Shown: piece after piece, positions 1 to 64,000 of the stretch
How positions within the stretch are numbered: position 1 is the stretch's first letter
How the letters are laid out: each line of letters starts with the position of its first letter
IMG/VR virus record: IMGVR_UViG_3300018421_000009
DNA: 64,000 bases
Strand: one strand, 5' to 3'
DNA from: an uncultured virus (IMG/VR IMGVR_UViG_3300018421_000009)
Taxonomy: Duplodnaviria; Heunggongvirae; Uroviricota; Caudoviricetes
The notes under the pieces: model-generated
Told to the model about the DNA's origin: nothing
Seen by the model: the letters and a program-made list of their open reading frames with translations, nothing else
Databases searched by the model: none
Position numbers and translations under genes: made by a program

Positions 1-2
1 TC

Positions 3-1262
3 GAGCAGTTACTTGGTATTACTATACTTTCTGAAAAAGCAGAACAGTTAAAAGTTAAGCAAAAAGAAGTTCGCGACGGTATTACTGAAGAAACTGCTCG
101 AATTAATGCTGTTCAATCAAGTAACGAGCGTATTAAAGAAACTATTGAAAGTTTAAAAGTAAAATCAAGTGCTTGGCGTCAACAAAATGCAAAAGATTGC
201 GAACGTTTGCAAAACGGAATTGACGAACTAGAACATTTAGATATTGATCAAGAACTTGAAGCACACGAGTTACTTTCTAAATGGGCAGAAAACGACAAGC
301 ATAAACGCAACTTAGAAAAAGAACGTGCTACACTAGAAAGTGCATTAAGTCAAACTGACAAACAAGTTGCAAAATATACAAAAGATTTAGAAAATCTTGT
401 TGATGCAAAGTGCCATAGTTGTGGTCAAGACTTACACGAAGAAAAGAAACTAGAAATTGAACTTAAACTTCAAGAAGAGTATGGCGAAACAATGACATAC
501 TTAATGGAGATTAATGAAAAGTTTGAAAAAGTGCAAACTAAACTTGAAGAACTAGGAGATCTAACTTCTAAACCTCTTACATTTTATGAAACTGCTAAAG
601 AAGCATACGATCATAGAAGCAATGTTGAAAATTTAAAACAAGCACTAAAATCAAAAGAAACAGAAAGCGACCCTTATGTTGACCAAATAACAGAATTAGA
701 AAACACTGCTATTCAAGAAGTACATTGGGAAACTGTTAACGAATTAAATTCTTTACTAGAACATCAAAATTTCTTGTATAAGTTACTTACAAACAAAGAT
801 AGTTTTATTCGTAAGAAAATTATTGAACAAAATCTTGCATATCTAAACAATAGACTTACATATTATTTAGATCGTATAGGATTACCACATCAAGTTGTAT
901 TCCAAAACGACTTGAATGTAGAAATTACACAATTAGGACAAGACTTAGACTTTGATAATTTGTCAAGAGGTGAACGTAACAGATTAATTTTAGGTTTAAG
1001 TTTTGCGTTCCGTGATGTTTGGGAAAGTTTATATCAAAATATCAACTTAATGTTTATTGACGAACTTATTGATAGCGGTATGGACACAGCAGGTGTTGAA
1101 AGTAGTCTTGCTATTCTTAAGAAAATGGGTCGTGAACGTAAAAAGAACATTTACTTAATTTCACACAAAGACGAACTTGTAGGTCGTGTTAATAACGTAT
1201 TAAAAGTTGTAAAAGAAAACGGCTTTACAAGTTATGCAAACGATATTGATATTATAGAATGA
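3..1262 (+). CDS. gp46: Recombination endonuclease subunit, T4 gp46/SbcC/Rad50-like ATPase (5' truncated by the window edge)
   Basis: Frame is open from position 3 (EQLLGITILSEKAE). Coiled coil with CHSC zinc hook, ABC signature LSRGE, Walker B LMFIDE and H-loop ISH. Confidence 0.92.
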   Translation, partial: EQLLGITILSEKAEQLKVKQKEVRDGITEETARINAVQSSNERIKETIESLKVKSSAWRQQNAKDCERLQNGIDELEHLDIDQELEAHELLSKWAENDKHKRNLEKERATLESALSQTDKQVAKYTKDLENLVDAKCHSCGQDLHEEKKLEIELKLQEEYGETMTYLMEINEKFEKVQTKLEELGDLTSKPLTFYETAKEAYDHRSNVENLKQALKSKETESDPYVDQITELENTAIQEVHWETVNELNSLLEHQNFLYKLLTNKDSFIRKKIIEQNLAYLNNRLTYYLDRIGLPHQVVFQNDLNVEITQLGQDLDFDNLSRGERNRLILGLSFAFRDVWESLYQNINLMFIDELIDSGMDTAGVESSLAILKKMGRERKKNIYLISHKDELVGRVNNVLKVVKENGFTSYANDIDIIE

Positions 1263-1480
1263 GCATAAACGACGACACACACGACAAATTAACAAAGGCT
1301 TACATAGAATACTTTAAAAATAACGAAAAGTATGAACGCTTCAGAGGCCATGAAACCATGCAGGCTACTCGAAAACAACTCCGCTTGATTAGAACGTTGG
1401 CTAAATTACGTATGGATGAAATTATCAACGACTATCAAGAACGCAAAAACCAAAAACAAGAGGCTAAAGATACAGACTAG
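1259..1480 (+). CDS. Hypothetical small helical protein
   Basis: 73-aa ORF with an ATGA overlap with the gp46 stop. Confidence 0.7.
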   Translation: MSINDDTHDKLTKAYIEYFKNNEKYERFRGHETMQATRKQLRLIRTLAKLRMDEIINDYQERKNQKQEAKDTD

Positions 1481-1492
1481 GTAAGTACCAGT

Positions 1493-1933
1493 ATGAACTG
1501 GACTTATCAAGGACAAGAGATAAACACAATACCTGAAGAATATGAAGGCTTTGTTTATCTAATCACAAATACAACCACTGGGCAAAAGTATATAGGCAAG
1601 AAATTAGCCAAATTTAAAACCACTAAGCCACCCCTTAAAGGCAAAAAGAACAAACGCAGAGGCACTAAAGAAAGCGACTGGCAGGACTATTGGGGTTCTT
1701 CTGATCGTTTACAAGCAGATGTCGAAGCACTAGGTCCAAAAAACTTCACAAGAGAAATACTTTATCTGTGTAAAAGCAGAGCAGAAATGAGTTACATTGA
1801 GGCTAGAGAGCAATTTGACCGCCGTGTATTAGAACGAGATGACTATTATAACGGAATTATTAATTGTAGAGTAGGCGGTTCAGACAAATTACGCAAGGCT
1901 TTATTGGAACAAGATATTAAGGCAAAGACATAG
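1493..1933 (+). CDS. Short GIY-YIG family endonuclease (Seg-like catalytic domain only)
   Basis: GFVYLITN...YIGKK motif, YWGSS, conserved E (YIEAREQF) and YYNGII; basic insertion KPPLKGKKNKRR. Confidence 0.85.
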   Translation: MNWTYQGQEINTIPEEYEGFVYLITNTTTGQKYIGKKLAKFKTTKPPLKGKKNKRRGTKESDWQDYWGSSDRLQADVEALGPKNFTREILYLCKSRAEMSYIEAREQFDRRVLERDDYYNGIINCRVGGSDKLRKALLEQDIKAKT

Positions 1934-2429
1934 TAACGCTGTTTGGTCGAGGATGCTCGACTCACCTTGAGGATATGTGAGAGACCATATTCAGATACTG
2001 GTGTGTTACAAGGATAATGCTAACTACAGGCATAAAAGATGTGTGCTCTGTGAAAAAGATACAACACACGGGTAAGTGATTTCGACTGTTTGGGATCAAC
2101 TGCCTTCCGCGGATATTGCGAATGCTGAAGTAGGGGGTTGACGGTCTGCCGCCTCCGATGTATTATATAGAATACATTAACACGTTTAATGCACTCTATA
2201 TGTTACAAATCTTCTTAAACAGAATGGCGATGCTAACTCACATGATGTGAAGCCAAACTTTTAATTCGTCCGGCAACGGGCGAATTGTGGCTCAACTATC
2301 TACATGATGCTAAATTGCTTCGCAATTATTGTTCTTAATTAAAAAGAAAATAAGTGTTTGAGCGATAGCGAAAACAAGATGTGCTTTAGCACATCTAAAC
2401 TGAATGCTTATCTATATAAGGATCATCCA
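1934..2429 (+). ncRNA. Candidate large structured ncRNA (or structured replication origin)
   Basis: ORF-free ~500 bp in an otherwise packed genome. Many stems: 1946-1961, 1971-1992, 2040-2070, 2159-2207, 2263-2286 (GCAA tetraloop), 2313-2327, 2377-2396. G-U pairs are mostly on the + strand. Confidence 0.6.
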
Positions 2430-2618
2430 TTAGTGTAAATCAGGATCGCGTCCTAATCCTTTAACTGTGTAATGTTGGATTTCGATTATACGATAACCGC
2501 TTGTGTCGATTCCTTGTGATTGCATCATAGACATAATTTCATATGCCTCGTCTTCGGTCCCTAAATTGGTCTCGATAATACTATCACGGACGTCCACAAT
2601 GTTGTATGTGTATCTCAT
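2430..2618 (-). CDS. Hypothetical protein (likely start MRYTY at 2618)
   Basis: ORF track 2430..2663; TTAAATA late-type motif on the minus strand at 2626-2632, just upstream of ATG 2618. Confidence 0.6.
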   Translation of the reverse strand: MRYTYNIVDVRDSIIETNLGTEDEAYEIMSMMQSQGIDTSGYRIIEIQHYTVKGLGRDPDLH

Positions 2619-2648
2619 AGTAGAATATTTAATATTAATTACTTGACA

Positions 2649-2654
2649 TAAATA
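2649..2654 (+). promoter_or_regulatory. T4-like late promoter core TAAATA
   Basis: Same hexamer precedes many structural genes (6837, 11165, 12088, 16816, 17244, 18821, 19713, 22603, 29098, 35392, 41167, 43750, 45490, 50916, 51366); T4 late consensus is TATAAATA. Confidence 0.75.
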
Positions 2655-2684
2655 GTAATACATAACAGTTTAGGATTATATAAT

Positions 2685-3326
2685 ATGAAAATTACTCAAA
2701 TTGTAGCAGAATCGCGTGTAGATGAGGCTCCTGTAAGCGGTATTAGGCAGGGTCTACGTAAGTTTGGTGCTAAAGCACTGGCTAAAGTTGGCGCAAAAGA
2801 CGCCGCAATGGGTATTGCAGGTGCTGTAGATACCGGTGATGAAGCAAACGCACTGCGTACAGAGTTTCAAAATTATATAGGTCAAACAGGTCAAAAAATG
2901 AGCCAAATTGATGCACAAGATTTAGCAAATTGGCTTAAAACTAAAAAAATGCCTACTAATAGTGTTCCACCTAGCGGCACTGTAAGCAAGAAAATGCTTG
3001 ATCAAATCCTACTTAAGGCTGTACAAGATTCTAAAAAAGCCGGCGGAGTACCGTCCGCACAACCGGCCGCTGGCGCGGATGCTGGCGCATCACCACAAGC
3101 AACACAAGGTGCAGGACAACCTGACAATGCTAAACAAGGAACTACAGACACAGGTGCAGTAGACAAAGCAACTGCTACTGGTAGTTCAGGTGACGGTGCA
3201 GGCAAAGCACCTCCAACAGGCAACGGCAGTGCTGTTGGTAAATCAGAAACAATTCCGCCTAACATTCAAGCACAACTTGATTTGTTAAACGGTCCAGATA
3301 AAAAACGATTAGCGAGTATGTTATAA
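2685..3326 (+). CDS. Probable internal head/virion protein
   Basis: Late promoter upstream; N-terminus MKITQIVAE-SRVDE-AP has gp21-type (I/L/V)xE sites; Ala/Gly-rich linker. Confidence 0.55.
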   Translation: MKITQIVAESRVDEAPVSGIRQGLRKFGAKALAKVGAKDAAMGIAGAVDTGDEANALRTEFQNYIGQTGQKMSQIDAQDLANWLKTKKMPTNSVPPSGTVSKKMLDQILLKAVQDSKKAGGVPSAQPAAGADAGASPQATQGAGQPDNAKQGTTDTGAVDKATATGSSGDGAGKAPPTGNGSAVGKSETIPPNIQAQLDLLNGPDKKRLASML

Positions 3327-5674
3327 TGAAACTGTTTGAACTAAACACCCCAACGAATAGAACTAGTCAAATCCTAACTGAAGGTTATCAAACTCTTACA
3401 GAAACTCAAAAGATTTATCTTAATAGATGGGAACGTGAACTTTGGCCTTTGCTTGAAGAATACGTTAAACTCGCAGAAGCAGATCTAACTGCTGATCAAA
3501 TTAATGCTATTTTCCAAGGTGCTGAACAACGTGCAATGGCAAGTGGCGACAATAAAACTGTTGCAGGTAAAGTTGGTGGCGCGGCATTAGCGGCGGCAAA
3601 ACTTCCTGTAGACATTGCTAAAAAGGTTGATGCAAAGATTAATGAACTAGGACGCATGGCACAAAACGCAGGTCCTATTAAAAACGCTGATGCTAAGTTT
3701 GAAGAACTAAAAGCAAAAATTTCAAAAGAAAACAGTGACAGCAAAATTGTACAAGGCATTCAAAAAATTAGTGACTGGGCAAAAGAAAACCCAGGTAAGG
3801 CTTCACTAGCAGTAGGTATTCTAACAACTATTGCGGCTTTTGCGGGTGGTCCTGCAGGCGGTGCCGCGGCTGGTTTAATACTACGTGCTTCAAAAGACTT
3901 ATTACAAGGCGAGAAACTTTCAACAGCAGTTGGTAAATCAATTAAGACTGGTGTTTATGGTGCTCTTGCTGGTATGGCATTTAAAGAACTTACAGACAAC
4001 ATTGTTGACAACATTGCATCAGCACAGAACGCAGAACTAGATGCAATGGAAGCGGCCATGAAGGCAGAAAACTTCCAAAACGCAAAAGCAGATCTATTTG
4101 CTGATCTAGGCATGAAAGTTGATGCACTTGACGGTGCAAGTAGAATGAATATGAGTGGTAACTTAAATCAATTTTATTATTCATATGATACTGTTATTCC
4201 ACCTGATATGATGGGACAGTATAATGCTCTCGAAGCGGCTATGGACGGTGCGAAATCATTTAGTCCGGAGCATTATGCGGCGGCGGCTAAGTTCCATGAC
4301 TTTATGGGACAACTTGTAAACAGTTCTGAAGCAAAGAATCTAACAGCGGCTTGGGACGCACTTAAAGAAATTCCACGTGATACGCTTACAATAGACAACC
4401 TAAACACAATTATTGCTAAAATAGACTCAGGCGATGAATTGCTAAAAACAATTATGAACGCAGGCGGAGCGGCAGGAGCCGCGGCACAGGGTGCGTTACA
4501 AACTGTTGACGACAATGCTAAAAAAGCACAAACATCAAAACCAGTTGATGCAGATACTAAGCAACAATTAGAATTAGATCTTAAGGGTGGTGGTGAGAAA
4601 CAAGCAGAATCAATTGACTACGAAACTTCATACAAATATATGTTAGAGCAATATATTGCCGAAGCAGATCCTGCACAAGGTGAATTACCATTAGATAATC
4701 CAAACTCACTTGGTGCTAAGATGAAACGTGGTCTTGGCAAAGCGGCAGGTGCTGTTGGCGGTGCTATTAAAGGTGCGGCAGGCAAAGCGGCCGCAGGTGT
4801 TAAACAAGTTGGTAAAGACTTAGGTAACAAAATTACTGCTAACAAGTTAATGAAAAAATGGAAAGAAATGGGCGAACCAACAGACGCAGGTACTGTTGCA
4901 TTTATTCTACAAGACGCAGGTATGAGCCCAGACGATATTAAAGCAATTGGTCAAGAACAAAAAGTTGATCTACCAGCACAAGGTACTCCACCAGCAGATG
5001 CCAAAGGTGATAATGCACAAGCAGGTGCTACACCAGCAGATGCCAAAGGTGATAATGCACAAGCAGGTGCTACACCAAAAGCAGGTGGTTCTACAGCACA
5101 AGGTAGTCCAGATGCTTCACCTGAAGACAATCTTGCTAAAACAGGCAATCCAGTAGGAGCACCTAAAGATGGCGATTCTAACGCTGATACAGCGTCAACA
5201 AGCGGTGGTCAAGGTGGCGGTGCTACTGCAACAGCATCTTCAGGAGAAAGACGTGCTACTAAGGACGAAATTGCAAAATGGGTTAGAAAAGATGCCGGCT
5301 TAGTTGATCCTAAGAATCCTGCACTTGATGGTGCTATTGAAGCAAATAGAGATGGTCGCAATATTGGACTTGTTAGACAAGCAAATGGTCAGGATCATAT
5401 TTGGTTAGGCCAGTCGTGGGTTGATATGTCAACTGGCAAATCTGTAAGTTCTGATACACAAGGACTAGGCAGACCTGATCTAGAAGAACTTGCTAAAGAA
5501 ATTCAAAAAGCAAATGTTGCTAAACTTGTAAAAGATCAATTAACTTCACCTGGTGTAACAGCAGGTACTAAAGATGCTCAACAAGCAAAAGTGGGTAAAA
5601 AGTTAGTTTCTAAACAAGCACAAGCGGCAATGAAACGTCCAGAACAAAGATTCCAAAAAGGAGCAACTGCCTAA
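3326..5674 (+). CDS. Large probable internal head/ejection protein
   Basis: 782 aa, TAATG-coupled to the upstream gene. LTE/LAE/IAE motifs, hydrophobic Gly/Ala segment LAVGILTTIAAFAGGPAGGAAAGLIL, low-complexity linker. Confidence 0.55.
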   Translation: MKLFELNTPTNRTSQILTEGYQTLTETQKIYLNRWERELWPLLEEYVKLAEADLTADQINAIFQGAEQRAMASGDNKTVAGKVGGAALAAAKLPVDIAKKVDAKINELGRMAQNAGPIKNADAKFEELKAKISKENSDSKIVQGIQKISDWAKENPGKASLAVGILTTIAAFAGGPAGGAAAGLILRASKDLLQGEKLSTAVGKSIKTGVYGALAGMAFKELTDNIVDNIASAQNAELDAMEAAMKAENFQNAKADLFADLGMKVDALDGASRMNMSGNLNQFYYSYDTVIPPDMMGQYNALEAAMDGAKSFSPEHYAAAAKFHDFMGQLVNSSEAKNLTAAWDALKEIPRDTLTIDNLNTIIAKIDSGDELLKTIMNAGGAAGAAAQGALQTVDDNAKKAQTSKPVDADTKQQLELDLKGGGEKQAESIDYETSYKYMLEQYIAEADPAQGELPLDNPNSLGAKMKRGLGKAAGAVGGAIKGAAGKAAAGVKQVGKDLGNKITANKLMKKWKEMGEPTDAGTVAFILQDAGMSPDDIKAIGQEQKVDLPAQGTPPADAKGDNAQAGATPADAKGDNAQAGATPKAGGSTAQGSPDASPEDNLAKTGNPVGAPKDGDSNADTASTSGGQGGGATATASSGERRATKDEIAKWVRKDAGLVDPKNPALDGAIEANRDGRNIGLVRQANGQDHIWLGQSWVDMSTGKSVSSDTQGLGRPDLEELAKEIQKANVAKLVKDQLTSPGVTAGTKDAQQAKVGKKLVSKQAQAAMKRPEQRFQKGATA
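4989..5077 (+). repeat. Perfect 42-bp in-frame tandem duplication (PADAKGDNAQAGAT x2)
   Basis: caccagcagatgccaaaggtgataatgcacaagcaggtgcta at 4989-5030 and 5031-5072, then cacca. Confidence 0.95.
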
Positions 5675-5907
5675 AAGAAAGGCATATTGCTCTTTTTAGT
5701 TGTTTCTAGATTATCTTCAACAATCTTACTAACTATTTCTCGTTCTTCGGGACCAAAGTCGTATGCTTCAGTAATTGATACTCCGCCTCGCATATACCAC
5801 ACTATCTTTAACAAGTCGTGTTTTATCTGTTTGCATTCTTTTTCCATTTCTTTAGAACGCTGGATAATCTTGTCAAGAGGCCAGTGTGTTATCTGCGAGC
5901 GAAAAAA
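5671..5907 (-). CDS. gp51-like / tail-chaperone C-terminal ORF, probably reached by -1 frameshift from the upstream gene (missing from the ORF track)
   Basis: Manual translation: FFRSQITHWPLDKIIQRSKEMEKECKQIKHDLLKIVWYMRGGVSITEAYDFGPEEREIVSKIVEDNLETTKKSNMPFF*. First ATG (5847) has no SD. Confidence 0.75.
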   Translation of the reverse strand, partial: FFRSQITHWPLDKIIQRSKEMEKECKQIKHDLLKIVWYMRGGVSITEAYDFGPEEREIVSKIVEDNLETTKKSNMPFF

Positions 5908-6821
5908 TTTGATTGATCAAACGTAATAGGCACTTCAAATTTTAATGGTGCGCCTGCTTCTCGTTCCTCAACTGTTGTTTCCGTTTCAAACGGAGGTAGT
6001 GCAAAATCACTTCTAACTTTTTCAATATGATCTTTGATTCTTTCAAAAATAATACTGTCTGCGTTAGCAAAAAAGTCTTTGATGTGTTTTGGATCTGTTA
6101 CTGGTTCGTCATGTCCATATTGTACATAAACAACTTGATCTACAACAATATTAAGATTCATTTCTGATAACAGTTTAAATGAAGCATCAAACTTCGACAT
6201 TTTTTCTGAATCAGTCATCTTAGAATCTTGAATGGACGCAACAACACGAGATTGTTCCATACTCTTGATAGACATTTCAGTAAATGTTTTATACGAAATA
6301 GGTCTTAGTTTAAATGTAAAACCTTCTGTAGTAAACGTTTCTGGAAACTTTCGTTCTACAATAGTATCTAATAATTGTACTAGATTAATATCAAAATCTT
6401 TTTCAATTTCGGTATTTGGAACTTTTGATGTAATAGCCATTGTTTCACCGTAAGTAGCAATACGAATTGCAATAAGAATTGCATCAAGATCGATACTTGG
6501 ACAATGAAAAGCATTTTTAATGTTTGGTATACAACTTTGCATTAAAGTTGCTGTTGCTTGGCCATTTATTAGTGCATCTGGAGTTTTTAGGACTAATTCG
6601 TCCTTGGCAGTCATTGAATAAACTGGTAACTCACCATTTTCAGGCATATCAATTGATCCTTCTGGCCACCATTTACCACCAGATGGCAACCTTAGATAGA
6701 TCTTTGCCTGTCTAAAGTGTTTTGCCAATGGGTTGGCGCCGGCTGGTTGAATAGGTGTTCCACCCTGTGGATTCATACCTATTGTATTGTTATAACCTCC
6801 GGACATAGTATTATCTGCCAT
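5889..6821 (-). CDS. T4 gp26-like baseplate hub / tail assembly chaperone (start MADNT at 6821)
   Basis: YLRLPSGG..W, MTAKDEL, DLDAILIAIRIATYGE and C-terminal NFF; GGAG SD and TATAAATA upstream; divergent from the tape measure gene. Confidence 0.75.
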   Translation of the reverse strand: MADNTMSGGYNNTIGMNPQGGTPIQPAGANPLAKHFRQAKIYLRLPSGGKWWPEGSIDMPENGELPVYSMTAKDELVLKTPDALINGQATATLMQSCIPNIKNAFHCPSIDLDAILIAIRIATYGETMAITSKVPNTEIEKDFDINLVQLLDTIVERKFPETFTTEGFTFKLRPISYKTFTEMSIKSMEQSRVVASIQDSKMTDSEKMSKFDASFKLLSEMNLNIVVDQVVYVQYGHDEPVTDPKHIKDFFANADSIIFERIKDHIEKVRSDFALPPFETETTVEEREAGAPLKFEVPITFDQSNFFARR

Positions 6822-6836
6822 GTTTTCTTCTCCTGC

Positions 6837-6863
6837 TAAATAATAGTAGCACAAGTATTTATA
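6837..6863. promoter_or_regulatory. Face-to-face late promoters: TAAATA (+, 6837-6842) and TATAAATA (-, 6856-6863)
   Basis: Seen directly between the divergent gp26-like and tape measure genes. Confidence 0.7.
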
Positions 6864-6890
6864 GTGTCTTATAAAGTGAGTAGTTAATTA

Positions 6891-9395
6891 ATGGCAGTAA
6901 ATGTTGATATTCCAGGCGTAGGTAACGTACAAGCCCAAAATGCCGCAGAAGAAGCCACTCTTAAAGAGATATTAAGAGTTTTAAAAGGCCAAGGCAAAGG
7001 CGGTTTGGGTGGTGGCGGAGCAAGTAGCGGCGGTGGCGGAGCCGGCGGTAACCCCTCTCAGGTACTTACAGGACTTACTAAAGATCTAGGCAAGTTTAGT
7101 AAAGGTATCAAAGGCACTACTACTGCATTACAAGATTTTCAAGCAGGACTAAAATCTATAGGCGGTGCAATCCTTGACGGATTTATGAGTGTTGCTAGTT
7201 CTGCAATGAATTTGGGTAAAGAACTACTTGTTGGCGGAAATAGACTTAGTGACTTTGCCCAGCATATTCCGCTTGTTGGAAATGCACTCTCTGGATTACT
7301 AGGGATACTCGAAGGGCAAATCGACACTTGGCGAAGTTTATCTGAAGTAGGTGCTTCGTTTGGTAACGACATTGCAAAAATGAACCTTGCCGCGGCCAAT
7401 GCAGGTCTGGGCATGGAAAAATTTGCAGAGTTTGTTGGTGGCAACTCTGAAAGAATGCAGTTCTTAGGAGGCACAGTTACTGAAGGTGCTAGTCAATTTG
7501 GTTCGTTAATTAAAAATGTAAGAAACAGTGAAAAAGGATTCTTTGGTATGGGTTATACCATGGAATCATTAAACGAACACACTGCTGAATATATTGAAAT
7601 GCAGGCACGTCAAGGTAGACTTGCTGGAATGAGCCAAGCAGAACTACAAGCAGGATCAGAAGCATATCTAGAACAAATTGATCAACTTGCTAAAGTAACA
7701 GGTAAATCACGTAAAGAAGCAGAAGCACTATTAAAACAACAACAAGAAGAAGCAAATATACTTGTTCTTAAATCAAAGTTAGAAGGACAAAATCTTAAAA
7801 ACTTTGAAAATAATATGGCTTTTGTTCAATCAGAACTACCAGGTTTCGCTAATGCGTTCGGCGACTTAGCAGACGGTGTAGCACAAACACCATTAGGTCA
7901 AATGTTAGCGGCCAACGTTGATGGGTTGAGTGAACTCCAAGAACAAATGGGCCGAGGTGAAATTGGTCAAGAAGAATATCAAAAGAGATTAAAAGATTTA
8001 ATGCCACGAATTGTAGAATTTGCTGATGGCATGGGAGCGGCTGGTGTATCTGCACTAGCAGGCAAAGCAGGCATGGGCGAGTTGCTTAATGGTTTAAGTG
8101 ACACTAAAAAATTCTTAAGTAAATCCTACGATTTTAAACAAGCAGAAAAAGAACAAAAGGATAGAGAAAAAGTTACAGAAAATCTTGCTAACATGGAAAA
8201 CGCCATTGAAGGTGCAAGAGCCCAGTTAATGAAAACTTTCCTTGAAAGTGGGTTGTTCCAAAACTTACAAAAATACATGGGCGACTTCTTAGGTTGGTTT
8301 ACTGACAAAGGCGAAAACGGCATGAGCAAGATGGACGAATTCTTGCAAGAAGGATTAAAATGGGCCGAGGACTTTATGAAGTGGGTTAAAGGTGCTTGGG
8401 CAGATGCTGAAGGAACTAACATTGTACAAAAATTACAATCGTTCCTAGGTAAACTTTGGGAAGAAAAAATTAGTCCAGGTCTAGGAGCGATGTGGGACGG
8501 ATTAATGGAGTCAATAGGTCCTAAACTTAGTGAATACTTTGTTAGTGCTATTGTTGGACTACTTGGTGCGTTTGCCGGGGTTGCGTTATCTATGATGTTA
8601 GGTGCTGTCATTGGCCCAATAATTGCACCATTCCTTGCTATTGCTGGCGCACTAGCCGCAATATTTGGTTGGGAAACTATTAAAGAATGGTTTGGCGCGG
8701 CATGGGATATGTTGAAAGGTGTATTCGAATGGATTGGAAATACTGCATCAGCACTCTGGGACGTAATCAAACCTTTGATTAGTGCAATCTGGGATATTTA
8801 CAAAGGAATGTTTGGATGGATTGGAGATACATTCAGTTGGTTATGGGATAAAATTGAGCCAATTATTAGTCCAATTGTAGACGGATTAATGACTATGTTT
8901 GGTTGGATTGGCGATACCATTGGTTGGGTTTGGAACAAATTGAAAAAACTAAATCCGTTAAATTGGTTTGGCGGCGATGACGAAGACGAACTTGAAAAAG
9001 CCGAAGAGAAGAAAAGGAAAAAATTATCAGAATCTGTAGGTGGTAAACCAAGAGCCCTTACAATGGACGAAGTAGCAGGTATGTCTCCAGCGGAGATTAA
9101 TGCACTAGTTGACCAAGGGTATACTGTACCAAAAACTGGAAATGATAGACCTACTAGACCAACAGCAAATGCAAATACAGTACTCGCAAAAGATGAAACT
9201 AAAATGCCTGAGGTTAAAAAACCTTCAATGCCAGATAACAGCCAGACTGGAGCCGAGGCTATACAAACTGCGGTAAATAGTAATGCAGATTTATCACAAT
9301 TGGTTGCATTAATGGCTGAATCCAATAGATTATCAGCAAAAAATAACGCTTTAACAAGAGCATTGATGAACGATATGTTAAAAGGCGCACTATAA
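6891..9395 (+). CDS. Tail tape measure protein
   Basis: 834 aa, helical and Ala/Gly-rich, with two hydrophobic segments followed by periodic Trp repeats (WIGDT...LWD.IKP); next to the chaperone gene. Confidence 0.75.
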   Translation: MAVNVDIPGVGNVQAQNAAEEATLKEILRVLKGQGKGGLGGGGASSGGGGAGGNPSQVLTGLTKDLGKFSKGIKGTTTALQDFQAGLKSIGGAILDGFMSVASSAMNLGKELLVGGNRLSDFAQHIPLVGNALSGLLGILEGQIDTWRSLSEVGASFGNDIAKMNLAAANAGLGMEKFAEFVGGNSERMQFLGGTVTEGASQFGSLIKNVRNSEKGFFGMGYTMESLNEHTAEYIEMQARQGRLAGMSQAELQAGSEAYLEQIDQLAKVTGKSRKEAEALLKQQQEEANILVLKSKLEGQNLKNFENNMAFVQSELPGFANAFGDLADGVAQTPLGQMLAANVDGLSELQEQMGRGEIGQEEYQKRLKDLMPRIVEFADGMGAAGVSALAGKAGMGELLNGLSDTKKFLSKSYDFKQAEKEQKDREKVTENLANMENAIEGARAQLMKTFLESGLFQNLQKYMGDFLGWFTDKGENGMSKMDEFLQEGLKWAEDFMKWVKGAWADAEGTNIVQKLQSFLGKLWEEKISPGLGAMWDGLMESIGPKLSEYFVSAIVGLLGAFAGVALSMMLGAVIGPIIAPFLAIAGALAAIFGWETIKEWFGAAWDMLKGVFEWIGNTASALWDVIKPLISAIWDIYKGMFGWIGDTFSWLWDKIEPIISPIVDGLMTMFGWIGDTIGWVWNKLKKLNPLNWFGGDDEDELEKAEEKKRKKLSESVGGKPRALTMDEVAGMSPAEINALVDQGYTVPKTGNDRPTRPTANANTVLAKDETKMPEVKKPSMPDNSQTGAEAIQTAVNSNADLSQLVALMAESNRLSAKNNALTRALMNDMLKGAL

Positions 9396-11162
9396 ATGAG
9401 TTGGAAAAGATATTTTACAAATGCCCCTGTCGATAATAATGGCATGGGGAATATGAGTCCATTTAGTGGACAAGGCGGAACCGAACCAGGTCCTGCACGA
9501 TCAAATTATTCATCGTACCTACCGGACGTTTATGTAGGTTCACCTAACCGTGTTGAACGTTACGGCCAATACAATGTAATGGATAACGATTCAGAAGTTA
9601 ATGCGGCACTAGATATTTTAGCAGAGTTTTGCTCACAGAAAAATCCAACTAACGAAACTAATTTTCATTTACACTTTAATAAACAAGCAACTAATTCAGA
9701 AGTAAAAATTCTAAGTCAATACTTGTTACAGTGGAGTAAACTGCAAAAGTTTGACACTAAAATGTTCCGCATTTTACGTAATGTATTCAAATACGGTGAT
9801 GCATTCTTTGTAAGAGATCCAGAAACTAAAAAATGGTATCATGTTGATCCTGCAAAAGTTTCACGTATTATTGTAAACGAATCCGACGGTAAAAAGCCTG
9901 AACAATATATTATTAAAGATATTAACTTTAACTTTAGAGATCAAGTAATTACTGATCCATATGTTACATCAGGAAATGTAACAGGCGGCGGTGCTTCACA
10001 ACCAAGTACAGGTTATCAAGCAGGCGGATCACAAGGTATGGTAGGTAATGTTGGTTCGTCACAGTCCGGATCAAGATTTACAACAAATCAACAAGAGTAT
10101 GCAATTGACGCAGAACACGTTATACACTTGTCACTATCAGAAGGATTAGATAACAACTATCCATTTGGTAACTCACTGTTAGAATCTATTTTTAAAGTTT
10201 ACAAACAAAAAGAATTACTTGAAGATGCTATTATCATTTACCGTACACAAAGAGCACCAGAAAGACGTGTGTTCTACATTGACGTGGGTAATATGCCATC
10301 ACACTTAGCAATGCAATTTGTTGAGCGTGTTAAAACAGAAATTCATCAAAGACGTATTCCATCAGCAACTGGTGGTTCAACAAGTGTTATTGATAGTGCG
10401 TACAATCCATTATCAACAAACGAAGATTACTTCTTCCCACAAACAGCAGAAGGACGTGGATCTAAAGTTGAAACATTGCCAGGTGGTACTAACCTAGGTG
10501 AAATTGATGACTTAAAATACTTTACTAATAAACTTATTAGAGGTTTACGTATTCCTAGTTCTTATTTGCCTACAGCGGCACAAGACGAAGGACAAAGTCA
10601 GTACAATGATGGTAGAGTTGGTACAGCATATATTCAAGAACTACGTTTTAACAAATACTGTGAACGTTTACAAAATCTAGTTATTGAACAATTTAATCAA
10701 GAGTTTAAACGTTACTTGTTAGAAAAAGGTATGAACGTAGACATTAGTATGTTTGATGTTCAACTACAAGAACCAATGAACTTTGCTTCTTACAGACAAT
10801 CAGAACTTGACAATGTAAGAATTCCAACCTTTACACAAATTCAAGCAGTACCTTTCTTATCTAATAGATTTGCACTACAACGTTTCTTAGGACTAAGTGC
10901 AGAAGAAGTTGCAGAAAACGAAAGACTATGGCGTGAAGAAAATGATGAAAACTTAACTCCACTACCAACTGAAGCCGCTGGTGAGATGCGTGGCGTAGGT
11001 ATTAGTGGTGCAGGTATGGATGCTGATGTAGGTGGCGCTGAAGATGTTGATCCAAATGCTGAACCGGCTCCAGTTGATGGCGGTGCAGGTGCTCCACCAG
11101 ATACAACAACAGGTACACCATTAGGTGGTGGCGCAGGCGGCGCAACGCCTCCAGCACAATAG
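9396..11162 (+). CDS. gp20: Portal vertex protein
   Basis: LLEDAIIIYR..RAPERRVFYIDVGNMP, EDYFFP...GRGSKVETLPGG.NLGEIDD..YF: T4 gp20 motifs. Confidence 0.96.
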   Translation: MSWKRYFTNAPVDNNGMGNMSPFSGQGGTEPGPARSNYSSYLPDVYVGSPNRVERYGQYNVMDNDSEVNAALDILAEFCSQKNPTNETNFHLHFNKQATNSEVKILSQYLLQWSKLQKFDTKMFRILRNVFKYGDAFFVRDPETKKWYHVDPAKVSRIIVNESDGKKPEQYIIKDINFNFRDQVITDPYVTSGNVTGGGASQPSTGYQAGGSQGMVGNVGSSQSGSRFTTNQQEYAIDAEHVIHLSLSEGLDNNYPFGNSLLESIFKVYKQKELLEDAIIIYRTQRAPERRVFYIDVGNMPSHLAMQFVERVKTEIHQRRIPSATGGSTSVIDSAYNPLSTNEDYFFPQTAEGRGSKVETLPGGTNLGEIDDLKYFTNKLIRGLRIPSSYLPTAAQDEGQSQYNDGRVGTAYIQELRFNKYCERLQNLVIEQFNQEFKRYLLEKGMNVDISMFDVQLQEPMNFASYRQSELDNVRIPTFTQIQAVPFLSNRFALQRFLGLSAEEVAENERLWREENDENLTPLPTEAAGEMRGVGISGAGMDADVGGAEDVDPNAEPAPVDGGAGAPPDTTTGTPLGGGAGGATPPAQ

Positions 11163-11175
11163 GATAAATAGTTTT

Positions 11176-11415
11176 ATGATACTACGTGAGTTTTATTATT
11201 TTGATAAAGAAACAATGGAACCGGTCGAAGACAAGTCTTACGATCCGAGAGATGACGAGTCTATTGTTGATGACTCTGACACACGTAAAACACGCCTAAC
11301 GCTACGTCAAATTAACAAAGCAAGACGAGCATCAGAATACCATAACGAAGAACAGAAAAAAGAATTACATTTTGTAAGACAAATGTATGGAATTGCATCT
11401 CAACCTGAAGTATAA
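11176..11415 (+). CDS. Small head-module protein (start MILRE at 11176)
   Basis: TAAATA 5 nt upstream of the ATG; DTRKTRLTLRQINKAR; lies directly after portal. Confidence 0.7.
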   Translation: MILREFYYFDKETMEPVEDKSYDPRDDESIVDDSDTRKTRLTLRQINKARRASEYHNEEQKKELHFVRQMYGIASQPEV

Positions 11416-11424
11416 GGTGATGGT

Positions 11425-12021
11425 ATGTCAACAGCGTTTGTGCTAGGCAACGGAACTAGCAGAAAACCTATACAGTTAGAACCCCTTAAACAGTTTGGAA
11501 AAGTATATGCCTGTAATGCAGTTTACAGAGACTTTGAACCTGACTATCTAATTGCTGTAGATGCCAAAATGGTGCTAGAAATAGCAAAAACGGGTTGGCA
11601 ACAAACACATAAAGTATACACTAACCACAGCAAAACCTTTAAAGATATCCGCGGATTACACATAATGAACCCGTCAAAAGGCTGGAGTTCAGGACCTACA
11701 GCACTAGACTTAGCAACAGAGCACGGACACGAAGTTATATATATTTTAGGGTTTGATTTTAAAGGAACTACAGGTAGCGGCGACGGTGGCGATAAAGTTA
11801 ATAACCTATTTGCAGGCACTTTAAACTATAAAAGACCTACTGATCCTGCTACATATTTTGGCAACTGGGAACGCCAAGTTGGCATTATATTGCAAAGAAA
11901 TAGCAGAAAGAGATATATAAGAGTAGTACCAGAAGGAGAGATTTTTATCCCTAAAAGTTTAACTAATTTTGGCAACTTAACACATATGACAGTAGATGAA
12001 TTTATACGAAAATTCAACTAA
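11425..12021 (+). CDS. DUF115/Maf-like (sialyltransferase-fold) putative glycosyltransferase
   Basis: VLGNGTS, ACNAVY...PDYLIAVD, SSG..A..LA...G..VIYILGFD motif pattern. Confidence 0.55.
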   Translation: MSTAFVLGNGTSRKPIQLEPLKQFGKVYACNAVYRDFEPDYLIAVDAKMVLEIAKTGWQQTHKVYTNHSKTFKDIRGLHIMNPSKGWSSGPTALDLATEHGHEVIYILGFDFKGTTGSGDGGDKVNNLFAGTLNYKRPTDPATYFGNWERQVGIILQRNSRKRYIRVVPEGEIFIPKSLTNFGNLTHMTVDEFIRKFN

Positions 12022-12137
12022 AATCACACTCGGGTTTCAAAAACTCGCATTTTGAGCCTATTTTCCACGTATATTTCTAATAATATGTAAATATTATTGA
12101 CAGCCTTACCATATTTAAACTTATAGGAGGATCTAAA

Positions 12138-13130
12138 ATGGCAGACCGTAATAAATTCGAGGAAATGCTCGAAAAATTAGTCAATGAAGATCGCAAAGGT
12201 GCAGAAGAACTGTTCCATGAGATTGTAGTTGAAAAATCCAGACAAATTTATGAAAATCTTTTAGAAGATGATCTAGAAGAGTTAGACGTTGCTGAAGAAA
12301 AAGACGAAGAAGTTGATGAGTCTTCAGACGACGAAGAAACTAACGAAGCAACTGACGAAGAAGTTGATGAGTCTTCAGATGATGAAGAAGTTGATGAAGC
12401 AAAAGACGAAGAAGTTGACGAATCAGATGATGAAGAAGTTGACGAATCTTCAGACGATGAAGAAGTTGCAGAAGATATTCCAGTAGAATTAACCCCTGAA
12501 GCAGGCGATGACATGGGCGGTGACCCAACAGATGACATGATGTCTGATATTGAAGGTGGTGACGAAGAAGGCGACGACGAAGGCGGCGAAGAAGAAATTG
12601 AAGACCGTGTTGTTGACTTAGAAGATGCTCTTGATGACCTTAAGGCAGAATTTGAAAAAATGATGTCAGATAAAGGCGGCGATGAAGATGAAGGCGAAGG
12701 CGACGACGCTGAAATGGACATGGGCGACGAAGAAGGTGATGAAGAAGCAGAGGAAGAGGCGATTGATCCTACTTCCGAACTTGCTGTAGACGCAGTACCA
12801 GCATATGAAGGAACTAAATCACAATCAGAAATGATGCGTGAGTACGTAAACAAAGTTTCTTCTCCTTCTAACTCAGAAGGTGCAGACAATAAAAAATCTG
12901 TAGTTGCTAATAAAAACGATATGGGCGGTACTACTGCTAATATCGCAAAAGGTGAAGATGCAAAAGAATCTGCTAAAGCAGACTCTGCAAAAGAAGATAA
13001 CGCAGGTAACGTAAACGTTCCAGGCGGCAAAGCATCTAAATCGATGACTGCAAACAGCAAAGGCCACGGCGCTGAGAAAAAAGGCGCAGGCGAAAAAGGT
13101 GTTGACAAGAAATCTGTTGTTGGCTCCTAA
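12138..13130 (+). CDS. Highly acidic prohead core protein (gp67/68-like role)
   Basis: Strong SD ggagg; Asp/Glu-rich; repeated DEEVDE; lies between portal and protease. Confidence 0.7.
   Translation: MADRNKFEEMLEKLVNEDRKGAEELFHEIVVEKSRQIYENLLEDDLEELDVAEEKDEEVDESSDDEETNEATDEEVDESSDDEEVDEAKDEEVDESDDEEVDESSDDEEVAEDIPVELTPEAGDDMGGDPTDDMMSDIEGGDEEGDDEGGEEEIEDRVVDLEDALDDLKAEFEKMMSDKGGDEDEGEGDDAEMDMGDEEGDEEAEEEAIDPTSELAVDAVPAYEGTKSQSEMMREYVNKVSSPSNSEGADNKKSVVANKNDMGGTTANIAKGEDAKESAKADSAKEDNAGNVNVPGGKASKSMTANSKGHGAEKKGAGEKGVDKKSVVGS
12303..12470 (+). repeat. Imperfect coding tandem repeats (gacgaagaagttgatga..., DEEVDES)
   Basis: About six units of D-E-E-V-D/A-E. Confidence 0.85.
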
Positions 13131-13145
13131 TTGAGGACTTGTTAA

Positions 13146-13769
13146 ATGATGACAAACCATTTACGTGAGAACTTGACATTCGACCAGGCAAAATTGGTCC
13201 TTGAGTCTACTAATGAAGGTAAAGACCTTCACTTAAAAGGCATCTGCATTCAAGGTGGCGTTCGTAACGCTAACCAACGTGTATATCCTGTAAGCGAAAT
13301 TAGTAGGGCTGTCAATACTCTCAACGATCAGATTAGCGGAGGTTATAGTGTTCTCGGCGAGGTTGATCATCCAGAAGGACTCAATATTAACCTAGACCGT
13401 GTTTCTCATATGATTACTGAGATGTGGATGGACGGTCCTAATGGTTACGGAAAACTTAAAATATTACCAACCCCTATGGGACAACTAGTTAAAACAATGC
13501 TTGAAAGCGGAGTAAAATTAGGAGTTTCATCAAGGGGCTCTGGTAACGTTAATGAGGAGAACAATGTGAGTGATTTCGAAATAATCACTGTAGACATTGT
13601 TGCCCAACCATCTGCTCCAGGTGCGTATCCAACACCGATTTACGAGCATTTGATGAATACCACAGGTGGGTATAAGGCATTTAATTTGGCTCGCGAAGTT
13701 CATGAAGATAAAAAGGCACAAAGATTTTTAAAAGAATCCTTAGTAAACATCATCAAAGGATTAAAATAA
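13146..13769 (+). CDS. gp21: Prohead protease
   Basis: NANQRVYP, LGEVDHP, ILPTPMG, GVSSRGSG, DIVAQPSAPGAY. Confidence 0.95.
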   Translation: MMTNHLRENLTFDQAKLVLESTNEGKDLHLKGICIQGGVRNANQRVYPVSEISRAVNTLNDQISGGYSVLGEVDHPEGLNINLDRVSHMITEMWMDGPNGYGKLKILPTPMGQLVKTMLESGVKLGVSSRGSGNVNEENNVSDFEIITVDIVAQPSAPGAYPTPIYEHLMNTTGGYKAFNLAREVHEDKKAQRFLKESLVNIIKGLK

Positions 13770-13779
13770 GGAGAACAAG

Positions 13780-14886
13780 ATGTTGGACGCACTGAAATCA
13801 CTCTTTGAAAACAATGCTATTTCAGAAGAAGTTAAAGCCGACATCGAAGAGGCATGGAATAATAGGGTTACAGAAAACCGTATGCAGGTAACAGCAGAAC
13901 TTCGCGAAGAGTTTGCACAAAAGTATGAGCACGACAAGGCCGTTATGGTTGAAGCCGTGGAAAAAATGCTTGATGACAAATTAAGTGAAGAAATTAAAGA
14001 ATTTGCTGATGACCGTTCCAAACTTGCTGAAGCGAGAGCAAAGTACCATGTAGCAATGCGTGAAAACGCAGATCTACTTAAAAACTTTGTTGTTTCTCAA
14101 CTTGGCAAAGAAGTCTCTGAACTACACGAAGACCAAAAAGCAATGTCAGAAAAATTTGGCAAACTTGAGGAATTTGTTGTAGAGGCTTTAGCAAAGGAAA
14201 TCGCAGAGTTCCACGAAGATAAAAAAGATCTTGCAGAAACAAAAGTTCGACTAATCCGTGAAGCAAAGAAACATCTTGACACTGTCAAAGAATCCTTCAT
14301 CAAGAAGGGTGCTAAAGTTGTTGAATCTACAGTTGCTAAAACGCTTTCTAAAGAGATTACTGCTCTTAAGGAAGACATTGATGCGGCTCGTAAGAACGAC
14401 TTTGGACGTAAACTATTTGAAACATTTGCAGAAGAGTATTCACATTCATATTTGAATGAGAAATCAGAAACTGCTAAATTGATGAAAGTAGTTGAGTTGA
14501 AAGATAAGCAATTAGCAGAAGCAAAAGCAACTGCTGAAGAAAAAACACGCTTAGTTGAATCTAAAGAAGCAGAAATTGCTTCTGAAAAAGATTCTGCAAA
14601 AAGAAAAGAATTAATTTCTGAGTTAACTGCACCTTTAAGCAGAGAACAGAAAGAGATTATGATAGACTTACTAGAGTCTGTACAAACTGCTAATATCCAA
14701 AAACAGTTTGACAAGTATCTACCATCAGTAATTGAAGGTAACACTCTGGCTAAGAAGAAGGCAACACTTACCGAGGCAATTGAAGTAACAGGCAATAAAG
14801 AAACTAACGTTAGTAACGGCGCAAGTAATTCTGCAACCATCGACAATGTTGTAGACATTAGACGACTTGCAGGATTAAACATATAA
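13780..14886 (+). CDS. gp22: Prohead scaffold (core) protein
   Basis: Long E/K-rich coiled coil between protease and capsid genes. Confidence 0.85.
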   Translation: MLDALKSLFENNAISEEVKADIEEAWNNRVTENRMQVTAELREEFAQKYEHDKAVMVEAVEKMLDDKLSEEIKEFADDRSKLAEARAKYHVAMRENADLLKNFVVSQLGKEVSELHEDQKAMSEKFGKLEEFVVEALAKEIAEFHEDKKDLAETKVRLIREAKKHLDTVKESFIKKGAKVVESTVAKTLSKEITALKEDIDAARKNDFGRKLFETFAEEYSHSYLNEKSETAKLMKVVELKDKQLAEAKATAEEKTRLVESKEAEIASEKDSAKRKELISELTAPLSREQKEIMIDLLESVQTANIQKQFDKYLPSVIEGNTLAKKKATLTEAIEVTGNKETNVSNGASNSATIDNVVDIRRLAGLNI

Positions 14887-14896
14887 GGAGAAAAAA

Positions 14897-16060
14897 ATGT
14901 CAGAACTATTAGAAAGTCGCTGGCAGGAAACCAAGAGCGCATTACTTGAAGGCCTTCAAGGCAACAAGAAGTCTGTTATGTCCGCTACTCTAGAAAATAC
15001 TAAAAAGTATTTGGCAGAGACAGCAACAGCAGGCGCTACTTCAGCAGGTAATGTTGCAACTCTTAACAGAGTTATCCTACCAGTAATTAGACGTGTTATG
15101 CCAACCGTCATTGCAAACGAAATCGTTGGTGTACAACCAATGACTGGCCCAGTTGGCCAAATTCACACTCTACGTGTACGTTATGCTGATACAGCAGACG
15201 ACGCAACAGCGGGTGAAGAGGCTTTATCACCATTCAAGTTAGCCCTAGGCTACTCAGGTGACGCGGCTGGCTCAGACGCAGGTAAAGCAGATGCTACTGC
15301 TTCTTTAGAAGGTACAGCAGGTAAGCGTTTGAACATCCAAATCTTGAAACAAACAGTTGAAGCGAAAACTCGTAAATTGAGTGCTCGTTGGACTTTTGAA
15401 TCAGCACAGGATGCTCAAGCACAGCAAGGCATCGACGTTGAAGCGGAAATTATGGCCGCTTTAGCACAAGAAATTACCGCAGAAATTGATCAAGAGGTGT
15501 TAGCATCTCTTAACTCTTTAGCACCATCTGAAGAGACTTACAATCAAGCGGCAGTTTCAGGTACGGCTACATTCGTAGGCGATGAACACGCGGCATTGGC
15601 TGTTCTTATTAACAGAGCGGCTAACAAGATCGCACAGCGTACAAGACGTGGCGCAGGTAACTGGGCTGTTGTGTCTCCACAGGCACTAACAATCCTACAA
15701 TCTGCTACTACTTCAGCGTTCGCTCGTACAACAGAAGGTACATTTGAAGCACCAACTAACACTAAGTTAGCAGGTACTTTAAACGGTGCTATGAAAATCT
15801 ACGTAAACGCTTATTCAGCAGATGATACTGCTGTTCTAGTTGGTTACAAAGGTTCATCTGAAGCAGATGCGGCGGCATTCTACTGCCCATACATTCCGTT
15901 AATGTCTTCAGGCGTTGTACTAGATCCATCTACTTTTGAACCAGTAGTAAGTTTCATGACAAGATATGGTTATGTTGAGTTAAACAACACAGCATCATCA
16001 CTTGGTAATGCGGCAGACTACTTGGCTAAAGTAGCGATCTCAAACGTAACATTCTCTTAA
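14897..16060 (+). CDS. gp23: Major capsid protein
   Basis: ILPVIRRVMP..IA.EIVGVQPMTGP.GQI, AKTRKLSARWT.E.AQD, EITAEID, FYCPYIPL, F.P...FMTRYG. Confidence 0.97.
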   Translation: MSELLESRWQETKSALLEGLQGNKKSVMSATLENTKKYLAETATAGATSAGNVATLNRVILPVIRRVMPTVIANEIVGVQPMTGPVGQIHTLRVRYADTADDATAGEEALSPFKLALGYSGDAAGSDAGKADATASLEGTAGKRLNIQILKQTVEAKTRKLSARWTFESAQDAQAQQGIDVEAEIMAALAQEITAEIDQEVLASLNSLAPSEETYNQAAVSGTATFVGDEHAALAVLINRAANKIAQRTRRGAGNWAVVSPQALTILQSATTSAFARTTEGTFEAPTNTKLAGTLNGAMKIYVNAYSADDTAVLVGYKGSSEADAAAFYCPYIPLMSSGVVLDPSTFEPVVSFMTRYGYVELNNTASSLGNAADYLAKVAISNVTFS

Positions 16061-16083
16061 TAGAGAACACGTAGCAAAACGGG

Positions 16084-16111
16084 AAAGGGCGGCTTCGGTC
16101 GCCCTTTTTTT
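16084..16111 (+). terminator. Rho-independent terminator after the capsid gene
   Basis: aaagggcggc-TTCG-gtcgcccttt followed by a T run. Confidence 0.92.
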
Positions 16112-16142
16112 ACGGTTGAATTCCGTGAACAAGGAAGCACAT

Positions 16143-16514
16143 ATGTTGGAGCATAAACATTTGATTATCAGAGCAGAAGTTGAAAAGCCAATAATTAATC
16201 GAAACAAGGCTCGCAAGTTTTTAAGAAGTCTAATTAAAAAAATCAACATGAAAGAACTATACGGTCCAGTTGCAAGTTATTGTAAAATGGCAGGCAACAG
16301 AGGGATCACAGCATTTGCAGTTATTGAAACAAGTCATCTAGCAATGCACATTTGGGATGAAGACAATCCTTCTTTAATCCAACTTGACGTTTATAGTTGT
16401 AGCAGTTTTGATCCAAGAACAGTATTTGATCACTTAGAAATAATGCAACCAGTTAAAGTAGATTATAAATTTTTGGACAGAGAAACGCAATTAATTCCTA
16501 TTTTGGACAAATAA
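16143..16514 (+). CDS. speD: S-adenosylmethionine decarboxylase proenzyme (pyruvoyl-dependent)
   Basis: HKHLII, GITAFAVIETSHLAMHIW.E, LDVYSC; likely start MLEHKH after aagga. Confidence 0.85.
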   Translation: MLEHKHLIIRAEVEKPIINRNKARKFLRSLIKKINMKELYGPVASYCKMAGNRGITAFAVIETSHLAMHIWDEDNPSLIQLDVYSCSSFDPRTVFDHLEIMQPVKVDYKFLDRETQLIPILDK

Positions 16515-16518
16515 ACGG

Positions 16519-16547
16519 TTGCTTTTTTCACAAACATTTGTTATATT
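16519..16547 (+). promoter_or_regulatory. Sigma70-type promoter: TTGCTT - 17 bp - (TG)TATATT
   Basis: -35 at 16519-16524, extended -10 at 16542-16547; no ORF downstream before the terminator. Confidence 0.7.
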
Positions 16548-16553
16548 AGTATT

Positions 16554-16772
16554 ATAAGCATTAGGAGATTAATTAACTCTTAATATTAGTGCAAGGAAGA
16601 GGCCTTTACCAGAAGGGTCTAACTTGACTAGCCAGGGGTGGTACCCAGGGTTTGTACTAGAAATAGGCAGGCTCACATCGCAGTCACTAGCGGGGTTAGG
16701 TTGTGCGGTTTAGGAATGGTATTCCGGTCCGTGCTTGGAGGTGTAACCAAGTCCTCCCTAATTTGCTTTACT
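16554..16772 (+). ncRNA. Free-standing structured ncRNA of unknown family
   Basis: GC-rich ORF-free unit between promoter and terminator, with multiple G-U-containing stems, a GAAA tetraloop and potential pseudoknots. Confidence 0.75.
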
Positions 16773-16810
16773 AAAAAGACTTGGCGGGGAGACTTTCCAA
16801 GTCTTTTTTT
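16773..16810 (+). terminator. Rho-independent terminator (possibly bidirectional)
   Basis: aaaaagacttgg ... ccaagtcttttttt. Confidence 0.9.
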
Positions 16811-16826
16811 ATGACTAAATATTAGT

Positions 16827-17246
16827 ATGAGGGACGAATACACATCGGCCTTTTACGACATTGTCCGAGAGGCACAATCAACTACTGGTTTTGATTTACC
16901 ATTAGAAATCGAAGCCTACGTAGTAATGCTTCTTGCAGACAAGATAGACAAACCAAATTTTCTTCCACAAACTACATTTGCACAAGAGTTTTTAAAACTT
17001 AAACGTCCATACAATTACACAGCAAAAGAACTAGGTGATAGTTGCTTGTTTGTTACTGGTGTTTTTCCTGAATATGGAATAAGTGTGCGTTACTATTCAG
17101 ATATAGGAAAAAGTTCGTATACGCTTGTACAAGAAGGTCTAAATGCAGAACTATTTGGACTTTTAGCAACACGCTTTGATTTCATTAGAGATTTCATAAA
17201 TTTAACAGTACGTAGAAATAAATCACCAATTACAGCATTGAGATAA
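16827..17246 (+). CDS. Hypothetical helical protein
   Basis: 139 aa; AYVVMLLA ... LGDSCLFVTGVFP ... YY...GKSSY; TAAATA 5 nt before the ATG. Confidence 0.75.
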   Translation: MRDEYTSAFYDIVREAQSTTGFDLPLEIEAYVVMLLADKIDKPNFLPQTTFAQEFLKLKRPYNYTAKELGDSCLFVTGVFPEYGISVRYYSDIGKSSYTLVQEGLNAELFGLLATRFDFIRDFINLTVRRNKSPITALR

Positions 17247-17254
17247 ATACTTGT

Positions 17255-17349
17255 GTCAGATAGTGTGCCGCATAATGTGGCGGACTTATGCTGTTACCCA
17301 CAGCGTACCGGATAGAACCCGGATAGGACTACTTTATAGGAGAAAACAA
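17255..17349 (+). promoter_or_regulatory. Structured 5' leader of a late structural gene
   Basis: Three consecutive hairpins (17266-17282, 17287-17307, 17308-17322) between TAAATA (17244) and SD ataggag. Confidence 0.55.
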
Positions 17350-17802
17350 ATGGGAAGACCACTAAACAAAAGATACTTCGGCGAACCAACTGCTGGAGGC
17401 AATGAAATTAAAGTTAACTTCAACGACGGTTCATCTGTTGTAGAAGGTCACATTGTAAAACAAAAAGGTTCAAAGCGTTTTGTTGTTGCGCCTTTAGGTG
17501 CTTCGGACACTGAATATACTTGCGTTCTTACTACTGGTAAATTACCAGCGGCATTAGCGGCAGGCGAAATGGCTATTTCAGTTAAAGGTGACGACGGCGA
17601 AACTTACGGTGTAAGCAAAATTGCAGGACATAAAGTTACTGTAGTTGCTCCAAGTGCAACTGGTTCAAACGCATTAGACGGAACATCAATTGCTTGGAAT
17701 TATAGTACTTCGGCTGTTGACGGTGCAGTACAAGTTGAAGAGGCTGGTGAAACAGACGACGCGGCTTCAGTTACTGATGACGATTTCACAGACGACGCAT
17801 AA
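17350..17802 (+). CDS. Virion structural protein (start MGRPLNK at 17350)
   Basis: Strong SD; own late promoter and terminator; IVKQKGSKRF motif. Confidence 0.7.
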   Translation: MGRPLNKRYFGEPTAGGNEIKVNFNDGSSVVEGHIVKQKGSKRFVVAPLGASDTEYTCVLTTGKLPAALAAGEMAISVKGDDGETYGVSKIAGHKVTVVAPSATGSNALDGTSIAWNYSTSAVDGAVQVEEAGETDDAASVTDDDFTDDA

Positions 17803-17809
17803 GGCACTT

Positions 17810-17837
17810 AGTGGGGGAGCAATCCCCCACTTATTTT
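17810..17837 (+). terminator. Rho-independent terminator
   Basis: agtggggga-GCAA-tcccccact then tatttt. Confidence 0.85.
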
Positions 17838-17848
17838 AAGGATTTAGA

Positions 17849-18817
17849 ATGTCAAAGTTTTTAACAGTACCAAATGGTGATTATACAGTTAAAGTTCAAG
17901 AAAGCGGAACTATTACTTTAGATACCGGCGCAGGTCTTGGTGAAGTTCATATCACAGGCGACTTACGCATTGATGGTGAAACTACAACTGTAAACACTAC
18001 AAACTTAGACATTGAAGATAATATTATTACGCTTAACAAAGGCGAAACTGGTAATGGTGTAGGTGAAGGTACGGCAGGAATTGAAATTGATAGAGGCACA
18101 GCAGATGATGCCCAATTAATTTTTGACGAAACATTAGAATATATTAATCCAAATGCTCCGGCAGTTCAATCTTTTGGTACATGGGTACTAAAGAAAACTA
18201 ATGGCGAATATTTAGGTTTAAGAGCACCAAGTATTCAAACAGGTGGCAGTTCTTTATATATTAATACTAATGACAATCCTGTATTTGTTGTTGGCGATTC
18301 AGGACAATATGCACTTAATACAACAGATGAAGGCCATCTTACTAACAAGCGTTATGTTGATGATTTAGTTAGTAGAACACTAGACGATTTACAAATTAGA
18401 AGAATTAATGACGGCAACACAATGGTTGAAGTTACTGACTCAGGTGACGGTACACTATTAAGCCGAGTTGATTTTATGATGGATAGTTCTATTATTGCAA
18501 CATACTATCCAGACAGAATTGAATTAAACGATTTAAGAATTACAGGACAAACTATTGCTGGTACTGTAAGTAACGGCGATCTTATACTAGATGCTCCAGG
18601 TACTGGTACAGTTAAAATTAACGATGTACTGCAAATTACAGAAACGCCTGGAACAGATGACCCTGTTACTGACCCATCGGCTCCAACTGACGGTGTTAAA
18701 ATTTATGCTAAGTCAGAAGGAACAGGAAACACAGGCTTATATTTTGTAAATACAAATAATACAAACGACGAATTAATTAGTAGAAATAGAGCCCTATTAT
18801 ATGGGTATCTACTATAA
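17849..18817 (+). CDS. Tail fibre/structural protein
   Basis: G.L...G.TTTVNTTNLDIEDNIITLNKG..G...AGIEIDRG and TNKRYVD fibre motifs. Confidence 0.75.
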   Translation: MSKFLTVPNGDYTVKVQESGTITLDTGAGLGEVHITGDLRIDGETTTVNTTNLDIEDNIITLNKGETGNGVGEGTAGIEIDRGTADDAQLIFDETLEYINPNAPAVQSFGTWVLKKTNGEYLGLRAPSIQTGGSSLYINTNDNPVFVVGDSGQYALNTTDEGHLTNKRYVDDLVSRTLDDLQIRRINDGNTMVEVTDSGDGTLLSRVDFMMDSSIIATYYPDRIELNDLRITGQTIAGTVSNGDLILDAPGTGTVKINDVLQITETPGTDDPVTDPSAPTDGVKIYAKSEGTGNTGLYFVNTNNTNDELISRNRALLYGYLL

Positions 18818-18831
18818 GGATAAATATTACG

Positions 18832-19179
18832 ATGGCTATAAAAAATATTTTAGTAGATAATACACAACAAGCAATTATTACTGTTCCAGCAGGTAAACAG
18901 TATGCAATCCTCACATTGGTTGTATGTAATACTGCCGCAGAAGATTTAACAGGGGCAAATGATTCAACTTTTGATTTATATTTTGTACCATCAGATGTTG
19001 CTAACGGTGCTATTACAGTTGGCGCACAAACACAAATTGCCAAACAAGTTAGTGTAGCAGGTTCAGATAGTTTTACGTTTGACACTGAAAAGATGGTTTT
19101 AGGTGAAGGCGATAGAATTATTCTTACAGGCCAAGCACCTTACAACTTAGCGGCAACAGTAAGTTTCTTGGAAGTGTAA
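18832..19179 (+). CDS. Small beta-rich fibre adaptor protein (paralog of 26443 and 40852)
   Basis: TVPAG..YAI..L.VCN ... EK.VL..GD ... VSFLEV. Confidence 0.7.
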   Translation: MAIKNILVDNTQQAIITVPAGKQYAILTLVVCNTAAEDLTGANDSTFDLYFVPSDVANGAITVGAQTQIAKQVSVAGSDSFTFDTEKMVLGEGDRIILTGQAPYNLAATVSFLEV

Positions 19180-19706
19180 TGAAATTTCTAAAAGCACAAA
19201 CCACAAATAGACGCGGAGTGTTTAGAGGCAAAGGTGCATTTTATAATGCAAACGGTGTTTTTGAACTTAGATCGAAAGCGGCTATAACAGTACCAGTTGG
19301 TGCTGATGCTGATAGACCTAGTTCTCCAGCATTAGGTATGATGCGTTTTAACACTACAAATAACAGTGTTGAATTTTATGATAACGGTGTATGGAAAGAA
19401 ATTAGACTTAAAGAACCAACACCTATTACACAACAAGATTTAGGAACAGGCGACGGTGTTGAAACTGTATTTGGTCCTCTAAATGCAAATGACACTTCTT
19501 ACCCAGTTCCAACATCTGCACAAGCAGTACTGGTGCTAGTTGAAAACGTACTACAAATTTCAACAACAAACTACACACTAGAACAAAGTTCATCAGGAAA
19601 CTTAGCAGGTCCTAATTCACCATATGCTGATGGTTGGTATATTAAATTCCTTTCAGCAATTCCAAACGGCAAATCAGTAACAGTCCTACATAACTTCGAC
19701 AAGTAA
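19179..19706 (+). CDS. Structural protein (fibre/baseplate associated)
   Basis: VPVG..ADRP.....GMMRFNT motif shared with the 19737 and 22728 genes; GDG..TVF..VLVENVLQ. Confidence 0.7.
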   Translation: MKFLKAQTTNRRGVFRGKGAFYNANGVFELRSKAAITVPVGADADRPSSPALGMMRFNTTNNSVEFYDNGVWKEIRLKEPTPITQQDLGTGDGVETVFGPLNANDTSYPVPTSAQAVLVLVENVLQISTTNYTLEQSSSGNLAGPNSPYADGWYIKFLSAIPNGKSVTVLHNFDK

Positions 19707-19736
19707 ATCCAATAAATACTTGTATGGAGGGTTATA

Positions 19737-22589
19737 ATGTCTCTAGGTAAAATATCAGGTCCACTACTCAGTAGAAACCTATTAAGAGAAACAGATCTAG
19801 CATTTGAAACAGACTTGCTTTATATCGGACATACCGATGGCAAGATTGGTATCAATACGGTTACTCGCCCTCGTGATTTTACAGTTAACGGTACACTAAA
19901 AGCACGTAGTACTGGATATGACTTAGAAATTACAAATCAACTAAACATCGGCGACTTAACATTTGGTCCAAATGGCATAAGCACAATATCAGGAAACATT
20001 TATCTTAATCATGCCGGCGGCAGTGTAACAACAGGCGGCTTACAAACTCCTACTATTGAAATTAATGACAACTATGTTGGAACTCATGTAACAAACGGTG
20101 ATATTAATTTTGTTCCAAACGGAGTAGGTACTAATGAAATTATTACAGCAGGTCAAACAGTTAATGTCAATGGCAGTGTTCATGCTACTGGTAACATTAC
20201 ATTTGATGGCAGTATCCTTATTGGTGGAGATGGTGATGAAGACAATGTAGCATTTCGAGGCGACATTGAAGGTAATCTAACACCTGATGTAACAAACACT
20301 TGGGATATTGGTACAGACGCACAACGATTTAATTATAACACTACAAATTTATTAGTTAATAATGTTATTAGTGCAGAAAACGTAACTATTGATGGAATTG
20401 AAGTTACACTTTCACAAGGAAATATATGGTATGTTGCTGTAAATGGCGATAATACAAGACGTGGCACAAGTCCACAAGGTCCTTTAGGCAGTATTAAGTA
20501 TGCGTTAAGTCAAGCACAAGCAGGAGATACTGTTTTTATTAATACAGGAGATTACGAAGAAGAATTTCCATTAGAAGTTCCAGCAGGTGTTACTGTAAAA
20601 GGACAAGATTTGCGTAATGTAATTATTCGTCCTACAACAGATAATCAAAGCGAAGACGCATTTTTACTAAATGGCGAAAGCACAGTTGAAAATGTAACTG
20701 TAAAAGATTTTTATTATGACAATGTAAATGATAAAGGTTATGGTTTTCGTTTTGCAGGTGACATGAGAGTAAGTACACGTTCACCTTATATTAGAAACGT
20801 AACTGTAATTACACACGGAAGTGCTACAAGTGCAAGTGACCCAAGAGGTTTTAATAGTGGAGATGCAGGCAAAGGTGCATTGTTTGACGGAAGTGTTTGC
20901 GACCATGAAACAAAAGAAGCAAGTGCATTATTCCATAGTGTAACTTTTATTACACCTGGAGTAGATTGTATTACTCTTATCAACGGTGTTAGAGTTGAAT
21001 GGTTAAATTCTTTTACATATTTTGCTAATCGTTCTTATTATTTGCAAAACGGAACAGGTAGATGGCGTTCAGATAGTACACTTGCTAAAGGAGCAGAACT
21101 ACGATCAATAGGTTCAGCAAGTATTTACGGTAACTATGGTATTGTTGCAGATGGTGATGAGTGTTTAGCATATCTTATTTCGCATAACTTTGCGTATATT
21201 GGTTCTGGCAATGATGTTAGTAATGATAATACAACAACAATTCAAAGTCAAGAAACAGTAGAACTAAACAACGGTAAAGTTTACTTTAACTCACAAGACC
21301 AAATGGGTAACTTTAGAGTTGGTAATAACTTTTATGTAAATCTAAAAGACGGAACTACTAGTATTGATGCTGATACCGTTGACGCATCAGGTATTTCTAG
21401 TTTACGTGTAACAACTCCTCAAGGAGATACATCATATATTGACGGTGCTAATGTCGAAACTGGTGCTATTAGAATAATTTCACCTAATAAAATTAAATCA
21501 GTATCTGGACCTATATACTTCGAATCGCCTTCAAACGTACATAATATTAATACTGATGCAAGATTTGAAAAACTAACACTTACAGGAAATCTTACACTAG
21601 GAGGTTCGCTTGTAACTATTGGTAATGAAGCATCAGATACAGTAGATTTTAATACTCCGTTTGATCAAAATGTTTATCCTTCAGCAGATAACACATACGA
21701 TTTAGGAACTGAAAACAAACGTTGGAAAAATGCTTACCTAAATGAAATAGAAGTAGACAGTTTTACATTTAATGAAAACTATATTCGTGTTAATAACACA
21801 AATGAAAATCTAGAATTACGTGCTAACGCTTCTGGATATGTTAAATTTGACGATTTAAAATCTAAAACAAATATAATATCTACAGATACAGCAGACATTA
21901 CTTTTACTCCAGGTGAAAATCTAAAAGTTACATCAACTACAAGACTACAATTACCTGTAGGAACTTCGCAACAGCGTTCAAACAATGTTGCTGATATTCG
22001 TTATAATACAGATTATCAAAATTTTGAAGGTTATAATGGTGGAACTGTAGTAATGCCTGGATTATATGACTCAGACAGAGACACATATCTTGACCTATCC
22101 AACAACGAATTTACATTTTACACAGGCGGAAATGCAAACAGTGTAATAAACGGAACAGCATTAACAACTAATCGTTTTGATTCGCAGAATTCTTTAAGTA
22201 TTGACGGAAATACTCTTACAAGTGCTACACCGAATGCAGATATTCAATTTGTTTCTAACGGAACAGGTAGTATTGGTCAGGAAGATCTAGACTTTAAAAA
22301 CAGTACAATTACTAATACTTTAAATACTCCGTTTACTTTCCAATTAGCAGACATATATTCTTATGTTAAATTTGATCAACCTAGTGGTTTAGTAGTTCCT
22401 TGGGGTACTTCTGCACAACGTCCTACAAATCCAGAGCCAGGACATACACGTTTTAATACGGACCCTAGTAAATTGTTCCTAGAATCGTGGAACGGAACAC
22501 AGTGGGTTTTAGCGGCAGGTGGCGGTGAATCTGTTACTGAAGAGTACGCTGAAGATGTGAACTTCCTTTGGAACATTATCCTATCCTAA
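19737..22589 (+). CDS. Large tail fibre/baseplate protein with beta-helix-like domain
   Basis: WYVA.NG.....G.....P...I..AL..A..GDT..I..G.Y.E..PL.VP.GV motif; paralog of 22728. Confidence 0.75.
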   Translation: MSLGKISGPLLSRNLLRETDLAFETDLLYIGHTDGKIGINTVTRPRDFTVNGTLKARSTGYDLEITNQLNIGDLTFGPNGISTISGNIYLNHAGGSVTTGGLQTPTIEINDNYVGTHVTNGDINFVPNGVGTNEIITAGQTVNVNGSVHATGNITFDGSILIGGDGDEDNVAFRGDIEGNLTPDVTNTWDIGTDAQRFNYNTTNLLVNNVISAENVTIDGIEVTLSQGNIWYVAVNGDNTRRGTSPQGPLGSIKYALSQAQAGDTVFINTGDYEEEFPLEVPAGVTVKGQDLRNVIIRPTTDNQSEDAFLLNGESTVENVTVKDFYYDNVNDKGYGFRFAGDMRVSTRSPYIRNVTVITHGSATSASDPRGFNSGDAGKGALFDGSVCDHETKEASALFHSVTFITPGVDCITLINGVRVEWLNSFTYFANRSYYLQNGTGRWRSDSTLAKGAELRSIGSASIYGNYGIVADGDECLAYLISHNFAYIGSGNDVSNDNTTTIQSQETVELNNGKVYFNSQDQMGNFRVGNNFYVNLKDGTTSIDADTVDASGISSLRVTTPQGDTSYIDGANVETGAIRIISPNKIKSVSGPIYFESPSNVHNINTDARFEKLTLTGNLTLGGSLVTIGNEASDTVDFNTPFDQNVYPSADNTYDLGTENKRWKNAYLNEIEVDSFTFNENYIRVNNTNENLELRANASGYVKFDDLKSKTNIISTDTADITFTPGENLKVTSTTRLQLPVGTSQQRSNNVADIRYNTDYQNFEGYNGGTVVMPGLYDSDRDTYLDLSNNEFTFYTGGNANSVINGTALTTNRFDSQNSLSIDGNTLTSATPNADIQFVSNGTGSIGQEDLDFKNSTITNTLNTPFTFQLADIYSYVKFDQPSGLVVPWGTSAQRPTNPEPGHTRFNTDPSKLFLESWNGTQWVLAAGGGESVTEEYAEDVNFLWNIILS

Positions 22590-22613
22590 TAACCAAAAAC
22601 GATAAATACTATT

Positions 22614-22727
22614 AATGCTACAATGGAAGACCAATCCGTAGCAGGACTTACTGTGGTCAACCCGCAAAGAGCCGAAAGGATGAAAATGTGGTTGGAGGGA
22701 CAAGATCCCCGTTTATAGGAGAATAAA
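22614..22727 (+). promoter_or_regulatory. Structured 5' leader with potential pseudoknot
   Basis: Stem 22616-22643; loop GACCA complementary to TGGTC at 22654; cc-GAAA-gg at 22672; ggga/tccc before SD ataggag and a GTG start. Confidence 0.55.
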
Positions 22728-25700
22728 GTGGCAGTTGGTCGTATATCTGGTCCGCTTTTGAAGGCAAACCTACTTCGCCAAGGAGTGGATCTCGCTTTTG
22801 AAACGGATTTATTGTACTTAGATGTTAATAATAGCCGAATAGGAGTTAACACTAACGCACCTGCGACCGCTCTCGATATAAACGGAACAGCAAGAATTCA
22901 AACATTAGATATTTTAGACACTACATTACCAATTGGTAATATTACTATTGACGGTGCTACAAATACAATATCTACTACACAGCCTGTATTCACTATCACA
23001 ACACCAAATCACGTTGTTTATCAAGACAAATTGATTATTGACGATATTGAAATTGATAATGCTACTATTAGAGCAACAGGCACAAACCAGAATTTAGAGT
23101 TTAGACCAAACGGAACTGGTACTGTAAACTTCTTTGGTGACACAAATATTACAGGTAATTTACACGCAACCGGCAATATTACAGCAGATGGCGATATTAC
23201 AATTGGTGATAGCGACACAGATACTATCGTAATTAACGCTGATATTAACTCAGATCTTATTCCAGATGTTACTAATACCTACACAATTGGTACTCCTACT
23301 AAAATTTGGTCACACGGTTACTTTAATGATCTAACAGCAACTAGTATTACAACTGCTGGATTAACAATTGGTGACTTAGATTTAACACTTACTCCGGGTA
23401 ATGTTTATTACGTTGCTCAAAATGGAGACGATGCACATTCAGGCGAACACCCACAAGATCCGTTTGCTAGTTTGTCATATGCACTTAGCCAAGCAACTGC
23501 TGGAGATACTATTCACATTTACCCAGGGACATACGAAGAAACGTTTCCTTTAACAGTTCCAACAGGTGTAACTGTTGTTGGTGAAAGTGTTAGAGGTGTA
23601 AAAATTGTCCCTACAGCAGGAACAAATAATAATGATGCGTTTTTATTAAACGGAGAAACAAGTGTAGTTAATTTAACTGTTGCAGATTTCTTCTACGACA
23701 GTATCAATAACACAGGATGGGCATTTAAATTTGCAAGTAACTTTGAAGTTACTACACGTTCACCATATATTAAAAATGTTAGTGTAATTACAGCAGGTAG
23801 TGTTACAAGTGCAAGTGATCCGAGAGGTTTTGATCAAGGTGACGCAGGCCGCGGTGCATTTATTGATGGTGAAATAGCAACTGCTAACTCACGTGAAGCA
23901 AGTATGTTGTTCCACAGTGTAACATTTATTGTTCCAGGTGGTGTTGGTGTACTAGCAAAGAATGGTGCAAGGGTTGAGTGGTTAAACTCATTTGTATATT
24001 TTGCAGATAAAGCAATTATTGGTGAGAATGGTACTAACGGATTAAAAGGTACAGGACGTACAAAAACTAAATTAAGTGGACTAGTTGGAACACCAACAGC
24101 AGGTGAAACATTTGTCTATACAGACAGTCAAGGCAATGCTGTAAATGCAACTGTTAATGAAGTTGATGGAAATTACATTTACTTGAATAATAATGTTTCT
24201 GGACTAGAAACAAAATATGAACGTGGCGGAAAAACTGTTGTTGCTGTTGACAATGCACAAATTGATACTGCAATTAAAAAGTTTGGTACAGGTTCGCTAT
24301 TATTAGACGGTACTGGAGATTATATTTCTGTTGCTAACGATCCAGACTTTGGTTTTGGCACAGGTAATTTTACTATTGAAGGATGGTTTTATGCTAATGA
24401 TGTTACAGGTACAAAATCATTAGTAGACCTAAGAGCAGGCACAGCAGTTGATTCGGGATTATATATAAAATCAGATAGTGCTACTGTTAGTGTTACACAC
24501 AACGGCACACAAATACTAAGTGGCGGCGTACTTTCAACAGCAACATGGACTCACATTGCTGTAACAAGATCCGGTACAACAATTAATTTATATGTTAACG
24601 GTACTAGAGTAGACTCAGATAATACTTTTAGTGACGACTTAGGTTCTGCTAAACCGTTATTGATTGGTGCGGCATATGACGGATCGAGTGGATGGGACGG
24701 ACAAGTTGATGATTTTAGAATTTCAACTGTTGCAAGATACACACTTGGTAGTTATACTCCACCATTAAATGAAGTTTCAAATGATGTTGACACACAAATT
24801 CTTTTAAGATTTAACGGAACAGACGGCTCGACAACTTTTGAAGATGATGTTATTGTTGAACAAGCAATTGGATTTGGCGGCGGTGCCTATGCAACAGGAA
24901 TTGAACTAGCAGACTTTTCAGACTTTGGTTGTGAAGTTCGTTCAATTGGTAGTGCGTGTGTATATGGCAACTATGGTGCGTATGGTGATGGTAACGGTGT
25001 TATCATGTATCTTATTTCACAGAACTTTGCGTACATTGGCAACGGTAAAGAAACAGATAATGATCCAACAACAGTATTACAAAGTCAAGAAGTTACAAAA
25101 CTTAATAATGCAAACGTATATTACAGTTCAGTTGACCATAAAGGTGATTTTAGAGTTGGTGACATTTTCCATGTTAACCAAGCAGACGGTACAGTAAACT
25201 TTACTAATGCAAACTTTAACATTGATACATTACAAAGTGTAAGATTTAGTACAGGTTCATCAACTACAATTATTAATGGCGATCAAATTCAAACAGGCAA
25301 TATTAGATTAAGCGGTAATACTATTGAAAGTTTAAGCGGAGATTTAAACTTTGATGCACAAGCAGGAATGGTATATTTTAATGACGATGTTAATATTGCA
25401 GGTAACTTAGATGTTGTTGGTGACGTAACCATTGGCGGTAATATTACTATTGGTGATGAAGTTACAGACACTATTCAAATTGTTGCAGGTATTGCAAGTA
25501 ATCTTGTTCCAAGCCAAGACGGTGTTTACACACTAGGTACTGTTTCAAACGAATGGCGTAAATTATACGCAAGAGAAATTCAAGTTGATGATATTAACAT
25601 CAACGATAATGTGATTCAAACTACAAATACTAACCAAGACTTGGAGTTACGTGCTAGTGGTACAGGTAGTATTGTAATAGATGATTTAAGTTTTAAAACT

Positions 25701-26438
25701 AACATTGTTAGTTCTACTAATGATATTATATTATCTCCAGGTAGTGAAAGTGTAGACATTGACGCAACAGGAAGTTTACGCTTACCAAGAGGTACAACAC
25801 TAGAACGTCCAGGCACACCTGAACTAGGTATGCTACGTTATAACACAGATACTGATGTATTTGAAGGATATGACGGAAATTGGATTACACTAAACGGTAT
25901 TAGAGACGTTGACCAAGATACATATATCCTTGCAGAGTCGACACCGGGTGCAGACGACGATACACTAACGTTTTTTGCCGCAGGACAGCAGGTTGCAGAC
26001 GTTAATAGCACTAGATTTAATGTAAATAAGTTAGCAGTAGACGATATTGAAATTGAAGGTAATACTGTTAGAACAGTAACCCTTAATACAGATTTAAACC
26101 TATTAGCAAATGGTACTGGTAAAGTAATCATTGAGAACTTTGGCTTTAATGCTAATTCGATAACTAATACTGTAGCAGGTGCAGTTACAACACTTGCCCA
26201 AACAGGTACTGGATACTTTAAAATTGAAGGTACTGGTGGATTTGTTATTCCAGTTGGTGATCTAACTAATAGACATCCGACACCAGAAACTGGAATGATG
26301 CGTTTTAACACAGCAGACGATCGTGTTGAAATTTATGATCCATCAGGACAATGGGTATCAGTAGCAGGTAGTTCGGGTGCTGTGTCGGCACAAGATGCTG
26401 AAGAAATTGCAATTAAGATGGCGGTTACGATAGGATAA
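22728..26438 (+). CDS. Large tail fibre protein with LamG/concanavalin A-like domain
   Basis: GRISGPLL..NLLR..DLAFETDLLY N-terminus; FTIEGWFY...WTHIAVTRSG...LYVNG...G.VDDFRIS LamG pattern. Confidence 0.8.
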   Translation: MAVGRISGPLLKANLLRQGVDLAFETDLLYLDVNNSRIGVNTNAPATALDINGTARIQTLDILDTTLPIGNITIDGATNTISTTQPVFTITTPNHVVYQDKLIIDDIEIDNATIRATGTNQNLEFRPNGTGTVNFFGDTNITGNLHATGNITADGDITIGDSDTDTIVINADINSDLIPDVTNTYTIGTPTKIWSHGYFNDLTATSITTAGLTIGDLDLTLTPGNVYYVAQNGDDAHSGEHPQDPFASLSYALSQATAGDTIHIYPGTYEETFPLTVPTGVTVVGESVRGVKIVPTAGTNNNDAFLLNGETSVVNLTVADFFYDSINNTGWAFKFASNFEVTTRSPYIKNVSVITAGSVTSASDPRGFDQGDAGRGAFIDGEIATANSREASMLFHSVTFIVPGGVGVLAKNGARVEWLNSFVYFADKAIIGENGTNGLKGTGRTKTKLSGLVGTPTAGETFVYTDSQGNAVNATVNEVDGNYIYLNNNVSGLETKYERGGKTVVAVDNAQIDTAIKKFGTGSLLLDGTGDYISVANDPDFGFGTGNFTIEGWFYANDVTGTKSLVDLRAGTAVDSGLYIKSDSATVSVTHNGTQILSGGVLSTATWTHIAVTRSGTTINLYVNGTRVDSDNTFSDDLGSAKPLLIGAAYDGSSGWDGQVDDFRISTVARYTLGSYTPPLNEVSNDVDTQILLRFNGTDGSTTFEDDVIVEQAIGFGGGAYATGIELADFSDFGCEVRSIGSACVYGNYGAYGDGNGVIMYLISQNFAYIGNGKETDNDPTTVLQSQEVTKLNNANVYYSSVDHKGDFRVGDIFHVNQADGTVNFTNANFNIDTLQSVRFSTGSSTTIINGDQIQTGNIRLSGNTIESLSGDLNFDAQAGMVYFNDDVNIAGNLDVVGDVTIGGNITIGDEVTDTIQIVAGIASNLVPSQDGVYTLGTVSNEWRKLYAREIQVDDININDNVIQTTNTNQDLELRASGTGSIVIDDLSFKTNIVSSTNDIILSPGSESVDIDATGSLRLPRGTTLERPGTPELGMLRYNTDTDVFEGYDGNWITLNGIRDVDQDTYILAESTPGADDDTLTFFAAGQQVADVNSTRFNVNKLAVDDIEIEGNTVRTVTLNTDLNLLANGTGKVIIENFGFNANSITNTVAGAVTTLAQTGTGYFKIEGTGGFVIPVGDLTNRHPTPETGMMRFNTADDRVEIYDPSGQWVSVAGSSGAVSAQDAEEIAIKMAVTIG

Positions 26439-26442
26439 AAGA

Positions 26443-26772
26443 ATGGCAACGTTTTTTAAAAATAAAGTAGTAAAAGAAATAGGAACAATTGATGTACCGA
26501 TCTACGAAGTAGGTCCAAGTACTAGAGCAACTGTTATTGGTATGAGTTTGGCTAATCTAACTAGTTCTGTTGTAAGTGCTAGTGTAAAAATATCCGACGA
26601 TACATCAGTAACAGGGTTTTATTTAAAAGACATTCTTATTCCACCTAACTCAACTTTAAAAGTTTTAAATGGTGGTGAAAAAATAATTTTAGCGGCAACA
26701 AATACGATTTATGTTGTTGCAGATATTGATGCAAGTTTAGACTGCGTCATGAGTTTTGTGGAGATAGTGTAA
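26443..26772 (+). CDS. Small beta-rich fibre adaptor protein
   Basis: IYEV...ATVIG.SLAN...IPPNSTL....EKIIL...SFVEIV. Confidence 0.7.
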   Translation: MATFFKNKVVKEIGTIDVPIYEVGPSTRATVIGMSLANLTSSVVSASVKISDDTSVTGFYLKDILIPPNSTLKVLNGGEKIILAATNTIYVVADIDASLDCVMSFVEIV

Positions 26773-26773
26773 T

Positions 26774-27235
26774 ATGTCATCTCAGTGGTTTACAGGTCAA
26801 ACAATTACACAAACTATCGAAGATAATCTCGGCGAGCGTTATTTCTACGGGTTACGTAGAACCGACGATGGAGAATTATTTTTAGGTAAACTTGACCAAC
26901 TAAGCCTTAGTGACAATATTGTTATTAATAAGGAAGGTGATCCTGTTGATAACTTTGTTGAGTTTGACGAAGGTGTAGAATTTTTTGAAGGTAGAGATTC
27001 TGCACACAACTTAACTTATAAAAATTTAAATTATGAACAATTTCGTTGGGACGATGCTAATTTATTTTACTATGTAAATGAAGAAGGCGAACTAGTAGTT
27101 AGATTAAATCAAGGTCCAAACGATGGTGCTGTTGTTTATGCTGGTGATACAATTACAGTTACAGATAGTGATAGAGAATGGGATAACACTAACTTAACAA
27201 TGGATAACAACAATATAACATTTGACCAAACATAG
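26774..27235 (+). CDS. Structural protein (paralog of 28725)
   Basis: RYFYGLRR..DGEL.L.K.DQ...EFFEGRD..H...Y.NL.YEQFRWDD. Confidence 0.7.
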   Translation: MSSQWFTGQTITQTIEDNLGERYFYGLRRTDDGELFLGKLDQLSLSDNIVINKEGDPVDNFVEFDEGVEFFEGRDSAHNLTYKNLNYEQFRWDDANLFYYVNEEGELVVRLNQGPNDGAVVYAGDTITVTDSDREWDNTNLTMDNNNITFDQT

Positions 27236-27252
27236 GAGCGTAGGAGTAGCAA

Positions 27253-28713
27253 ATGACAAAACAAACAGTTAACGTAGGAGTGTTGCCCAACGATGGACAA
27301 GGTGATAACCTAAGGGCAGGCGCTACAAAAATTAATAATAACTTTACCGAGTTATACGAAGCATTAGGAGATGGTGATCAACTTTCAGTTGTTAATGAAG
27401 GTGGTGTGTTAAATTCATTTCCTGCAACATCAGTAGGTAACAACAAAGTTACCTTCTTATACGATGCATATGAAGATTTACCTAACCCTACTACCTATGA
27501 TGGTATGTTAGCAAAAGTTAGTGCAGACGGTTGTGTTTACTACGCTCATAACAACTCCTGGACTAAAATGCTAGACACTACATCGGACCTAACTGATATT
27601 GCTGATGTAAGTACTAGTGGCGCAACAGATGGTCAAGCACTAATTTATACAGCCTCAACTCAAACATGGGGCCCAGGAAATGTTGCTACAGACGGCGGCT
27701 CAAGTGCATTTGTTGATTTATCAGATACACCTACAAACTTTTCAGGAGCAGGCGGACAAATTGTTAGAGTAAACTCGGGTGCAACAGCATTAGAATTTAG
27801 CAGTGCAATCACCGCTTCAGAAGTTTCAGGAATTGCTATTAGTGCATTAAGTAACGTTTCATCTTCAGCACCAAGCACAGGTGATGTTCTTAAATGGGAT
27901 GGTGCACAATGGGCACCAGGTGCTGATATTGCATCAGGCGGCTCTGGTTTAGATGCTGACACACTTGACGGATTTGACAGTGCATACTTCTTAAACTATA
28001 GTAACTTTACAAACACTCCAACATTGTTTGGTGGTGCGTTTTTAGATTTGTCAGATACGCCAGCGGCATTTACAGGCGCGGCAAATAGATTTGTTAAAGT
28101 TAATTCAGCAGGTGATGGATTAGAATTTGTTGTAGACCAATCAACAGACCAAAACTTATGGGAAACATTTACAGCAGATACAGGTGCAACAAGTGCCGCT
28201 AGTTTAACAGACTCATTTGCAATTGAAGGCGGAACAGATATTTCAACTGAAATTACTGGAGATGTTTTAACAATTAATTGGACAGGAACTCCAGCACCAA
28301 CTTTAATACAAGAGTTAACTAACGTTAGTGTAGCCAATGCAAGTATTGGTAACGCAATGACGTATAATGGTACAAGTTGGGAGCCAGAAAATGCTCCAAG
28401 TATTACTTGGACAATTGGTGCTAATGGTACATCAGACTACACATTTAGCGGACCTGGATTTCCAACAACAACAAACGATCCTGTACTATATTTGTATAGA
28501 GGTCACAAGTATTATTTTATAAACAACAGTGGTGGCGGCCACCCATTCGAGATTAGAGTTTCAAACGGTGGAGCGGCATACAACACAGGAACAAGTAACA
28601 ACAATGCATCAACGGGTGTTATTGAATTTACAGTTCCAATGAGTGCACCAGCGACATTATATTATCAATGTTCAGCACACAGCAACATGGGTAATGTTAT
28701 TAATATTGTGTAA
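27253..28713 (+). CDS. T4 gp9/gp10-like baseplate/fibre protein with C-terminal cupredoxin-like domain
   Basis: KQTVNVG..PNDGQGDNLRAGATKINNNFTELY N-terminus; L.DLSD(T/V) repeats; GHPF...LYYQCSAHSNMG. Confidence 0.75.
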   Translation: MTKQTVNVGVLPNDGQGDNLRAGATKINNNFTELYEALGDGDQLSVVNEGGVLNSFPATSVGNNKVTFLYDAYEDLPNPTTYDGMLAKVSADGCVYYAHNNSWTKMLDTTSDLTDIADVSTSGATDGQALIYTASTQTWGPGNVATDGGSSAFVDLSDTPTNFSGAGGQIVRVNSGATALEFSSAITASEVSGIAISALSNVSSSAPSTGDVLKWDGAQWAPGADIASGGSGLDADTLDGFDSAYFLNYSNFTNTPTLFGGAFLDLSDTPAAFTGAANRFVKVNSAGDGLEFVVDQSTDQNLWETFTADTGATSAASLTDSFAIEGGTDISTEITGDVLTINWTGTPAPTLIQELTNVSVANASIGNAMTYNGTSWEPENAPSITWTIGANGTSDYTFSGPGFPTTTNDPVLYLYRGHKYYFINNSGGGHPFEIRVSNGGAAYNTGTSNNNASTGVIEFTVPMSAPATLYYQCSAHSNMGNVINIV

Positions 28714-28724
28714 GGAAATAGAAA

Positions 28725-29093
28725 ATGGCTAGTTTTTATCAAGGTACAGAAGCAGGAACACTACTAAAAACCGTAAAAGGTAGTAGATACTTTTATGGTC
28801 TAAGACGCAGTGAAGACGGCGAATTATATCTTGTAAAGTCAGACCAAATGAAAAGTTCGGATGGTGTGCAAGTAAACAGACCTGGCGATCCTACACAGAA
28901 CTATCCAGACTTTCAAAGAGGTATTGAATTCTTTGAAGGTAGAGATGAAGAACACGTTACAACATATGAAAACTTAAGATATGAGCAGTTTAGATGGGAC
29001 GACAGAAATTTAGTTTATTATGTTGATGATGAAGGAAACTTAGTTATTAGAATAAACCAAGAATATGATTATCCTGAGGGGGTATCACCATAA
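28725..29093 (+). CDS. Structural protein (paralog of 26774)
   Basis: Same RYFYGLRR...YEQFRWDD motif set. Confidence 0.7.
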   Translation: MASFYQGTEAGTLLKTVKGSRYFYGLRRSEDGELYLVKSDQMKSSDGVQVNRPGDPTQNYPDFQRGIEFFEGRDEEHVTTYENLRYEQFRWDDRNLVYYVDDEGNLVIRINQEYDYPEGVSP

Positions 29094-29132
29094 TGGTTAA
29101 ATACAACAACAAAGCAGGAAACGGGAAAGTAA

Positions 29133-32100
29133 ATGGCTGAATTTAAATTAGATCGAATTAGGTTTAGATGGACAGGCGTATGGTCTGCTTCTAAGCAATA
29201 TATTAAAGACGACATTGTTTCATACGGTGGTAAAACATTTGTTTGTTTAAACGGACATACATCAGACCCGGATTTTTATATTGATTATCTAAATCAAGAC
29301 CTACCTAAATGGACACAGATGACAGATGGTTATCAGTGGGTAGATCAGTGGACACCTGGAACATATTACAAAGTTAACGACATGGTTCGTTATGGTGGAC
29401 AAGTTTACTCTGCTATTGTTGGCCATACTTCTGATGAGTATGTTCTTCCTGATACTGCAACTACGCTTCCTATTACTATCGGTTACGATACAGGCGAAAA
29501 CAGAGCAGACGGGTTTTCACAATCAAGCACTGGTGCAATTTACGTAGCAAATTTTGAAAGAAACAAGTTTACACTGCGTAAAGGTCATTCATATTATTTC
29601 GATCAAACAGATACTACTAATGCTACATTTGGCGGTCAAGAACATCCGTTAGCATTTAGTTTATACGAAGACGGTATTAATGCTGATACTCCGCTTGTAG
29701 ATTATTACACTAATGGAATTCAATATTTCTTAGATGGTGCAGAAGTAACAGACGCAGGCTATGTTGCAGGATTTGGAGCGGCAAGTTCACGTCAAATTAG
29801 ATGGACTGTTCCGGAAAATGCACCTGATAAACTTTATTACTTTGATAGAACTGTTAACAGCACAGGTAAAGGTGCATATTTTAACATTGAAACACCTGGA
29901 CAAATTGGAACTAACGATTTTGGTAACTGGAAATTAGTTGCTTCAGATCAAAACTGGAGATACGAATGGTTACCACAAGTTATTTACAGAATTGGTGATG
30001 TTGTAAAATATAACGGTATTCTTTATCAATGTAAAACTGAACATACATCATCAACTACAGTTACAGGTCTTGAACTTGATGTTGCTAAATGGGAAATTGT
30101 AACACGATCAGATGATTGGCGCAAAGATTGGCAACCGAGAACACGTTATAGACAAGACGATTTAGTACGCTATGGCGGTATTGTTTATAGATGTCTAATT
30201 GGCCACCAAAGTGCTAACGACGATGCACTTGGTCTAGAAGCAGACATGGACGGTACTCCTAAGTGGCAAGTTTTCCTTAGTGGTATTGAATACAAAGGTC
30301 ATTGGGTAGGAAGTGCTACAGGAGTTACTGAAGGAATTGACACAGGTGTTATTACAATAACAAGTCATGTTTGGCAAGATGGTGACATTGTACAATATAC
30401 TACCGACGGCACTGCGGCTACTAACTTAACTAATAACACTTACTACTATGTTAGCCTAGTTGACGGCAACAATTTTAAATTACATAGATCAAGAACGGAT
30501 GCACTTGCACAAAGAAATCCAATAAATGCAGACGGTGGAACTGGAAATCAAAGTTTCACTAGACACTACCTATATAAACAAGGTGATATTGTACGCTTCG
30601 GACCTACATTGTGGTATTGTAATACAAGTCATGCGGCAGGTGCAGTTTTTGCAGAAAGTTTCTTTAACATTTGGCTTCCAGGTTATGAATACGAAACTCT
30701 TTGGAATGAAAATGAAATCTATCAACCAGGTGATATTGTTAAGTATGGCGGATATAGTTATACATCTTTAACAATTAATACAAACAGTGTTCCAAGTATT
30801 AACGGTATTACACAAGATACAGGTGATTGGGAATTACTAACACAAGGTTATAGAATGGGTGGGCAGATTAATCAAAACCCAGACGTTCAAGAAGAGGCAT
30901 CTTATTGGGATCAGGCTGTAGCATATAAAACAGGTGACGTAGTACGCTTTGGTGGTTACTTGTACATTTCTTTAAGAGATAATATTGGTGCAGAGCCCGA
31001 CGATCAAGTAGAAACAGTTAATGTTGCAATCACTGTTGGTAACACAGGAAACGGAAATCATTATTTTGTTAACGGTGTTGAAGATGGTGATATTAACTTC
31101 TATGAAGCGAACACATATATAATTGATCAAAGTGATAGTTCTAATGATACGCACCCATTGTATATTAGTACAACAGTTGACGGTCATCATGATGGCGGAA
31201 ACTACAATGAACCCGACAACGGTGTAACATACTGGTTAGACGGTGTACAAGTTGCAGATAGAGCGGCATATGTAGCAGGTTTTGCAGGAGCAACTACTAG
31301 ACAAGTAATTTACCTTGTACCACGCGATGCTTACAAAGCAAACTATTTTGTTTGTGCGGCACATTCGGGAATGTATGATGGTACCGTTACAACAATTTAT
31401 TCTAATAACTATTGGCAAACATTAATTGACGGTGACAGATTTAGAGGTAACTGGTCAGAAACTGTTATAGTAAATGCGGCACCGGCTGTTAACAATTATT
31501 TCTTAGGAGATATAGTAACATACGCAGGTACATTGTATCGCTGTATTAAAAGACATACATCATCTCAATCAGGAACAAGACCAGATTTAGATCAAGATTA
31601 CACACAAGATAATTTCTGGATTCCAGTTATTGAAGGCGGTAACACTAACGTCTTACAATATAGAGGCGATATGCGAACACACGACGGAACAGATCCGGTA
31701 CGCCTTGGTATTAATGATGCAGGTGATGCTCTTAAAGTAATGCTTGATGATTCGCTAGACTGGGAAGCATTAGAAAAAACTGAAAATGTTTTCTTTGTTT
31801 CACCAGACGGTATTGATTCAACTGCACCCGGTAGAGGTCTATCGCAGACATCTCCATTTAAAACAATTAAGTATGCGTGTAACTACATCTTTGAAGATGA
31901 AGGCACGAGAGCACCAGCAACAATTTTAGTTAAAACAGGGCGTTATAAAGAAGTATGTCCTATTAGTGTACCAGCAGGCGTTGCTATTGTTGGCGATGAA
32001 CTACGTTCAACATTTATTGAGCCAACCCCTGAAACAACTGATCAAGATATGTTCCGTGTTAGAAACGGTTGCGGTATTAGAAACATGACATTATCGGGAT

Positions 32101-35100
32101 TAGTAGGTGAGTTAACTGATCCAGATGAGTACTTAATTAAGCGTGTAGACGCAGGGGCTTTCGTAGCACTTGATCCAGGTGATGGCCCAGATGATGAAAG
32201 TGTTTGGATTACAAATAAATCAACCTATGTACAAAACGTAACAACGTTTGGTCAAGGGTGTATTGGTATGAAGGTCGACGGCGACCTACACAACGGTGGT
32301 AATAAATCTATTGTTGCTAACGACTTTACACAAATTATTCAAGACGGTATCGGATACTGGTGTAACGGTGACGGCTTATCAGAACTTGTATCTGTGTTTA
32401 CATATTATTGTTACATTGGTTACTTGTGTACGCATGGTGGTAAAGTTCGTGCAACAAACGGTAACAACTCATATGGTGAATACGGGTCTGTTGCTATTGG
32501 ATTTAATCAAAACGAAACTCCAATTACTGCTAAAGTAGACAACTATTCCAAAGAAGCAGAAGTTGCAGAAGTTTACAACGACGAAAGCAAATTATTTGCT
32601 GTAGGTTACAGTAACACAGGTAAGCATTACACCACAGGTACAGTAACAATTACTGGTTCTGGTGCAGGTGCCGCTGGTAAAATTACTGAAACTAGACAAG
32701 GCTCTGTAACAGAAATTAGAATTACTGATCCGGGCGATTCATCAATTGCAGGTGGCGGCGACTATACCTATGCTAACAATAGAGCACAAGGTGGCGGCGT
32801 AGATTATATTCAAATTGCCAACCAAGATGTTAACAATGAAGACTACTACTTAAACAAACAAATTACTATTATCGAAGGTGAAGGTCGCGGACAATATGCC
32901 TATATTACAAGTTATAACTGGCTTATTGGTGGTGTTACACAATTAACTAGAACTAGTGCGGACGATCTTACATTGATTCCTGGAAGTTATCCAGGTGTGG
33001 TTGGTATTAGCAGTGATGCCGATGCACAAGAACCAACAATAACAGTTACTATTGATGCACAAGGTGCCGCAACAGCAGTTATTACTGCCCCGGGTAAGTT
33101 TAACAACGAAGGCGATATTATAACAGTTTTACCTACACAGGTTGGAAACTCAGGTAACCCTATTACATTCGAGGTCACAGGAAGAACAACAGGTGATAAA
33201 ACCGTAACAGTCGCAAGACCAATTGACGGCGAGCCTGGCTGGCAACATTATTTGCCAGGAGAACCTATTGCTACTGTACTAGATGAAACTACACGTTACG
33301 AAATTACTCCAAGATTAGTATTTGACTCTCCGTCATTTACACAAAACAGTGCTTCACTAGATGTAGGAAGTAATATCAAAGACACAGCATATCAAACAGT
33401 AAATGGTACTACATATTCAGTTGTTGTAGGTACAAATACTATTTCTTATAGCACAGACGGAACACAATTTACTAATGCAAGTAACTATACAGATTTAAAT
33501 TATGTTTCGGTTGCTCCAACAGCAACAGGATTTATGGCAATCGACGGCAACGGTAGAATTAAAATTTCAGGAGATGCAACAAACTGGGGAGATGCTGGTG
33601 CTAACTTGTTAGGTGAAGGTTTAACATTTACAAAAGTTGCATACGGTAAAGCACACGATGATACAAGTACTAACATTGCTATTGCTTCAGGAACATCAAA
33701 TGTTTATGTTACAACAAACGGTGGATCGAGTTGGAACACAGTTAATGCAGGCGTAAGTAATGCACAGTTTATTGCATTTGGTAATAACAAATGGGTAGTT
33801 GCTAACGAGTCGGGAGATACTTGGGAAAGTATCGACAATGGTAACACTTGGACAGCAGGAACTAACATTGGTGATGTACAACACGATGTTTGTGATTTAT
33901 GTTTTGGTAATGGACGCTTTGTAGCATCTTGTTATGACTCTCCAAATGATATTTCAACTGTAAACAATAAATTTTTCTACAGTTTTACTGATTCCTCAAC
34001 AGCAAGTGGTAATACAACTTGGCTTCCAGGATCTGATACAAACGTTGCAGACAATGTTTACATTAACTATGCTCAAGGTACTTTCTTAGGTGTAACTGAA
34101 AGTGGAAGTGTTATCCAGTCAGACGATGGTGTTTATTGGTCTGACAGAATTGCACTAAGCGGAACGTTTACAGGTATGGGGCATGGTTGGACGCAAGACG
34201 GTCCGGTGTTTTATCCGTTCACTGACGATTCAGTTTCATCAATTGAATATATTACTTGTGGTGCTACAACAAGAGCAACACCTGTAATTGGCACCGGAAG
34301 AATACAAAGTTTCTTGATCCAAGAACCAGGTTCGGGTTACGGAACTAATCCACCGAATCTAACTATTATTGATCCGGATATTTCAAAGGCTGTTACATAT
34401 GATGTTCGAATGGCAAATGGTACTGTAGGACAGATTGAATTTAGTAACAGAGGTACAGGATACATTAACATTGGTGTAACTATCACAGGTGATGGTTACG
34501 CAGATCTATATCAATTAGGGACAAGTTTAGTTGTTAAAAATCTAACACGTGAACCAGGACCTGGTGATAACTTATATATTTCTGGTATTAACGATGCGTA
34601 TTATGCTGTTCAACAAATAAACGATGTTACTGGAACTGTTGGAAACTTACAAGCAACATTAACTATTACTCCAGCATTAGATAGAGCAGAAACACCAGAA
34701 CACGAAACTGATTTAACAATTAGACAAAAATATTCGCAGGTACGTCTAACAGGTCATGACTTCCTAGAAATTGGTAAAGGTAACTTATATACTTCACAGT
34801 ATCCATTGTTAACTCCAATTGAAGGTTATGACGTAAGAGACTTCCAAGAAACAGAAAATGCTGGTGGTGGTAGAGTATTCTATACGTCCACTGACCAGGA
34901 TGGTAACTTTAGAGTTGGTGAACTGTTTAAAGTTGAACAGTCAACAGGTATTGTATCGCTAAATGCTTCTTACTTCGAACTAGAAGGTTTGACAGAACTA
35001 AGATTAGGCGGTGTTACACTTGGTGGAACAAATGCTCTTATTAGAGAATTTAGTACAGATCCAACTTTTGCGGCAAACTCAAATGAAATTGTACCAACAC

Positions 35101-35372
35101 AGAAAGCGATTGCTGGATACGTAGATAGTAGAATTTCAGGCGGTGGAACAAATGTTAACGTTAACGCTGTAATTGCTGGTGAAGTTAGAATTCAAGGTAA
35201 TAATATTACTTCTGAAGCAAACAGAGCCATTAATATTAACACACAAATGAACTTCCAGAAGCCGATCGATGGCGATATGGCGGCTATGGCGTTCTTTACA
35301 GGAGCCACAAACTTTGGCTTAGTTGATGAGGGGGATCCTACAACTCCACAAGAGATGGGAGCAGGGAAATAA
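29133..35372 (+). CDS. Giant virion protein (2079 aa): CBM5/12-like W...Y...D.V.YGG repeats, cupredoxin-like, beta-helix and BNR/Asp-box propeller regions
   Basis: Repeated W.....Y...D.V.YGG..Y.C...HTS; S.DG..W / T.NGG.SW Asp-box motifs; paralog of 35415. Confidence 0.75.
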   Translation: MAEFKLDRIRFRWTGVWSASKQYIKDDIVSYGGKTFVCLNGHTSDPDFYIDYLNQDLPKWTQMTDGYQWVDQWTPGTYYKVNDMVRYGGQVYSAIVGHTSDEYVLPDTATTLPITIGYDTGENRADGFSQSSTGAIYVANFERNKFTLRKGHSYYFDQTDTTNATFGGQEHPLAFSLYEDGINADTPLVDYYTNGIQYFLDGAEVTDAGYVAGFGAASSRQIRWTVPENAPDKLYYFDRTVNSTGKGAYFNIETPGQIGTNDFGNWKLVASDQNWRYEWLPQVIYRIGDVVKYNGILYQCKTEHTSSTTVTGLELDVAKWEIVTRSDDWRKDWQPRTRYRQDDLVRYGGIVYRCLIGHQSANDDALGLEADMDGTPKWQVFLSGIEYKGHWVGSATGVTEGIDTGVITITSHVWQDGDIVQYTTDGTAATNLTNNTYYYVSLVDGNNFKLHRSRTDALAQRNPINADGGTGNQSFTRHYLYKQGDIVRFGPTLWYCNTSHAAGAVFAESFFNIWLPGYEYETLWNENEIYQPGDIVKYGGYSYTSLTINTNSVPSINGITQDTGDWELLTQGYRMGGQINQNPDVQEEASYWDQAVAYKTGDVVRFGGYLYISLRDNIGAEPDDQVETVNVAITVGNTGNGNHYFVNGVEDGDINFYEANTYIIDQSDSSNDTHPLYISTTVDGHHDGGNYNEPDNGVTYWLDGVQVADRAAYVAGFAGATTRQVIYLVPRDAYKANYFVCAAHSGMYDGTVTTIYSNNYWQTLIDGDRFRGNWSETVIVNAAPAVNNYFLGDIVTYAGTLYRCIKRHTSSQSGTRPDLDQDYTQDNFWIPVIEGGNTNVLQYRGDMRTHDGTDPVRLGINDAGDALKVMLDDSLDWEALEKTENVFFVSPDGIDSTAPGRGLSQTSPFKTIKYACNYIFEDEGTRAPATILVKTGRYKEVCPISVPAGVAIVGDELRSTFIEPTPETTDQDMFRVRNGCGIRNMTLSGLVGELTDPDEYLIKRVDAGAFVALDPGDGPDDESVWITNKSTYVQNVTTFGQGCIGMKVDGDLHNGGNKSIVANDFTQIIQDGIGYWCNGDGLSELVSVFTYYCYIGYLCTHGGKVRATNGNNSYGEYGSVAIGFNQNETPITAKVDNYSKEAEVAEVYNDESKLFAVGYSNTGKHYTTGTVTITGSGAGAAGKITETRQGSVTEIRITDPGDSSIAGGGDYTYANNRAQGGGVDYIQIANQDVNNEDYYLNKQITIIEGEGRGQYAYITSYNWLIGGVTQLTRTSADDLTLIPGSYPGVVGISSDADAQEPTITVTIDAQGAATAVITAPGKFNNEGDIITVLPTQVGNSGNPITFEVTGRTTGDKTVTVARPIDGEPGWQHYLPGEPIATVLDETTRYEITPRLVFDSPSFTQNSASLDVGSNIKDTAYQTVNGTTYSVVVGTNTISYSTDGTQFTNASNYTDLNYVSVAPTATGFMAIDGNGRIKISGDATNWGDAGANLLGEGLTFTKVAYGKAHDDTSTNIAIASGTSNVYVTTNGGSSWNTVNAGVSNAQFIAFGNNKWVVANESGDTWESIDNGNTWTAGTNIGDVQHDVCDLCFGNGRFVASCYDSPNDISTVNNKFFYSFTDSSTASGNTTWLPGSDTNVADNVYINYAQGTFLGVTESGSVIQSDDGVYWSDRIALSGTFTGMGHGWTQDGPVFYPFTDDSVSSIEYITCGATTRATPVIGTGRIQSFLIQEPGSGYGTNPPNLTIIDPDISKAVTYDVRMANGTVGQIEFSNRGTGYINIGVTITGDGYADLYQLGTSLVVKNLTREPGPGDNLYISGINDAYYAVQQINDVTGTVGNLQATLTITPALDRAETPEHETDLTIRQKYSQVRLTGHDFLEIGKGNLYTSQYPLLTPIEGYDVRDFQETENAGGGRVFYTSTDQDGNFRVGELFKVEQSTGIVSLNASYFELEGLTELRLGGVTLGGTNALIREFSTDPTFAANSNEIVPTQKAIAGYVDSRISGGGTNVNVNAVIAGEVRIQGNNITSEANRAININTQMNFQKPIDGDMAAMAFFTGATNFGLVDEGDPTTPQEMGAGK

Positions 35373-35414
35373 CAGATATGATAAATAGTATTAACACAAG
35401 GTTAGGAACTAAAA

Positions 35415-38400
35415 ATGGCTGAGTTTAAACTAGGTAGAATTAGATTTATTTGGAAGGGTGCATGGACATCCGCTAAACAATATTATAAAGACGATGTAGT
35501 TCGCTATGGTGGACGCACATACATTGTTAATGCAGGCCATATCAGTTCTAACACATTTACAACAGATATTGCAAATTTTGACCTATTAGCAGACGGTACT
35601 GAATGGAAGGGCGATTGGGCACTTACTACAGTATACAAGCCAAACGATATTGTAAAATACGGTGGCTACTTATATGTTTGTAATACAGGTCATACATCAG
35701 CGTCAACTGAAGCAGATGGTCTTGAACTAGATCAAACCAAATGGGATTTATTTGCAGAAGGGTTTGATTGGCAAGGCGAATGGGGTGTTAGTACACGTTA
35801 TAAAGTTAATGACATTGTTCGTTATGGTGGTGTTATGTACTTGTGTACAGAAGCACACACATCAGCGGCAGACCTTGCAGACGGTTTAGAATTAGACGAA
35901 ACTAAGTGGGATATTTTTGCCAACGGCATGACATGGCGTAATGTTTGGACAGCAACTTCTCGTTATAGAACAGGTGATGTTGTTCGTTATGGTGGCCAAG
36001 TTTATGTTTGTAATACAGGACACACTGCCGCGGACACTGATGCATTAGGTTTAGAAGACGATCAAGCAAAATGGGATTATGTACACAAAGGTATTGTATA
36101 CTTAGGTGATTGGACAACTTCAACACGTTATAAAATTAATGACGTTGTTAAGTATGGTTCAGATATTTGGATTTGTACAGCATTTCATACTTCAGGTGCA
36201 ACACTTGCGGCTGATGAAGCAAACTGGTCAATCTTTGTACCAGGATTAGAATTTGAAGATAGTTGGCAGAACAATGTAAACTATCAACCAGGCGATGTTG
36301 TAACATACGGTGGTTACTCTTATGTTGCTATCACAAACAACTACGGACAAATTCCTTTTAATAATCCAACACATTGGGATTTGTTTACAACAGGATTTAC
36401 ATTCCGAGGCGACTACGACAACAACTATGCATACAAGATTGGTGATGTTGTTCGCTTAGGCGGTTGGACATTTATTGCACTCGCAGACGGTACAGGTAAC
36501 CGTCCACCAGATGCAGTTTATTGGGACAAATTAAATGAAGGATTGTACTGGAAAGGTGCATGGCAAAACGCTGTCTACTACGACAAAGGTGACGTTGTTA
36601 GAGGTATTAACGACGTAAACTCATATGTTTGTATCGCTCCTCATACATCAGAACAAGTTGGTGCAGGACAAAACAGACCAGATCAAGACATTGCAGGTAA
36701 CTTTTGGAACTTATTAAGTGGCGGCGCTGAAGTTGGTAACTTAACTACACTAGGTGATTTAGTTTACTACAGTGGTTCAGGTCCTACTAGACTACCAGTT
36801 GGTTCACCAGGACAAGTATTAAAAGTTAATTCGGCAGGTAATGCTCCTGAATGGGCATACTTTGGTCAGTTAGATGCAGTGTATTATGTTTCACCAGAAG
36901 GTGAAGATAATGATGCTCCAGCGGCTGGTGTTACATTAGATAAACCATTTAAAACTGTACAGTTTGGTCTACAACAGATTGAAAAAGGCGCAAGAAATCC
37001 TTACGCAACACGACTTCTAAGACGAAACAAAGCATTTATTGTTGCTGAAACTATTGCTTGGGTTGACACACAGGTTATTAATTCAAGTGCTCCGTTTACA
37101 GGCTCGTTTACATATACAGCAAGTAACTGGAAAAGAGATTTACGTTTCTTACTTGACGCAGTTGAATGGGATTTAAGCCACGGTGGTAATAGAAAAGTAA
37201 GACAAGTTGCTTATGATTTTTTCCGAGTAAATTCATCAAGTTCTTATGTAACTGTTGACGGAATTACAGCAGAATTTGCGGCGACACTAGCATACATTAA
37301 AACTTTAATTGATGATGTTATTACACAAGACACTCCGGCAACTGATTATCAAACTGCAAGAAGCGTTTCGCCATTAACATTACAGGTCACTGATTCTACT
37401 ATAGTAGAAGAAGCGGCCGCTCAAGGAATTATTGAAAATTTAATTGAAATTCCAAGAGCCGCACTTGCTTCAAACAGTGCAACAAGTACAAACTTTACTG
37501 TAAGTGATGCAACATATGATCCAATTGAAGGTACACTAGAAATGACAATTGGTAATCACAGTTTAGCAATTAATCAAAAAGTTATTTTAAGAGATCAAGG
37601 TATTACATTTACTTGTGCTTCTGATAACCATGCTACACCACTTGCATATCCAAGAGCAACTGACCCTGCTTATAGCACTCCGTTGTCAATTATTGGAACA
37701 ACAGATATTAAAATTACAGTAAACGTTGGTCCTAGTCCAGAAACTTCAGAACACTTGTTTGTAAGTGCATTAACAAATACAGTTTCACTAGCAACCGGCG
37801 GCGGCATTCCAGCAGAGATTGTTGCAAATGATACATTATTCTTAAAAACAGGACAATTTACAGAAGTATTACCGATGGTAATTCCAGAAAGTTGTGCTGT
37901 TGTTGGTGACGAATTACGTTCAACAAGAGTTCAACCAGCAGGTTCACTAATTGCTTCAGCAGATGTTCCATACTCACTAGCGGGTATTTTACATATGAAG
38001 TCAATCGTTGATGATATTATTTTAAACAATACTGTTACAGCACAATCAGGTAACACAGTAACACAAAACACAGCATATCCAGCAGGTGATGCGGCGGCAG
38101 TTACTAAAGCAGAAGGTGTTTGTGATGCAATACATAATTACATCGATTGGAATTTAAATTCAAACGGCACTAATCCTACTATGGAAGGTCAAATGAGTCC
38201 CAACAAGGAAGATGGTGTTGTTAATGCTGTACTAAGACTTGAAGAAAACAAAGACTTTATTGCAGAAGACGTAAACAGATATATTATTGCTACATATCCT
38301 GCATACACAGATTATATTTCAGGACCTAATGCGGCGGCATTACAAGCAAGTTGTAAGCGTGACGTAAGACGTTACGTTGAAGCAATTCAACATGACATTG

Positions 38401-40838
38401 TATACGACAGCACTTACAAAGCAATTAGAGCCGCACAACTTTATGTTAACAGTGTTAACGGTTCAACATTAGAAAATATGTTCTTTGTACGTAATGGTAC
38501 TGGTATTAGAAATATGACACTTAATGGACTTAATGGTACACTAGGTTCTGCTAATACATATGGTACAAAACGTCCAACAGCCGGTGCTTATGTTTCACTT
38601 GATCCAGGTTGGGGTCCTGCACACGAAGATGTATGGGTTAAGAATAAATCATGTTATGTACAAAACGTAACTAACTTTGGTAACGGATGTACAGGTCTTA
38701 AAATTGACGGCGACTTACACGCAGGCGGTAATGATTCTGTTGTTGCTAACGACTTTACACAAGTACTAAGTGATGGTATTGGTGTTTGGTGTACTAACTT
38801 AGGTAGAACAGAACTTGTTTCTGTGTTCTCATACTACGGACACATTGGATACCTAGCAGAAAACGGTGGTAAGATTCGTGCTACAAACGGTAACTCATCT
38901 TATGGTACATTTGGTTGTGTGGCAGAAGGTGTTGACGATACTGAAGTTCCAATTATTGCTTTTGCAGATAACAAAGCACAACAGGCAGTTGTTAGTAATG
39001 TACTAACTGACGGCGACAGGGTGTTAGCATTAGAATATACTAACGCTGGTAGAGAATATGACACTAACGGCGGCAATGCTGTTATTACAATTACTGGAAC
39101 AGGTTTTCAGATTGGTACTGTAACTCCAGTAACAAGAACCGCAGGTGTTATGGAAGTAAGACTTCTTAATACTAACGACGAATGGGGCGGTGCTGATTAT
39201 GTAAGTGCAGGTAACGCGGCACAGATTGGTAACGCAACAAGCATTACAATTTCAAACACTGATACAAACTCATCAGGTGCATTGGTAGGTATGGGTATTT
39301 GGCTTGTAGCAGGTTTAGGTGCAGGTCAATATGGTTACATTGACACATATAATGCAGGTACTAAACAAGCAACAATTAGAAAATATTCAGACGGTAGCCC
39401 AGGTTGGGATCATATTTTAGGTGAGCCTATTTTATCATTACTTGATAGTACAACAACATATTCAATTGAACCAAGAGTTACTTTCTCAGCACCAGTAGGT
39501 GATGGTTCAAGTACTTCAATTAGAGCATTAGGTAGAGCAAGAGTAAGCGATGGGCAAATTGTTGAAATTAAAATATTAGAACCAGGACAAGGTTATGATA
39601 ACACTGCAACAGTTACCATTACTGATCCAAACAACACAGTTGATGCTCCGTTAGAAATTAGAATTGCTGATGGTGTACTAGCACAACCTACATTTGCTGG
39701 ATCAACTAATGCAGGTAGAGGAACAGGTTATGAAACTGCATCAGCAGACATTACTGCTACAAAAATTGAAGAAACTATTACTGGAATTTCACAAGCAAGT
39801 CCAGCAAGAGTTACAATTGGTGCAGGACACAGTATTACACTTGACGGAACTAAAGTTGAAATAGCGGCAGTAACAGGAATGATTCGATTCTTTGATGCAA
39901 CTACTTTCTACGCAAAAGTTATCGACGCTAATAATATTGATTTATATAGCGATCCTCTTTTAAATGTCCCAATTGATACAACTCTTGAACCAGCATACAC
40001 TAGTGGCGGAACATTAACACACGGTGGTGGCTTTATGGACAGATATCAACCAGGAAAATATATTCAGGTTTCTGGTTTACGTGCTGTTCCAAGAGCAGGG
40101 TCAAACATTGAGTTTTCAGGACAACCAAACGTATTCTACAAATTGGTTGCAGTAACTAATTTAAGAGGTTCCGATGATGGACCATTTACAGCACAACTTC
40201 AAATTTCTCCGGAAATTCCAATTAACAATGCACCGGAGCATGAAGAAGATGCTGAAGTAAGAATTAGATATTCACAAGTACGTCTAACAGGACACGACTT
40301 CCTAGACATCGGTACTGGTGACTTTACTAATACAAACTATCCAAACTTACCATTACAGGATCCAGACCCGGATGCTGAAACTGTTGAAGGCGGTGGCGGT
40401 AGAGTATTCTACACATCAACTGACCAGGATGGTAACTTTAGGGTTGGTGGCTTGTTCAACGTTGAACAGTCCACTGGTGTTGCGACATTGAATGCTGATG
40501 CATTTAATATTTCAGGCTTGCAAGAACTATCACTAGGTAATATTGCACTTGGACAAACAGGAGCAACAATTAACGAGTTCAGCACCGACGGTACATTTGC
40601 CGCTAACAGCGACAGTATTGTACCGACACAACGAGCAATTAAAACATATATCACGTCACAGATTGGTGGTGGTGCAAGTACTCTTAACGTTAACCAAATT
40701 ATTGCTGGTCTAGTACAAATTGACGGGCAACAAATTACTACAACTACTGTAGTGCCGATTAATGTTAAGGCCCAATTCAATTTCCAAGGTGGAATAAATG
40801 GGGCACCTGTGGCGCTAAATATGTTTTTGATGGGATAA
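35415..40838 (+). CDS. Giant virion protein (1807 aa), paralog of 29133
   Basis: MAEFKL.RIRF.W.G.W start; about 8 W/YGG repeats; shared C-terminal YSQVRLTGHDFL and GGGRVFYTSTDQDGNFRVG. Confidence 0.75.
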   Translation: MAEFKLGRIRFIWKGAWTSAKQYYKDDVVRYGGRTYIVNAGHISSNTFTTDIANFDLLADGTEWKGDWALTTVYKPNDIVKYGGYLYVCNTGHTSASTEADGLELDQTKWDLFAEGFDWQGEWGVSTRYKVNDIVRYGGVMYLCTEAHTSAADLADGLELDETKWDIFANGMTWRNVWTATSRYRTGDVVRYGGQVYVCNTGHTAADTDALGLEDDQAKWDYVHKGIVYLGDWTTSTRYKINDVVKYGSDIWICTAFHTSGATLAADEANWSIFVPGLEFEDSWQNNVNYQPGDVVTYGGYSYVAITNNYGQIPFNNPTHWDLFTTGFTFRGDYDNNYAYKIGDVVRLGGWTFIALADGTGNRPPDAVYWDKLNEGLYWKGAWQNAVYYDKGDVVRGINDVNSYVCIAPHTSEQVGAGQNRPDQDIAGNFWNLLSGGAEVGNLTTLGDLVYYSGSGPTRLPVGSPGQVLKVNSAGNAPEWAYFGQLDAVYYVSPEGEDNDAPAAGVTLDKPFKTVQFGLQQIEKGARNPYATRLLRRNKAFIVAETIAWVDTQVINSSAPFTGSFTYTASNWKRDLRFLLDAVEWDLSHGGNRKVRQVAYDFFRVNSSSSYVTVDGITAEFAATLAYIKTLIDDVITQDTPATDYQTARSVSPLTLQVTDSTIVEEAAAQGIIENLIEIPRAALASNSATSTNFTVSDATYDPIEGTLEMTIGNHSLAINQKVILRDQGITFTCASDNHATPLAYPRATDPAYSTPLSIIGTTDIKITVNVGPSPETSEHLFVSALTNTVSLATGGGIPAEIVANDTLFLKTGQFTEVLPMVIPESCAVVGDELRSTRVQPAGSLIASADVPYSLAGILHMKSIVDDIILNNTVTAQSGNTVTQNTAYPAGDAAAVTKAEGVCDAIHNYIDWNLNSNGTNPTMEGQMSPNKEDGVVNAVLRLEENKDFIAEDVNRYIIATYPAYTDYISGPNAAALQASCKRDVRRYVEAIQHDIVYDSTYKAIRAAQLYVNSVNGSTLENMFFVRNGTGIRNMTLNGLNGTLGSANTYGTKRPTAGAYVSLDPGWGPAHEDVWVKNKSCYVQNVTNFGNGCTGLKIDGDLHAGGNDSVVANDFTQVLSDGIGVWCTNLGRTELVSVFSYYGHIGYLAENGGKIRATNGNSSYGTFGCVAEGVDDTEVPIIAFADNKAQQAVVSNVLTDGDRVLALEYTNAGREYDTNGGNAVITITGTGFQIGTVTPVTRTAGVMEVRLLNTNDEWGGADYVSAGNAAQIGNATSITISNTDTNSSGALVGMGIWLVAGLGAGQYGYIDTYNAGTKQATIRKYSDGSPGWDHILGEPILSLLDSTTTYSIEPRVTFSAPVGDGSSTSIRALGRARVSDGQIVEIKILEPGQGYDNTATVTITDPNNTVDAPLEIRIADGVLAQPTFAGSTNAGRGTGYETASADITATKIEETITGISQASPARVTIGAGHSITLDGTKVEIAAVTGMIRFFDATTFYAKVIDANNIDLYSDPLLNVPIDTTLEPAYTSGGTLTHGGGFMDRYQPGKYIQVSGLRAVPRAGSNIEFSGQPNVFYKLVAVTNLRGSDDGPFTAQLQISPEIPINNAPEHEEDAEVRIRYSQVRLTGHDFLDIGTGDFTNTNYPNLPLQDPDPDAETVEGGGGRVFYTSTDQDGNFRVGGLFNVEQSTGVATLNADAFNISGLQELSLGNIALGQTGATINEFSTDGTFAANSDSIVPTQRAIKTYITSQIGGGASTLNVNQIIAGLVQIDGQQITTTTVVPINVKAQFNFQGGINGAPVALNMFLMG

Positions 40839-40851
40839 AGGAGAAAAACAA

Positions 40852-41169
40852 ATGGCAACTGGAAGACTAGGAGCAAGTGATTTAACAGCGGCTTCTAATA
40901 CCACCGTATATACAGTGCCAACTGACAATTACGCAGTTGTTACATTATCGGTGTGTAATAGAGGTAATCAAGCAATAAGTGTGCGTGTAGCAGTAGCATC
41001 TGCAGATACGCCAATTGCCGCTGAATGGATCGAGTGGGAGACAGAAGTTCTCGCACACGGTGTTTTAGAAAGATCAGGTATCGTAATGGATGCCGGCAAG
41101 AAATTGGTTGTAAGATCAAGTTCTGCGAACGTAAGTGCAGTCGCGTTCGGTATTGAGACTGCGGCATAA
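40852..41169 (+). CDS. Small beta-rich fibre adaptor protein
   Basis: VYTVP...YAVVTLSVCNR...LERSGIVM..G. Confidence 0.7.
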   Translation: MATGRLGASDLTAASNTTVYTVPTDNYAVVTLSVCNRGNQAISVRVAVASADTPIAAEWIEWETEVLAHGVLERSGIVMDAGKKLVVRSSSANVSAVAFGIETAA

Positions 41170-41191
41170 ATACATATAGAAGGATAACACA

Positions 41192-41518
41192 ATGGGAAGA
41201 TATATTACTACAACTGGAACCGCTGGTACTGTACTCAGAACCGTTGGGTCGAGTTACACGGCTGAAGTTAATGATAGAATTTTGTGTACATCGGGTGGTA
41301 TCACTATTACCCTACCAATTAGTACAAGTTTGTTGGAAAATGACACAGTTCAGATCATTGATGCAACAGGTGCGTTTAGTTCGTCTAACGTAACAGTAGC
41401 ACGTAACGGTGCGAAAATCCAGAATTTAAACGAGAATTTAACACTAGATATTAACAACTCAGCAGTTACATTAGTTTACACAGGTGCAACATACGGTTGG
41501 ATTATTAGTGGTACATAA
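41192..41518 (+). CDS. Small fibre protein (T4 gp34 proximal-repeat-like)
   Basis: ITITLP......D.VQIIDA.G.F...NVTVARNG..I......LTLD......TLVY.....GW. Confidence 0.65.
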   Translation: MGRYITTTGTAGTVLRTVGSSYTAEVNDRILCTSGGITITLPISTSLLENDTVQIIDATGAFSSSNVTVARNGAKIQNLNENLTLDINNSAVTLVYTGATYGWIISGT

Positions 41519-41536
41519 GATAAGGTAGAAATAGCA

Positions 41537-42268
41537 ATGGCGACACTTAGAAGTTTACTATCAGATGTAGAACCAGCAAAGTCAGGTGTTCAACGTCAAT
41601 TCTGGGTGTGGAACGATAACACAGGCATTGGCAACGGTGGTAGATGCTGTTTGTGGACTGTTCCATCAAACACAGTTAACGTAACATTTGAACTTTGGGG
41701 TGGCGGCGGTGGCGGCCATGGTGGTTGTTGCTGTCAGTTTCCGAATAGACCGGCGGCTGGTGGTTCGTATGCTATTAGAACAGTTCAATCTCAAACAGGA
41801 TGTCAATACACAATCTGTGCAGGCGGTTCAACAGTATGTTGCTGTTTCGGATGTATTGGCGGAAACGGATATCCAAGTTTCGTAACAGGATCTGGTATTC
41901 CAACTACTTGTGCGCCAGGTGGATGTGCAGGTAAGGCTTGTTGTTTCACAGACGCATACACTTGTCACCCAAGTTTTGTATGGCAATGTGGTACAGGAGA
42001 TTGGGGACTTCCACAAATTACAGGAAGTGCAAAAAGAAGTCAATATTGTCACAATCAAATGTGGTCATTCACTACTGGTCCGGCAATGTTTGGCGTTTCA
42101 AGAAGAGGAAAAGACTGGTGTGCTGGTAACTTTACCAACACTGGTGCCTGCTTTGGTTGTTTAGCGGCTTTCCCAGGAGGCGGTGGACCAGGCGGAGCGG
42201 CCTGCGGAGAACCTTGCTGTTGGGGCGGCTGGGGACAAGCAGGAGCGGTAAAAGTTAGTTATAGTTAA
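41537..42268 (+). CDS. Cys-rich glycine-rich-domain fibre tip/adhesin, paralog 1
   Basis: WTVP....FELWGGGG.G..GCCC..GGSY...YTICAGG; 24 Cys in 243 aa. Confidence 0.7.
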   Translation: MATLRSLLSDVEPAKSGVQRQFWVWNDNTGIGNGGRCCLWTVPSNTVNVTFELWGGGGGGHGGCCCQFPNRPAAGGSYAIRTVQSQTGCQYTICAGGSTVCCCFGCIGGNGYPSFVTGSGIPTTCAPGGCAGKACCFTDAYTCHPSFVWQCGTGDWGLPQITGSAKRSQYCHNQMWSFTTGPAMFGVSRRGKDWCAGNFTNTGACFGCLAAFPGGGGPGGAACGEPCCWGGWGQAGAVKVSYS

Positions 42269-42289
42269 TAAGGAATGGAGAAATAGAAT

Positions 42290-43003
42290 ATGCCTAGCAA
42301 TACAATTATTACAAAGACATTTACATATGATCTTCCTGATGACTATCTAGCCCAGACAAATGCAGATGGTAAAACCGCTACTGCCAATTACGAAGGGCCA
42401 GATAAGATTTGGGTATTCATTAACAGAGATACTGGACGTTCAGATACATCAAGACTAGTATTAACTGAAGAAGAAAATGGTGCAGATTTTCCTGTACCAG
42501 AAGATCAATTTAAAGTCGAAATTAACTGCGACACTGATCCTATGCTTTGCTCATTATTTGATGCAAAAGTTGAATGGGATACTGTTGTAGGACAAACAAA
42601 CATTGTTGTTAATCTTCCAGATGGAACAACATACGAAAGACCAGATCCAACAGATGTTGATCACACTTATGAATTAGATGAGTGTGCATACAATATGGAC
42701 GGTACAATTAGCGAAGACGGTACAACTTATACAGGCGGTACTTGGACAATGCAATGGAAGCAACCATGGACTTCATGGGAACAGTTGATTATTGTAAGAA
42801 ACAATGGTCTTACTGCTTCAGATTCTAAAATTGCAGACGATATGCCAGCGGCAGTTAAGCAAAAATGGCTTGACTATAGACAGGCATTACGCGATTTACC
42901 AGCAACATTTGGTTATGGAACTGAAAATGAAATTCCGGCCTATATGGTAAACTTTCCAGTAGAACCGGGTGCTAATATTTTACAAGTAGAGGACGACGAA
43001 TAA
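42290..43003 (+). CDS. Tail fibre assembly chaperone-like protein
   Basis: C-terminal W......RN..L..SD.....DMP......W..YRQALRDLP; paralog of 44494. Confidence 0.75.
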   Translation: MPSNTIITKTFTYDLPDDYLAQTNADGKTATANYEGPDKIWVFINRDTGRSDTSRLVLTEEENGADFPVPEDQFKVEINCDTDPMLCSLFDAKVEWDTVVGQTNIVVNLPDGTTYERPDPTDVDHTYELDECAYNMDGTISEDGTTYTGGTWTMQWKQPWTSWEQLIIVRNNGLTASDSKIADDMPAAVKQKWLDYRQALRDLPATFGYGTENEIPAYMVNFPVEPGANILQVEDDE

Positions 43004-43004
43004 G

Positions 43005-43745
43005 ATGTCTAGTTTAAGAACCTTGCTACAATACGGAACTTCATCAAGCGGCTCTACACCATTGAGAAGTTTACGTGTATACAATACAAATATTACTTCT
43101 GTAAATAATGGTGGACGATGCTGTCAATGGACAGTTCCAGCAGGCGCTACTTGGGCGGCATTTGAAGTTTGGGGCGGCGGTGGTGCCGGCGCAGGCGGAT
43201 GCTGTTGTCAACAAGGTTGGGCAGGCGGCTCAGGTTCTTATGGTAGACGAATTATTGAAGTAACACCAAGCGACCAATTTACAATTTGTGCAGGTGGTAC
43301 AACCTGTTGTCACTCAACGTGTTACGGTTGTAGAGGATTTCCAAGTTGGGTATGTGGACCGGGTGGTTTTTGTATGTGTTCATCAGGTGGTGCAGAACCA
43401 GCAACAAAATGTTTCTTCAGTCAAAACTGTTCGTACAGTGGATGTCAGATGTTCAACTGCGGATGTGTTAACGGTGCTACACTAGCAATTTGTGGTACAA
43501 CAGGTGGCGGACATGGATCTGCTCACTGTGCTTCAGATATGCACCAGTTTATTCCAAGTGCACCATTTACGGGTGTAACAAGAATGTCACGTTCAGGTTG
43601 TTATAGATCATCTGGTCAGGATCAAGGGGATCATGGTGTATTCCCAGGAGGCGGTGGTGCATCAACAACTACACACAACGAAGTATGTTATTGCGGAGCA
43701 AAAGGAATGGGCGGACTAGTAACAGTATACTATACGTCAACATAA
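43005..43745 (+). CDS. Cys-rich glycine-rich-domain fibre tip/adhesin, paralog 2
   Basis: NGGRCC.WTVPAG..FEVWGGGG..GGCCCQ; 23 Cys in 246 aa. Confidence 0.7.
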   Translation: MSSLRTLLQYGTSSSGSTPLRSLRVYNTNITSVNNGGRCCQWTVPAGATWAAFEVWGGGGAGAGGCCCQQGWAGGSGSYGRRIIEVTPSDQFTICAGGTTCCHSTCYGCRGFPSWVCGPGGFCMCSSGGAEPATKCFFSQNCSYSGCQMFNCGCVNGATLAICGTTGGGHGSAHCASDMHQFIPSAPFTGVTRMSRSGCYRSSGQDQGDHGVFPGGGGASTTTHNEVCYCGAKGMGGLVTVYYTST

Positions 43746-43760
43746 GGAGTAAATAGTAGT

Positions 43761-44483
43761 ATGTCAACTTTAAGAGATTTTTTATTCGGATACGACGACC
43801 CTAAAGCAATTCCTACTGAATTTGCTGTATACAATACAAGTACTACTTCTCCAAATAATGGTGGTAGATGTTGTTTGTGGACAGTTCCAGCAGGTATAGC
43901 ATACGCAGTATTTGAAATTTGGGGCGGCGGCGCCGCTGGCGATGGCGGATGTTGTTGCCAAATGGGATATCCATCAACTGGTGGATCCTATGGACAAAAA
44001 GCATTAGACGTTACACCAGGTGAGCAATTTACAATTTGTGCGGCTGGTTCAACGTGTTGTAGACAAAAAGGAAACTGTCAACTAGGTTACGACTCATACG
44101 TTTGTAAAAGCGGAAACTGGTGTGCTAGAGCGTGTGGCGGACGAGTTATGCGTACAGAATGTTTTATGTACAGAACTTGTTATTCATGTTGTAGAATGAG
44201 ATATTGTGTTCACGGACACAGTGGTATGGACTTTGGTATTGGTTCAACTAACTCAACTGCACAATTAAGTCAATACTGTCACGATAGAGGTAACATGATG
44301 ATTGCTGACTCTTACGGACGTGGCGGGTTTAGAAACGGACCAAACGGCTGTTGCGAATGGGGCGGATCACAAGGATTTGGTTTATTCCCAGGCGGTGGCG
44401 GTATGTCAGCACAAGCATACGGTGAAGTATGTTGTTGTGGATCACCAGGTGCTGGCGGATTAGTATATGTAGTTTACTACTAA
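43761..44483 (+). CDS. Cys-rich glycine-rich-domain fibre tip/adhesin, paralog 3
   Basis: Same framework; 23 Cys in 240 aa. Confidence 0.7.
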   Translation: MSTLRDFLFGYDDPKAIPTEFAVYNTSTTSPNNGGRCCLWTVPAGIAYAVFEIWGGGAAGDGGCCCQMGYPSTGGSYGQKALDVTPGEQFTICAAGSTCCRQKGNCQLGYDSYVCKSGNWCARACGGRVMRTECFMYRTCYSCCRMRYCVHGHSGMDFGIGSTNSTAQLSQYCHDRGNMMIADSYGRGGFRNGPNGCCEWGGSQGFGLFPGGGGMSAQAYGEVCCCGSPGAGGLVYVVYY

Positions 44484-44493
44484 GAGGAAAACG

Positions 44494-45456
44494 ATGACAA
44501 TTATTAGAAAACAATTTAACTATCCTAAGCCCGACGAATATTTGGGTCAGTTTGATAATAATCAATTGATGGGAAGTCATGTTTATGAAGGCCCAGAAAC
44601 TATGTGGGTATTTGTAGATAATGCCACAAATAAAATTGCACCTATGGCACATATGGACGAAGAAGAAGGCATGGAGTTTACTCCTCCAACAGGAGTAAGA
44701 AAAGTTTTTGTTGACTGTAATGAAAATCCAATTATTTGTTCGCTTATGGAATGCGATTGCGATGACGAAGAACACGAACTAGTTTCAGAAGAATTACCAA
44801 ACGGTGTAACATACTTAACATACAAGGATCCACCACCAGATCATACTTACGAAAAGTTTGATATTGAATGTAACTCAAACAACGAGTGGGTAAAAGTACC
44901 AAGTTCAAGTAAAGGTGGACAACCGCATTATCCTTGGAAACAACCACACGTTAAATGGCCACATTTACGTAGACATAGAACTTCACTATTAGGTTGGAGC
45001 GACGATAAAACAAATCCAGATATGCCAGCAAGTCTACAAACAGCATGGGCAGAATATCGTCAAGCACTAAGAGATATGCCAGTATCATACGGTGACAGTT
45101 TTGATGTTGAAATTACTACTGCTGGTACAGGTTATGAAGTTGGTGACAAAATTAAATTTGCAAACGCAGATTTAGAAGAATGGATTGTTGCTGATGAATT
45201 AGTTGCTACTGTAAAAACAGTTGGTACTAGTGGTGAAATTACAGCATTAACACTAAGTGGTAACCAAGCAATTAATGACGGTCAAGACATTGTTGTAGGT
45301 AGAGAAGCAAAAGAATTTGCTAATCCTACATACACATATGAAGCAGTTGCAGACGGCGCAAACGCTGGTGCAGATGCTACATTTAGAGTACATAAGTGTC
45401 AACGTTATGCGGCTTGGAAGGTAGACGTTCCACGTTCACCTTGCGGTACTGCGTAA
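44494..45456 (+). CDS. Tail fibre assembly chaperone-like protein with extra C-terminal beta domain
   Basis: YEGPE..WVF, PDHTYE, R..LL..SD......DMP......W..YRQALRDMP, then AGTGY.VGD domain. Confidence 0.72.
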   Translation: MTIIRKQFNYPKPDEYLGQFDNNQLMGSHVYEGPETMWVFVDNATNKIAPMAHMDEEEGMEFTPPTGVRKVFVDCNENPIICSLMECDCDDEEHELVSEELPNGVTYLTYKDPPPDHTYEKFDIECNSNNEWVKVPSSSKGGQPHYPWKQPHVKWPHLRRHRTSLLGWSDDKTNPDMPASLQTAWAEYRQALRDMPVSYGDSFDVEITTAGTGYEVGDKIKFANADLEEWIVADELVATVKTVGTSGEITALTLSGNQAINDGQDIVVGREAKEFANPTYTYEAVADGANAGADATFRVHKCQRYAAWKVDVPRSPCGTA

Positions 45457-45500
45457 TCCAAATCTAAACTATCTAAGCACCCCCAAACTTAAATAATTGC

Positions 45501-46334
45501 ATGAGCAATAAAGTTAGGTTTGCGGGTGCTCAAATCCCCGTAACACAAAGTCTAGAAGAAAATAAGAAAAGCATTTTAAAGGCTATTGACTGGGCCGCAG
45601 AGAATAACTGCGACTGGCTTCTTACACCAGAAGGATCACTAACTGGTTACTTTCCTAGTTTTGATTTAGAATTAACTAATGGTCAAACAGACATCTCCAA
45701 AGCAACGTTTGAAGTAGTAAGTTATGCTAACAAAAAAGGTATGGGTATTGCTCTTGGTACTTTATGGGTTGATGTTGAACATCGAGGAATGATTAGACGC
45801 AATCAAATAAGATACTACGATAAACAAGGACAACTGTTAGGTACAACAAATAAACAGTATATTGTAGGTGGTGAAGACTCGCCACACCATAGTTGGGATC
45901 AAGTTTTAGCAGATCCTCCAGGTACAACAAAAACACACTATTTAGACGGTGTAAGAACTTGCGGAATGATTTGTAATGATTTTTGGGGAAATGGTTTTAG
46001 ATTTAATGCCCCGAGTTTACCATTATTGGCAAGTATTCATCAAGTAGAAGTTATATTACATAGTACTAATGGTGACAGAGGAAATGATGCCGACGAACTA
46101 TGGATGGAATGGCATGATATACATCTAAGAATGATGAGTCATACATATGGTATTCCTATTATTACTGTAGATAGTTGCTGTGATAAATTTGGTAACAATA
46201 GAGAACTACCTACAAGCAGTCCTAGCGGAGTTTTATTAAACGGTAAGTGGGCCGTACAAGTTCCACGTACAGGACAACAGCATTTCTATTGGGACTATGT
46301 CAGACCTACGCCTAATGAAATGCCACACGAATAA
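45501..46334 (+). CDS. Carbon-nitrogen hydrolase (nitrilase superfamily)
   Basis: Glu-Lys-Cys triad: LTPEG.LTGY, NKQY, GMICNDFW. Confidence 0.88.
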   Translation: MSNKVRFAGAQIPVTQSLEENKKSILKAIDWAAENNCDWLLTPEGSLTGYFPSFDLELTNGQTDISKATFEVVSYANKKGMGIALGTLWVDVEHRGMIRRNQIRYYDKQGQLLGTTNKQYIVGGEDSPHHSWDQVLADPPGTTKTHYLDGVRTCGMICNDFWGNGFRFNAPSLPLLASIHQVEVILHSTNGDRGNDADELWMEWHDIHLRMMSHTYGIPIITVDSCCDKFGNNRELPTSSPSGVLLNGKWAVQVPRTGQQHFYWDYVRPTPNEMPHE

Positions 46335-46360
46335 GTATTTGAAACAAAGGAATATAATAA

Positions 46361-47326
46361 ATGTCTAAAAGAAACACAGCCTTTTTTATTAACGGTGGAG
46401 CAGGAAGAGTTATTTCAAGTATTCCTGCGTTAGAACTATTTGCAGAAGAAAATCCAGATAACGATTTTATTTTAGTATGTGAAGGAGGTACAGAGTTTTA
46501 CAAAGGACATCCTGTACTACACAAAAAAGCATACGATGTATGGCACAAAAACTTGTTTGAAGACAAGTTAAAAGATATGGAATTAGTAACTCCAGAGCCA
46601 TATCGTATTTGGGAATATTATAATCAAAAAGGTAGTCTAGCACAGTGTTATGATATTGAAATTAATGGCAAGGGACTAAGAGAACTACCACGTCCAACCC
46701 TTAAATTAAATTCACAAGAAATGATGACTGGACAAAAACTTGTTACCGAAGTTAAAGAAAAAACTAAAAAAGACAAAGTAATTGTATTCCAACCATTTGG
46801 TAGAGGAACTATCCACGAAAATGGAATGATCATTGATCCAAGTGGTAGAAGTTTTGAACCTGATAATGTTGTAAACATTGTAAACAAATTAAGTAAAAAG
46901 TACGGTGTAATCTTTATGAGTGAGATTGCTATCGAGTTTAACAAACATGGTGTAGAAGAACCTATTGCTATTCCTCAGAATATTGAATTACGTTACTGGT
47001 CTGGTATTATTAATGCCGCAGATCACTTTTTAGGTTGTGATAGTGTAGGACAGCACATTGTACACGCATTAGATAAAACAGCAACAGTTGTTGTAGGTTC
47101 TACATTTAAAGAAAATATTTCTTATCCAGAAAACGAAAAGTTTGACATTCTTGATATGGGCGAAGGCGCTAGGGTATATTCACCGATTAGAATTACTATA
47201 GACGAATGGTCAGACAGAACTAACGAAGGTATCATGCATATGAATGATAAAATTGAAGATATCGTTGTTGAGTCTGTTGACAAAATGATTAAGAATGGCA
47301 AACGTGACAAAGCAAAAAAAGAGTAG
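46361..47326 (+). CDS. GT-B glycosyltransferase, GT9 (heptosyltransferase)-like
   Basis: GGAGRVI..IPAL, VIVFQPFG, IINAADHFLGCDSVGQH..HAL......VVGST. Confidence 0.7.
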   Translation: MSKRNTAFFINGGAGRVISSIPALELFAEENPDNDFILVCEGGTEFYKGHPVLHKKAYDVWHKNLFEDKLKDMELVTPEPYRIWEYYNQKGSLAQCYDIEINGKGLRELPRPTLKLNSQEMMTGQKLVTEVKEKTKKDKVIVFQPFGRGTIHENGMIIDPSGRSFEPDNVVNIVNKLSKKYGVIFMSEIAIEFNKHGVEEPIAIPQNIELRYWSGIINAADHFLGCDSVGQHIVHALDKTATVVVGSTFKENISYPENEKFDILDMGEGARVYSPIRITIDEWSDRTNEGIMHMNDKIEDIVVESVDKMIKNGKRDKAKKE

Positions 47327-48188
47327 ACTCTTTACATTTGGATGTAGTTTTACAATGTATGCGTGGCCCACGTATGCAGATTTCCTAGCACACAATTTTG
47401 ATCATTATGAAAATTGGGCGTATCCTGGTTTAGGCAATCGTGCGATTGCAGAACGTATTGCAGAGTGTCATACAAAAAATATTTTTACAGAAAATGACAC
47501 TGTGATTGTACAATGGAGTACACACATTAGGAATGATTATCATACATTTGTTCCGATGCAATTTGATCCTAATAGTTTTTTACACGTATGGTTTAGAAAA
47601 AACAATAACATAGGTTGGAAAACACAAGGCAGTATTTTTAATCCTAATAATAGACAGTTTGTATATGACGATAAATGGGTACAAACATTTTGGGACGAAC
47701 AAAGTTACCTAATGTACAGTCTAAACGATATGTTACTTACACAAGGACTATTAGAAAGCACAGGTTGTACTTGGCGTATGACTAGTATTGGAGACTTTAG
47801 TAAGATGTGTACAGACATTCCTAATGCTACAGACGAAAATATTTCAGATCAAGATAACATTTATAATAATGAAAACTTTAAAATTTACAAAGATGTACTT
47901 GAACACAAAAACTTTTTAGAACCAATTGGAACTTTTAGTTGGAAAGATCCTAGTAAAAGTTATGAGTTTGTTAGTCAGCAAGGTCCTTGGCTAGAAGTAC
48001 ACCCTAGTCACACACAACACTTAGATTATGTTAAGGAAGTACTAGCACCTAGTTTAAATTTAGAAGTTAGTAACGAAGCACTAGAGTGTAGTAGTAAAAT
48101 TGATAGTATAACTGAACGTGATTTTATTTTATTTGAAGAAGAAGTTGTAAACAAAACAAAACACACTCCTGTGTATAGGGGATTTTAA
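47295..48188 (+). CDS. SGNH/GDSL-like hydrolase or acyltransferase, copy 1
   Basis: FGCSFT (block I), GLGN (block II), VQWS, EVHPS..QH (block V). Confidence 0.6.
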   Translation: MANVTKQKKSRLFTFGCSFTMYAWPTYADFLAHNFDHYENWAYPGLGNRAIAERIAECHTKNIFTENDTVIVQWSTHIRNDYHTFVPMQFDPNSFLHVWFRKNNNIGWKTQGSIFNPNNRQFVYDDKWVQTFWDEQSYLMYSLNDMLLTQGLLESTGCTWRMTSIGDFSKMCTDIPNATDENISDQDNIYNNENFKIYKDVLEHKNFLEPIGTFSWKDPSKSYEFVSQQGPWLEVHPSHTQHLDYVKEVLAPSLNLEVSNEALECSSKIDSITERDFILFEEEVVNKTKHTPVYRGF

Positions 48189-49084
48189 TGAAACGTTTGT
48201 TTGCCTTTGGATGTAGTTTTACAATGTATGCGTGGCCTACGTATGCAGATTTTCTTGGATACGAATTTGACCATTATGAAAATTGGGGATTTCCGGGTTT
48301 AGGAAATAGAGCAATAGCACAACGAGTAGCAGAATGTCATGCTAAAAATAAATTTACAAAAGACGATGTTGTAATTGTACAATGGAGTACACATACACGT
48401 AACGACTGGCATACATTTAGAAGTGCAAATTTTGAAAAAGGTAGAGGCGATCCTATTAGAAATACTGATGAAATAGGTTGGAAAACTAAAGGCAGTATTT
48501 TTAATTACATGAATAGAGAAATATGTTATAACGATCATTGGATTAATACTTTTTGGAATGAAGAAAGTTATTTTATGCACGGCATGAATAGCATTGCACT
48601 AGTACAAGGACTGCTAGAAAGCACAGGCTGTACTTGGCGTATGACTAGTATTGGAGAAATGAACAAGTTAGGTACTGATATGCCTGATGCTCCAGAGTTT
48701 GGCGAAAAGACACAAGAAACAGCAGATGTATTTGTTGACAATGAGCAGTTAAAAGTGTATAATAAATTGTTTAGTCATAAAAACTTTTTAGAACCTTTAG
48801 GATTATTTGCTTGGAAATTACCAGAAAAAACTTATAAATTTTGGGATCCAAAAAATAATGATTACTGGACAGAAATGCACCCAAGTCACTGGCAACATTG
48901 GGAGTATTTAAACACTGTACTAAAGCCAAGTTTGGGTCTTAATACAGAAAATAACGATAAACAATTACGTACAATGAAAAAATTAGATCAATTAAAAGAA
49001 GCAAATAGAGATCTTGTTAGTTTTGAAGAAGGTATTTTATCAAACATTGTCGAATATAAACACATTGGATATGTAGGATTTTAA
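48188..49084 (+). CDS. SGNH/GDSL-like hydrolase or acyltransferase, copy 2
   Basis: Tandem paralog with identical FGCSFTMYAWPTYADFL; EMHPS..QH. Confidence 0.6.
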   Translation: MKRLFAFGCSFTMYAWPTYADFLGYEFDHYENWGFPGLGNRAIAQRVAECHAKNKFTKDDVVIVQWSTHTRNDWHTFRSANFEKGRGDPIRNTDEIGWKTKGSIFNYMNREICYNDHWINTFWNEESYFMHGMNSIALVQGLLESTGCTWRMTSIGEMNKLGTDMPDAPEFGEKTQETADVFVDNEQLKVYNKLFSHKNFLEPLGLFAWKLPEKTYKFWDPKNNDYWTEMHPSHWQHWEYLNTVLKPSLGLNTENNDKQLRTMKKLDQLKEANRDLVSFEEGILSNIVEYKHIGYVGF

Positions 49085-49085
49085 A

Positions 49086-50900
49086 ATGAAGAAACCAGAT
49101 TTATGGATCGCCGCTATTGCAAGAGGACACAACGCAGGTGTTTGTCTTTTAAAAAATGGCGAAGTAGTATTTTCAATTGAAGAAGAAAGATTAAGTCGTC
49201 ACAAATACGATGGCGGACCATTGGCTTCTATGATTAAAATTTTAGAGTATACAGATAAGTTAGATTATCTAGTTGTAGCACATACACAAAGTTTAGAACA
49301 TACAGCAGGTAAAATTGATTTTACAGGCGACGATATGTATACAGGTTTAGCACGTAAACTTGGTTTAATTAGCAGAGACCCTAAACTATTACCTAAGCAT
49401 CCTCAGGTAATTGATGCAAGTCGTTATCATCATCAATGTCATGCGGCACTTGCATTTTATAATTCAGGATTCAAAGATGCTGTTGCTGTTATTGTCGACG
49501 GAGCCGGCACTTTTTTTGATGCACATCTAGAAGGTGAACACAACCCTCCGACAACATTATGGGAAACAGAAAGTTTTTATAATTGTTCTTATCCTCATAC
49601 CTTTGATCTGTTATATAAACATTTAGGAACAAGAGGTCCTTTGGTTGGTGCTGAGTTTGCTGACTTTGATGGCGGATTCTTCGGTCAAAAAAGTTCTATT
49701 CCTAAAGTAGTAATTTCAGAAACTGCTGGTATTGTTAAGACATACGAAGCAGTAACAGACTACTGCGGATTTAGTTTTATCGAAGCAGGAAAGACTATGG
49801 GACTATTTCCATATGGTGAAGAAAACAACGAAAACATTCCGCAACTTTTTACAAGTAACCAAACAAGTGCATTGTCAAATAGAAATGTAATTATTCCAAC
49901 ATATCCTAATGGCGCATATGTTAATAGAAACTACTTTGAAACGCTTCGTGATAGACAAGGTCAAGAAGAAGATGTAACACTTCTTAAAAATAGAAGAGAT
50001 ATGGCGTATGCTGTACAAACTCAAACACAAAAACAAGTTGCTAACTTAATTCGTGAAGCAGTTAAAATGTCTGGCAATAAAAATGTTGTTATTTCCGGAG
50101 GATACGGATTAAATTGTGTTGCAAATTACTATTACTTAAAAGAATTAGAAGATGAGGGCCTCAACATTTACGTAGAACCTGTTTCAAATGATGCAGGTAC
50201 AGCAATGGGTGCGGCACTGATGCAACATAGAATGGTAACACAAGATACAACAGTACCTTCACAAAAAGAAACATTGTATAACGGACCTGCATATTGTTAT
50301 TCGGATACAGAAATCCATAATATTGCAGAACAGTATGATGCTGTAGTGTCAGATGCTACACACGACAATGTTGTAGACTTAATTTCTAATAGAAATATTG
50401 TTGCTATTTTCCAAGGTCGAAGCGAAAACGGTCCTAGAGCATTAGGTAACAGAAGTTTCTTATACGATCCAACAGATCCGAATGGTAAAGATCACGTTAA
50501 CAAAGTCAAACGTAGAGAATATTTTCGTCCATTTGCAGGTAGTATCTTAGAAGAAGATGTACATGAGTGGTTTGATCTACGTGGCATGAAGTCATCACCT
50601 ACAATGATGTATGCTGTAAACTGTCAGCCAGGTATTGAAGAAAAGATTCCTGCTATTATTCACGTAGACGGAACCTGCAGAATCCAGACTGTTAACGAAA
50701 AACAGAACCCACATTACTATAATCTAATCAAAGCATTTAAGGAAAAAACAGGTATTCCTATGGTGTTTAATACTAGTTTTAATTTAGGCGGAGACCCATT
50801 GGTAGAAACACTAGATCATGCTGTTGCGACCCTTGCTAAAAGTGACGTAGAATACCTATATTTGCCAGAATATAACAAGTTAATTACAGTTAAAAATTAA
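49086..50900 (+). CDS. O-carbamoyltransferase (NodU/CmcH/TobZ family)
   Basis: GHNAG, EEERLSR.K, HHQCHA, VDGAG, SGG..LNC, NDAG.A.GAA, GRSE.GPRALGNRS, RE.FRPFA, HVDGT.R.QTV, NTSFN. Confidence 0.93.
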   Translation: MKKPDLWIAAIARGHNAGVCLLKNGEVVFSIEEERLSRHKYDGGPLASMIKILEYTDKLDYLVVAHTQSLEHTAGKIDFTGDDMYTGLARKLGLISRDPKLLPKHPQVIDASRYHHQCHAALAFYNSGFKDAVAVIVDGAGTFFDAHLEGEHNPPTTLWETESFYNCSYPHTFDLLYKHLGTRGPLVGAEFADFDGGFFGQKSSIPKVVISETAGIVKTYEAVTDYCGFSFIEAGKTMGLFPYGEENNENIPQLFTSNQTSALSNRNVIIPTYPNGAYVNRNYFETLRDRQGQEEDVTLLKNRRDMAYAVQTQTQKQVANLIREAVKMSGNKNVVISGGYGLNCVANYYYLKELEDEGLNIYVEPVSNDAGTAMGAALMQHRMVTQDTTVPSQKETLYNGPAYCYSDTEIHNIAEQYDAVVSDATHDNVVDLISNRNIVAIFQGRSENGPRALGNRSFLYDPTDPNGKDHVNKVKRREYFRPFAGSILEEDVHEWFDLRGMKSSPTMMYAVNCQPGIEEKIPAIIHVDGTCRIQTVNEKQNPHYYNLIKAFKEKTGIPMVFNTSFNLGGDPLVETLDHAVATLAKSDVEYLYLPEYNKLITVKN

Positions 50901-50937
50901 ATCCTCTTAGGCGATAAATACTACAAAGAGGACTGAA

Positions 50938-51357
50938 ATGTTTGATATAAGAAAATTTTTTGGCAAAGGTTTAAAGAATACAGTATTATTAAAGAACGGC
51001 ACTAATTTCAGTTACCACGGACCATGGAAGAAAATTACTGAAGATACAGTATTAGATCGATGGTTAGTTGGTGATTTTTGTGCCGCTGAATATACTATTG
51101 TAGCAGATCTGTCCACCTTCCAAAAAGAAATTATCAAGTGTCTAGTAGTTGCCGGGCCTAGTACTGCTGAATTAGTGGTATACGGTAGATCAAATCTTGG
51201 AAATCAAATTATAGATTTATCAGTAAATGTTAATGATAGTTATGTTAACGTTATCTGTAATGCAAAACCATTAGATGATTCTGCTCCAGGACGCGGCGCT
51301 AAAGTTGTTTTTAGTGCAAACTACTTCCAAACACAAAACGTTTTAGTGCCGGCATAA
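50938..51357 (+). CDS. Small structural protein (beta-sandwich)
   Basis: Late promoter at 50916; LDRW.....AAEY.I pattern of fibre terminal domains. Confidence 0.6.
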   Translation: MFDIRKFFGKGLKNTVLLKNGTNFSYHGPWKKITEDTVLDRWLVGDFCAAEYTIVADLSTFQKEIIKCLVVAGPSTAELVVYGRSNLGNQIIDLSVNVNDSYVNVICNAKPLDDSAPGRGAKVVFSANYFQTQNVLVPA

Positions 51358-51392
51358 AATTGTGATAAATATGCATAACTGGAGCAACATTA

Positions 51393-52442
51393 ATGGCTGT
51401 AACTTATAATCCTTTTGAGTCAGAATACGGGTTTAAAAGTCCGGGATTCATTGTCGACGACGAAGGCAACGTAACTGTAAAAAGTTTAACTTACCTTGTT
51501 ACAGAAGAAGAAGTAGTTGCAGATCGACTTTACTTTAATCAAGAAGGTACAGGCAGTTCGTCTTATTTTACACAAGACGGTGTACTAACACCTGGCTCAG
51601 ATGTATTAGCACCAAATCCAACACTGTCGTTTACTAGAGGTGATACGTACAGTTTTAATCTAAACAATTTTGGATACTTAACTTGGAATATTTGGCAAGA
51701 AGATCCAAACGGAAATTCGCAAACTACAATTACTGTAGGCTCAGAAACTATTCCAGTAATTTTATATAACGAAGGTATTACTTATAAAATATCAGATGAC
51801 GATACACAAGTACTAGGTGGATTGTCTGCACAAGGTAAAAATACAGGAGTATTTTTCTTTGAAGTTCCACCATTAGCACCAGATAGATTGTATTATGGTA
51901 ATGGTACTGGTGCTCCATACGGTATTATTAATACAGCAGATCCAACTATTACTGGTGTAGGTAGTTTTAGTTCCTTAAATGTTATCGGCGATGCAACCTT
52001 TAGAGGCCAAGATGCAGAAATTACTATTGCCCCACAAGGAGCATATGGAACTGTAACTATTAATCCGCAAGGTGCTGGAACAATTAATAATATGTATGCT
52101 AGTGTTTTAACATTAACAGCAACAGAAACAGTTAATTTAAGTCCGGTAAATCAAAATGTTACTATTAGTCCTAGCGGTTCGGGGAAACTAGTATTATCAT
52201 CAGGTGTAGAAGGGACTATGGAAAATATTGCTATTGGCCAAACGTCACCACAGGATGCCTCGTTCAAGGCTCTAAATGCCGAGAATGGGTTAAATAATAC
52301 AGTTATTGGGAACGTTGTTCCTCAAGCGGCAACATTTACACAAGTAACAGGAAAGAATGCACCAGTGAGCGGAAAACACTTAACAAACAAACAGTATGTA
52401 GACAATACAGTAGCCGCATTGGCTATTGCATTAGGAGTATAA
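51393..52442 (+). CDS. Fibre/structural protein with degenerate cupredoxin-like domain
   Basis: NPTL.F.RG.TY.F...F.VP..APDRLYY; IG...P..A.F repeats; TNKQYVD...AALAIALGV. Confidence 0.7.
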   Translation: MAVTYNPFESEYGFKSPGFIVDDEGNVTVKSLTYLVTEEEVVADRLYFNQEGTGSSSYFTQDGVLTPGSDVLAPNPTLSFTRGDTYSFNLNNFGYLTWNIWQEDPNGNSQTTITVGSETIPVILYNEGITYKISDDDTQVLGGLSAQGKNTGVFFFEVPPLAPDRLYYGNGTGAPYGIINTADPTITGVGSFSSLNVIGDATFRGQDAEITIAPQGAYGTVTINPQGAGTINNMYASVLTLTATETVNLSPVNQNVTISPSGSGKLVLSSGVEGTMENIAIGQTSPQDASFKALNAENGLNNTVIGNVVPQAATFTQVTGKNAPVSGKHLTNKQYVDNTVAALAIALGV

Positions 52443-52448
52443 AGGCAG

Positions 52449-55400
52449 ATGGCAAAACGTAAAATTAACGATTATATATTTCACCAAGGTATTCCTTACA
52501 GCGAAAACTTGATGCCTAATGCCTATTGGCTAATTCAAAACAATGTTGAGTTTATTGTTGACGAAGTTCGCGAATGGATTAACTACAAGATTTTAAACGC
52601 AAATTCTTATACCCCAACTGATGTAGTTTATACACCAGGAACCGGTGTAATGGTAATAACAATCGGCACACACAATATTATTCCGGGTGATGCTATTAGA
52701 ATTGCTACAAACGGATTAACATTTACTTGTGCTAGAGATAATAATGCATCAACCCATTCTTATCCAAGAGCCACTGGCGTGCCTAATTCTACTGGACACG
52801 ATCCTTCATACGACACACCTGTAGAAGTTCTTGCTACAACAAGCACAACTATTACAGTTAATGTAGGTATTTCATCAGACAGTACTGTTCACACGTTTGT
52901 AGGAGCATTACCAAATGCTATCACAGACAACTTTGACGGCTATGTAAACGATAGCGACGACAAGTGTGAACGTGATATGCGTTATAACCTAATTGGCGGC
53001 GACGAATATAATACAGTTACAGATCAGCCAGGCGGTTTATTACACGATATAAGATATGGCGGTAACGAACAAGCACGTTATCTTGCTTCTAAATATTGGG
53101 ATAGAGCAATTCCACAAATTGACGGAGACCGCTGGCCTGAAAAAGCGGCAAAAGCCTTTGCTAGACTTTTAATTAACGATTACATTTTAACTAACACAGC
53201 ATTTCCATCAAGACAAAGTGTAACTACACAAACAATTAACAGTGAATACATTGCTGAATCAGGTGCAGGCGATCAAGTAACAAAAGTTCTTGTAGATACA
53301 ATTGGTAAAGTAATTGTAGAAGGTACTTCCTTTATGCCCGACCTAGAACACGCTAAAATTAGTAGATGTTTATTTCCAACAAAGGTCACGCAGGATAACT
53401 TATTATTAATTACAAATACTACAAACAATAATGTATTGTTTAACTTTAGTGATCCTTCAAAAGGTGCAAGTACAAAATATGTTTATGACAGTGTTGAATT
53501 TACACCAACATATGAATATTTTAGTAAGTTCTTAGAAACTACAGATACTATTACACAGGTTTTATTTGATGTTGATACTAGAAACAACGAGTATCTACCA
53601 AATTCTAGATCATTAATTGCTAATAACAAAGAATTTTTAAAAGACGAAGTACGTGCTTGGATTGCAGATAATGTAGCAAATGCTAGTGCGTTTACACCAA
53701 CTAATGTAGTTTACACACCTTTGACAGGTGTAATGGTAATTACACTAGGCGCAGGCCACGGTTTAGACACTGGAGATTATATTAGAATTGCTCCTAACAG
53801 TTTAACATTTACTTGTGCAATGGATAATCATGCTACAGAACATAACTATCCAAGAGCAAGTGGTTCAAATGCTCCAGGCGGACGCGATTATGCCTACGAT
53901 TCTGCGTTACCTATTTTAGCCGCAGACGCAACAACTGTTACAGTTAACGTAGGTGTTTCTACTAATAAGTCAGAACATATTTTTGTAGAAGCAGACACGA
54001 ATTCGGTTTATGATATTTGGTACAACTACACATACAATTCTGCTAAGTGTGAACGTGATACAGGTTTTAACTTAGATGCTATTGCACTTGATTTACAATA
54101 TGGCGGTAACACAAATGTTAGAGATACAGCATCTAAATATTGGGTAGGACCTACTCCACAAATTGACGGAAGTAGAGTACAAGAAATTAAAGCCAAAGAG
54201 TTTTTAAGAGATTTAATTAATAATTTCATTTTACCTAAATCAGTTTGGCCAACAAAGCAAACAGGAACTCCAGAAACAACACAATACTTTGGTAACGGTG
54301 TAGCAGAATTAGGAACTGGAGCAAGAATTACAGAATTAATTGGAATCATTACTACTGTAATTGAAAACGGATTAGGATTTTTACCGACCGAAGAACAGTC
54401 TACGATTTGGAGTGAAAACGATACTTTATCAATATTTGTTGACCAAGGTGATTTGAAAACAAGACCATATGACTTTGGTACTGACGCTATTGAAAGACAC
54501 AGAGTTGCAAACGCTCTATCAATGCTTGATGCTGACTTTGAGTATGGATTACAACCTACTAAGTGGCAGGCGATTGGTACAATGCGTGGTTATCCTTCAA
54601 CATACGAAGTACCAGGAACAGACACAGCAGTACAAGACGTAGTAACAGACGCATCAGATGGCTCAAGCGGAGTTGGTCAATCATTAATTACAGTTACAAC
54701 AGTTGGCCCACACGGTGTCGAACCAGGCCAACCTATTACTATTAGAGGTTTAGACGGTGCTGTACAAGGTAACGGTCGTGCTGAAGGTACATTTATTGTA
54801 AACACAGCACCAACTAATAATACATTCACTTACTATGCAAAAGCAAAAGTTGGTACAGTTGCTGGAACATCGTTAGTAACATTCTATACAATTTTAAGAC
54901 AAGCGGCATTTTATACAGGTGCTGATATTCAAGGTGATACTCCATCTTATGAAGTAACAACTCAAGGTTCAGCAGGCTCGTTTTCACTAGCACTTGGTTC
55001 TGCTTCAGGACAAGATAGACTAGCAATTCAAGGAAACCCACCAGAACTCGGTGCTCCACTTGTATCAACTAGTGGCGGTATTCCTTTAGGTTCTCAGGTA
55101 ACTGGTTCTGTGGGTGCAGGTGGAATTATTACAACACCAACTACAACGTCAGATACTCCACAGGGGTCGTTTACAATTGATGTAGAAAATGCTTCCGCAG
55201 TTGAGATTGGTTCTGCTGTCGATAGAGGTGATGCTACTGCGGCTTTCGTTACACAAGTTGTAGGAAATACATTAACAATTGACACTGCGACAACTAGAGA
55301 ATTGATTGGTAATAATGTTACGTACACAGGACTAACAGGAGCAAATGATAGTTCAATTGGTAACGGTGCTACATTTGATGTAACAAGAACAACTGGCGTA

Positions 55401-58400
55401 TACAATGTTACTATTGCCGACACTGGTCAAGATTATCAAATAGGTGACAACATTGTAATTAGCGGTGGTCAAGTTGGCGGAGCAGACGGAATAAATGATA
55501 TACGTATTATTATTGAAACTGTTGATACTGGAGGCGAAGTTTTAACATTCACTTTCTCAGGTGACGGCTTTGATGGCAACGGAACATTCTTTACACAGAG
55601 CGGAGAATTACAAGGCGGTACAGGTACTGGTGGTAATTTTGATGTTACATATACAAACAATGTATACACAGCAACAATTTCATCTCCAGATACATCCTCT
55701 GGTTACACAATCGGTGACGTATTAAGAATTGACGGTTTCGAACTAGGTGGTACTTCTGTAACTAACGATCTTACAATGACAGTTGACGCCATTGGTGTTG
55801 GTGGATCTATTACTAGTGTTGTAAGTTCAGGTACAGCAGTTGACGCAGATGTTTCTTATCCTTCGCCGACACGTACATCAAATACAGTTGCAGGTGTTGA
55901 TGCAGACTTTAACATTCAACGAATTGGAACTTCGTATTTTGTTACTATAACAAATGGCGGTTCAGGTTATTTGGCCGCTGAGACATTTACAGTACTTGGC
56001 TCAGAATTAGGTGGTACCGATGGTATTAACAATGCTACTGTTACTATTACATCAGTTGGTGTAAGTGGTGATATTACTGGCGCTTCAGTTGCTGGTACTG
56101 CGGCTAACACCAAAGCATATCCGGTAATCACTACAGCACAACGAGTTGTTGGTAATGGAGCAGAATTTACAGTTGATTTGGCAAACGGGACATATACATT
56201 AACATTAGAGTCAGCAGGACAAAACTATGGCGTTGACCAAGAACTTATTATTAGAGGTACAAATCTTGGAGGTGCAAGTCCTACTAATGACGTAACTATT
56301 ACAGTTACAGCAGTACAAGCCGACGGCGGAATTACTACATATACATTTGCTGGCACAGGTGCAACAGGTAGTGGAAGTTATAATGCAGTCATTGGACAAA
56401 ATGACTCTAACGCAGGATCTAATGCAGTATTTGACATAACACGAAGTGGTGGAAACTATACATTAGTGATAGCAACTGATGAAGGTAGTGGATATAAAGT
56501 AGGTGATAGAATTATTATCCCTGGAGACGAACTTGGAGGCGCAACACCTACAAACGATTTAACATTGCGTTGTACACTTGAGTCAACTGAAGGAAATTTT
56601 GTTGGTATTAGTGCTAGTGGTACAGCAGTTTCAGGCGACACTTTAGACCTTTATAGTTCTGTAACAATGTCAGAAGAAACTACTTCAACTATTGCACAGT
56701 CAACTGTTATTACGTACAGTGCATTAGCAAGTATTAGAATTACATTTAATACACCACACGGACTTGTTCCTGGTGATTCGTTTGCTGTTACAGTAGGATC
56801 AGACGACGGATCAAATAACCATGCACTTGCGGCTGGACCTTTTAGTGCAACAGCAGTTCCGAGTTTAACAACTTTAGAATATCAATGTAGATCGCCAGGC
56901 TTTATTGATACTGGTACAAACAACGATACTCCTATCATTGGTAACGTTTATCCAAGACCAGATTCGTTCTTTATTCACAGACCATATGACGGTGGTGTAC
57001 AGTTAGGAACGGGAGGACCGCAACACGGTGCTCAGGCAATTCGTCAGAGTAAAAAATACATTCGTTACCAATCAGGTAAGGGTATTATGTATACCACTGG
57101 TGCTCTATTTGCACCAAGTTACAATATTCTTAATATTACCTCTGACGGTACAGTTCCCGGTTCTACTATTACTGTTACTACAGATGAAACAGAACACGGT
57201 TTACAAGTTGGCGGTATAATTAAAATTATTGGTGTTGACACATTAGGATACAATGGAACATATACTGTTACAGATGTTAATGACGAAAACGAATTTGAAG
57301 TACTTGCACACACTACACTAGGATCAACTAATCCAGAACTAAGTTCAGAGTGTCAAGTATCATTAAGCAAGTTCCATGGTGCAACTGTGCGTTCAGGCGC
57401 ATTTGATGATCAAAATGGTATCTTCTTTGAATATGATGGTACACAATTTAGTGCTGTACAAAGAACTGCTACATTGCAGTTAGCAGGTGTTGTGGATATC
57501 GAAGTAGATGCAAACACTGTTACAGGTAGTGGAACAAGATTTAGAGAACAATTAAAAGCAGGCGACAGAATTGTGCTTAAAGGTATGACACACGTTGTAA
57601 CAAATGTTGTTAATAATACTACTATGTATGTTGCACCTGACTTCCGTGGTGTTACAGATGTTAGAGCAAGTAAGATTTGTTTGGTTAGAGACAAGAAAAC
57701 AGAACAAAAGAACTTTAACAAAGACCGAGGTGACGGTACTGGACCAAGCGGATACAACATTGACATCAGTAAGATGCAGATGGTTGGTATTCAGTATTCA
57801 TGGTATGGTGCTGGTTTTATTGACTATATGCTACGTGGTTCAAATGGTGAGTTTGTATTCATGCACAGAATGAGAAACTCAAACGTAAACACAGAAGCAT
57901 TTATGCGTACAGGTAATATGCCGGTGCGTTATGAAATTACCAATGAAGGACCAAGTGGCAAACTATCACAAGATATGGATGATTCACAGCAATTTATTCC
58001 ATTGCAAGAGGCTAGTTTCTTCCCACCAGATGGTGGCGTTGTTTACATTGATGGTGAAATGATTAGATTTACTGGTATAAGTGGTAAAAACTTAACTGGT
58101 TGTACTAGAGCCGCAACAATGACTAACTTTGCATCAGGTGCTACAAGAACATATTCCGGTGGTGGAGCAGAAGCACATACAAGAAACACAGGAGTTGTGT
58201 TAATTAGTAACACTGCTTCTCCAAATATTTCACACTGGGGTTCTGCATTTATTACAGATGGTGGTTTTGACAGTGATAGAGGATACTTATTCTCATACAA
58301 ATCAACCGGAGTTCAAGTTACTACAACAAGAACAACATCATTCTTGCTTAGACTAGCGCCATCAGTGTCCAACGCACTAGTTGGAGACTTAGGTGAACGT

Positions 58401-59435
58401 GAACTTCTAAACAGAGCACAGTTACTACTTGAAGGTCTTGAGATTACAACAGACCAACCTACAACAGGGGACACGGGCGGTATTGTTATTGAAGGTATTT
58501 TGAATCCACAGAACTATCCACTTAACCCATCAGACGTTGGTTGGCAGGGGCTATCAGGACTTGCACAAGGTGGACAGCCAAGTTTTGCACAGGTAGCACC
58601 AGGTGGTTCTACTAACTGGAACTCAGGTGACATTCCGACTACTGCTGACGTTACTACCCAAGCACCAATTACTGCAAGTATCACAGGTGTTGATAGAGGA
58701 TATAGAAGCAATAACGATTACTGGGATAATGCTGTAAGAACAGGAAGAAACTTCTTCTGGATTCAAGAGTCATTTTATTCTGCTAACACAGATTTATTCC
58801 AAACTGGTATTGAAATTGATTCTCCAACATACTTCCCTGCAGGAACTACTATTACACAGATTGGTTCATGGACAACTTCTTCTGCTTCTTCTGGAACAAT
58901 TAGACCAATCTATCTAAGTTCAAATGGGTTACAAAACGTTACTAGTGGAAATGTTAACTTAACATTTAAGAGAACATTTAAAGATGCACCTACTAACAAC
59001 ATCTTCTTTAATAAGACTAGTTTTGAAAATGCTGGTGTAGCACAAGGTACAAACGTAAGTGACACTAGATTCCCAGCAGGAACACAGGTAACGTCATTAA
59101 CTTTAGAAAGTTATAACAGTACTGAATATTACAGTGTTGTGTTTAACCAAACTTCAGACAACAGTGCTATTACTGCAGGTACTACAACTATTGAATTTGA
59201 ATTTGTGCAACCACCGTTTGCTCAACCAGGTGAAACAATCTTCTCATTCATTGCACAACCTGGAGAGCGTTCAACACTAGACTTGTCGTTCATTAAAGAA
59301 TTGACCAACACTACACTAGGTGGTAGAGGTACATTCCCGAACGGGCCAGACGTACTAGCAATTAACGTGTATAAGACGTCAGGCGCGGGTATTACCAGTA
59401 ATATTGTACTACGTTGGTCGGAAGCACAGGCTTAA
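52449..59435 (+). CDS. Giant virion structural protein (2328 aa)
   Basis: KCERD helical repeats, duplicated YTP.TG.M.IT.G.H..LTFTC..DN domain, about 5 G..Y..GD.I.I.G..LGG....ND repeats, DADFEYGLQPTKW, YSWYGAG lectin-like region. Confidence 0.75.
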   Translation: MAKRKINDYIFHQGIPYSENLMPNAYWLIQNNVEFIVDEVREWINYKILNANSYTPTDVVYTPGTGVMVITIGTHNIIPGDAIRIATNGLTFTCARDNNASTHSYPRATGVPNSTGHDPSYDTPVEVLATTSTTITVNVGISSDSTVHTFVGALPNAITDNFDGYVNDSDDKCERDMRYNLIGGDEYNTVTDQPGGLLHDIRYGGNEQARYLASKYWDRAIPQIDGDRWPEKAAKAFARLLINDYILTNTAFPSRQSVTTQTINSEYIAESGAGDQVTKVLVDTIGKVIVEGTSFMPDLEHAKISRCLFPTKVTQDNLLLITNTTNNNVLFNFSDPSKGASTKYVYDSVEFTPTYEYFSKFLETTDTITQVLFDVDTRNNEYLPNSRSLIANNKEFLKDEVRAWIADNVANASAFTPTNVVYTPLTGVMVITLGAGHGLDTGDYIRIAPNSLTFTCAMDNHATEHNYPRASGSNAPGGRDYAYDSALPILAADATTVTVNVGVSTNKSEHIFVEADTNSVYDIWYNYTYNSAKCERDTGFNLDAIALDLQYGGNTNVRDTASKYWVGPTPQIDGSRVQEIKAKEFLRDLINNFILPKSVWPTKQTGTPETTQYFGNGVAELGTGARITELIGIITTVIENGLGFLPTEEQSTIWSENDTLSIFVDQGDLKTRPYDFGTDAIERHRVANALSMLDADFEYGLQPTKWQAIGTMRGYPSTYEVPGTDTAVQDVVTDASDGSSGVGQSLITVTTVGPHGVEPGQPITIRGLDGAVQGNGRAEGTFIVNTAPTNNTFTYYAKAKVGTVAGTSLVTFYTILRQAAFYTGADIQGDTPSYEVTTQGSAGSFSLALGSASGQDRLAIQGNPPELGAPLVSTSGGIPLGSQVTGSVGAGGIITTPTTTSDTPQGSFTIDVENASAVEIGSAVDRGDATAAFVTQVVGNTLTIDTATTRELIGNNVTYTGLTGANDSSIGNGATFDVTRTTGVYNVTIADTGQDYQIGDNIVISGGQVGGADGINDIRIIIETVDTGGEVLTFTFSGDGFDGNGTFFTQSGELQGGTGTGGNFDVTYTNNVYTATISSPDTSSGYTIGDVLRIDGFELGGTSVTNDLTMTVDAIGVGGSITSVVSSGTAVDADVSYPSPTRTSNTVAGVDADFNIQRIGTSYFVTITNGGSGYLAAETFTVLGSELGGTDGINNATVTITSVGVSGDITGASVAGTAANTKAYPVITTAQRVVGNGAEFTVDLANGTYTLTLESAGQNYGVDQELIIRGTNLGGASPTNDVTITVTAVQADGGITTYTFAGTGATGSGSYNAVIGQNDSNAGSNAVFDITRSGGNYTLVIATDEGSGYKVGDRIIIPGDELGGATPTNDLTLRCTLESTEGNFVGISASGTAVSGDTLDLYSSVTMSEETTSTIAQSTVITYSALASIRITFNTPHGLVPGDSFAVTVGSDDGSNNHALAAGPFSATAVPSLTTLEYQCRSPGFIDTGTNNDTPIIGNVYPRPDSFFIHRPYDGGVQLGTGGPQHGAQAIRQSKKYIRYQSGKGIMYTTGALFAPSYNILNITSDGTVPGSTITVTTDETEHGLQVGGIIKIIGVDTLGYNGTYTVTDVNDENEFEVLAHTTLGSTNPELSSECQVSLSKFHGATVRSGAFDDQNGIFFEYDGTQFSAVQRTATLQLAGVVDIEVDANTVTGSGTRFREQLKAGDRIVLKGMTHVVTNVVNNTTMYVAPDFRGVTDVRASKICLVRDKKTEQKNFNKDRGDGTGPSGYNIDISKMQMVGIQYSWYGAGFIDYMLRGSNGEFVFMHRMRNSNVNTEAFMRTGNMPVRYEITNEGPSGKLSQDMDDSQQFIPLQEASFFPPDGGVVYIDGEMIRFTGISGKNLTGCTRAATMTNFASGATRTYSGGGAEAHTRNTGVVLISNTASPNISHWGSAFITDGGFDSDRGYLFSYKSTGVQVTTTRTTSFLLRLAPSVSNALVGDLGERELLNRAQLLLEGLEITTDQPTTGDTGGIVIEGILNPQNYPLNPSDVGWQGLSGLAQGGQPSFAQVAPGGSTNWNSGDIPTTADVTTQAPITASITGVDRGYRSNNDYWDNAVRTGRNFFWIQESFYSANTDLFQTGIEIDSPTYFPAGTTITQIGSWTTSSASSGTIRPIYLSSNGLQNVTSGNVNLTFKRTFKDAPTNNIFFNKTSFENAGVAQGTNVSDTRFPAGTQVTSLTLESYNSTEYYSVVFNQTSDNSAITAGTTTIEFEFVQPPFAQPGETIFSFIAQPGERSTLDLSFIKELTNTTLGGRGTFPNGPDVLAINVYKTSGAGITSNIVLRWSEAQA

Positions 59436-59836
59436 TCTAAAGTCGGCGGGGGATTATTTTTCTTTATAACGTCTTTTTGACTGTCACCTGGTATAATGCG
59501 GTAGTTATCTTCAACACTATCAGGTGTACTTACTTCACTAATAGAACTATTAGGCTCTAATGCTATAAGTTGGTGTGGTTGTAATGGAGGATTATGCCAA
59601 GTGTCGCCAGGAGCAAGTTCTTTTGTATATAAAACAGCATCTTTTGTATCAATCCATTTAACTTCAAAGCGTCCACTGTTAACAAACCACGTTTCGTCCT
59701 TCTCTTTATGAAAATGCATGGAAAATTTTGAGCCTGCTTTTTCAAATACCATAATTTTACCACAGTACTTGTCGTTGGTTGCCCAGATTAACTCGTAACC
59801 CCAGCCTTTTTCTACTTTACCTTCAAGTCGACTCAT
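59432..59836 (-). CDS. Cupin (sugar-phosphate isomerase-like)
   Basis: KGWG.E, SMHFH..KDETW, H.L, EVST. Confidence 0.8.
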   Translation of the reverse strand: MSRLEGKVEKGWGYELIWATNDKYCGKIMVFEKAGSKFSMHFHKEKDETWFVNSGRFEVKWIDTKDAVLYTKELAPGDTWHNPPLQPHQLIALEPNSSISEVSTPDSVEDNYRIIPGDSQKDVIKKNNPPPTLD

Positions 59837-60540
59837 TTTTTACTCCATTTATCTCTAAATTTTTTATATGCACCTCGAAATTTACTTTGAAATATCATAT
59901 TACTGATAAAACTTGCTTCATATTTTTCTTTATCTTCGTCTTGTACCGAAAAATTCATGTCTGCAAGTTTAATTGGCACATACATTGCTAAAGGTGTACC
60001 TTTTTCTATCAAAAATTCACCTTCTTTTTTAATTAGTAGTTGTTGATTAACCTGATGGCTCCATTCGGTATGTGTTACACCAGGCATACACTCAAAAATT
60101 TCATTAAAATCATAAAACATTGGTAATTGCATCATTGCCCAACCTGGACTTGTGCGTACACGCCAAGGGCAATCTGTTTTTGCAACACATAAAAACTGAT
60201 TTTTTACATTTTCTGGTAAATGATTTCTAAATTGCTCACCATAATGTAAACTCATGGTAAAATCTTCATTACTTGAATGCCATGCAAAGTTATCTTTATC
60301 AACTTTTATGTGAAAATCACACCACATAGTAACTACATAGGCATTTTTAAAATAATCTACAAAGCCAGGACAATTTTTTAGTGTACCTTTGTCAGTGTAA
60401 TTGTCCTCTTGTAAAAATTGAGGCATATTTTTAAACCAGTTAGGTAAAAATTTAGTGGCTGGTTGTATTGGTTCTACTTTTGATAACCCCGGAACTACAC
60501 TCCACCACTCAACTTTACAATTATTTTTATTTTGACTCAT
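59833..60540 (-). CDS. Hypothetical protein
   Basis: 235 aa; P.WFK, T.K.CPG..D, PW...T.PG, I.KGTPL; overlaps both neighbours. Confidence 0.7.
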   Translation of the reverse strand: MSQNKNNCKVEWWSVVPGLSKVEPIQPATKFLPNWFKNMPQFLQEDNYTDKGTLKNCPGFVDYFKNAYVVTMWCDFHIKVDKDNFAWHSSNEDFTMSLHYGEQFRNHLPENVKNQFLCVAKTDCPWRVRTSPGWAMMQLPMFYDFNEIFECMPGVTHTEWSHQVNQQLLIKKEGEFLIEKGTPLAMYVPIKLADMNFSVQDEDKEKYEASFISNMIFQSKFRGAYKKFRDKWSKK

Positions 60541-61351
60541 GTATCCATTCTTCCGGTCTGATAAAGGAATGATCGATGTGTGATAGAGTATTTTTCATAT
60601 CAGCACAAGTGTATTCTTGATATTGACCACGTAAATTCTCAGGCATAGGAATTTGTACAATTTTTGCATTGTATTTTTTAGCCACTGCTTCAGCAATACT
60701 CTTAAAAGAACGTGCTACACCAGTGCCTACGTTAAAAATACCACTTTCATCAACCTCTAACATCTTTTCGTGAATTAAGCAAACGTCTTGTACGCTAATG
60801 AAGTCACGAAGATAGTTTTCACTGTTTTCAAAAAGTAAAATTTCGCCTGTTTCTTTGGCTTGTTTTGTAAATTTAGTTACTGGACTGGCTTGATTAGCCT
60901 TGTGACCTTCACCGTGACCGTAAACATTAAAATATCTAAATCCCTGGATGCTGATTTTAAAATCGTTTTTAAATTCGTTAATCCATCTATCGATCAAATA
61001 CTTGCTCCAAGCATACGGACTCTGAGGGAAACATTTTGAATCCTCACAAAATCCGTCATAACCAGGACCGTATACACTTGCTGAACTAGCATATTGTATG
61101 CTGGTACCCATCATATCACAGATTTCAATTAGTTTCATTGTAAATTCATAGTTTTGCTTTAATACTTTTTCTACATCATGTTCAGTAGTACTTGAAATAG
61201 CACCTAAATGGATAACACGATCGTATAATGAAGCATCCGGGTACTTGTTTTCTTGCCATTCCCAACCTTCTACATCGTGCCCTTTATACTTTAGGTATGA
61301 AGCAAGATTACTTCCAATAAAACCTTTGTTTCCTGTTACTAAAATTTTCAT
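60527..61351 (-). CDS. hldD: ADP-L-glycero-D-manno-heptose 6-epimerase
   Basis: VTG..GFIGS, HLGAISSTTE, YASSASVYG, YAWSK, RYFNVYG..E.HK, RDFI, YQEYT.AD. Confidence 0.88.
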   Translation of the reverse strand: MKILVTGNKGFIGSNLASYLKYKGHDVEGWEWQENKYPDASLYDRVIHLGAISSTTEHDVEKVLKQNYEFTMKLIEICDMMGTSIQYASSASVYGPGYDGFCEDSKCFPQSPYAWSKYLIDRWINEFKNDFKISIQGFRYFNVYGHGEGHKANQASPVTKFTKQAKETGEILLFENSENYLRDFISVQDVCLIHEKMLEVDESGIFNVGTGVARSFKSIAEAVAKKYNAKIVQIPMPENLRGQYQEYTCADMKNTLSHIDHSFIRPEEWIHESK

Positions 61352-62598
61352 TCTTTTATTTTCTCTATAATGCTTGTTGTCGAACTACCTTCAACTGTTG
61401 GAAAAATTTCAACAGGATACAGTTCATGACCGACAACTGTTTCAATTGTATAATCTCCGCCTTTAATAATCAAGTCCGGATTTACTCGTTTTAGTGTTTC
61501 GAGTGGCGTGTCTTCGTCAAATATAATAACTTCATCAACCCATGGTAACAACTCGAGGTTGATTTTACGTTGCAGTTGATTATTAATAGGACGGTTTTCA
61601 CCTTTTAGTCGTTTTGTACTGTTATCACTGTTAATACCAACAATTAATTTTTTACCTTTTGACTTGGCAAATTTTAATAGTTGAAAATGTCCTTCATGTA
61701 ATAGGTCAAATACTCCATTAGTCCAAACAACTTTAGGTTTCAAATCATCTTTTGTTATTACTGCAACACCTCTATGTTCAACAGTGCGTGCCGCGGCATA
61801 GCAAGCCATTTGACAACTATCAAAAATTGACATTCCTTGCTCTAACCCATAAGCAATAACAGCAAGAACAGTATCACCTGCACCGGTAACATCTGCAACT
61901 TCGTGTACAGGTTCTTGAAAATGTTTATATTTTAAATCATCAGCCAAAACATGAATACCTCGAGGACCATCTGTTACTACAAAGTACTTCCACCCGTATT
62001 CTTTCATTTTTAAAAGTGCAGTTTCTTTTTTAAATTCGCCAAACCAATCCTTATACTCTTTCATGTTAGGTTTAACAAGATATGCACCTTTATAAAACTC
62101 GGGTGTTTGTTTGGGATCAACTAAAACTTTCTCAGTTTTTCTTAAAATATTACTAATTGTGTCTTTTTGAATAGTTCCTTTATTGTAATCACTAACACAA
62201 ACAATATCACTGCTAGTTAATGAACTGTTAAGTTTTTCAAAAGCACCAAATCCGTTATATTTTTCTTCTCTGTCCCATCTTAAAATATGCTGTCCACCCT
62301 GACCAACTAGTCTTGTTTTTGTTGTAGTTGGATAATTTTCTACTGATGTGTTAACTTCTAAATTAGTATCTTTTAAAAGTTCTAAAATTTTGTATCCTTC
62401 TTTGTCAGCACCAATAAAACCATATAAGCCTACTTCTCCGTTTATAGAAGAAATGTTTAATGCTAGATTTCCAGCACCACCGATACTGTATTTTTGTTCT
62501 GTTTCTCGTAAAACTGGAATAGGGGCTTCAGGACTTACTCTATCTGCTACTCCGTGAATCCAGCGATCTAACATAATATCGCCAAAAACTTTAATCAT
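61348..62598 (-). CDS. hldE: Bifunctional heptose-7-phosphate kinase / heptose-1-phosphate nucleotidyltransferase
   Basis: GDIMLD...G...RVSPEAPIPV, GGAGN, SDYNKG, DVTGAGD (PfkB) fused to TNGVFDLLH.GH, GINSD, KGGDY, STT. Confidence 0.93.
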   Translation of the reverse strand: MIKVFGDIMLDRWIHGVADRVSPEAPIPVLRETEQKYSIGGAGNLALNISSINGEVGLYGFIGADKEGYKILELLKDTNLEVNTSVENYPTTTKTRLVGQGGQHILRWDREEKYNGFGAFEKLNSSLTSSDIVCVSDYNKGTIQKDTISNILRKTEKVLVDPKQTPEFYKGAYLVKPNMKEYKDWFGEFKKETALLKMKEYGWKYFVVTDGPRGIHVLADDLKYKHFQEPVHEVADVTGAGDTVLAVIAYGLEQGMSIFDSCQMACYAAARTVEHRGVAVITKDDLKPKVVWTNGVFDLLHEGHFQLLKFAKSKGKKLIVGINSDNSTKRLKGENRPINNQLQRKINLELLPWVDEVIIFDEDTPLETLKRVNPDLIIKGGDYTIETVVGHELYPVEIFPTVEGSSTTSIIEKIKE

Positions 62599-62599
62599 A

Positions 62600-63040
62600 T
62601 TAATTCTCTAACAAATCAATTAAATCAAAGACTGTTTTTAATTTGGTTTGGTTTGTTTTGTTTTGAAGGGTATTGCGTAATCCTTGATGCAATGGTTTAG
62701 GCCATTTATTAAATGATGCCCAAGCATAACCGTCGTGTTCTTTATTTAGACTAGGAAGAAACTCTTGTTTAACAACCACCAAATAGGTATGAAAGTTAAA
62801 CTGCTCATCTGTGCTTACAAAAGTTTCTAAAGGTATTGTTTTAAGGATTTTTGGAGTATCACCAACTTCTTCTTTGATTTCTCTTTTAAGAGCAACAATA
62901 GGAGTTTCGTCAGCCGTACCAGTACCGCCTACAAGGCCCCAAACATTATTTTGTTTGCTTTGAGTCCTGTGTAAGAATAAGAATCTTTTGGTATCTAGTG
63001 CATAAAATAATGCACCACTGCACGAAATCTTCTGGCTCAT
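62600..63040 (-). CDS. NUDIX hydrolase
   Basis: WGLVGG.....ET...ALKREIKEEVG Nudix box. Confidence 0.88.
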   Translation of the reverse strand: MSQKISCSGALFYALDTKRFLFLHRTQSKQNNVWGLVGGTGTADETPIVALKREIKEEVGDTPKILKTIPLETFVSTDEQFNFHTYLVVVKQEFLPSLNKEHDGYAWASFNKWPKPLHQGLRNTLQNKTNQTKLKTVFDLIDLLEN

Positions 63041-63052
63041 ACTAATAATTAG

Positions 63053-64000
63053 TTAGAATTCTATGCGCCAAGTTCCGTTTCGATATTCGCCTTCAAAAGA
63101 AAGTACCCATTCACTGCCAGTCCATTTATACTGAACTCCGGTGTTTAGATTAGTAGTGTATTTGATTGTGGTTTCTGTACTTGCATCAAACAAGATAACC
63201 CATTTTGCACCATCCCATTCAATAATGTCATTTTCACTTGCAATAAAGTCTGTATTGTCATTGTTTTTCCAAGCAGTAGGACCACTAGCATTACTAGGAT
63301 CACCAATACTATCTAACAATAATATTCTTATTCCTGCTTGTTTAACACTTGCTGGGTTCCATGTTTTAGGATCAATAATATAATCAATTTTATTTCTATC
63401 ACCTGTGCTACCTGTAATAACAGTGTCGCTTGGAATAGTATCTTGGTCCCAAGTAATTGCAAGTTTAGTAGGATCATTTGGATTAATAGCAACAGCGCCA
63501 TTAATACTACTTGATAAATCTGATCTAGTTAATTGTAGTTGACTTAACCCTGGTCTAAATTGTCCAGGCATCGAGTCAATAAATTGTGACCATAGTGTGG
63601 AACCTACAACACCTCTGTAAATTAACTGTGCCTCATTTCCTAATACTAATAGTTCGTAATCTTGGTAAGCACTAATAGCAATACTTGAAGCATCTTTCTT
63701 AGTAGATTCGGTTCTATTATCAGAAAGTGTATCTGCTTGTGTGACCTGCTCATCATAACTATCAGCGTAGCGTTTGTATTCAGGTGTTGCCTCGCCTAGA
63801 TCAATAGTACCGTCTTCTTCGTTAAAAATACTCATAATAACACTTGTAATGACACCTAACTTTTTAACCTTAGCAGGAGGAGAAATCCAAATGGGTGTTT
63901 TAAATGTTAGTGTGCCTACGTCAATTTCACTTTCTGTACCCATCGGAATACTTCTGCCACTCCAATTAACACTTTCTAAATCTACAACACTTAAACTAGT
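63053..64000 (-). CDS. Tail sheath stabiliser/terminator (T4 gp15-like) with C-terminal extension, 5' truncated
   Basis: Frame is open to the window end (TSLSVVDLESVNWSGRSIPMGTESEID.TLTFKTPIWISPP); assignment rests on motif resemblance only. Confidence 0.55.
   Translation of the reverse strand, partial: TSLSVVDLESVNWSGRSIPMGTESEIDVGTLTFKTPIWISPPAKVKKLGVITSVIMSIFNEEDGTIDLGEATPEYKRYADSYDEQVTQADTLSDNRTESTKKDASSIAISAYQDYELLVLGNEAQLIYRGVVGSTLWSQFIDSMPGQFRPGLSQLQLTRSDLSSSINGAVAINPNDPTKLAITWDQDTIPSDTVITGSTGDRNKIDYIIDPKTWNPASVKQAGIRILLLDSIGDPSNASGPTAWKNNDNTDFIASENDIIEWDGAKWVILFDASTETTIKYTTNLNTGVQYKWTGSEWVLSFEGEYRNGTWRIEF

Follow-up and report, generated by a model that had tools for sequence, protein, structure and literature searches.

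A large covarying RNA with a direct repeat behind a GIY-YIG nuclease gene of T4-like jumbo phages, a candidate origin RNA

The nuclease gene and its genomic slot

The window, a stretch of 64,000 nucleotides from an uncultured virus of the Caudoviricetes (IMG/VR record IMGVR_UViG_3300018421_000009), opens on the plus strand with a gene for a gp46/SbcC-like recombination nuclease subunit (3..1262; phrog_77, E 1.8e-46) whose 5' end lies outside it. On the same strand this gene is followed by a promoter-like TAAGTA word (1482..1487), which stands 5 nt before the start of a gene for a 146-aa SegE-type GIY-YIG nuclease (1493..1933), and by a large structured RNA, here designated type A (1933..2309), with ends placed by conservation. 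The other border of the slot is formed by a minus-strand gene for a gp26-like baseplate hub protein (5889..6854; PF12322), a marker of the RaK2/PA5oct/Atu_ph07-like group, whose nearest cultured relatives are found in Atu_ph07, PA5oct, Phosso and RaK2-like enterobacterial phages (24-31% identity). These sequence relationships assign the window to a T4-like jumbo phage; the nearest genome record, G001, does not contain the window stretch.

The initial annotation, which was made from the sequence alone, had described the product of 1493-1933 as a minimal GIY-YIG protein, and the Pfam profile agrees (SegE_GIY-YIG, PF19835; 119.6 bits, E 1.3e-34), so that profile score, catalytic motif and fold all place it among the SegE-type nucleases. 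The catalytic residues Y22, Y33, G35, E103 and N120 are invariant in 42 sequences. A structural model predicted from the alignment reached a pLDDT of 90.5 (the model from the single sequence was poor, at 48), and in it the basic stretch of residues 40-60 (1610..1672, plus strand) is predicted to form a beta-hairpin extension (strands E40-45 and E55-60). Searches of solved structures by sequence returned no match and Foldseek none at E<0.001. A GIY-YIG homing endonuclease was considered and rejected, the protein being a single domain of 146 aa encoded once and in a fixed slot. Of 34 distinct upstream sequences, 22 have the TAAGTA word within 14 nt of the nuclease start, where it may function as a promoter. 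A very common phage protein of this kind carries the database label 'NAD synthetase'.

In a search of proteins of 80-256 aa, the best 120 database matches were 81-93% identical to the window protein; longer GIY-YIG forms occur in L125, L137 and L157. The best 80 GIY-YIG genes (84-100% identical) are followed by type A RNA in 6 cases, by type B in 69 and by type C in 5. When the comparison is made from the side of the RNA, among the 80 loci in the matches listed that carry the RNA motif (one of them with too little flank), the GIY-YIG gene is adjacent in 41, separated by another gene in 9 and inverted in 2; in 18 its place is taken by a PD-(D/E)XK nuclease gene, PDDEXK_15 (2 inverted, 1 separated), and in 9 neither gene lies within 1.5 kb, L137 having both nucleases. 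The GIY-YIG gene is replaced or absent, in all, in 27 of these 80 loci. Within 35 chosen large records, most of them incomplete and 11 of them found via the GIY-YIG gene, PF19835 is present in 26 and PF24608 in 6, and no record has both. The complete 328-kb genome G003 has the RNA, preceded by a sigma-70-like promoter word, without PF19835 and with the PD-(D/E)XK gene inverted, and in G004 a weak match to endonuclease VII (E 2e-5, below the cut-off) lies inverted beside the RNA. Among cultured phages, the slot is occupied by an annotated RusA-like resolvase in PA5oct and Phosso and by endonuclease VII in BF, RaK2 and XaC1; phiM12 and Melnitz encode a minimal GIY-YIG homologue (50% and 66% identity) without room for the RNA, the gaps behind the gene measuring 28 bp and 148 bp.

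The nuclease is thus interchangeable and not the partner of the RNA, which is independent of it. Since the slot beside gp46 is filled by other nucleases, often inverted, the GIY-YIG protein is probably a branch-cutting resolvase. The likeness to T4 endonuclease VII (gp49) and to RusA/Hjc-like resolvases is one of position, next to gp46/gp47 in relatives; unlike these enzymes, the window protein has as its best structural match the catalytic domain of I-TevI (82 residues aligned at rmsd 2.7, Z 7.8), and the scores of Slx1 (Z 3.0) and HIGLE (Z 3.7) neither show nor exclude a resolvase; the proposed role comes from context. The GIY-YIG fold does include branch-cutting enzymes (Slx1). On this comparative evidence we consider it quite probable that the protein is the branch-cutting nuclease of the clade and that the RNA is its neighbor by synteny.

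A folded RNA with two pseudoknot crossings

A 21-nt motif from the window retrieved at least 120 viral loci, 112 of which have the motif together with the repeat described below; 63 remained after removal of near-duplicates, and 54 of these were aligned by sequence alone, whereas sequences that had a long insert or a different 5' domain, 9 in number, were excluded. The consensus structure comprises 69 pairs, with 86.9% of cells paired and 55 pairs changed on both sides, these being raw counts of two-sided changes, uncorrected for relatedness; sliding the structure by 1-3 columns reduced pairing to 38-49%. The column pairs that covary most strongly correspond either to pairs of this consensus structure or to matching positions in the two repeats; a covariation of 2113/2114 with 2285/2282 is not accounted for. 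Hence the stretch behind the nuclease gene encodes a covarying folded RNA with two pseudoknot crossings. The initial annotation had recognized here a large, pseudoknot-capable RNA in a region free of open reading frames; the first part is borne out by the 54 relatives, and the second holds except for a minus-strand TTG frame of 45 codons.

All strings that had been named, TAAGTA and every listed stem included, stand where they were placed, and most of the stems recur in the relatives. In the 5' domain (1933..2009), a closing helix (1933-1939/2003-2009, 75% paired) surrounds the gtcgag/ctcgac hairpin (1946-1961), which is supported by covariation and paired in 77%, and a helix formed by 1964-1966/2000-2002 (88%). 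A ccttg/caagg helix suggested for the same domain is paired in 56% and finds no support; ggatatg/catattc is paired in 68%, in a poorly aligned region. The supported tgtgtg/cacacg helix (2041..2069, 91% paired) contains the top two covarying pairs and a conserved module that we take to be T-loop-like, the invariance of its core being partly an effect of its use as the search pattern, by which it is invariant by construction. The next hairpin, tgattt/ggatca (2071..2104), is likewise supported and 86% paired; its loop (2086-2091) pairs with 2217-2222 as pseudoknot 1, a pairing already proposed, which is present in approximately 79% of cases and shows two-sided changes in all 6 pairs. The segment 1939-1944, offered as an alternative partner of the same aaacag, is paired in 55% and is unsupported.

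The core (2109..2214) holds pseudoknot 2, in which 2109-2114/2144-2149 (99.7% paired) crosses both 2127-2130/2211-2214 (94%) and the ggggg/cctcc helix, 2133-2137/2152-2156 (100%). Of these elements only ggggg/cctcc (2133-2156) had been seen earlier; the helices 2109-2114/2144-2149 and 2127-2130/2211-2214, the closing helix of the 5' domain and the direct repeat had been overlooked. Inserted in the core is an AT-rich hairpin (2158..2208), described previously as a 22-bp hairpin at 2159-2207 and as a possible variable guide. It is real in the window and optional elsewhere, the segment measuring at least 47 nt in 6 of 54 relatives and at most 19 nt in 47; self-paired and mostly absent, it is a variable insertion and not a guide. 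The RNA closes with a GC-rich terminal hairpin (2263..2286) with a GCAA loop, the stem of which (2264-2285) is paired in 87% of the relatives, and beyond it lie three short hairpins (2313..2396), one of which, read on the minus strand, has a C(GAA)G loop; these are candidate single-strand DNA signals or a candidate bidirectional terminator.

The segment 1930-2430 is more stable than 100 dinucleotide shuffles on the plus strand (z -4.21) and on the minus strand (z -4.51), and as both strands fold well, folding alone does not decide the strand; G-U substitutions in three helices of the 54 relatives favor the plus strand. Metatranscriptome contigs from 4 of 24 runs, at a depth of 2-8, span the gene and the RNA (1469-2237 in X1), and one contig in X2 covers 1810-2049 with zero mismatches. 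These contigs come without strand, ends or level and could reflect DNA carry-over, so they are not counted as proof of a discrete RNA. A consensus scan of 1200-2750 found no terminator on the plus strand, in line with the earlier reading that none separates gene and RNA. Overlapping the end of the nuclease gene is an AGGC...CATAGT word (1919..1934, plus strand), a candidate promoter of the RNA's own or activator site, which is suggested by the enrichment of WAGGCH, present in 40 of 66 upstream windows and in 17% of those from the background.

The Rfam search that had been recommended found no known family in the window, at the gathering score or at E<10, and none in 11 type A or type B loci; the GOLLD and ROOL family models likewise did not match the window. 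HDV-like, hammerhead, group I/II, RNase P, glmS and box C/D RNAs had been dropped by eye against their consensus sequences, and Rfam concurs. By blastn, the RNA gave a single chance match among cultured phages and no match among plasmids, as did L353 and L354 in the latter case. In prokaryote genomes the 3'-hairpin pattern gave 0 matches and the T-loop pattern 8 loci, 2 of them apparently phage contigs in bins; one or two of the 8 (L354, L353) have a partial core and the remainder look like chance.

The direct repeat and similar elements in other phages

The last hairpin of the RNA is flanked by two copies of ACATGATG, at 2240-2247 (after CTC) and 2302-2309 (after TCT). Copy 1 (2237..2247, plus strand) consists of a 2-nt anchor, CT, one extra base, C, which would form a bulge, and then the repeat; in copy 2 (2300..2309, plus strand), the template strand of which is the proposed DNA target, CT is directly followed by the repeat. 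Across relatives, the repeat is 7-8 nt long and the spacing of the copies varies between 49 and 67 nt. A test anchored on the hairpin only (121 loci examined, 4 too short, 5 without the anchor and 30 duplicates) found at least 6 nt common to both flanks in 82 of 82 distinct type A loci and at least 7 nt in 74, against permutation means of 38.9 and 21.9 (maxima 53 and 33), the permutations here and below ignoring relatedness. The 82 loci contain 29 different hexamers. The repeat, which is imperfect in L083, has a preferred consensus sequence, and along the tree it has changed some 18 times. A complement (7/7) within the RNA is absent in 51 of 63 loci and has no common position in the other 12. 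Identical copies without a complement are what is expected if the RNA segment pairs with the template DNA at copy 2. Moreover, G002 has two copies of the element with different repeats, each matched locally, which fits base pairing better than recognition by one protein.

In the DNA behind copy 2, C(GNA)G or C(GNNA)G hairpins occur in 44 of 53 loci, at 1.11 per 160 nt versus 0.12 in shuffles; DNA hairpins with a C(GNA)G loop have unusually high stability. Genome-wide, these short hairpins showed no cluster at 4-bp stems. The same DNA is only slightly AT-richer than the upstream gene, with a GC content of 0.351 as opposed to 0.377 and the lower value of the two in 33 of 52 cases.

The type A profile matches type C at E ~1e-18, the 5' domain of type D at E 2e-7 and type B weakly (E 0.13), and types B and C retain the repeat module. 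Type D emerged from a separate set of 80 loci, collected by way of the PD-(D/E)XK protein. Of the 56 that were distinct and had enough sequence, 16 yielded type A-like repeat calls (that of L248 being probably spurious) and most of the 40 others represent this fourth type, which has the 5' domain of the window. The type A detector finds the type D repeat in 0 of ~40 and a plain longest-match search in 14 of 37 at 6 nt (9.4 by permutation); under a bulge-allowing model, which was selected after inspection of the data, the two copies agree in their anchor dinucleotide in 31 of 32 cases, against 10.4 by permutation.

In the cultured phages BF, XbC2, Munch and XaC1 the slot has a gap of 680-800 bp holding a conserved element, type E, which occupies the same slot in the same direction and combines a -10 word of its own with a terminal GC hairpin and a likewise bulged repeat. 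It is present in 62 of 50,697 phage records, including cultured Escherichia coli phages, one of them isolated on K-12 MG1655. Copies number 5 in BF, XbC2 and Munch and 4 in 121Q, all 19 on one strand of their genomes, and are more evenly spaced than under random placement (p 0.002, 0.001, 0.002 and 0.027 for BF, XbC2, Munch and 121Q, which are related genomes); the one paralogue checked has no nuclease neighbor. The repeat copies covary in 18 of 19 (permutation 5.2), the one miss being a wrong site picked by the script. RaK2 gave no type E match, and in SCTP-2 and Atu_ph07 the slot is without a gap.

Three related elements occur in PA5oct. One of them, ncRNA004, was defined from RNA-seq and is a paralogue of the slot element (82.5% over 126 nt, E 2e-30); the annotated 3' end of ncRNA004 is the last base of a repeated hexamer behind the terminal hairpin. 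Table 1 of PMC7318152 gives ncRNA004 as highest early, at 0.08, 0.03 and 0.02% of phage reads, and the slot copy is not one of the four ncRNAs of that paper. The three PA5oct repeats are not significant by themselves (p 0.60, 0.55 and 0.11), and the PA5oct T-loop word gave 0 matches in viral contigs. Phosso has a 1,014-bp gap beside its resolvase that points into an RNase HI gene, with a folding z of -1.9 only. The type A profile matches neither type E nor the PA5oct and Phosso sequences, so it is from slot and architecture that we infer a kinship of the cultured forms, type E included, with type A; among types A, B, D and E the core sequences diverge widely.

The initial segment of some of these RNAs has been catalogued before. 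Polynucleobacter-1 (RF01718) corresponds, above cut-off, to the first 140 nt of L023, L259, L116 and L109, where it takes the place of the 5' domain seen in the window, and the second copy in G002 matches it just below cut-off; thus, a third of some members was already on record, and a table in PMC2864571 lists the motif as a possible cis-regulatory RNA. The window RNA differs from it in having another 5' domain, without a match, and the motif makes up about a third of the RNA, without the core and the repeat module. Neither the RNA as a whole nor its repeat is described in the literature searched, although fragments may figure in published catalogues of viral RNAs; the RNA is largely undescribed.

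A possible origin RNA

We propose, as the reading with somewhat better than even odds, that the RNA is a cis-acting origin (pre-primer) RNA of the RaK2/PA5oct-like jumbo phages. The plus strand would be transcribed from the RNA's own promoter or by read-through, and the transcript would fold into a double-pseudoknot scaffold presenting copy 1 (7-8 nt, with the 2-nt anchor and the bulge). As RNA polymerase passed copy 2, 50-65 nt downstream, copy 1 could pair with the template DNA there, tethering the transcript to the DNA and giving rise to a lasting R-loop in the manner of the G stretch of ColE1 RNA II. Processing of the RNA 3' end might then yield a primer, or else helicase/primase might be loaded at the short hairpins of the displaced strand; the GIY-YIG protein would remain a separate core gene, probably for a branch-cutting resolvase. 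The RNA-DNA pairing, the R-loop, the priming and the resolvase activity are steps that we infer. We count in favor of this proposal the covariation of the repeat in three types (A, D and E), the co-oriented and evenly spaced type E copies, the hairpins after copy 2, the early ncRNA004 and the Phosso gap directed toward the RNase HI gene. Against it stands the complete genome G003, with one copy, on the minority strand, and no inflection of the skew; the GC skew of two large genomes gave no clear origin signal. Also weighing against it are the absence of PF00075 (RNase H) from 5 phage records, the slight AT enrichment behind copy 2, the missing genome-wide cluster of the short hairpins, the type A profile that fails to match the cultured forms, the PA5oct repeats, the weak fold of the Phosso gap, and RaK2, SCTP-2 and Atu_ph07, in which element or gap is lacking. 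A side remark of the initial annotation, that the locus might be primer-processing, comes near to the origin reading, and the part of it that invoked a ribonucleoprotein with the nuclease finds no support.

The closest functional parallel is to plasmid RNA II, of 550 nt in ColE1 (PMC5043065) and ~465 nt in MRB (PMC3035462). The jumbo-phage element is similarly a long folded RNA of comparable size and, on this reading, would have its own promoter and no need for an initiator protein. As in ColE1, an upstream RNA segment is identical to downstream DNA and could pair with the template; according to PMC4412123, pairing of the RNA rG stretch with the template dC stretch is essential for the R-loop. 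The window RNA has no sequence likeness to RNA II or RNA I, with no match among plasmids or in Rfam; unlike ColE1, it has a mixed, freely changing, bulged 7-mer instead of a G tract, and a double pseudoknot, and the element is found in 300-kb phages in up to five copies, with no antisense RNA I seen; no minus-strand sigma-70 word for an RNA I-like promoter was found in 1200-2750. Most likely, the element would work like ColE1 RNA II without being a member of that family. A fold this elaborate exceeds what ColE1 RNA II needs. Among phage origins, T4 oriF and oriG offer several transcription-primed origins, each a promoter followed by an AT-leaning stretch (PMC4412123). Set against these traits, the jumbo phages have promoter words in G003, PA5oct and type E and a weak AT enrichment; the T4 origins, in turn, are described as consisting of a promoter and an unwinding element, without a folded RNA or a covarying repeat.

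The alternative that survives best, although we consider it unlikely, is a free-standing ornate RNA acting in trans, as a GOLLD/ROOL-like scaffold or regulator, with a phage protein binding the two repeats in tandem, either in the RNA or in the DNA. The element resembles GOLLD and ROOL in being large, pseudoknotted and phage-borne; it is smaller, has no Rfam match and carries the covarying direct repeat, in which it departs from both. Several copies per genome with promoters of their own, a discrete RNA in PA5oct, modular 5' domains and a preferred repeat consensus would all suit such a role. Counting against it are the exact identity of the copies over 29 hexamers, the differing repeats within G002, a dinucleotide covariation offset by a bulge, a spacing of the repeat that varies over 49-67 nt, the scarcity of ncRNA004, and the even distribution and common orientation of the elements.

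Rather improbable, in our assessment, is a ribozyme in which the copy 1 guide positions the bulge at the cleavage site in DNA (or RNA), giving a nick or the RNA's own primer end. DNA-cutting ribozymes of the HYER type use a 6-nt guide, and the double-pseudoknot core with invariant unpaired bases, the conserved bulge beside the guide in three types and the missing phage RNase H (PF00075 is absent in 5 phage records) are compatible with catalysis. The cores of types A, B, D and E, however, differ widely, unlike a common active site, no Rfam ribozyme matches, and host RNase H could do the job.

The dedicated, possibly RNA-guided complex of GIY-YIG protein and RNA proposed in the initial annotation is improbable. 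In its favor are the direct adjacency of gene and RNA seen in those 41 loci, the RNA contigs that span the stop codon, the basic beta-hairpin, and the observation that some resolvase-slot nuclease stays nearby, even when inverted. The linkage is nevertheless lost in relatives, where loci have another nuclease, another RNA or neither: three unrelated nuclease folds occupy the slot, a complete genome has the RNA without GIY-YIG, homologues exist without the RNA, near-identical proteins stand beside different RNA types and paralogous RNAs have no nuclease neighbors. The HEARO/OMEGA (IscB/TnpB) loci, with which the comparison had been drawn, similarly combine a nuclease gene with a large structured RNA and a short guide-like segment near the 3' end. 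The present element differs in having no obligate nuclease link, a nuclease that is not HNH/RuvC, no mobile-element ends and no Rfam match, and the target copy of the window 7-mer lies 60 bp away in cis, the 7-mer matching its own locus only. Finally, a telomerase- or DRT-like template, on which a polymerase would copy the RNA from copy 2 to copy 1, jump back and make tandem repeats, would suit two identical short segments flanking a template-like stretch of 50-60 nt behind a large scaffold and is highly improbable, given that RVT_1 is unmatched in 5 records, a complete genome included (a remote reverse transcriptase could escape), and that neither G002 nor G003 nor the window has the 3' module in tandem repetition.

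A more far-reaching version of the origin proposal, which we offer as speculation and rate as unlikely, would make the RNA a self-aiming origin ribozyme: the bulged 7-nt guide would capture the template strand 60 bp downstream and the core would make the primer end or nick. Jumbo phages would then fire several evenly spaced origins, and types A-E, Polynucleobacter-1 and ncRNA004 would constitute one modular class, borrowed by small chromosomal islands for copying by the phage.

The literature searched holds no account of how replication starts in RaK2/PA5oct-like jumbo phages. Independently of the RNA, the comparison of slots suggests a role in branch resolution for a very common phage protein. 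If the origin reading is true, RNA-primed initiation, known mainly from small plasmids, would extend to 300-kb viruses abundant in the sea and in fresh water, and the orphan Rfam motif Polynucleobacter-1 and the orphan PA5oct RNA would gain a job. It would further mean that a natural RNA locates a DNA site by means of a short, freely changing guide.

Hybrid elements, a second element in G002 and the Phosso gap

The RNA elements of two relatives of the window's locus (L059 and L077) are hybrids, with a 5' domain resembling that of type A, the sequence type found in the window, fused to a type B core. The large phage genome G002 carries two elements. Immediately 5' of the RNA of the first, tandem repeats at G002:C1 275560-275690 include seven copies of the word WAGGCH, the densest cluster of this word in the genome. 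The second (G002:C1 165725-166080, + strand) consists of a 5' part similar to Polynucleobacter-1 (Rfam RF01718) and a B-like core, and its repeat differs from that of the first element. In phage Phosso, a gene-free gap of 1,014 bp (L318 2487-3500), flanked by the resolvase on one side and the RNase HI gene on the other, contains a long palindrome along with short hairpins; the repeat module, a covarying direct repeat around a terminal hairpin, was not recognised in this gap.

The GIY-YIG family and its contigs

The family to which the window's nuclease belongs carries the label 'NAD synthetase' in phrog_447 and in many GenBank records, apparently an annotation error. Long GIY-YIG proteins of 314-367 aa are encoded near the RNA in L125, L137 and L157, and are possibly true homing endonucleases; in L137, the long gene adjoins a PD-(D/E)XK gene. 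Among the loci of the 80 closest GIY-YIG genes, many contigs stop within the RNA, at most 300 nt past the nuclease gene, which probably reflects assembly breaks at shared sequence.

Other features of the window

Two large Ala/Gly-rich ORFs of 213 and 782 aa, inserted at 2685-5674 (+), separate the RNA from the gp26 operon and are preceded by the words TTGACA and CATAAATA (2643-2654). Neither has a match in Pfam; the second contains a repeated 14-residue unit. A freshwater-2 RNA (RF02980) was detected at 17266-17352 (+; 78.7 bits). Both GC and AT skew become negative beyond approximately 58 kb (about 58000-64000), probably owing to a switch of coding strand.

Elements in bacterial DNA

Two parts of the type A core, the T-loop helix and the hairpin that follows it, are also present in the bacterial contigs L354 (1480-1600; Pseudomonas sp. 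BBP2017) and L353 (E-values of 8e-11 and 1e-8, respectively), neither of which has a match among plasmids. The type E element, the analogous element of cultured coliphages, occurs in 2 of 5,426 E. coli genomes. In E. coli EEC_W5 (L355 4753-15303), it lies inside an island that carries an integrase and is located at ffs, and this island could be a satellite that borrows a phage origin.

Follow-up and report, generated by a model that had tools for sequence, protein, structure and literature searches.

What does a phage make from a stretch between its head genes that carries a promoter and a terminator of its own but no conserved reading frame? The question is raised by positions 16519-16810 (+ strand) of the window, the 64,000-nucleotide stretch of DNA from an uncultured member of the Caudoviricetes (IMG/VR record IMGVR_UViG_3300018421_000009) analyzed here. 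The locus consists of a sigma70-type promoter, a structured RNA of about 210 nt and a strong intrinsic terminator (Table 1). A previous reading of the sequence alone had proposed an orphan RNA, early expressed and ribozyme-like or protein-sponging, with complementary loops. Our analysis assigns the RNA to the manA family instead. On balance, we favor the view that 16519-16810 is a self-contained gene for a divergent manA RNA, which would be expressed early as a free molecule and would associate with itself through kissing loops.

Table 1. Features of the locus and of the surrounding structural genes, in window coordinates
Feature	Position	Strand	Remarks
T4-type portal	9396-11162
Prohead protease	13146-13769
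Scaffold-like protein	13780-14886
gp23-type capsid protein	14897-16060
AdoMet-decarboxylase-like gene	16116-16514		directly before the RNA
-35 box TTGCTT	16519-16524	+	sigma70-type promoter
-10 box TATATT	16542-16547	+	17-nt spacer from the -35 box
manA-family match (RF01745)	16561-16767	+	full length, model positions 1-192 of 192
P1 hairpin	16560-67/16577-84	+	7/8 pairs change on both sides; 85% of cells paired
P2 closing helix	16585-89/16758-62	+	from comparison and RNAalifold
P3a	16592-95/16623-26	+	CAAG/CUUG
P3 hairpin	16601-16619	+	99% of cells paired; 4/6 pairs change on both sides; L3 UACCAGA 16607-16613
P4	16628-33/16694-99	+	6/6 pairs change on both sides; 97.8% of cells paired; encloses P5, P6 and P7
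P5 hairpin	16635-16646	+	covariation; L5 GUGGUA 16638-16643
P6 hairpin	16648-16674	+	GAAA tetraloop 16660-16663
P7 hairpin	16678-16693	+	98% of stem cells paired; L7 AGUCACUA 16682-16689
P8 hairpin	16703-08/16729-34, inner 16713-16/16722-25	+	6/6 outer pairs change on both sides; L8 UGGUA 16717-16721
P9 hairpin	16737-16757	+	100% of stem cells paired; 3/5 pairs change on both sides; 11-nt L9 UGUAACCAAGU 16742-16752
Intrinsic terminator	16773-16810	+	12-bp stem 16773-16784/16797-16808, 12-nt loop, seven T 16804-16810
ORF after the RNA	16827-17246		no family
freshwater-2 RNA	17266-17352		after the ORF; further structural genes follow

A transcription unit among structural genes

The window is a phage structural block, and the RNA lies inside it, in the late region where the sequence-only reading had placed it. 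The capsid protein shares 66-70% identity with its counterparts in the jumbo phages Vibrio 2.275.O, the PA5oct group and Escherichia phage SP27 (61% for K64-1), and the order of the head genes matches both records inspected, Vibrio 2.275.O and PA5oct. RF01745 was found in neither of these two phages. In relatives of the window, the order capsid gene, (glutamine riboswitch), manA and freshwater-2 recurs on one strand. A literature search on freshwater-2 (RF02980) returned unrelated papers only.

Homologues of the RNA were gathered from IMG/VR viral contigs with a 14-mer taken from the RNA itself. It occurs at no fewer than 119 loci, of which at least 59 hold a homologue, the rest being chance 14-mers. 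This choice fixes 14 columns of the alignment, which are therefore invariant, and restricts the sample to clades that carry the 14-mer. The alignment comprises the window and 53 distinct homologues among the matches listed (54 sequences). When one genome from each of 185,579 prokaryote species was searched with a longer pattern, two contigs were recovered, on which the order is capsid gene, manA, freshwater-2 and structural genes. Because both contigs are phage-like and belong to one MAG, the matches in prokaryote genomes give no clue to the host.

The promoter TTGCTT-17-TATATT is the sole match of its kind within the 64-kb window, where 0.04 would be expected by chance. At the same distance from the RNA, 50 of the 54 distinct homologous loci carry TTGnnn-16/17-TAnnnT, so placed that 19-22 nt separate the end of the -10 box from a reference point fixed within the RNA, and in 41 of those 50 the -35 box reads TTGACA or TTGACT. 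The remaining 4 have TTGAC(A/T) and a -10 box of the TATATT or TATTAT type at a slightly different distance. Since the position of the promoter is shared by 50 of the 54 loci, the weak-looking TTGCTT box is the local version of a conserved promoter. From the usual spacing we infer a transcription start near 16554. A generic promoter scan listed the overlapping TTCACA-17-TATTAT instead.

The terminator hairpin folds at -17 kcal/mol (z = -4.67), and none of 200 shuffles folds as well. A hairpin with a T-run follows within 110 nt of the RNA in 26 of the 57 distinct loci, with the stem lying 11-27 nt past the CCUA that closes P2, and none was detected in the other 31. The stem sequences are unrelated between loci and not complementary to the RNA. 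In the minimum-energy fold of the whole transcript, the terminator and the hairpins of the RNA stand together. The + strand is indicated alike by the covariance-model match, the orientation of promoter and terminator, and the G-U pairs. A stop-free frame spans the RNA in only 4 of the 54 homologues. Hence, the promoter, the strong terminator, the coding strand and the absence of an ORF were all read correctly from the sequence alone.

Sequence of manA is present in RNA libraries. Among the 24 runs listed, 13 hold at least half of the sampled words, all of them labeled salt marsh metagenome; in six RNA runs, the share of the sampled words is 13-25%. Four RNA runs were examined at the level of assembled contigs, which show no transcript ends, may derive from DNA and owe their depths partly to relatives, so that the following numbers are only suggestive. 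One metatranscriptome run contains a 180-nt contig identical to 16588-16767, at a depth of 19. In three RNA runs, manA contigs of a relative, whose loose ends match locus L048, reach word depths of 322-506, and contigs over neighboring coding regions have depths of 3-13. No contig in the four runs joins the RNA to ORF 16827, and 16496-16583 is uncovered, contigs being unable to show ends.

Family membership and fold of the RNA

Does the RNA belong to a known family? Scanned with the default Rfam gathering thresholds, the window yields only the freshwater-2 RNA. This silence on the RNA itself speaks for an orphan of a new class, a self-cleaving ribozyme or protein sponge outside the catalogued families. 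A local low-threshold scan (16400-16950, E up to 10) returned 6 matches, one of them a match to manA along the entire model with an E-value of 3.1e-12; in a scan of the whole window against all 4227 families, the E-value is 3.7e-10 and the copy is single. With 51.2 bits, the match lies below the gathering score of 55.2. All helices of the manA consensus are present and form standard pairs in the window RNA. Of the consensus loops, L5 GUGGUA and L6 GAAA are there; L7 is AGUCACUA, which does not contain ACCA and keeps its complementarity to L5 (UGGU/ACUA).

A chain of homology leads from the window to copies above the cut-off. A blastn search of 50,697 phage records gave a single relative, located in a spacer of Pelagibacter phage Mosig EXVC030M that carries no annotation; the identity is 73.6%, and this copy scores 64.0 bits against RF01745. 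When 20 homologous loci were put through Rfam, manA was listed for 17 of them (E up to 1e-3), with 5 loci reaching the cut-off, and was not listed for 3. As 5 of the 20 pass and others score below, the clade straddles the Rfam threshold. The manA copy of the nearest record, G001, likewise scores 51.2 bits.

Judged by its sequence, 16561-16767 is thus very probably a divergent manA-family RNA. The sequence-only reading had itself named a hit to a known Rfam family as the result that would remove the novelty, and RF01745 is such a family; the claim of an orphan is thereby refuted and that of a new class falls, and we consider a ribozyme or protein sponge outside the catalogued families highly improbable. 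Its failure to match the RNA to tRNA, tmRNA, RNase P, SRP or 6S agrees with our searches: in 16400-16950, neither these families nor any known ribozyme or the phi29 pRNA gave a match at E up to 10, and ARAGORN found no tRNA or tmRNA within the window. Nor did the analysis yield evidence for a ribozyme-like or protein-sponging RNA.

The fold was examined by comparison. The window structure derived from Rfam was projected onto the alignment after some helices had been lengthened and two helices for the loop-loop contacts had been included. Across the 54 sequences, 88.1% of 3760 cells form standard pairs, as against 38-50% with slid partners, and both partners vary in 50 of the 70 pairs. Covariation scores 0.467 (0.09-0.13 when slid), a value that none of 500 shuffles reaches; the comparison of homologues therefore supports a conserved fold. 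RNAalifold, run without the Rfam structure, recovers 8 helices (P2, P3a, P3, P4, P5, P7, P8 and P9) with 39 pairs, of which 26 are compensatory. The columns of L7, L8 and P6 rest on a MAFFT alignment that under-counts pairs there (helices 7, 11 and 12). P2 in the window has a compensatory U-A where most relatives have A-U. P3a is neither backed nor refuted by covariation because the 14 pattern columns are invariant by construction.

Most helices of the fold drawn from the single sequence are right. The comparison across homologues upholds aggccttt/aagggtct (P3), the GGG/CCC hairpin (P5), the GAAA-capped hairpin (P6), gtgcgg/ccgtgc with ggaa/uucc (P8) and ggagg/cctcc (P9). For gcaag/tttgc, tgact/agtca and cttgg/ccaag, no covariation was found: the score of 0.066 equals the mean of the shuffles, and 209 of the 500 score at least as high. 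Comparison gives P2, P3a and P4 instead. The helix gcaag/tttgc is paired in 86.9%, but the search pattern dictates its 5' strand, and it is incompatible with P2, which covaries.

Could the region hold no functional RNA at all, being a chance intergenic fold or a small protein gene? The energy of the whole RNA is modest (z = -2.16 on the + strand and -1.45 on the - strand), as a chance fold would have it, and a frame for 58 aa (16638-16814) exists. That frame is open in only 13 of the 53 homologues, and the compensatory changes and the conserved promoter contradict a chance fold. Covariation, promoter and frame together refute this explanation, whose probability we regard as negligible.

A free RNA or a leader

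Weinberg et al. (Genome Biol 11:R31, 2010; PMC2864571), in the passages on this family, and Rfam class manA as cis-regulatory and a riboswitch candidate. The window RNA would accordingly be a cis-acting leader responding to some metabolite or condition, with the terminator (16773-16810) as the expression platform that sets how much of the early transcription continues into ORF 16827-17246 and beyond. The gene layout offers some support. In 31 of 32 loci, the RNA and the next gene share their orientation. In the 31 of 57 loci where no terminator was detected, the early transcript may continue into the next gene, gp32 for instance, with the RNA as its 5' leader. Among 13 next-gene products scanned, 3 are gp32 and 6 have no family; the others include a cytidylyltransferase/mannose-6-phosphate isomerase, rubrerythrin, peroxiredoxin and a cold-shock protein. 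The isomerase gene follows the RNA in locus L014, which is the classical context that gave manA its name; the next genes of L004, L014 and L015 start with the same motif, L014 being the one of the three that was scanned.

The same layout also speaks against a leader. The genes that follow have no function in common. In 46 of the 57 loci, the interval from the RNA to the next gene contains NATAAATA or CTAAATA, a motif that we take to resemble a T4-type late promoter; because it sits between them, late transcripts of the next gene would lack the RNA. There is no conserved alternative pairing between the RNA and the terminators, whose stems differ between loci, and the two coexist in the minimum-energy fold. 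Within the window, GACUUGG of the terminator (16778-16784) could pair with CCAAGUC of L9 (16747-16753) as an antiterminator switch. This complementarity was not found in the relatives, whose terminator stems have no sequence in common and lack complementarity to L9, and we dropped the switch as a general mechanism for this reason. The combination of a position in a 5' UTR with a competing expression platform, by which a riboswitch is recognized, was not found for the window RNA, and full-text searches over 16 years of literature gave no reported ligand of manA.

A further argument comes from cyanophages. Of five cyanophage genomes scanned, four gave no RF01745. The fifth, Synechococcus phage ACG-2014f_Syn7803C8 (NC_047713.1), has a manA copy at 128130-128340 (90.1 bits) that is flanked on both sides by tRNAs, with 1-nt gaps to the tRNA-Arg before it and the tRNA-Asn after it. 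Processing of the tRNAs would release this copy as a discrete RNA, whereas the window RNA would become discrete through its promoter and terminator. Free early manA RNA may thus be made in two ways, by a dedicated transcription unit here and by excision from tRNA arrays in cyanophages.

The conserved promoter, the frequent terminator, the unrelated downstream genes and the tRNA-flanked cyanophage copy together suggest a free RNA. We conclude that the RNA is probably expressed as a free-standing molecule rather than as the leader of ORF 16827, and we regard a leader or riboswitch as less likely, though a serious rival. The host sigma70 RNA polymerase would start near 16554 and stop near 16810, which would give, early in infection, a free RNA some 255 nt long. 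The gene layout argues more generally against the label "5' UTR riboswitch" for manA.

Loop-loop contacts and possible self-association

What could a free manA RNA do? The sequence-only reading had noted a UACCA loop and two UGGUA loops as possible kissing partners; they lie at 16607-16611, 16639-16643 and 16717-16721, where it had seen them. The loops were tested for covariation after the data had been collapsed to distinct loop combinations, with partners permuted 5000 times; the permutation preserves the composition of the loops and not their phylogeny, so that the resulting values are indications and not probabilities. For L5-L7, the mean longest run of pairs is 4.35 between cognate loops versus 3.55 between permuted ones, and cognate values were reached by 0 of 5000 permutations for the run and 2 of 5000 for duplex energy. 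The partner types are UGGU/ACCG (or ACCA, or ACUA as in the window), UUGU/ACAG, UUGC/GCAG, UUAU/AUAG and UAGU/ACUA. For L8-L9, the mean longest run is 4.13 (cognate) versus 3.64 (permuted), and 0 of 5000 permutations reached the cognate value by either measure; here the partner types are UGGU/ACCA, AUGGAAU/AUUCCAU, CAGA/UCUG and CGAGA/UCUCG. Covariation of L3-L8 is weak (9 of 5000 for energy and 104 of 5000 for the run). For ten further loop pairings tested, at least 1095 of 5000 permutations reached the cognate value by either measure. Hence, the idea of complementary loops as pairing partners holds up, with L5-L7 and L8-L9 as the covarying pairs. In the window, L8 UGGUA can form 4 bp with L9 and 5 bp with L3 UACCA.

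Covariation does not separate contacts within a molecule from contacts between molecules. P5 and P7 belong to one junction and P8 and P9 are adjacent, which makes intramolecular kissing sterically conceivable.

Solved members of the family bear on this point. The main text of a preprint by Ren et al. (2026; 10.64898/2026.07.01.735769) describes cryo-EM structures of manA decamers, octamers and a 60-mer cage, assembled from pentamers that are held by intermolecular kissing loops. According to the same text, the interfaces consist of L5-L7' and L8-L9', or of L5-L7' and L3-L8' with a contact of the GNRA loop L6. This main text contains neither "covari" nor "in vivo". The assignment of the preprint's loop numbers to the Rfam hairpins is ours and suggests a fit, with the GNRA loop as L6 and GGUGGU/ACCA as L5/L7. 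Loop-loop covariation and the kissing loops described for these relatives argue that the complementary loops are functional pairing partners.

We therefore propose the following course of events. The transcript would fold into hairpin P1, closing helix P2, hairpin P3, the P4 junction with P5, P6 and P7, and hairpins P8 and P9. The loops would then make short Watson-Crick contacts, L5 (UGGU) with L7 (ACUA) and L8 (UGGU) with L9 (ACCA) or, alternatively, with L3 (UACCA). If these contacts are intermolecular, as described for the solved manA RNAs, they would give closed oligomers built from pentamers, a self-assembling RNA particle that acts in trans. The time of expression, the transcript ends, the intermolecular contacts and the role in infection are what we infer. 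By analogy with the solved RNAs, self-assembly may be the functional form, which we hold to be nearly as probable as its opposite.

A bolder hypothesis concerns the family as a whole: manA RNAs might be self-assembling particles that phages make in abundance as free early transcripts, and not riboswitches, with a closed oligomer or cage as the functional state in the infected cell. A trans-acting particle seems likelier to us than a riboswitch because the contacts in the solved manA RNAs, as the preprint's text describes them, run between molecules, and yet we put the hypothesis forward tentatively and would not bet on it. Selection may have kept both kissing interfaces across more than 50 phage lineages, as would be expected if the closed oligomer is functional. 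Such a cage could, for example, provide a scaffold or sequester a host factor or a small molecule.

Some consequences follow for the family. With the window RNA, a known family gains a member that scores below its threshold, and the clade of this RNA, astride the Rfam cut-off, is missed by standard annotation; passages of a pelagimyophage survey that used another tool report no riboswitches (PMC7029224). The covariation of L5-L7 and L8-L9 provides evolutionary evidence for contacts that, according to the preprint's text, were seen by cryo-EM in vitro. If the particle hypothesis is true, the phenomenon would extend from cyanophages to pelagiphages and relatives of jumbo phages. The cultured Pelagibacter phage Mosig, with its copy above the cut-off, is a possible test system.

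Comparison with known RNAs places the window RNA within manA and shows where it departs from it. It shares with the family all helices of the model, an L5 of the GGUGGU type, a GNRA loop L6 and an 11-nt L9. The context is shared as well, manA being found in phages with T4-like genes and, as in cyanophages, alongside a glutamine (glnA) RNA. The window RNA differs from the consensus in its score, 4 bits under the cut-off, in an L7 with ACUA and not ACCA, and in a longer loop of P1. Its phage has a jumbo-like capsid (about 70% identity to Vibrio 2.275.O and PA5oct) and is not a cyanophage. Unlike the RNA in the manA annotation, it comes with a promoter and a terminator to itself and is not clearly part of a 5' UTR. 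The loops that form the interfaces of the cryo-EM oligomers, as the preprint's text gives them, are present and complementary in the window RNA, with L5-L7 and L8-L9 covarying and L3-L8 doing so weakly; the oligomers are those of other family members assembled in vitro.

RNA-only multimers also occur outside the family: the main text of the preprint (10.64898/2026.07.01.735769) names ROOL, GOLLD and OLE as natural examples, some of them associated with phages. Unlike manA, these RNAs are several hundred nucleotides long, and they belong to unrelated families. The prohead RNA (pRNA) of phi29 is encoded by a phage, has about 120-170 nt and forms a ring by intermolecular loop-loop pairing over 4 bp; this pairing covaries between phages, and the RNA has its role on the packaging motor. 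The window RNA has no kinship with pRNA in sequence or fold. The likeness to manA is one of principle, that of a phage RNA which multimerizes by loop-loop pairing.

RNA genes behind the capsid gene

In relatives, a glutamine riboswitch (RF01739), the manA RNA and the freshwater-2 RNA follow one another in this order on one strand, 3' of the capsid gene. The three thus make up an RNA-gene cluster within the structural module. The freshwater-2 RNA of the window lies directly 5' of a conserved gene (MGRPLNKRYFG...) with its ATG at 17350. An ORF called with a TTG start at 17251 has probably been overcalled. Assembled metatranscriptome contigs from four runs cover 17332-17375 at a summed depth of 238-724.

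The same phage block, with capsid gene, manA, freshwater-2 and structural genes, is found in two contigs of 153 kb (L131, PBPT01000082.1) and 335 kb (L132, PBPT01000016.1) that were binned in a 'Candidatus Neomarinimicrobiota' MAG; these are probably giant-phage contigs and not bacterial DNA.

Neighboring protein genes

In the window, the capsid gene and the manA RNA are separated by an inserted S-adenosylmethionine-decarboxylase-like gene. A gene of polyamine synthesis here adjoins a highly structured RNA. Just 5' of the RNA in another viral-contig locus, L118, the sequence encodes a peptide that appears to resemble the C-terminus of the decarboxylase-like protein. Elsewhere in the window, the acidic protein is built with repeated DEEVDESSDDEE-like units, and the two large adjacent proteins are probably paralogous and tail-fibre-like.

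Features of the window and of related viral-contig loci (L numbers)
Feature	Location	Strand	Remark
Extremely acidic protein, 330 aa	window 12138-13130	+	between portal and protease genes
S-adenosylmethionine-decarboxylase-like gene	window 16116-16514	+	Pfam PF02675, E 5.8e-13
Freshwater-2 RNA	window 17266-17352	+	RF02980 match, 78.7 bits
Large protein, 950 aa	window 19737-22589	+	N-terminal and central regions similar to those of the adjacent 1236-aa protein
Large protein, 1236 aa	window 22728-26438	+	adjacent to the 950-aa protein
Three-RNA row	L006, L028, L041, L055, L084 (L007, L032, L043)	one strand	Rfam matches

Flanks of the manA RNA in the window and in other loci

The terminator loops of the window (16785-16796) and of L043, L048, L055 and L071 have the motif GGGAGAC in common, which is a partial complement of the 3' strand (CUCCC) of the 3' hairpin P9, and other relatives have UUCG-type loops. 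In cyanophage ACG-2014f, manA (90.1 bits) is flush with tRNA-Arg(tct) and tRNA-Asn(gtt) on either side, with gaps of 1 nt, in a stretch at positions 1426-1784 of L130 (NC_047713.1 128055-128413); tRNA processing would free it as a separate RNA.

The group B loci (L008, L009, L052, L078 and others) are a sub-clade without terminators, in which the RNA is directly followed by TATAAATA, an A/U-rich leader and the gene for the single-stranded-DNA-binding protein gp32. Because gene 32 of T4 is autoregulated through a structured leader, a connection with the manA RNA is conceivable in group B.
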